In this document: positions 1 through 24,000 of the stretch, piece by piece | How the letters are laid out: each line of letters opens with the position of its first letter | Position numbering within the stretch: the first letter of the stretch is position 1 | From: Thermococcus paralvinellae | Lineage (GTDB): Archaea > Methanobacteriota_B > Thermococci > Thermococcales > Thermococcaceae | Direction: 5' to 3' | Assembly: GCF_000517445.1 (NCBI RefSeq) | Contig: NZ_CP006965.1 | Location: forward strand, 944,681 to 968,680 | DNA: 24,000 nucleotides | The notes under the pieces: generated by a model | Told to the model about the DNA's origin: nothing | Databases searched by the model: none | What the model saw: the letters and a program-made list of their open reading frames with translations, nothing else | Program-made: the position numbers and the translations under genes

Positions 1-122
1 AAACTACTCCCCAAAATTTATACAGATGTTGCAATGAATTTGCTTAAATCCTGACTATTTATCCATTTTTTATATGGAAACATTTAAATATTCCTATTCC
101 ATTAACGCCGTTAAGGGAAATC

Positions 123-770
123 ATGAAGAAGTTTCCGGCATATCTCGCTTCTTGGGATGATATTGAGAGATGGGCAAAAGAAGGGGCTTTGAAGGTTCTT
201 AACGAAGGCTGGAAACCAGATGTTGTAGTTGGGCTTGCAAGAGGTGGCTGGGTTCCAGCAAGGCTGTACTGTGATTATCTCGGCGTTAAGGACTTAGTAA
301 GCATCAAAGTTGAGCACTGGGGGGTAACTGCCACACCAGATGGAAAAGCAAAGCTCAAATACGGAACAGAGTATCCTTTTGAAGGAAAGAAAGTTCTTAT
401 TGTTGATGATATAGCTGATACAGGGGAGAGCCTAACCCTTGCTAAAAACTATGTTGAAAGTAAAAATCCAGCTGAAGTTAAAGCTGCAACGCTGTTGACA
501 ATAAAAACTTCAAAGTTCAGACCAGATTATTACGGAGAAGAGATAGACTGGGCATGGATTGTATTCCCATGGAACTTCGTTGAAGATATGATAAATCTGA
601 CAAACAACCTCTTTGAAGAAAAAGAAAAACTCACAACAGATGAAATCATTGCATTATTCAAGGAGTTACACGGTATTGATGTTCCAAAAGAAAAGCTTGA
701 GGAAGCTTTAAGCATGGCAGAGAAGAGAAAAATATTTAAGAAAGAGGGTGGATTTTGGCTCAAACCTTAA
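123..770 (+). CDS. purine (hypoxanthine/xanthine-guanine type) phosphoribosyltransferase family protein
   Basis: 215-aa ORF with the type I PRTase PRPP-binding loop (KVLIVDDIADTGESL) and a VVGLARGGWVPARL motif. An AT-rich TATA-like stretch (catttaaatatt) lies about 30 nt upstream. The roughly 60-aa C-terminal extension has no recognisable motif. Confidence 0.8.
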   Translation: MKKFPAYLASWDDIERWAKEGALKVLNEGWKPDVVVGLARGGWVPARLYCDYLGVKDLVSIKVEHWGVTATPDGKAKLKYGTEYPFEGKKVLIVDDIADTGESLTLAKNYVESKNPAEVKAATLLTIKTSKFRPDYYGEEIDWAWIVFPWNFVEDMINLTNNLFEEKEKLTTDEIIALFKELHGIDVPKEKLEEALSMAEKRKIFKKEGGFWLKP

Positions 771-782
771 GGTTGTGGTACT

Positions 783-1103
783 TTGGATAAAGAAAAGACC
801 ATAGAGGCAATCAAAAAGCACAGCAACTATTCAAGAGAAATTTACGAGATGCATGAGGAGAGTATAAATAACGCTATCGACAACTATGAACAGCTGAAAG
901 AAGATTACCTGAATGACCACTCAAGAGCTAGGATAGTTAGAATCGTTATAAATGAGGACAACGACTTGCCATTGGCAATTGAATTCCATAAAAAAGACGA
1001 CTCCTTCAAAGGCTTCAGCATTGCAATAGGAAAACCATACATAAAGAGTGAAAATAATGGGAAAATCGAAGAACAAGAAAATTACGAAGAAAGTAACGGC
1101 TGA
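783..1103 (+). CDS. hypothetical small acidic protein
   Basis: 106-aa ORF opening with TTG 13 nt after the PRTase stop. The composition looks coding-like but no motif is recognisable. Its 3' end overlaps the convergent gene at 1082-2881 by 22 nt. Confidence 0.4.
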   Translation: MDKEKTIEAIKKHSNYSREIYEMHEESINNAIDNYEQLKEDYLNDHSRARIVRIVINEDNDLPLAIEFHKKDDSFKGFSIAIGKPYIKSENNGKIEEQENYEESNG

Positions 1104-2881
1104 ACATAGAATCCATCTTCTATCTTTTCTCCATTATAAATTTCATAGCTGACAAGATAATAAGTCGGATTTCTGTATCTTCTTGTTGAATATCTATCTA
1201 CGCCAGCAATCCACACTATATAATTGTCTTTTTTGAGGGGATTTCTTATGGCGAGCAATAGGGATGTCTGGGGAGAAGTATAAGAAAGCTCTGTAAAGGA
1301 AACTTCTTTTATGTTATCTGGAGTTATGACAAATGTTCTAACACTTCCAAAATCTGGATTTTTCTCTAAAACCCAGATGCCGTTCTCAAACACAAACCTT
1401 AATGGGAAGTAGTCCTCAAACTGCTGGACAACTTTGTTGCTAACAGGCCCACCTATGAGGATTAAGTCTTTCCTCAAGTCTTCATCCGTCAGGTTTACAT
1501 CTGCCTTAACCTCGATTTTAATGTCTCCAGGCCACTGTGAGTAAAATGTTTCGAGATAGCTTTTCACGATCTCCGCAGTTTCTCTATCATATTCAGATCC
1601 TTTTTTATCTGGATTCTGAGTGCCATAGACAATTATTACTTCTCCTTCCTTTACAACATCATCTAAAGCTCTTAAAGGAGTAATAGGAACATTTTTCTCA
1701 TAAAGCTCCTTGGCCTTTTCTGGAGGAACTTTTTTAGCCAGATCATCGAGCATCTTGTAGACATACTCATCAAAGGTCTTGTTCTCTTCTAAGCTTAAAG
1801 CGGTGTATTTTTGATAGAGCTCTATCATATAATCTTGCCAAAATTCGCCCCATGCTTTCTGCATTTGGAGACTCCACTCGGCATAATCCTTATCTATATG
1901 ACTTAGGGCAAAGTATGCCCAGCCGTCCGCAAAGCTCTCATAAATCATCATTGTATCAAACCAGAAGTGAATATCATAGATTGCTAAATAGGGCATGTCA
2001 TCTTCTATTGTGTCTTCAAGATAGCGGAGAGGTCTAACTTTATATCCGTAATATTCCTCCAGTTTTTCATTCGTGATATCATGTCCTAGCTCGTGATAAA
2101 TGAAGTCCAAAACCCAAAGCTCATCAAATTTCCTGTTATTTACATAAACAGCGTTAAGAGGAAGACCAAAAATTGTATCTTTAGCTCTTTCCAAGCTCCA
2201 TAAAGTCCTTGGCGGTGCTCTCCTTACTAGCGGAGGTATTCCACCTGAGCCGTAAATCTTAGTTCCATTCTCTTCTCTGTAAAAGCTGTGTCCATGGATG
2301 CATACTAGATACGGCAGATGGAATTCAAATTTGGTATTTGTTAGGTTCATGTAGGGTTTCATGAATTCATCTGGAGGTAATAGCTGAATAGCAGATGCAT
2401 AAACTTCCAAATCTTGTTCATAATAACTTTCGTGGGCTTTGAAAAACTTCATAAAGTTCGTATCTTGGGCAAATTTTCTCAGAGCATTAACTATTTTGTC
2501 TAGCTCTGGGTCCTGCCACTCTGTATGAAGTCTTCTCATTTCTGGAGGACTCGAGAACTGAAGAACATATGCATCGAGGACAAAAAGCTTGTAGTCTCTC
2601 TGAGGGACTGTTTTTGCATCGCTGAAGTACTGCTTAAGTGCTTGAATTGCTTCATGATCTTTGTATTTGCCAAAATACGCATCAACATCTCTCAAATATT
2701 TCTCTCTGTGAATTACAAACTCATCTTGACCAAATGTAATATAATAAACAACGCTCAAAAGTTCCTCATTCGGGTTTATTCCAATGAGAACCTTATCCGT
2801 TTTATATTGATGGGCATAAGTGGGAGAAGCAAGAATTATGAAAACAAGAAGTATTAAAACTTTTCTCACATTACCACCCAT
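1082..2881 (-). CDS. secreted/membrane-anchored putative zinc metallopeptidase-like protein (HExxH)
   Basis: 599-aa ORF with an N-terminal hydrophobic signal or anchor (VLILLVFIILASPTYA) and a single HExxH motif (FIYHELGHD). The N-terminal half resembles DUF4932-type putative peptidases from memory; this is not verified. An alternative GTG start 12 nt downstream would have a GGTGGT ribosome-binding site. Confidence 0.75.
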   Translation of the reverse strand: MGGNVRKVLILLVFIILASPTYAHQYKTDKVLIGINPNEELLSVVYYITFGQDEFVIHREKYLRDVDAYFGKYKDHEAIQALKQYFSDAKTVPQRDYKLFVLDAYVLQFSSPPEMRRLHTEWQDPELDKIVNALRKFAQDTNFMKFFKAHESYYEQDLEVYASAIQLLPPDEFMKPYMNLTNTKFEFHLPYLVCIHGHSFYREENGTKIYGSGGIPPLVRRAPPRTLWSLERAKDTIFGLPLNAVYVNNRKFDELWVLDFIYHELGHDITNEKLEEYYGYKVRPLRYLEDTIEDDMPYLAIYDIHFWFDTMMIYESFADGWAYFALSHIDKDYAEWSLQMQKAWGEFWQDYMIELYQKYTALSLEENKTFDEYVYKMLDDLAKKVPPEKAKELYEKNVPITPLRALDDVVKEGEVIIVYGTQNPDKKGSEYDRETAEIVKSYLETFYSQWPGDIKIEVKADVNLTDEDLRKDLILIGGPVSNKVVQQFEDYFPLRFVFENGIWVLEKNPDFGSVRTFVITPDNIKEVSFTELSYTSPQTSLLLAIRNPLKKDNYIVWIAGVDRYSTRRYRNPTYYLVSYEIYNGEKIEDGFYVQPLLSS

Positions 2882-2962
2882 GGTAATTTGTGAAAATTGG
2901 CTTAAAAATTTTGCACAAAGTTTTAAAGTTAAATAACTTAATGATTTTAGGGTGACCTAAAA

Positions 2963-3943
2963 ATGAAAGTGAAAGCTGTTATACTCACGCTCCTTATCAT
3001 TTCATTCATAATTCCCGGTGTGTGTGCCGAAAAGCCTCTTGTGGTTGCGAGCATATCTCCCTTAGCAGAGATAGTGAGGGAATTGTTCGGCGATTCCGTA
3101 GAAGTGGTTTATATTATTCCACCGGGAGCTGATCCCCATCAATACCAGCTTACTCCCGAGCAGATTGAACTCATCAAAAAGGCTGATGTTGTTGTTACAG
3201 CCAACGGACATTTGCCAGCAGAACAAAAGATAAAGCAACTTAAGGAAGAAGGAACAATAAACGCAGATGTACTGTTCGCAGAGGATTATGCGAAATATGG
3301 CTTCAGATTTCTACCCGAGAGATGGTACAATAATAAGAACAACCCTCATGGAGTTTGGCTTGACCCTCATAACGCTCTGGCAATTGCAAAAGCAACGACG
3401 GAGGCATTATCAGAAAGATATCCACAGAACAGAGAGCTTTATGAAAAACAGTATGAAAAGTTTGAGACAAAAGTTCTGGCAATAATCGAAGCTTACAAAG
3501 CTTTGGCTGAAAATGCAACTGCTGTAATCGAAATGCCCTCCCAGCAATATGCTCTTGAGTGGCTTGGCGTAAAAGCTGTTGCCTCAATTAAGCCTGAAGA
3601 GGAAGTTCCAGCTAAGGACGTTGATGATATGATTAACATGGGGCAAACTGTTGATATTATTGCTTATTCTTCTCAAAGCCCTGAATCATTAAAAAATGCT
3701 GCCCTTGAGTTCTCTCAAAGAATCGGTAAACCTTTAGCCGATATAACCACAAGTTGGATCGACAAGCCTTACACTGAGATTTTAATTGCAAACTCCAAAG
3801 CTGTGATAGAAGCATTAAATCTAAGAACACATGCAGTTCCACAAACTGTAAAAGCGGAAAACATTAATGAGGTTTACATCATCTTAGCCCTGGTTGTTGG
3901 AATTTCACTAGGCATGGCGATTGGAGTTTTGATTAAAAAGTAA
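2963..3943 (+). CDS. ZnuA/TroA-family (cluster A-I) metal ABC transporter substrate-binding protein, C-terminally membrane anchored
   Basis: 326 aa with an N-terminal signal peptide (ILTLLIISFIIPGVCA). It carries PGADPHQYQLTP and WLDPHN motifs typical of Zn/Mn/Fe-binding substrate-binding proteins. The C-terminus is a TM helix plus basic tail (VYIILALVVGISLGMAIGVLIKK). A GGTGA ribosome-binding site lies about 8 nt upstream of the ATG. Confidence 0.8.
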   Translation: MKVKAVILTLLIISFIIPGVCAEKPLVVASISPLAEIVRELFGDSVEVVYIIPPGADPHQYQLTPEQIELIKKADVVVTANGHLPAEQKIKQLKEEGTINADVLFAEDYAKYGFRFLPERWYNNKNNPHGVWLDPHNALAIAKATTEALSERYPQNRELYEKQYEKFETKVLAIIEAYKALAENATAVIEMPSQQYALEWLGVKAVASIKPEEEVPAKDVDDMINMGQTVDIIAYSSQSPESLKNAALEFSQRIGKPLADITTSWIDKPYTEILIANSKAVIEALNLRTHAVPQTVKAENINEVYIILALVVGISLGMAIGVLIKK

Positions 3944-3944
3944 G

Positions 3945-3957
3945 AAAAAAAGAAAAT
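3945..3957 (-). terminator. oligo-T archaeal terminator candidate for the minus-strand ABC operon
   Basis: The plus strand reads aaaaaaagaaaat, so the minus strand reads ATTTTCTTTTTTT, beginning 5 nt 3' of the permease stop codon. Confidence 0.45.
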
Positions 3958-3961
3958 AAGC

Positions 3962-4867
3962 TCACTCTCTCTTGTAAGGTCTTCCATCCCACTTTGGCGG
4001 TCTTACTTTTCCAATGATTCCTGCAACGATAATTATTGTCACTATATATGGTAGTGTAGCAACAAACTGCCATGGAACAACTTGTGAAACTGCTGGATTT
4101 GTTCTTACCCACACCGAAAGATTATCAAAGAATCCAAAGAGAAATCCACCGATCAATGCCCTTACTGGGTTCCAGCCACTGAATACCATGTTCGCTAATG
4201 CAATGAAACCTCTACCTGAAGATATTTCCTTTGTGACAACTCCGAGCCAGTCAACGCTCAAATAAGCCCCTCCAAGTCCAGCTAGAGTTGCTCCATAGAC
4301 TGTTGCTAAAAATCTGTATCTCTCGACATTAACACCCAATGCATCTGCTGCCTCTGGGTTCTCACCAACTGCTCTTATTCTAAGTCCTAATGGAGTTCTA
4401 AAGAGTACCCAGTGTGTTAGGAACACAATTATGAAAGTTACAAGCACCATAGGACTTAATCCACCATAAGGCGTGTTTATTAGTGGTTGGATTCTAATGT
4501 TTGATGGAACTTGGTGTTGTCCGGCTGTGCCCCAAATTGCTGTAATTCCGAAGGCAACTACACCTAAAGCCAACAAATTCACACCGATACCAGGAATAAT
4601 GTGGTCTCCTTTAAGGTAGACTGTTATTGCACCATGAAGCATTCCAAGGAGCATCCCAATAAAAGCCCCTCCTAAAAGTCCAATCCATCCACTACCGCTC
4701 ATCTCTGCAAATATTGCGCCAAACAGTGCTGACATGAGTAGAATTCCTTCATATCCGATGTTCACAACTCCTGCTCTTTCACTTACCACTGCCCCCGTGC
4801 TTGTCAATACTATTGGAACCATTGCTGTCAATGATCCAAGAAGGATTGAGAGTATCATATCTATCAT
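3962..4867 (-). CDS. ABC transporter permease (BMP/CUT2-type, second permease)
   Basis: 301-aa polytopic hydrophobic protein. A 4-nt start/stop overlap with the upstream permease (4864-4867) indicates translational coupling within the operon. Confidence 0.85.
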   Translation of the reverse strand: MIDMILSILLGSLTAMVPIVLTSTGAVVSERAGVVNIGYEGILLMSALFGAIFAEMSGSGWIGLLGGAFIGMLLGMLHGAITVYLKGDHIIPGIGVNLLALGVVAFGITAIWGTAGQHQVPSNIRIQPLINTPYGGLSPMVLVTFIIVFLTHWVLFRTPLGLRIRAVGENPEAADALGVNVERYRFLATVYGATLAGLGGAYLSVDWLGVVTKEISSGRGFIALANMVFSGWNPVRALIGGFLFGFFDNLSVWVRTNPAVSQVVPWQFVATLPYIVTIIIVAGIIGKVRPPKWDGRPYKRE

Positions 4868-5904
4868 TTTCTCACCACCCTCTTAACCAAGTCCCACAGG
4901 CCTGGAATTGCCACAGCAACGACAATTATACCTTGCACTACCTTAACCATCTCTAATGGAACTCCGGCATCTATCTGCATGTATGTTGCTCCTGCTTTCA
5001 ATGCACCGAAGAAAATACCGCTGAAGATTATACCTATTGGGTGGTTTCTTCCTACTAAAGAAACACCAATTCCATCAAAACCGTAACCGTAGATGTTTGC
5101 CATTCCTTGGCTTATTGCATAGCTTGGTGGTCTGCCCATAACTTCAGTTGCTCCTGCCAAACCGCTCATCATGCCACCAAGGAGGAATGACCAGATGATA
5201 GCTTTTTTTGGATTGATTCCACCATATCTTGCAGCTCTCTCATTGTACCCGCTTGCTCTTAATTCAAATCCCAAAACTGTATGCCAGAGTATGTAGTATG
5301 TAATGATAGCAGCAGCTATTGAAATTATAAACGCAAGCGAAAATTCACTGCCTTTCATAAGCAGTGGCAACCTGGCACTTGCAGGAATTTCCAGTGTTTT
5401 GTTAGGATCATTGGGATTCGCTAGTGGGCCCAGAACAAGGTACAAGGCGGTATAAAACGCAATCCAGTTGAGCATGATTGTTGAGATAACCTCATGAACC
5501 CCTCTGTAAACCTTAAGCAAGGCAGCAGGAAGCGCCCAAAGAACTCCTGCTATAATTCCTCCGATGAGACCCCATAAGGGATTTGCAAACATGTTTGTAA
5601 AGACTATAGCAGCTATTGCACCAAAATAAACTGTACCCTCTGCACCAATGTTGAATATTCCAGTTCTTGCGCTTATTGCAAAAGTTAGTGCTGTTAAAAT
5701 TATTGGAGTTGCTGCACTCAGAGTCATAGACCATCCATAAGTTGAACCCACAGCCCCTTTTACCAATGCAATATAAGCCTTAATTGGACTATATCCCGAA
5801 AACTTCAGAACTATTGCTCCGATTAATACACCTATTGCAACGGCTATAAGGCTCTCCATGATGGGTCGTATGAAGTTGGAAATTACAATTTTATCAGCTT
5901 TCAT
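4864..5904 (-). CDS. ABC transporter permease (BMP/CUT2-type, first permease)
   Basis: 346-aa polytopic hydrophobic protein that overlaps the ATPase gene end (5894-5904). Confidence 0.85.
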   Translation of the reverse strand: MKADKIVISNFIRPIMESLIAVAIGVLIGAIVLKFSGYSPIKAYIALVKGAVGSTYGWSMTLSAATPIILTALTFAISARTGIFNIGAEGTVYFGAIAAIVFTNMFANPLWGLIGGIIAGVLWALPAALLKVYRGVHEVISTIMLNWIAFYTALYLVLGPLANPNDPNKTLEIPASARLPLLMKGSEFSLAFIISIAAAIITYYILWHTVLGFELRASGYNERAARYGGINPKKAIIWSFLLGGMMSGLAGATEVMGRPPSYAISQGMANIYGYGFDGIGVSLVGRNHPIGIIFSGIFFGALKAGATYMQIDAGVPLEMVKVVQGIIVVAVAIPGLWDLVKRVVRK

Positions 5905-7423
5905 TTTTGATACCTCCCATCATAAGTCCGATTTGCTCTTCTGTTACCTCTTCGGGCTTTACAATGCCTACAAACTGTCCCTCATACATTATTGCCATTC
6001 TATCGCTGAGTTGGAGAACTTCATCTAAATCAGCGGATACCAATAAAACTGCTTTGTTCTCGTTTCTGAGCTTGACGAGATAGTTTCTGATGTATTCCGT
6101 TGATGCAACGTCGACACCTCTTGTAGGCTGAGATGCGACTATTAACAGAGGTTCTTTGCTAACTTCTCTTGCAACAATAAGCTTTTGTTGGTTACCACCA
6201 CTCAAGCTTTTAACGGGAGCATCCACTCCTGGTGCAACTACTTCAAACTTTTCTATAAGCTCTTGAGCGTGTTTTTTAACGTTACTCCATTTGATGGAGT
6301 TCAATATTCCTGTAAACTTTTTATTCCAGTGAAGACCCAAGATAGAGTTTTCAGCAACGGTCATGTCAAGAATCAACCCCATGTTAGTTCTGTCTTCTGG
6401 TATGTGGGCTACTCCCAAATCATAGAGTTCTTTTGGAGGCCTGCCTGTGATATCCTTACCATTGAGGATTACCCTACCCTTTTCAATCTTTCTCAGGCCA
6501 GTGATAGCTTCAATCAATTCAGTTTGCCCATTTCCTTCAACACCTGCAATTCCAAATATCTCACCGGCTCTTACTTCAAATGTTAAGCCCTTAACGGCAT
6601 CTTCTCCTCTATCTCCCTTTACCCACAAGTCTTCCACTCTCAATATAGGTTCCCCAGGTTCCTTTGGAGGCTTTTGAATTCTCAAAACAACATCTCTACC
6701 AACCATCATCCTTGCCAAGAGCTGAGGTGTAGCTTCGCTTGTGTTTACTGTTCCTATAAGTTCACCTTTCCTGAGAACTGTAACCCTATCAGTTATCTCC
6801 ATTACCTCTCTAAGCTTGTGGCTGATGAAAATTATAGTTTTCCCTTGTTCTTTGAGCTTTCTCAAAACATCAAACAGCTCTTTAACTTCAATAGGAGTAA
6901 GCACAGCAGTTGGCTCATCCAAAATGAGGACATCAACATCTCTATACAAAACCTTCAAAATTTCAATTCTCTGCTGAACCCCAACTGGAAGATTCTCTAC
7001 TGGTACATCCAGAGGAACTTGAAAATTCAGCTCATCCATAAGCTTTTGCAGTTTGGCTCTTGCCTTATTTACATCAATGTTAGAGAACAACCCATGTCCT
7101 TCCATCCCCAAAATTATGTTGTGAAGGGCATCAAAAACCTCAACGAGAGTAAAATGCTGGTGAACCATACCAATTCCATTAGCAAGAGCATCAGCAGGGC
7201 TTTTAAATCGAACCTCCTTTCCATTCACATAGATTTTACCCTCAGTTGGATGAAGCATACCAGAGAGGATTTTCATCAAAGTGGTTTTACCAGCACCATT
7301 CTCACCTAAAAGGCCATGAATCTCCCCCTTTCTAACAGAGAAGTCAACACCTTTCAGAGCCTTAGTTCCATCAGGATAAACCTTAACAATATTCTCCATT
7401 TTTATGATGGGGACTTCTTCCAT
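5894..7423 (-). CDS. ABC transporter ATP-binding protein with two fused ABC domains (CUT2/BMP-type)
   Basis: The first domain has Walker A GENGAGKTT, signature-like LPVGVQQRIEI and Walker B VLILDEPT. The second domain has a degenerate Walker A GVEGNGQTE and signature LSGGNQQK. I place the start at the ATG at 7423 (MEEVPIIK...) because a GGAGGTGG ribosome-binding site sits 4 nt upstream. The track start at 7444 lies within or upstream of this RBS, making it less likely. Confidence 0.9.
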   Translation of the reverse strand: MEEVPIIKMENIVKVYPDGTKALKGVDFSVRKGEIHGLLGENGAGKTTLMKILSGMLHPTEGKIYVNGKEVRFKSPADALANGIGMVHQHFTLVEVFDALHNIILGMEGHGLFSNIDVNKARAKLQKLMDELNFQVPLDVPVENLPVGVQQRIEILKVLYRDVDVLILDEPTAVLTPIEVKELFDVLRKLKEQGKTIIFISHKLREVMEITDRVTVLRKGELIGTVNTSEATPQLLARMMVGRDVVLRIQKPPKEPGEPILRVEDLWVKGDRGEDAVKGLTFEVRAGEIFGIAGVEGNGQTELIEAITGLRKIEKGRVILNGKDITGRPPKELYDLGVAHIPEDRTNMGLILDMTVAENSILGLHWNKKFTGILNSIKWSNVKKHAQELIEKFEVVAPGVDAPVKSLSGGNQQKLIVAREVSKEPLLIVASQPTRGVDVASTEYIRNYLVKLRNENKAVLLVSADLDEVLQLSDRMAIMYEGQFVGIVKPEEVTEEQIGLMMGGIKNES

Positions 7424-7468
7424 TATTCCACCTCCAAAATCCAAAATTAAGAAGAAAGAAAAGAGAAA

Positions 7469-8794
7469 TCAGCTGCTGCTTCCCCACTGTTTGGCTAGTT
7501 CTTCCATCTCTTGCCAGGTCTTTGCATTTCTTAGTGCTTCAATCTGTTCCTTGTTCGTTGCCTTTGGAACTACTATTTCACCACTGAGTATCTTCTGCTT
7601 GAGTTCGTCAACTGCCTGCCAGATCCAGTCTGGGATTTGCTTTCTTGTTTGTTCAAGCTTTGCAAAGAGCTCATCCTCACTCTTAAAGCCAAGCTCTTCG
7701 AGTTTCTTCTTCTTAACATCTTCTGGGAGTGAACCAAACATGGCCTTAACATCATCAATTGTGCTGACTCCAACACCGCCATCAGCAAGTCCGAGCTCTA
7801 CGATTCCTCCTTTGAATGTTCCCTTGACTGCTGCTTCAACAGCCTTGTAGACACCAACGTCGACTCTCTTCATCATACTTGCAATGATCACACCTGGCTT
7901 AATCCAGTCCTGTGCTGAGTCAACACCGATGGCAAATGGTGGACCAAATTCTTTTCCTTGGCTCTTTAGGTATTCCTCAACTGCATCGAAAACACCCAAA
8001 CCAACTGCACCAGCAATCTGGTAAATCACCCATGCACCTTGTCCAAGTTGAGCCTGGGCAGCGGTCTTACCCTTAGCTGGGTCAGTGAATGAACCTGTGT
8101 AGGTGTAGAGAACTTGTATGTTAACGTCCTTTCCAGTCTTCTTCTTATAGTAATCCTCAGCCCACTTTACACCAAATCTGTAACCACCTTCGAACTTGTA
8201 GAGAACTGGGATTTCAATACCAAGGACTGCACCAACCTTATCTTTGCCGTCGTTTGCAGCAATAAGTCCAGCCAGTGCACCAACCAAGGCTGAACCTTCG
8301 TTTTCCTTGAAGAGGATACTCATGACGTTTGGCTTGTCTGGAATATATCCGTCAATGATTGCGAACTTCTGGTTGGGGAACTCATCTGCAACTTGCTTGA
8401 CAGCGTCAGTCATCATGAAACCAACTGCAATGATTATATCATACTTTCCGCTTTGAGCAAGAACTCTAAGGTTTGGTAAGTAGTCACTCTCACTCTTACT
8501 TTGTACTTCCTTTAATTCAAGTCCAAAGTCCTTTGCTGCTCTTGAAGCACCTAAGTAAGCCATATCGTTAAAGCTCAGATCACCTCTTCCACCAACGTCA
8601 TAAACGATTGCTATTGCACCTTTGACTTTGGGTTTCTCTGTTGATGTCTGTGTTTGAGCGGGAGTTGTTGTTTGTTGAGCAGGAGTTGTGGTCTTCTCAG
8701 GTGTTGTGGTTTTTTCTCCTCCGATACAGCCACTAGCAACTACGCTAAATGCCAACACACCAATTAAAAACAAAGCCAATATTGACTTTCTCAT
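7469..8794 (-). CDS. BMP-family (PnrA/Med-like) ABC transporter substrate-binding lipoprotein, probable nucleoside/purine binding
   Basis: 441 aa with a signal peptide ending in a lipobox-like ASGC (Cys23). A Thr/Pro-rich linker follows (TTTPEKTTTPAQQTTTPAQTQTSTEKPK). The BMP-like core contains AIVYDVGGRGDLSFND and IIAVGF. It is the first gene of the operon, and a GGGGTG ribosome-binding site lies upstream. Confidence 0.85.
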   Translation of the reverse strand: MRKSILALFLIGVLAFSVVASGCIGGEKTTTPEKTTTPAQQTTTPAQTQTSTEKPKVKGAIAIVYDVGGRGDLSFNDMAYLGASRAAKDFGLELKEVQSKSESDYLPNLRVLAQSGKYDIIIAVGFMMTDAVKQVADEFPNQKFAIIDGYIPDKPNVMSILFKENEGSALVGALAGLIAANDGKDKVGAVLGIEIPVLYKFEGGYRFGVKWAEDYYKKKTGKDVNIQVLYTYTGSFTDPAKGKTAAQAQLGQGAWVIYQIAGAVGLGVFDAVEEYLKSQGKEFGPPFAIGVDSAQDWIKPGVIIASMMKRVDVGVYKAVEAAVKGTFKGGIVELGLADGGVGVSTIDDVKAMFGSLPEDVKKKKLEELGFKSEDELFAKLEQTRKQIPDWIWQAVDELKQKILSGEIVVPKATNKEQIEALRNAKTWQEMEELAKQWGSSS

Positions 8795-8840
8795 GTGGTA
8801 ACACCCCTGGAAGTTTTCTCATTCATGAAAAGATACACCC

Positions 8841-8855
8841 TTAAATATATATTTT
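8841..8855. promoter_or_regulatory. TATA-box candidate in divergent intergenic region (BMP operon promoter, possibly bidirectional)
   Basis: The near-palindromic TTAAATATATATTTT lies about 50 nt upstream of the minus-strand ATG at 8794. This spacing fits an archaeal TATA box plus a short leader carrying a ribosome-binding site. Confidence 0.45.
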
Positions 8856-8926
8856 GTGGTAGGTTTCCTCGGGTTTTTTGGAGATTTTTCGAAAAATTAT
8901 TAAGGCTCTTTCACATTATCACCGGC

Positions 8927-9382
8927 ATGTTAAAGGAAATAATACAGCTAAGTAAAGGTGTAATATTAATTACTGGAAATGCAAAAAAGATTACTAGAAT
9001 CCTACTCAACACTTGGCTTTCGAATGGAATGACGTTTTTAGTGGAGTATTTACCTTTTGATGTAAGATACCCAGAGAATGTTTTTATTGGGGATTTAAAT
9101 AAGGGTGTGGAATTTGATGGCTACCTAATTTACAACCTCCTTTCCCGATCAAAAAACGAAAGAGCAAGAATTTATGAATGGATAAAAGAGCACCACGATA
9201 AATTAATTTTAATCTACGAAACCAAATATATGAAGGATTCTGCGCTCCGTTATGGAATTAAAGAATTAATTAATTATTTAATTGCATATAAAAGGGAAAC
9301 ACTCGGGTTTGAAAGAATTGATGTCTATAAGTTCAAAGAGGGAAAGGTAGTTGAGAAGAAAACTTTTGTGAGAAGAGTATGA
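8927..9382 (+). CDS. hypothetical protein abutting the CRISPR trailer end (possibly a degenerate RecA/KaiC-superfamily domain)
   Basis: The track ORF starts at 8795, but its first 44 codons cover the promoter region. The ATG at 8927 (MLKEIIQLSKGVILITGNAKK...) is preceded by cgaaaaattattaagg, a BRE/TATA-like sequence about 25-35 nt upstream, which suggests a leaderless mRNA. GVILITGNAKKITRILL resembles a decayed P-loop. The family call is speculative. Confidence 0.45.
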   Translation: MLKEIIQLSKGVILITGNAKKITRILLNTWLSNGMTFLVEYLPFDVRYPENVFIGDLNKGVEFDGYLIYNLLSRSKNERARIYEWIKEHHDKLILIYETKYMKDSALRYGIKELINYLIAYKRETLGFERIDVYKFKEGKVVEKKTFVRRV

Positions 9383-9387
9383 GCTAG

Positions 9388-11573
9388 ATTTCAATTCTTC
9401 TAAAGTCTTATTGAAACTGGGTCACAATCAACTTCGAAGGCGACGCTGACAAGGATTTCAATTCTTCTAAAGTCTTATTGAAACGCACCGCTCCAAGTCG
9501 GCAATGCATTGATGCTGTCAAGATTTCAATTCTTCTAAAGTCTTATTGAAACCTGATCACCGAGGCTAAGCTTTGATGGGTTGAGCAATATTTCAATTCT
9601 TCTAAAGTCTTATTGAAACCGTAAGTATCGTTGAACTTAACCCAAACCAAGTAATTATTTCAATTCTTCTAAAGTCTTATTGAAACGGTCTTGCAAAGCC
9701 AAGATACAGCTTCTATATACTCATATTTCAATTCTTCTAAAGTCTTATTGAAACCTCCGCGGGGGGACTTAGATGTGAGGCTTAAGAAGTTTGCATTTCA
9801 ATTCTTCTAAAGTCTTATTGAAACATCTTCCAGGACAAAGTGCATGGTCCAGGAAGATATATTTCAATTCTTCTAAAGTCTTATTGAAACCATCGGCATT
9901 AGGATCCCAAAAGAGGTTGCCGAACTGAATTTCAATTCTTCTAAAGTCTTATTGAAACTCACTTTGAGGGTGTAGTTGCCCATCTTTGGCAGAGGAGTAT
10001 TTCAATTCTTCTAAAGTCTTATTGAAACTGAAAAGTGCATGATAAAGCCTTAATCCACCCTTCTTCGATTTCAATTCTTCTAAAGTCTTATTGAAACAGG
10101 AACTCGGAATAACAAAACAAAAACTCAAGAAGCTATTTCAATTCTTCTAAAGTCTTATTGAAACATAGCGAGCCGAGACAGGGAATAAAAGCTGATGTGG
10201 TATTTCAATTCTTCTAAAGTCTTATTGAAACCGTAAGTATCGTTGAACTTAACCCAAACCAAGTAATTATTTCAATTCTTCTAAAGTCTTATTGAAACTT
10301 GAGGAGTTAAGAGAGAAGGGCTACGAGGATGCACTAATTTCAATTCTTCTAAAGTCTTATTGAAACGGGGAGAACAGAAAAGCCTAAGCATTGACGACGA
10401 AGTTATTTCAATTCTTCTAAAGTCTTATTGAAACCTAACTCTAAGATCGATTAAACTGTATTGCTGAGCGAATTTCAATTCTTCTAAAGTCTTATTGAAA
10501 CCCCCAGCATGGGGATAGGGGTTAGGCGTCATAGGAATATTTCAATTCTTCTAAAGTCTTATTGAAACCAATAACTTCCCTCTCAAGAGGTTCAGGATAG
10601 AAGTAATTTCAATTCTTCTAAAGTCTTATTGAAACAAATGTTTTGCGATGAAGCTACAGCAATCTTTATTCAATTTCAATTCTTCTAAAGTCTTATTGAA
10701 ACTTCGCTCTACTTAGAAGTTTTGCACCTTCCTCTATAAAATTTCAATTCTTCTAAAGTCTTATTGAAACTCTTACCGACATTTCATCAGGCTTGAACGA
10801 GAACAGAATTTCAATTCTTCTAAAGTCTTATTGAAACAAGTAGAAAACAAAAAGGTTTTAGAGATTGAGCTTTTATTTCAATTCTTCTAAAGTCTTATTG
10901 AAACCCGTGCATTGTTCCCGCAATCCCCTTGCCAGGAACAATTACATTTCAATTCTTCTAAAGTCTTATTGAAACCTCCGCCAACTCTTAGTATGCCTAA
11001 ACCTCCCGAATCTCTATTTCAATTCTTCTAAAGTCTTATTGAAACTTGAAGACCGATTTGAGGCTGATTTTAGATGGAAAGGATTTCAATTCTTCTAAAG
11101 TCTTATTGAAACCGCCAAGTGCCCAAAGTACTACACAAAGAAAGAAGACATTTCAATTCTTCTAAAGTCTTATTGAAACTCAATGCAAACCATCTGCCAT
11201 CGTGCTTCACATCGTCTATTTCAATTCTTCTAAAGTCTTATTGAAACTCTCACCGACAACTATCATCGCCGTCATGATTTTTGTATTTCAATTCTTCTAA
11301 AGTCTTATTGAAACTGAACCGCTATGGCAACCTTTGCCCCTGCTGCTACGTATTTCAATTCTTCTAAAGTCTTATTGAAACCAATTACATGCTTAGAGAA
11401 GCTATTCTCAAGGTCGAGGTATTTCAATTCTTCTAAAGTCTTATTGAAACACATCATTCACGATGAAGCTACAGCAATCTTTATTCAATTTCAATTATTC
11501 TAAAGTCTTATTGAAACTTCGCTCTACTTAGAAGTTTTGCACCTTCCTCTATAAAATTTCAATTCTTCTAAAG
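9388..11573 (-). CRISPR. CRISPR array, main block: 32 intact 30-nt repeats and 32 spacers (36-41 nt), crRNA sense on minus strand
   Basis: The plus strand reads ATTTCAATTCTTCTAAAGTCTTATTGAAAC. Its reverse complement, GTTTCAATAAGACTTTAGAAGAATTGAAAT, aligns along its length with the P. furiosus repeat GTTCCAATAAGACTAAAATAGAATTGAAAG, which sets the orientation. Repeat 32 carries a C>A variant at 11497. The last 18 nt (11556-11573) are the 5' part of a hybrid repeat. Confidence 0.97.
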
Positions 11574-12689
11574 AAGAATTGAAATCCTTTCCATCTAAAA
11601 TCAGCCTCAAATCGGTCTTCAAGTTTCAATAAGACTTTAGAAGAATTGAAACCCTTTCCATCTAAAATCAGCCTCAAATCGGTCTTCAAGTTTCAATAAG
11701 ACTTTAGAAGAATTGAAACCCTTTCCATCTAAAATCAGCCTCAAATCGGTCTTCAAGTTTCAATAAGACTTTAGAAGAATTGAAACCCTTTCCATCTAAA
11801 ATCAGCCTCAAATCGGTCTTCAAGTTTCAATAAGACTTTAGAAGAATTGAAACCCTTTCCATCTAAAATCAGCCTCAAATCGGTCTTCAAGTTTCAATAA
11901 GACTTTAGAAGAATTGAAACCCTTTCCATCTAAAATCAGCCTCAAATCGGTCTTCAAGTTTCAATAAGACTTTAGAAGAATTGAAATAATTGACCTTTTA
12001 GAGGACTATGGCATAAGTAAGGTTAGTTTCAATAAGACTTTAGAAGAATTGAAATAATTGACCTTTTAGAGGACTATGGCATAAGTAAGGTTAGTTTCAA
12101 TAAGACTTTAGAAGAATTGAAATAATTGACCTTTTAGAGGACTATGGCATAAGTAAGGTTAGTTTCAATAAGACTTTAGAAGAATTGAAATAATTGACCT
12201 TTTAGAGGACTATGGCATAAGTAAGGTTAGTTTCAATAAGACTTTAGAAGAATTGAAATAATTGACCTTTTAGAGGACTATGGCATAAGTAAGGTTAGTT
12301 TCAATAAGACTTTAGAAGAATTGAAATAATTGACCTTTTAGAGGACTATGGCATAAGTAAGGTTAGTTTCAATAAGACTTTAGAAGAATTGAAATAATTG
12401 ACCTTTTAGAGGACTATGGCATAAGTAAGGTTAGTTTCAATAAGACTTTAGAAGAATTGAAATAATTGACCTTTTAGAGGACTATGGCATAAGTAAGGTT
12501 AGTTTCAATAAGACTTTAGAAGAATTGAAATAATTGACCTTTTAGAGGACTATGGCATAAGTAAGGTTAGTTTCAATAAGACTTTAGAAGAATTGAAATA
12601 ATTGACCTTTTAGAGGACTATGGCATAAGTAAGGTTAGTTTCAATAAGACTTTAGAAGAATTGAAATAATTGACCTTTTAGAGGACTAT
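11574..12689 (+). CRISPR. CRISPR block of inverted polarity: 16 intact repeats in plus-strand crRNA sense, carrying only two amplified spacers
   Basis: The repeat GTTTCAATAAGACTTTAGAAGAATTGAAA(T/C) reads on the plus strand. There are six identical 37-nt spacers with a 67-nt period (11586-11957). Ten identical 38-nt spacers follow with a 68-nt period (11988-12637), then a 22-nt truncated 11th copy (12668-12689). Confidence 0.9.
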
Positions 12690-12755
12690 CTCTTTGTTTG
12701 ACGAAAACCACACATTTCTAACCAAATTTCAATTCTTCTAAAGTCTTATTGAAAC
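12690..12755 (-). CRISPR. leader-proximal CRISPR unit (36-nt spacer-like sequence plus one intact minus-sense repeat)
   Basis: ctctttgtttgacgaaaaccacacatttctaaccaa (12690-12725) is followed by an intact ATTTCAATTCTTCTAAAGTCTTATTGAAAC (12726-12755) that directly abuts the AT-rich leader. Confidence 0.85.
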
Positions 12756-13281
12756 AGGGTGCAATTTTGTCCTATTTCTCTAATAAAACTATAAAAACAC
12801 TTGAATTATAAAAGCTTTTCTCCAAAGGGTCAAAAACAGAGCTAAAGCAAACCTCTGATTGATACCCTACTAGCAATCAATTAAGCTAATTCTCAGCCAT
12901 TTTCCTATAATTCAACGAACGTACAGCGATGTTCAGACCATCTCCAACAACTTTTTAGGTGTTAAAACTAGAAAAACTAAATAATAAGGGATCTATATTA
13001 AAAATGGTCAAATTTCCAAAAGGAATACTTACTAAAGAAACCTCGAGAGTCCCCCCTTCCAAATGAATACATTTAAAATGTTATGATTTCAGTAAAAATG
13101 TGCAACACAATGTAATTTAATAACAACTGATTACTAAAATCTTCCAACACATTCTCGAGCCTCCATTTTGGAATCAAACCATATTAGAACCCAAAAATTG
13201 CAAAAACTGGAACATCAGTGAGTATCGAAAAATCTTCAAAAAGATTAAATGGAAGTATGGTCAAAGTCACTATGATGAGCC
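12756..13281 (-). promoter_or_regulatory. CRISPR leader (also contains the divergent cas2 promoter)
   Basis: This is a 526-bp AT-rich stretch with no credible ORF, lying between the first minus-sense repeat and cas2. Minus-strand TATA candidates are TTTTATAA (plus-strand 12806-12813) and TTTTTATAGTTTTA (plus-strand 12784-12797), 30-60 nt upstream of the first repeat. Exact promoter and boundaries are not determined. Confidence 0.6.
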
Positions 13282-14573
<1,292 letters not shown>

Positions 14574-14726
14574 TTATTTCCAAAATGATATATTAGCATT
14601 TCTATGTGATAAATATATCAATACAAAATTTGTACTAAGACATGAAAAAATTATAAAAACTATAAATAATACAAGGTATAAAAACATACTAAGCAAGATT
14701 AGACAAACAAGTCAGGATGTGAGAAA

Positions 14727-14963
14727 ATGAGAGCAGTGGGGCTAATTTTGTTACTATTGCTATTGAGTTCTTTTGCTAAAGCTACTGAAACATCTTACGA
14801 CCCTTTAAATTTCAATGAATCCCAAATGGAACCAGTAAATCCAGATAAAAAGTTTGGGGATAGAGGGCTTAGTCTATGGGTTATAGGTGGAGTTGTTATC
14901 ATGCTCTTGATTGGGGCATATTTTGGGTACAGATATTTGAAACATTTAGGTGAGTGCCAATGA
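14727..14963 (+). CDS. small secreted/bitopic membrane protein
   Basis: 78 aa with a signal peptide (LILLLLLLSSFAKA), a C-terminal TM helix (LWVIGGVVIMLLIGAYFGY) and a GGATGTGA ribosome-binding site upstream. It overlaps the next ORF, so the two are probably co-translated as an operon. Confidence 0.6.
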   Translation: MRAVGLILLLLLLSSFAKATETSYDPLNFNESQMEPVNPDKKFGDRGLSLWVIGGVVIMLLIGAYFGYRYLKHLGECQ

Positions 14964-15814
14964 AATACGCAAAATACACCTTATTCTTATTGATTTTCTT
15001 ACATTTTTGTTGTGTGTATGCAATGGAGGGAAACGTGTTATGGATTGAGAAGGACTATGACTCATGGATGTATTTAGGTGCGAATGAATCCTTAAGAAAC
15101 CTGCCTATAAACGATGGTGAGAGTTTTGAATTAGAATATGAGGTTTATGTGGAATATTATGAATCAAGAACAGATTGGGCACCCTTAGCCTTAATGCAAG
15201 TTCATTTGAATACAAATACTGTAAATTCAAATCCCGACAAATACTACGATATAAGATTATGGGACGGAGGACGCCTTACCCTTGTGGGTCCTGATAGATA
15301 TGTAACATATTTGAAAACGGATAGTTTTTCAAAATATGATGACCCAAATGTATGGATTGAAAAAGTGCATAGAATAAAAATTGAAGTGGACAAGCACAAC
15401 GGTACGAATTTTGAAGTTAAATATTATGTTGATGGAGATTTAGTCGGGAAGTGGGACACTTCATTCATTCTTTCAGCTCCTAAAGATTCATATTTAAGTT
15501 GGAAATGGAAGAACTTTACTCTCACTGAAGTCTGCTATGGAATTGGATTTGTTTTTGGAAGTACCGATCCAAACAACAGATTTAAGATGGCAATTGATAA
15601 TTTAAGAATTAAATTGCCAAATGGAACTGTATTATATGAAGATTTCGAAGACAATAATTGGAATAGGATCTTTGGTAGGATAAGTTATAAGAGAGGATAC
15701 TCAGATTACGGACTTGGTTCTGCTCCAAAACAATCAGTGAAAGCTTCGATTCCATGGGATGTCATGATAATAGCTTATTCACTCATAACCTTCATTGTGC
15801 TTAAAAGGAGATAA
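14960..15814 (+). CDS. membrane-anchored secreted protein with concanavalin-A/LamG-like jelly-roll signature
   Basis: About 284 aa with an N-terminal signal (TLFLLIFLHFCCVYA). It has a LamG-like pattern (VHRIKIEVDK...EVKYYVDGDLVGKWD...MAIDNLRI). The C-terminus is a TM helix plus basic tail (VMIIAYSLITFIVLKRR). The ATG at 14960 has a GGTGA ribosome-binding site 8 nt upstream. The track start at 14954 is also possible. Confidence 0.7.
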   Translation: MKYAKYTLFLLIFLHFCCVYAMEGNVLWIEKDYDSWMYLGANESLRNLPINDGESFELEYEVYVEYYESRTDWAPLALMQVHLNTNTVNSNPDKYYDIRLWDGGRLTLVGPDRYVTYLKTDSFSKYDDPNVWIEKVHRIKIEVDKHNGTNFEVKYYVDGDLVGKWDTSFILSAPKDSYLSWKWKNFTLTEVCYGIGFVFGSTDPNNRFKMAIDNLRIKLPNGTVLYEDFEDNNWNRIFGRISYKRGYSDYGLGSAPKQSVKASIPWDVMIIAYSLITFIVLKRR

Positions 15815-15820
15815 TACAGC

Positions 15821-15883
15821 ATGAAGGGGTTGTTACCGATAACATTTTTAATTATGGTATTATTGCTCTCAACTCTAGCATAA
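15821..15883 (+). CDS. possible 20-aa hydrophobic micro-protein (MKGLLPITFLIMVLLLSTLA)
   Basis: An ATG preceded by aaaaGGAGataa about 10 nt upstream, located 6 nt after the previous stop. It is below the ORF-track size cutoff. It could be a real micropeptide or a signal-peptide remnant. Confidence 0.25.
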   Translation: MKGLLPITFLIMVLLLSTLA

Positions 15884-15975
15884 CGCAATGCAAGGATTTG
15901 AGAAATACAATAAAGATGAAAGCCAAAATGGCATAAGGATTACCGGATGATTAGAGAATTTTTCACTCTATTACT

Positions 15976-16909
<934 letters not shown>

Positions 16910-16982
16910 GAGCTCTGGCAGGAGGACATATATCCCGGCAATCTGCCTGAATACTCTCTGGGCTTCACTCCTCTTTTCTAGT

Positions 16983-17234
16983 GAGACTACTCAGGGTCAG
17001 TGAAGTATTCCAGCTTCTCCAGCAGGTTCCTTATCTTGTTGGTGTACCTCTCCAGAAGACCTCCCTTGAAAGTCTCATCTATCATGCTCCGCTCCTCGGA
17101 GTACCCAAGTGGTTGGCTCTCATACTCCTTGAGAACTGCTATGGTCTTTTCAAGGCTCTCCCTATCGTAAACTGCTAAGGTTCCCCTATCGATTCCAGTG
17201 AAGATGACAACATTGGCTGACCCTGAGTAGTCTC
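16983..17234. repeat. 252-bp element bounded by a perfect 18-bp inverted repeat, abutting the 23S rRNA 3' end
   Basis: GAGACTACTCAGGGTCAG (16983-17000) and CTGACCCTGAGTAGTCTC (17217-17234) are exact reverse complements, separated by 216 bp of low-GC sequence. Confidence 0.9.
16987..17216 (-). pseudogene. 5'-truncated coding remnant (no start codon) inside the inverted-repeat element
   Basis: The minus-strand frame reads ...ANVVIFTGIDRGTLAVYDRESLEKTIAVLKEYESQPLGYSEERSMIDETFKGGLLERYTNKIRNLLEKLEYFTDPE* with protein-like composition. Upstream, the frame continues only into GC-rich 23S sequence. The only in-frame ATG outside the rRNA leaves 32 codons. Confidence 0.5.
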
Positions 17235-17237
17235 TTT

Positions 17238-20255
<3,018 letters not shown>

Positions 20256-20375
20256 TTACTTGAGGGGCTGGGCATTTTTTGGGCCAATCCGCCTATGCAC
20301 GGCCCTCATCGTGACCCCTATTCGGGGCCTAGGACCCTTCCACCCCGAGCTTTGCTCGGGATGTGCACCTCTTCG

Positions 20376-20452
20376 TGGTGGACCGGCCGGGATTTGAACC
20401 CGGGGCCTCCGGCTTGCAAAGCCGGCGCTCTCCCAGGCTGAGCTACCGGCCC
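20376..20452 (-). tRNA. tRNA-Ala (anticodon TGC) with genomically encoded CCA, in the 16S-23S spacer
   Basis: The reverse complement is GGGCCGGTAGCTCAGCCTGGGAGAGCGCCGGCTTTGCAAGCCGGAGGCCCCGGGTTCAAATCCCGGCCGGTCCACCA. It folds as a cloverleaf with anticodon loop TTTGCAA and T-loop GGTTCAAATCC. Confidence 0.95.
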
Positions 20453-20459
20453 ACTCTAT

Positions 20460-20494
20460 GGCAGGCCCAACACCCCTTAAACCCCCCGGACGGG
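20460..20494 (-). other. 3' strand of the 16S rRNA processing stem (pairs with 22051-22085)
   Basis: Plus-strand ggcaggcccaacaccccttaaaccccccggacggg (20460-20494) is complementary to cccgtccggggtttggtcggggtgttgggcctgcc (22051-22085). This gives 17 bp plus 11 bp of perfect pairing around a central bulged section, the architecture expected for an archaeal bulge-helix-bulge processing site. Confidence 0.75.
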
Positions 20495-20505
20495 TTTCCG
20501 GCGAT

Positions 20506-22000
<1,495 letters not shown>

Positions 22001-22050
22001 TGAAATGGGAGTACGGCCGGTGGGACTCCCCTCAAAGGGGAGTACCAATT

Positions 22051-22085
22051 CCCGTCCGGGGTTTGGTCGGGGTGTTGGGCCTGCC
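22051..22085 (-). other. 5' strand of the 16S rRNA processing stem (pairs with 20460-20494)
   Basis: See the partner feature at 20460-20494. Complementarity was checked base by base. Confidence 0.75.
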
Positions 22086-22261
22086 TTACCCCCGAGGGGT
22101 CCCCCATTTCGGGGTTTTCCTCGGGAGTGCATTGGTTGTGCCCATGGCCGGAGGGCGGGGTTCATGTTGGGTGCTTTGCACCCAGTCCCCCCGACGCCGC
22201 CGTCTTGTGCCTGGGCTTGCGCCCCCTTATTCGGGGGCTCCACCCAATACTTAGCAACATC

Positions 22262-22300
22262 ACCAATAAAAAATTTTTGCAAAACACTTATATAGTTGGA
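22262..22300 (-). promoter_or_regulatory. rRNA operon promoter region (TATA candidates)
   Basis: The AT-rich block begins exactly where the GC-rich transcribed leader ends (about 22255). Minus-strand candidates are CAACTATATAAGTG and GCAAAAATTTTTTATTGG. The true TATA box and transcription start cannot be determined from sequence alone. Confidence 0.4.
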
Positions 22301-22367
22301 AAATCTTCAAATTTGTATCAAATAATTACATAATGTGACATAAAATTAGACAAAGAAATGTTAAAAA

Positions 22368-23222
22368 TTAAAGCATCAATATGTCCTCAACGATGCTTAT
22401 CCTTGAAACTGGGGTTGGAATAGTATTTGTTACTGCAAGCTCATCGACAGCTTTGCTAACTCTTTCAATAGCACCCTCAGCAAAGACTCCATGAGTAGCT
22501 ACAACGTATATCTTTTTTGCTCCCATTTTTCTCAATATGTTCGCTGCCCTTATCATCGTTCCACCTGTGCTTATAATGTCATCAACTATTAGCACATTCT
22601 TTCCTTCAACGTCAATATTGACTGGAGTCATCTGGACTTCAGTTGGGGAAATTCTCTTTTTCTCAAAGTGACTAAACTCTACTCCTAAAATTTTGGCAAC
22701 GGCTCTCGCTCTTTCTAGAGCTCCTTTGTCTGGTGCTAGGACTATGCCCTCTCTAAGTTTGTCTTTGAAATAGCTAGCAATTGCCCTTGCTGGACTCAGA
22801 TTAACTGCCTTTTTGGGGAAAAATTCCAGTGTCTTGGGATTGTGCAGGTCAAAAACATAAAGCTCATCATAGTAAATGCTTATCGCTTTCATAATAGCTC
22901 TAACGCTTATTGGCTCTCCATCCTTTGTAACTCTGTCTTGTCTTGAGTATGCAAGATAAGGGACAACTGCAATTAGCTTTTTGAATCCTTTTTCTCTAAG
23001 TGCATCTCCCAATAAAAGAAGCTCAATTAAATGTTCGTCTTGGGGAGAATATGTTGATTGTACGATAATAGCTTCCTCTCCTTCTCCAAACACTCTGACG
23101 TATTTTTCACCATCTGGAAACTTTTTAATCTCTACCTCAAGGAGATCTTTCTTGTAATTTTGACTTTTTTCTTCAATCTCATTTTTCAAGTGCTGAGCAC
23201 CACTTCCAAGGACAATTTTCAT
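22368..23222 (-). CDS. prs: ribose-phosphate pyrophosphokinase (PRPP synthetase)
   Basis: 284 aa with [10 protein letters not shown] and the PRPP loop [25 protein letters not shown] ribosome-binding site lies immediately upstream of the ATG. Confidence 0.92.
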
Positions 23223-23234
23223 GATATCACCTCC

Positions 23235-23933
23235 CTAAACCAATAATACCGCAATTATACCAGCGAGAAAAATGCCATCAAATGTGCCTGCGCCACCGAT
23301 ACTTACCATTGGAGCTCCAAGTTCCTTAATTTTACTCCAGTTAAGTAAATCCGCCCCAATTAAAACACCCATGGTTCCACTTGCATATGCCACTGCTGGC
23401 TTGTTAGGGCCTCCAATTAAGAGAGCCAGGGAAGCGGCTATGAGGGGAGGAATAAATGTTGGGATTGCAATTCCTAGTCCTTTAACTGGTTTTGAAAAGA
23501 TGTTGCTGAGTATTGCAGATATCAATATTGCTATGAGTATCCTAGCAATTAACTCTGTATCTCCAATAAGTGCAAACCTGACGAACTCATAGGTAACTAT
23601 GCTCAAGGGAACTAGTGCTCCACCAACGTTTATAGCAATTATCATCTTTTGTTCTCCCCAATCGATATATGGAACAGGGTATCTAATTCCAAAAAAACTC
23701 ACTTCCCTTACCTTTAGTATTGGTGCATATGTCCTTGTTTCTGCTATGGGGATATTTATGAAGCTTCCAATTAAGGAAGCCCAAAAGAGAGTATACGCAA
23801 CGGGCAGAGGAAGACCAAGCTTTTGAAATGCCAGTGTTATAGTTCCCGCAAAGAGCAAAAATAAGATGGGTATTAACAGCAGAAAAAGTATGAGGAATGG
23901 CAAGCTTAGTGGGAGAAAGAAAAATTTTCTCAT
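23235..23933 (-). CDS. polytopic integral membrane protein (possibly DUF1614 family; family call from memory only)
   Basis: 232-aa highly hydrophobic ORF with several predicted TM segments and a GGGGGT ribosome-binding-site-like sequence upstream. It is probably co-transcribed with prs. Confidence 0.65.
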   Translation of the reverse strand: MRKFFFLPLSLPFLILFLLLIPILFLLFAGTITLAFQKLGLPLPVAYTLFWASLIGSFINIPIAETRTYAPILKVREVSFFGIRYPVPYIDWGEQKMIIAINVGGALVPLSIVTYEFVRFALIGDTELIARILIAILISAILSNIFSKPVKGLGIAIPTFIPPLIAASLALLIGGPNKPAVAYASGTMGVLIGADLLNWSKIKELGAPMVSIGGAGTFDGIFLAGIIAVLLV

Positions 23934-23946
23934 TTCTTAAACCCCC

Positions 23947-24000
23947 TTATGTTGACCCATATTTGAGCACCATTTGCCATAATGACTTCCTTGGGCTCTT
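23947..24000 (-). CDS. 3' end of a gene continuing beyond the window (...KSPRKSLWQMVLKYGST*)
   Basis: A minus-strand frame is open from the window edge to the TAA at 23947-23949. The fragment is too short to classify. Confidence 0.3.
   Translation of the reverse strand, partial: KSPRKSLWQMVLKYGST

What the first reader, a model, noticed from the sequence alone, without database searches (positions are those of the whole stretch)
11556..11585. Polarity switch occurs inside a length-preserving palindromic hybrid repeat
The junction repeat is ATTTCAATTCTT-CTAAAG-AAGAATTGAAAT. It combines the first 18 nt of the minus-sense orientation as read on the plus strand with the last 12 nt of the plus-sense orientation, totalling exactly 30 nt.

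This forms a 12-bp perfect hairpin with a 6-nt loop. The flanking spacers (spacer 32 on the left, reverse-complemented spacer 25 on the right) are unrelated, so it is not a simple fold-back of adjacent sequence.

It looks instead like a register-preserving crossover between two oppositely oriented repeat copies, helped by the repeat's own partial dyad symmetry (GTTTCAAT...ATTGAAAT). That is the signature expected of homologous or microhomology recombination. It is also the signature of template switching during replication, or of chimeric read formation.
Basis: seen in the sequence. Interest (0 to 1): 0.6.

Follow-up and report, generated by a model that had tools for sequence, protein, structure and literature searches.

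The report
Palindromic junction in misassembled CRISPR array
The palindromic hybrid CRISPR repeat is really present in the deposited sequence, but it lies in a stretch of a Thermococcus CRISPR array that looks like a faulty genome assembly, so it is most likely not a feature of the living organism.

Summary
Bases 11556-11585 are an in-register hybrid of the 30-nt repeat in its two orientations. It is more palindromic than reported: 14+14 complementary bases around a central AA, folding as a 13-bp stem with a 4-nt loop.

The hybrid is the left edge of a 1.1-kb block that cannot be a simple inversion. The block holds the reverse complement of spacer 25 six times, then a spacer found nowhere else ten times, all copies identical. 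It ends at a mid-spacer join that makes a 58-nt "spacer".

The reciprocal hybrid is absent from the genome. No such hybrid occurs among more than 5,900 repeats of this family in 98 other Thermococcales genomes.

A second array of the same genome, 97 kb away, has the same faults, plus a perfect 459-bp tandem duplication of its leader. Independent short-read contigs of the same strain (100% identical over 12 kb) carry only one leader copy. So the assembly is demonstrably unreliable beside its CRISPR arrays.

Best reading (about 0.78): an artefact of sequencing, assembly or finishing. A real strand-switch rearrangement is not excluded (about 0.13). No reads across the hybrid could be examined. 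The scan's notes held nothing similar on other DNA.

The parts
9388..11450 (-). Apparently sound body of the CRISPR array: 31 perfect 30-nt repeats and 30 spacers of 36-41 nt. crRNA sense is the minus strand. Spacer 4 equals spacer 13.
10636..10740 (-). Spacer 19, repeat, spacer 20: the source of the near-duplicate at 11451-11555.
   Evidence: (family D4)
11046..11082 (-). Spacer 25. Its reverse complement is repeated six times to the right of the hybrid.
11451..11555 (-). Start of the anomalous stretch: a copy of spacer 19, repeat, spacer 20. It has 5 mismatches in the first 10 nt and one C>A change in the repeat at 11488-11517. That repeat is the only non-consensus repeat in the M-sense body of the array (9388-11517).
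11556..11585 (.). The flagged hybrid repeat, M[1-18]+P[19-30]. It is a 14+14 nt palindrome with centre AA and marks the polarity switch.
11586..11987 (+). Six identical copies of the reverse complement of spacer 25, period 67 nt. Five of the intervening repeats end in C instead of T, which is the base the opposite orientation has at that position and extends the terminal stem from 7 to 8 bp.
11988..12689 (+). Ten identical copies, plus a 22-nt stub, of a 38-nt spacer (spX) found nowhere else in the genome. Period 68 nt, 100% identity.
12690..12725 (-). 36 nt of spacer length (spY), fused mid-spacer to the spX stub. Together they form a 58-nt pseudo-spacer. The piece to the right of the join starts flush with a repeat edge.
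12726..12755 (-). Leader-proximal repeat in the proper (M) orientation.
12756..13281 (-). Leader and intergenic region up to cas2. The first ~85 nt next to the repeat are 88-90% identical (over a match that also includes the repeat) to the leader of the genome's clean array at 553728. Logan contigs match this region at 100%.
13282..13539 (+). cas2 (PF09827).
13536..14504 (-). cas1 (PF01867). cas4 (PF01930) lies further right.

Best explanation
The hybrid repeat is a join inside a wrongly reconstructed part of the array (about 11451-12689). It is not a structure of the organism's chromosome.

The array is transcribed on the minus strand from the leader at 12756 onward. Its trailer-side body (9388-11450) looks sound. 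Between that body and the leader-side piece (12690 onward), the deposited sequence holds filler made of:
- re-used spacers (19, 20, 25);
- one otherwise unseen spacer;
- single repeat-spacer units iterated 6 and 10 times.

This filler most likely came from chimeric or low-quality reads, or from looped gap filling, and the pieces were then concatenated at repeat edges.

The junction is palindromic and exactly 30 nt long because the repeat is a quasi-palindrome about its own centre (TTTCAAT/ATTGAAA at the ends, CT-AA-AG in the middle). Any strand switch at the central CT-AA-AG, in a polymerase reaction or in a consensus of mixed-orientation reads, mirrors the left half and keeps the register.

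Shown here: the anatomy, the uniqueness of the hybrid, and the assembly error at the sister array. Inferred: that the same process produced this block, and which laboratory or software step did it.
For: 1. The inverted block is not the reverse complement of any contiguous native stretch. It holds just two spacers, in 6 and 10.3 identical tandem copies.

2. Its right edge is a non-homologous mid-spacer join that makes a 58-nt spacer. The piece to the right begins flush with a repeat edge.

3. The anomalous stretch begins with error-like differences: 5 mismatches in 10 nt, plus the only non-consensus repeat in the M-sense body of the array.

4. The genome's other long array (genome 855389-857656) shows the same syndrome at its leader end:
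- re-used spacers;
- one spacer in 4 tandem copies;
- a 55-nt mid-spacer chimera;
- a mutated repeat at the block's left edge;
- a perfect 459-bp tandem duplication of the leader, starting at the first base after the last repeat.

5. Logan short-read contigs from three runs (SRR5815174, SRR5815170, SRR5815168; eight similar places were not shown) are 100% identical to the genome over up to 12,255 nt. They run from the ABCE1 gene through a single leader copy into the CRISPR repeat without a break. The duplication junction is therefore missing from those reads.

6. Apart from one 57-nt x3 intergenic tandem, perfect local tandem duplications in this genome occur only at these two CRISPR loci.

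7. The reciprocal hybrid is absent. No hybrid occurs among more than 5,900 repeats of this family in 93 other Thermococcales genomes. None occurs in 185,579 species genomes or in the JGI metagenomes.

8. There is precedent: 'finished' genomes have been shown to differ in their CRISPR regions on long-read resequencing (PMC5771137).
Against: - No read spanning 11540-11600 could be examined. All Logan contigs stop inside the first repeat because the 30-nt repeat is shorter than k=31.
- The contradicting reads concern another locus. They may also come from a later culture, in which a real but unstable tandem duplication could have collapsed.
- The junction carries novel k-mers and is exactly in register, which a plain de Bruijn mis-walk would not create. 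It therefore needs a chimeric molecule or a mixed consensus, and neither was shown.
- Only 2 nt of microhomology make an in-vitro polymerase switch inefficient too.
- The T>C repeat variant shared by five internal copies is what amplification of one mutated unit in vivo would also give.
- The sequencing and finishing method of this genome could not be looked up.
Confidence: 0.78

Rival explanations
1. A real rearrangement in the sequenced clone. A replication or repair strand switch at the repeat's central mini-palindrome (fold-back or microhomology-mediated template switching) joined the repeat after spacer 32 to the opposite strand of the repeat after spacer 25. Unequal crossing-over or slippage then amplified two repeat-spacer units. 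A further illegitimate join closed the block next to the leader.
For: - The junction is exactly in register and palindromic, with a short asymmetric centre, as in known fold-back junctions.
- Five internal repeats share one T>C change, as expected if a mutated unit was amplified.
- Both affected arrays are hit at their leader-proximal ends, where integration chemistry and new-spacer turnover occur.
- Thermococcales are polyploid and prone to rearrangement (own knowledge; PMC4640148 abstract).
Against: - It needs at least five independent events in one locus: a duplication with clustered mismatches, a strand switch, two amplifications and a mid-spacer join. A similar set is then needed in a second array.
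- The arms beyond the palindrome are not mirror images (spacer 32 against the reverse complement of spacer 25), so it is not a simple fold-back.
- The companion leader duplication is absent from same-strain reads.
- No analogous hybrid exists in more than 5,900 related repeats.
Confidence: 0.13
2. A reciprocal inversion by recombination between two oppositely oriented repeat copies, as in site-specific or homologous inversion switches.
For: The hybrid is one of the two junction types such an inversion would create.
Against: - All repeats of a normal array are direct, so there is no inverted partner to recombine with.
- The reciprocal hybrid is absent from the genome and from 98 relatives.
- The other boundary lies inside a spacer.
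- The block's content is not an inverted native segment.
- Homology at the switch is 2 nt.
Confidence: 0.02
3. A functional element: the perfect hairpin acts as a terminator or processing signal that separates two convergently transcribed halves of a bidirectional array.
For: It is a strong hairpin (-10.1 kcal/mol).
Against: - The plus-sense block has no leader of its own and encodes only two distinct guides.
- There is no conservation in any relative.
- The context is a set of assembly-type anomalies.
Confidence: 0.02

Closest known systems
Misassembled CRISPR or repeat regions in genomes deposited as complete (e.g. the Porphyromonas gingivalis resequencing study, PMC5771137)
   Same: The errors are confined to repeat loci of an otherwise accurate finished genome. 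CRISPR regions differ when independent data are used (here).
   Different: Here the error is not just missing or extra units. It includes an inverted block, iterated units and a palindromic hybrid repeat. For the hybrid itself, the independent data are lacking.
Quasipalindrome template-switch mutations and fold-back inversion junctions (Ripley-type strand switching; own knowledge, not looked up here)
   Same: The hybrid differs from a normal repeat at exactly the five positions (19-22 and 30) that break the repeat's palindrome, so the quasi-palindrome is 'perfected'. The junction has a short asymmetric centre.
   Different: Classical quasipalindrome correction returns to the original template and leaves the flanks unchanged. 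A fold-back leaves mirror-image flanks. Here polarity changes and the flanks are unrelated spacers.
Inverted chimeric molecules made in vitro by polymerases during amplification or library preparation (own knowledge, e.g. multiple-displacement-amplification chimeras)
   Same: Segments from opposite strands a few hundred bases apart are joined at very short microhomology. The source positions would lie 342 nt apart if spacer 32 is really spacer 20.
   Different: Whether any amplification step was used for this genome is unknown. Chimeras do not by themselves explain 6 and 10 identical tandem units.
Natural spacer duplication or deletion by recombination between direct CRISPR repeats
   Same: It could account for spacer 4 equalling spacer 13, and in principle for tandem units.
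   Different: It never changes polarity, and it creates neither mid-spacer joins nor hybrid palindromic repeats.

Membership tests
CRISPR array of the Thermococcales 30-nt repeat family | Regularly spaced identical 30-nt repeats with unique spacers of 35-41 nt | tested here: met
   9388-11450: 31 perfect repeats and 30 spacers. The same repeat pattern occurs in 94 of 99 Thermococcales genomes.
CRISPR array of the Thermococcales 30-nt repeat family | Leader and adaptation genes adjacent to the array | tested here: met
   The leader resembles that of the array at genome 553728 (88-90% over about 110 nt including the repeat). cas2, cas1 and cas4 were identified by Pfam.
Reciprocal inversion between inverted repeat copies | Two reciprocal hybrid junctions bounding the inverted segment | tested here: not met
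   The reciprocal hybrid is absent at up to 3 mismatches in the genome and at up to 2 mismatches in 99 genomes. The right boundary lies mid-spacer.
Reciprocal inversion between inverted repeat copies | The inverted segment is the reverse complement of a contiguous native segment | tested here: not met
   The block consists of two spacers in 6 and 10.3 tandem copies.
Fold-back (palindromic) inversion junction | Palindromic junction with a short non-palindromic centre at a short inverted repeat | tested here: met
   14+14 nt arms with centre AA, seeded by the native CT-AA-AG.
Fold-back (palindromic) inversion junction | The arms continue as mirror images beyond the junction | tested here: not met
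   Spacer 32 on the left, the reverse complement of spacer 25 on the right.
Assembly or finishing artefact | The junction is absent from independent reads of the same strain | not testable with these tools
   Logan contigs break in every 30-nt repeat. No read access was available.
Assembly or finishing artefact | Other joins of the same kind in the same assembly are contradicted by independent data | tested here: met
   The 459-bp leader duplication at the sister array is absent from same-strain contigs of three runs (eight similar places were not shown).
Assembly or finishing artefact | Zero divergence among iterated units, piece boundaries flush with repeat edges, and error clusters at piece starts | tested here: met
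   TRF gives 100% and 99% identity. Boundaries lie at 12690 and genome 857657/858116. Mismatches lie at 11451-11460, 11497 and genome 857098.

The most novel reading that the evidence does not exclude
The block is real. In a polyploid hyperthermophile, a strand switch at the dyad centre of a CRISPR repeat flipped array polarity one unit from the leader. Single repeat-spacer units were then amplified 6 and 10 times, and a similar event hit a second array. This would point to a leader-proximal, repeat-centred rearrangement process, perhaps linked to aberrant Cas1-Cas2 integration or disintegration, or to repair of it.
Probability: 0.12. Interest if true: 0.55.

Novelty: not a real feature. Interest (0 to 1): 0.12.

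Why it matters
As an artefact, the finding matters mainly as a warning. Spacer catalogues, array-evolution analyses and host-virus linkage that use this genome would inherit about 17 spurious units, two chimeric 'spacers' and a false second leader. The reference should be corrected.

If the block were real, it would be a rare documented case of polarity reversal and unit amplification inside a CRISPR array, seeded by the repeat's own quasi-palindrome.

Tried and rejected
- **Read-level evidence for the hybrid.** Logan contigs carrying the identical Cas2 all end inside the leader-proximal repeat. The unitigs expected around the hybrid (about 58 nt) are too short to carry a called gene, so I made no look-up for them.
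- **Exact searches elsewhere.** The hybrid core was absent from 185,579 species genomes and from the JGI metagenomes. spX was absent from the JGI metagenomes.
- **Protospacer search.** The whole array searched against phage and plasmid collections gave no match, so no PAM-based orientation test was possible.
- **Relatives with the same repeat.** Only two Thermococcus or Thermococci MAGs came up, with 1-2 repeats per hit, and they were not informative.
- **Mistyped pattern.** One search used N8 instead of N7 and should be ignored. One search is the correct denominator.
- **Organism and sequencing method.** From memory, the genome size and GC suggest Thermococcus paralvinellae ES1. The genome announcement is not held, and I could not verify the name or the technology. 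Nothing in the verdict rests on it.
- **First Cas1 look-up.** One search used coordinates off by 3 nt and found nothing. It was corrected.
- **Earlier scan notes.** Word searches returned nothing comparable.
- **Idea rejected: the block came from the other array with the same repeat.** That array (genome 553728) shares no spacer with the block.

Full report
**What is there**

The window holds a CRISPR array at 9388-12755 with a 30-nt repeat. On the + strand the repeat reads ATTTCAATTCTTCTAAAGTCTTATTGAAAC (called M here; its reverse complement is P). The sequence to the right of the last repeat (12756 onward) resembles, in reverse complement, the leader to the left of a second array with the same repeat at genome 553728-554840. 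cas2, cas1 and cas4 follow. So crRNA sense is the minus strand, the leader is on the right, and M is the proper orientation on the + strand.

**The observation**

Bases 11556-11585 are exactly the reported 30-mer, M[1-18]+P[19-30]. Positions 17-18 (AG) are common to M and P, so the switch has only 2 nt of microhomology. The palindrome is longer than reported: 14+14 nt around a central AA. It folds as a 13-bp stem with a 4-nt loop at -10.1 kcal/mol, against -2.8 to -3.9 kcal/mol for normal repeats.

The hybrid differs from a normal M repeat at exactly the five positions (19-22 and 30) that spoil the repeat's own dyad symmetry. The repeat is a quasi-palindrome about its centre: TTTCAAT/ATTGAAA at positions 2-8 and 23-29, and CT-AA-AG at positions 13-18. 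A strand switch at that centre therefore gives a perfect palindrome of unchanged length automatically. 'Register-preserving' is thus a consequence of the geometry. It is not evidence for a particular mechanism.

The flanks are as stated: spacer 32 on the left and the exact reverse complement of spacer 25 on the right. The hybrid is unique in the 1.96-Mb genome, and the reciprocal hybrid is absent, both at up to 3 mismatches.

**The surroundings**

The hybrid is one edge of a larger anomaly. From left to right:

- **11451-11555.** Just before the hybrid, this stretch copies spacer 19, a repeat and spacer 20. It has 5 mismatches in its first 10 nt and a C>A change in the repeat at 11488-11517. 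That repeat is the only non-consensus repeat in the M-sense body of the array.
- **11586-11987.** After the hybrid come six identical copies of reverse-complemented spacer 25. Five of the intervening repeats end in C rather than T, which again is the base the opposite orientation has at that position.
- **11988-12689.** Next come ten identical copies, plus a 22-nt stub, of a 38-nt spacer (spX) that occurs nowhere else.
- **12689/12690.** The stub is fused, with no homology, to 36 nt (spY). Together they make a 58-nt pseudo-spacer.
- **12726-12755.** One proper repeat follows, and then the leader.

The inverted block is therefore not an inverted native segment, and its right edge is not the reciprocal junction. 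The piece to the right of 12689/12690 begins flush with a repeat edge, because 36 nt is a normal spacer length here.

**Is this a recurrent natural feature?**

A pattern for the normal repeat, at up to 2 mismatches, matches in 94 of 99 Thermococcales genomes, with more than 5,900 copies outside this genome. The corresponding palindromic-hybrid pattern matches only this locus, plus one chance hit inside a coding-looking region of one relative. The reciprocal pattern matches nothing. The exact hybrid core is absent from 185,579 species genomes and from the JGI metagenomes.

**The same syndrome elsewhere in this assembly**

A genome-wide scan for tandem repeats and for local perfect duplications finds them at two CRISPR loci and at one 57-nt x3 intergenic tandem. 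The other CRISPR locus is the array at genome 855389-857656. It has a slightly different repeat, and its leader is also on the right.

Near its leader, the spacer order reads A B C D E F, then A B B B, then a 55-nt B/D chimera joined mid-spacer, then E F G, then the leader. A mutated repeat sits at the left edge of the extra block. The 459-bp leader is duplicated in perfect tandem, starting at the first base after the last repeat. The third array, which has 17 repeats, is clean.

**Independent data**

The ABCE1 gene ends 21 nt to the right of that duplicated leader. I looked up its exact protein and obtained Logan short-read contigs from runs SRR5815174, SRR5815170 and SRR5815168. Eight similar places were not shown.

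These contigs are 100% identical to the genome over up to 12,255 nt, so they come from the same strain. They continue for 511 nt past the gene: 21 nt, then one 459-460-nt leader, then 29 nt of repeat, where they stop.

In a k=31 graph, a true tandem duplication would create a leader-end to leader-start junction and would break the contig at both leader ends. The uninterrupted path means those junction k-mers are missing. The uneven contig ends and an adapter remnant suggest that the runs are RNA-seq (inference). The argument still holds, because a second leader copy would transcribe across the junction.

There is a caveat: a real tandem duplication could have collapsed in a later culture.

**Interpretation**

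The deposited genome has at least one demonstrable reconstruction error flush against a CRISPR repeat. The window's block shares every other trait of that faulty region:

- re-used spacers;
- identical iterated units;
- an over-length mid-spacer chimera;
- piece boundaries at repeat edges;
- an error cluster at the left edge.

The leader-proximal position in both arrays is what one expects if the culture was heterogeneous in its newest spacers. Reads would then conflict there, and the gap would have been closed by poor reads or by looped filling (inference).

I therefore read the hybrid as a product of sequencing, assembly or finishing (about 0.78). It is most plausibly a strand-switched chimeric molecule, or a consensus of reads in mixed orientation, that was incorporated during gap closure. 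I could not establish which step produced it. The genome announcement is not held.

**Rivals**

- **A real in-vivo strand switch plus amplification (about 0.13).** It explains the register, the palindrome and the shared T>C variant. It needs many independent events in two arrays, and it conflicts with the leader result.
- **A reciprocal inversion (about 0.02).** It fails its two defining tests.
- **A functional hairpin or bidirectional array (about 0.02).** It has no supporting evidence.

**What could not be done**

No read across 11540-11600 was accessible, because every Logan contig ends in the first repeat. The array has no protospacer match in the phage or plasmid collections, so spacer orientation could not be checked by PAM. 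spX is absent from the JGI metagenomes.

**Verdict**

The feature is most likely not real, and interest is low. The decisive test is a count of junction k-mers in the strain's reads, or a PCR from spacer 30 to the leader.

Noticed in passing
outside the window: genome 855389-858576 (locus L014:2390-5577): A second CRISPR array has re-used spacers, one spacer in 4 tandem copies and a 55-nt mid-spacer chimera. Its 459-bp leader is duplicated in perfect tandem, but same-strain Logan contigs carry only one leader copy.
   Followed up: yes
window 9620-9656 and 10232-10268: Spacer 4 and spacer 13 are identical, while their neighbours differ. This could be a natural re-acquisition or duplication, or another reconstruction error.
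   Followed up: no
outside the window: genome 1335044-1335214: A perfect 57-nt x3 tandem repeat, with stop codons in all six frames across it, apparently intergenic. It is the only perfect local tandem outside the CRISPR loci.
   Followed up: partly
outside the window: genome 1799792-1803795 and 1953366-1957369: A 4.0-kb direct repeat at 99.9% identity. The second copy ends 373 nt before the end of the contig. It was not examined and could be a mobile element or an end-of-assembly issue.
   Followed up: no
window 13536-13539: cas2 (+) and cas1 (-) converge, and their ends overlap by 4 nt. Logan contigs confirm this arrangement at 100% identity, so it is real.
   Followed up: partly
window 17774-21682: Short GC-rich repeat families (repeat finder families D5 and D6) lie in a GC-rich stretch, probably ribosomal RNA. 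They were not examined.
   Followed up: no

Follow-up and report, generated by a model that had tools for sequence, protein, structure and literature searches.

The window analysed here, a stretch of 24,000 nt from Thermococcus paralvinellae, carries a CRISPR array together with its leader and a set of adaptation genes. The complete genome of strain ES1 (DSM 27261) is credited to Jung et al. 2014 where it is cited in PMC4762990, its original reads being listed under BioProject PRJNA230233 in PMC4640148, and two housekeeping proteins encoded in the window were recognized by exact look-up as AHF80399/WP_042680879 and AHF80387/WP_042680867. The features of the locus are as follows:

9388 to 11555, minus strand: main CRISPR array of 32 repeats (30 nt) and 32 spacers (36-41 nt) with internal direct duplications, from the repeat scan and Rfam CRISPR-DR6.
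11046 to 11082, minus strand: resident spacer, TTGAAGACCGATTTGAGGCTGATTTTAGATGGAAAGG on the plus strand, the exact reverse complement of which is spacer A.
11556 to 11585, no strand: junction 1, a 30-nt in-register hybrid repeat made of minus-sense positions 1-18 and plus-sense positions 19-30, from sequence, folding and k-mers.
11586 to 11957, plus strand: A block, six copies of spacer A (CCTTTCCATCTAAAATCAGCCTCAAATCGGTCTTCAA) with five variant repeats between them, from Tandem Repeats Finder (TRF), repeat scan, Rfam and k-mers.
11958 to 12689, plus strand: B block, 11 canonical plus-sense repeats with ten copies of spacer B (AATTGACCTTTTAGAGGACTATGGCATAAGTAAGGTTA) and a 22-nt partial copy at 12668-12689, from TRF and the repeat scan.
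12689 to 12690, no strand: junction 2, where position 22 of B (in its eleventh copy) is joined bluntly to the 36-nt leader-proximal spacer, from sequence and k-mers.
12690 to 12755, minus strand: leader-proximal unit, the 36-nt spacer s1 (12690-12725) and the first repeat (12726-12755), from the repeat scan and Rfam.
12756 to 13281, minus strand: leader, 526 nt, AT-rich and non-coding.
13282 to 13539, plus strand: cas2 (Pfam PF09827, E=4e-24).
13536 to 14504, minus strand: cas1 (Pfam PF01867, E=8e-82), annotated as type I-B Cas1b, WP_042680873/AHF80394 by exact protein look-up.
15976 to 16551, minus strand: cas4 (Pfam PF01930, E=6e-58).

A fuzzy repeat scan allowing mismatches recovered 32 repeats of the plus-strand type ATTTCAATTCTTCTAAAGTCTTATTGAAAC, each of 30 nt, between 9388 and 11517, including one in which C is replaced by A at 11497, and counted 50 repeat copies in the whole array, including the hybrid at junction 1, with a period of 66-71 nt. 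The regular spacing that defines a CRISPR array, with 29-31-nt direct repeats alternating with spacers of comparable length, is present, as are an adjoining leader and adaptation genes, but the array departs from the canonical form in lacking both a single polarity and an essentially unique set of spacers. Its repeats are in minus sense from 9388 to 11573, in plus sense from 11574 to 12689, and again in minus sense from 12690 to 12755, where they adjoin the leader. Independent strand calls by Rfam CRISPR-DR6 place the main array on the minus strand, the block on the plus strand, and the last repeat on the minus strand; individual repeat copies score 36.7-37.9 bits (E ~1e-5 per copy), below the gathering score of 39, and at the gathering threshold CRISPR-DR6 has no match in the window. 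The initial annotation had reported the switch points 11573/11574 and 12689/12690 with these polarities, and had described 16 repeats with two amplified spacers lying one unit from the leader; the repeat scan and CRISPR-DR6 reproduce the switch points exactly, the scan resolves the spacers into six copies of A and ten of B plus a 22-nt partial copy, and a single minus-sense unit (12690-12755) intervenes before the leader. The number of 32 older spacers that it gave is right as well, but there are just 30 distinct sequences among them.

Duplications are found in the ordinary part of the array as well. One spacer is present at both 9620 and 10232, and the two-unit segment at 10636-10740 recurs at 11451-11555, directly to the left of junction 1, in a copy that carries one mutated repeat and one spacer whose first 10 nt are altered. 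These direct duplications outside the block indicate that the array does rearrange. An unannotated open reading frame to the left of the array ends 5 nt before its first repeat.

The leader lies to the right of the array, so that the array is read on the minus strand and the crRNA-sense repeat is GTTTCAATAAGACTTTAGAAGAATTGAAAT. The 8-nt tag at the 3' end of this repeat, ATTGAAAT/C, is compatible with the AUUGAAAB of T. kodakarensis and with the AUUGAAAG of P. furiosus (PMC3737340, PMC4215187). Repeats of both species belong to the same class as those of this array, termed 'type 6' (PMC3737340). The sense and antisense forms of the repeat are the same at 18 of their 30 positions, including the 5' TTTCAAT and the 3' ATTGAAA of the tag region. 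Two TATA-like motifs on the minus strand, at ~12812-12806 and 12797-12790, may act as promoter elements, and alignment of the leader with a metagenomic cas locus (L013) revealed no conservation. The leader-proximal 36-nt spacer has no second copy in the window.

Within the block of opposite polarity (11574-12689), the fuzzy scan located 16 reverse-complement repeats, GTTTCAATAAGACTTTAGAAGAATTGAAAT/C, at 11623-12667, separated by only two spacers, A (37 nt) and B (38 nt). Tandem Repeats Finder delimited the same structure as 6.2 copies with a period of 67 and 99% matches at 11572-11986 and as 10.8 copies with a period of 68 and 100% matches at 11957-12689, and for perfect tandem copies of 67/68 nt chance is of no concern. 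The copy numbers of A and B are those of the deposited sequence, in which the perfect blocks of 415 and 733 nt exceed short-read length. Five of the 16 block repeats, at 11623, 11690, 11757, 11824, and 11891, end in C instead of T (...GAAAC); these T>C repeats occur only between copies of A, and the repeats bordering the A block are canonical. The variant repeat scores 37.9 bits against CRISPR-DR6, compared with 36.7 for the canonical one, and its terminal base falls inside the natural tag variation AUUGAAAB of T. kodakarensis (PMC3737340). Confinement of the T>C change to the internal A copies would fit an unrolled loop with real sequence equally as well as the amplification history considered below. 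The diagnostic string of the variant repeat plus A is GAAGAATTGAAACCCTTTCCATC, and the A-repeat-B and B-repeat-B strings of the block are GGTCTTCAAGTTTCAATAAGACTTTAGAAGAATTGAAATAATTGACC and GTAAGGTTAGTTTCAATAAGACTTTAGAAGAATTGAAATAATTGACC, respectively. Spacer A matches the resident spacer at 11046-11082 exactly in reverse complement, and the six A copies form six inverted-repeat pairs (I1-I6), 95-98 nt each, with 11015-11112; spacer B has no further copy in the window.

The two ends of the block differ in structure. At junction 1, the two parental repeats have only AG in common at the crossover, a microhomology of 2 nt, and their in-register fusion creates a perfect 14-bp palindrome with an AA centre (ATTTCAATTCTTCT-AA-AGAAGAATTGAAAT), for which the predicted single-stranded DNA hairpin energy is -10.1 kcal/mol, compared with -2.8 and -3.0 kcal/mol for the normal repeats. 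Rfam miRNA-like matches at 11488-11653, far under threshold, reflect this hairpin. Junction 2 has neither a repeat nor any microhomology. The diagnostic strings of the two junctions are CTCTATAAAATTTCAATTCTTCTAAAGAAGAATTGAAATCCTTTCCATC and CTTTTAGAGGACTATCTCTTTGTTTGACG, respectively. All 31-mers of 11518-12760 were checked against a model of canonical repeat-spacer-repeat units in both orientations, which left 89 distinct novel 31-mers, 28 of them at junction 1, 31 at the variant repeat (five occurrences), and 30 at junction 2. Since these lie outside any path through canonical units, the corresponding sequences existed in reads or in finishing products.

Independent sequence data are available for both flanks. 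Logan Illumina contigs from runs SRR5815174, SRR5815180, SRR5815181, and SRR6983794, with flank identity seen in at least three runs, agree with the window at 100% identity across 9415 nt of the left flank and 4305 nt of the right (13.7 kb in total), which indicates that the deposited sequence is base-accurate outside the array. The runs are probably the published T. paralvinellae RNA-seq sets, which comprise 2x150 Illumina reads (GSE112986; PMC6495749). One contig (L003) continues unbroken from the cas genes via the leader into the first repeat. All of the k=31 contigs end inside the first repeat on either side, because at that point the 30-mer becomes common to another array unit, and their coverage stops short of the array interior.

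None of 185,579 species genomes, among which the ES1 genome itself is not included, contains the exact repeat, and a search of the JGI metagenomes with the 28-nt repeat core returned only three solitary ...GAAAG repeats, accompanied by none of the array's spacers. With a protein from just outside the window as query, the only match was a Guaymas metagenome-assembled genome (MAG) of another species (84% nucleotide identity), whose synteny with the window extends to 9375 and which lacks an array at the site. Small open reading frames across junction 1 or across A-variant repeat-A have no exact match, and control frames from the normal array are likewise unmatched. The array spacers gave no protospacer match in plasmid or phage collections, nor did the cores of A and B in IMG/VR. 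A literature text search found no paper containing the array repeat or the Logan run accessions, and a 2026 survey of Thermococcales spacers does not discuss this array.

The locus is a known system with a structural oddity at one locus, in which uniform polarity and near-uniqueness of spacers are violated. It resembles the Thermococcales type-6 arrays of P. furiosus and T. kodakarensis in its 30-nt repeat, for which the CRISPR-DR6 matches lie near threshold, its 36-41-nt spacers, and its AT-rich leader of several hundred nucleotides adjoining cas1-cas2-cas4, but differs from them in its two polarity changes, its 16 units with two spacers, and its palindromic hybrid repeat. A comparison can also be drawn with duplications caused by misalignment, as treated in the SpacerPlacer and 'Pruning and tending immune memories' papers: the copies in the block are perfect, direct, and head-to-tail with repeat-spacer periodicity, and ordinary duplications of one and two units are present elsewhere in the array. 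Reported duplications affect ~3% of spacers and are mostly simple, and rearrangements are rarer still (PMC11472070); the initial annotation had likewise held that known duplications are usually simple, in agreement with the literature (PMC11472070, PMC8047081). The present block, in contrast, has 6 and ~10.6 copies of two neighbouring units and is inverted as a whole, so that it has the direct, identical, repeat-bounded tandem copies expected of slippage duplication but not the orientation of the rest of the array. The words 'inversion' and 'inverted' have zero occurrences in the main texts of those two papers, which cover deletions, simple duplications, and rare rearrangements.

Tandem inversion duplications and fold-backs at short quasi-palindromes are known from the literature on bacterial amplification. 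Like them, the block is an inverted segment between direct-sense flanks, with one palindromic junction of minimal microhomology and another that is asymmetric; unlike them, only A, not B, has a direct-sense counterpart in the flank. With assembly loops and chimeras it shares identical units longer than short reads and short-read contigs that end at the first repeats, whereas its junction sequence is not derivable from canonical units.

Taking these features together, the block stands about an even chance of being a genuine in-situ rearrangement of the leader-proximal array in the sequenced ES1 DNA. While the anatomy of the block is directly observed, the order of events and the mechanism given below are a reconstruction from it. 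Because spacer A equals a resident spacer in inverted form, the block is not foreign to the array, and its material would come from there. Before inversion, the order from the leader would have been repeat - s1 - repeat - [a - variant repeat] x6 - [b - repeat] x at least 11 - t - older spacers, where a would be the older spacer at 11046-11082 present a second time, through duplication or re-acquisition and in keeping with the other duplications nearby, and b an ordinary unique spacer acquired after t. In a first step, replication misalignment between neighbouring repeats or spacer copies would have amplified the two units in tandem, and the first internal repeat would have acquired a T>C substitution that was then passed on to all internal copies; this would confine the variant to the repeats between A copies, as stepwise unequal exchange following a single mutation should. 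Replication misalignment is accepted as a route by which repeat-spacer units become duplicated (PMC8047081, PMC11472070). In a second step, two breaks on either side of the amplified segment would have allowed it to be rejoined in flipped orientation. The first break, between s1 and the first a, would have cost 18 nt, equivalent to repeat positions 1-18, and the second 28 nt, comprising the last 16 nt of the last b and 12 nt of the following repeat. Rejoining with 2-nt and 0-nt homology would then have produced the hybrid repeat at 11556-11585 and the blunt join at 12689/12690, respectively.

Several considerations weaken this in-situ model. At least four rare events would have to fall within some three array units, and copy numbers of 6 and 10 lie far above the usual single extra unit (PMC11472070). 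In addition, junction 2 lacks the expected reciprocal hybrid repeat, spacer B has neither a second copy in the window nor a protospacer match, and the in-register hybrid at junction 1 would be a coincidence under end joining.

It appears somewhat unlikely, though it is the alternative that survives best, that all or part of the block arose as an error in assembling or finishing the 2014 genome, the true array being collinear or containing far fewer copies. Such an error could stem from a chimeric PCR or clone product used to close a gap in the array, from the unrolling of loop contigs according to depth, or from chimeric reads taken into the consensus. Perfect blocks of 415 and 733 nt are longer than short reads, so that their copy number would need to be derived from depth, from paired ends, or by PCR; the separate amplification of two neighbouring spacers resembles two loops in a graph; the blunt mid-spacer junction 2 looks like a chimeric join; and the Logan contigs cover the flanks only, leaving the array interior to the deposited sequence. 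Some assemblers limit loop unrolling to ~10 passes, which also counts towards an artefact. Against these points, several reads must support the 89 distinct novel 31-mers before a k-mer or consensus assembler accepts them, the variant repeat is restricted to the internal A copies, and both flanks are base-perfect against the independent Logan data; moreover, missed adapters, mate-pair linkers, and PCR jumping between direct repeats would not be expected to generate an in-register inverted hybrid repeat. The initial annotation rightly kept both real rearrangement and assembly error under consideration, but the specific route that it proposed, a looped or chimeric path through another array with the same repeat, fares less well. 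Such a path alters only adjacency and copy number across intact repeats, and every anomalous k-mer should also be found in normal contexts, from which the 89 31-mers are absent. A hybrid repeat, T>C repeats, and a mid-spacer join go beyond graph mis-traversal, which makes a pure looped-path artefact unlikely.

Real rearrangements of kinds other than the in-situ model are unlikely even when taken jointly. In one of them, which we consider decidedly unlikely in itself, a break one unit from the leader would have taken up, in reversed orientation, a piece of another array built on the same repeat; this piece could stem from elsewhere in the ES1 chromosome, from another chromosome copy of this polyploid archaeon, or from another strain. 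Import would account for an a-b adjacency that differs from the neighbours of the resident a copy and for a B without a copy in the rest of the window, and junctions with 2-nt and zero homology suit fragment capture by end joining. It nevertheless demands a donor that also has the spacer of 11046-11082, a shared spacer being unusual between separate arrays, and no same-repeat array was found in the 185,579 species genomes (ES1 absent) or in the JGI metagenomes; inter-array recombination is, moreover, reportedly rare (PMC11472070, citing Kupczok et al., PMC4524480).

Very improbable is an origin in adaptation itself, as the initial annotation had suggested among its real-biology explanations, whereby breaks left by aberrant integration or disintegration by Cas1-Cas2(-Cas4) were repaired as an inversion and amplification. 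Junction 2 coincides with the leader-distal edge of the first spacer, where a repeat should start, and only one unit separates the block from the leader, with cas1, cas2, and cas4 intact nearby; nonetheless, the sequence bears no integrase-specific mark, junction 1 falls in the middle of a repeat and not at its border, and widely staggered integration would be expected to yield a direct, not an inverted, duplication. Widely staggered Cas1-Cas2 integration was rejected as a mechanism on that last ground, the block being inverted. Reciprocal recombination between inverted sequences is not supported, since it should leave reciprocal hybrids at both ends and junction 2 has no repeat. Also rejected were fold-back or tandem inversion duplication, whose centre should mirror the flanks, as holds for A and not for B; fusion of two divergent arrays after leader loss, given that junction 1 is flanked by units that duplicate older spacers instead of newly acquired ones; and fold-back priming via the 7-nt terminal stems, outside which the junction 1 crossover (positions 18/19) lies.

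If the block exists in the cell, its polarity would bear on transcription and processing. As the initial annotation stated, the block is antisense to leader-driven transcription, with the leader to the right of the array and the block repeats in plus sense. The leader-driven transcript would contain ~1.1 kb of antisense units and, within them, six stretches of ~100 nt complementary to 11015-11112. The further claim that the 32 older spacers are cut off from normal processing is not supported, because Cas6 of Thermococcales cuts inside every repeat so that an 8-nt tag remains (PMC3737340), and repeats downstream of the block should remain processable by Cas6 if transcription continues. There is, finally, a slim prospect that the block is real in vivo, at the integration-active end of the array, and that its quasi-palindromic inverted repeats may still be processed. 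Should the inverted units be processed, crRNAs would arise from both orientations of one spacer, along with a ~10-fold dose of one guide; alternatively, the six complementary stretches of ~100 nt would fold the pre-crRNA into double-stranded RNA. A ~45-nt species with the complement of B and the tag AUUGAAAC is the expected sign of antisense-repeat processing.

The significance of the block depends on which reading is correct. If it is an artefact, a reference genome to which RNA-seq reads are mapped contains an error, and spacer-based studies of virus-host relationships would be misled by counting 16 units for two spacers. If it is real, it would constitute a rare documented case of an inverted, heavily amplified CRISPR segment beside a leader, indicating that CRISPR repeats can mediate rearrangements more violent than the loss or gain of units, and would offer a testable case for transcription and Cas6 processing across antisense repeats. 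With either outcome in the transcript, processed inverted units or double-stranded RNA, a polyploid hyperthermophile would provide a natural experiment on the polarity of arrays, the specificity of Cas6, and the repair of breaks at CRISPR leaders.

Within the normally oriented part of the CRISPR array of Thermococcus paralvinellae ES1, a two-unit stretch is directly duplicated (window 10636-10740 versus 11451-11555), and the hybrid repeat that forms the left edge of the inverted two-spacer block lies directly to the right of the copy at 11451-11555. The second spacer (38 nt) is the same in both copies, whereas the first spacers agree over the final 27 nt and differ in their first 10 nt (AAATGTTTTG in 10636-10740 versus ACATCATTCA in 11451-11555). 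This difference could mean that the spacer is recombinant or that variant invaders were the source of two acquisitions. In the copy at 11451-11555, the repeat between the two spacers has a C>A substitution at position 11497. Additionally, the 37-nt spacer CGTAAGTATCGTTGAACTTAACCCAAACCAAGTAATT is present twice (9620-9656 and 10232-10268), in like orientation and nine units apart.

The Logan short-read contigs (k=31) of the two array flanks bear on internal units of the array. The left-flank contig (L001) starts at window 9415 and the right-flank contig (L003) ends at window 12729, each stopping exactly where the flank plus a partial repeat forms a 30-mer common to an internal unit, as exemplified by CCT plus repeat, which is also found at the spacer at 10098. 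Because the contigs stop at such shared 30-mers, they show, indirectly, that the run data (probably RNA-seq) contain the internal units in question.

The array and the cas genes are accompanied by the following features.

8795-9382, plus strand: ORF of up to 195 aa, stopping 5 nt short of the trailer-end repeat
14954-15814, plus strand: 286-aa ORF between cas1 and cas4, on the opposite strand
16559-16909, minus strand: 116-aa ORF, next after cas4
17226-22238, minus strand: rRNA operon and Pab19 region
17226-20250, minus strand: 23S
20376-20452, minus strand: tRNA-Ala(TGC)
20506-22000, minus strand: 16S
22137-22238, minus strand: H/ACA guide RNA Pab19, just upstream of the rRNA operon

The trailer-end repeat is perfect, without degeneration. 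The ORF preceding it gave no match in a Pfam search, and its exact 195-aa form was not found in the protein collection; a 151-aa version occurs in the Logan gene calls. Pfam searches assigned no family to the 286-aa ORF, which is hydrophobic at both its N-terminus and C-terminus, or to the 116-aa ORF. The window contains neither effector genes nor cas6. Only ~4.5 kb separates the CRISPR leader from the single rRNA operon, across which the many listed GC-rich ORFs are spurious.

Homologues of the cas genes occur on a metagenomic contig (Ga0180300_10000493, 5051-10722), with 76-81% nucleotide identity to ES1 for cas1 and cas4 and 70-72% for two cas2 homologues. Its mini-array comprises two repeats (repeat end ...GAAAG), the degenerate one being nearer cas2, and its leader region gave no alignment with the ES1 leader. 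The closest available genome, Thermococcus sp. GB_MAG1_027 (11288-21338), matches window 1-9375 collinearly, with 84% identity. Because this locus, which covers only ~730 nt past the synteny break, has no CRISPR repeat at the site where the ES1 array starts, the array and adaptation module of ES1 appear to represent an insertion, or a loss, relative to that genome.
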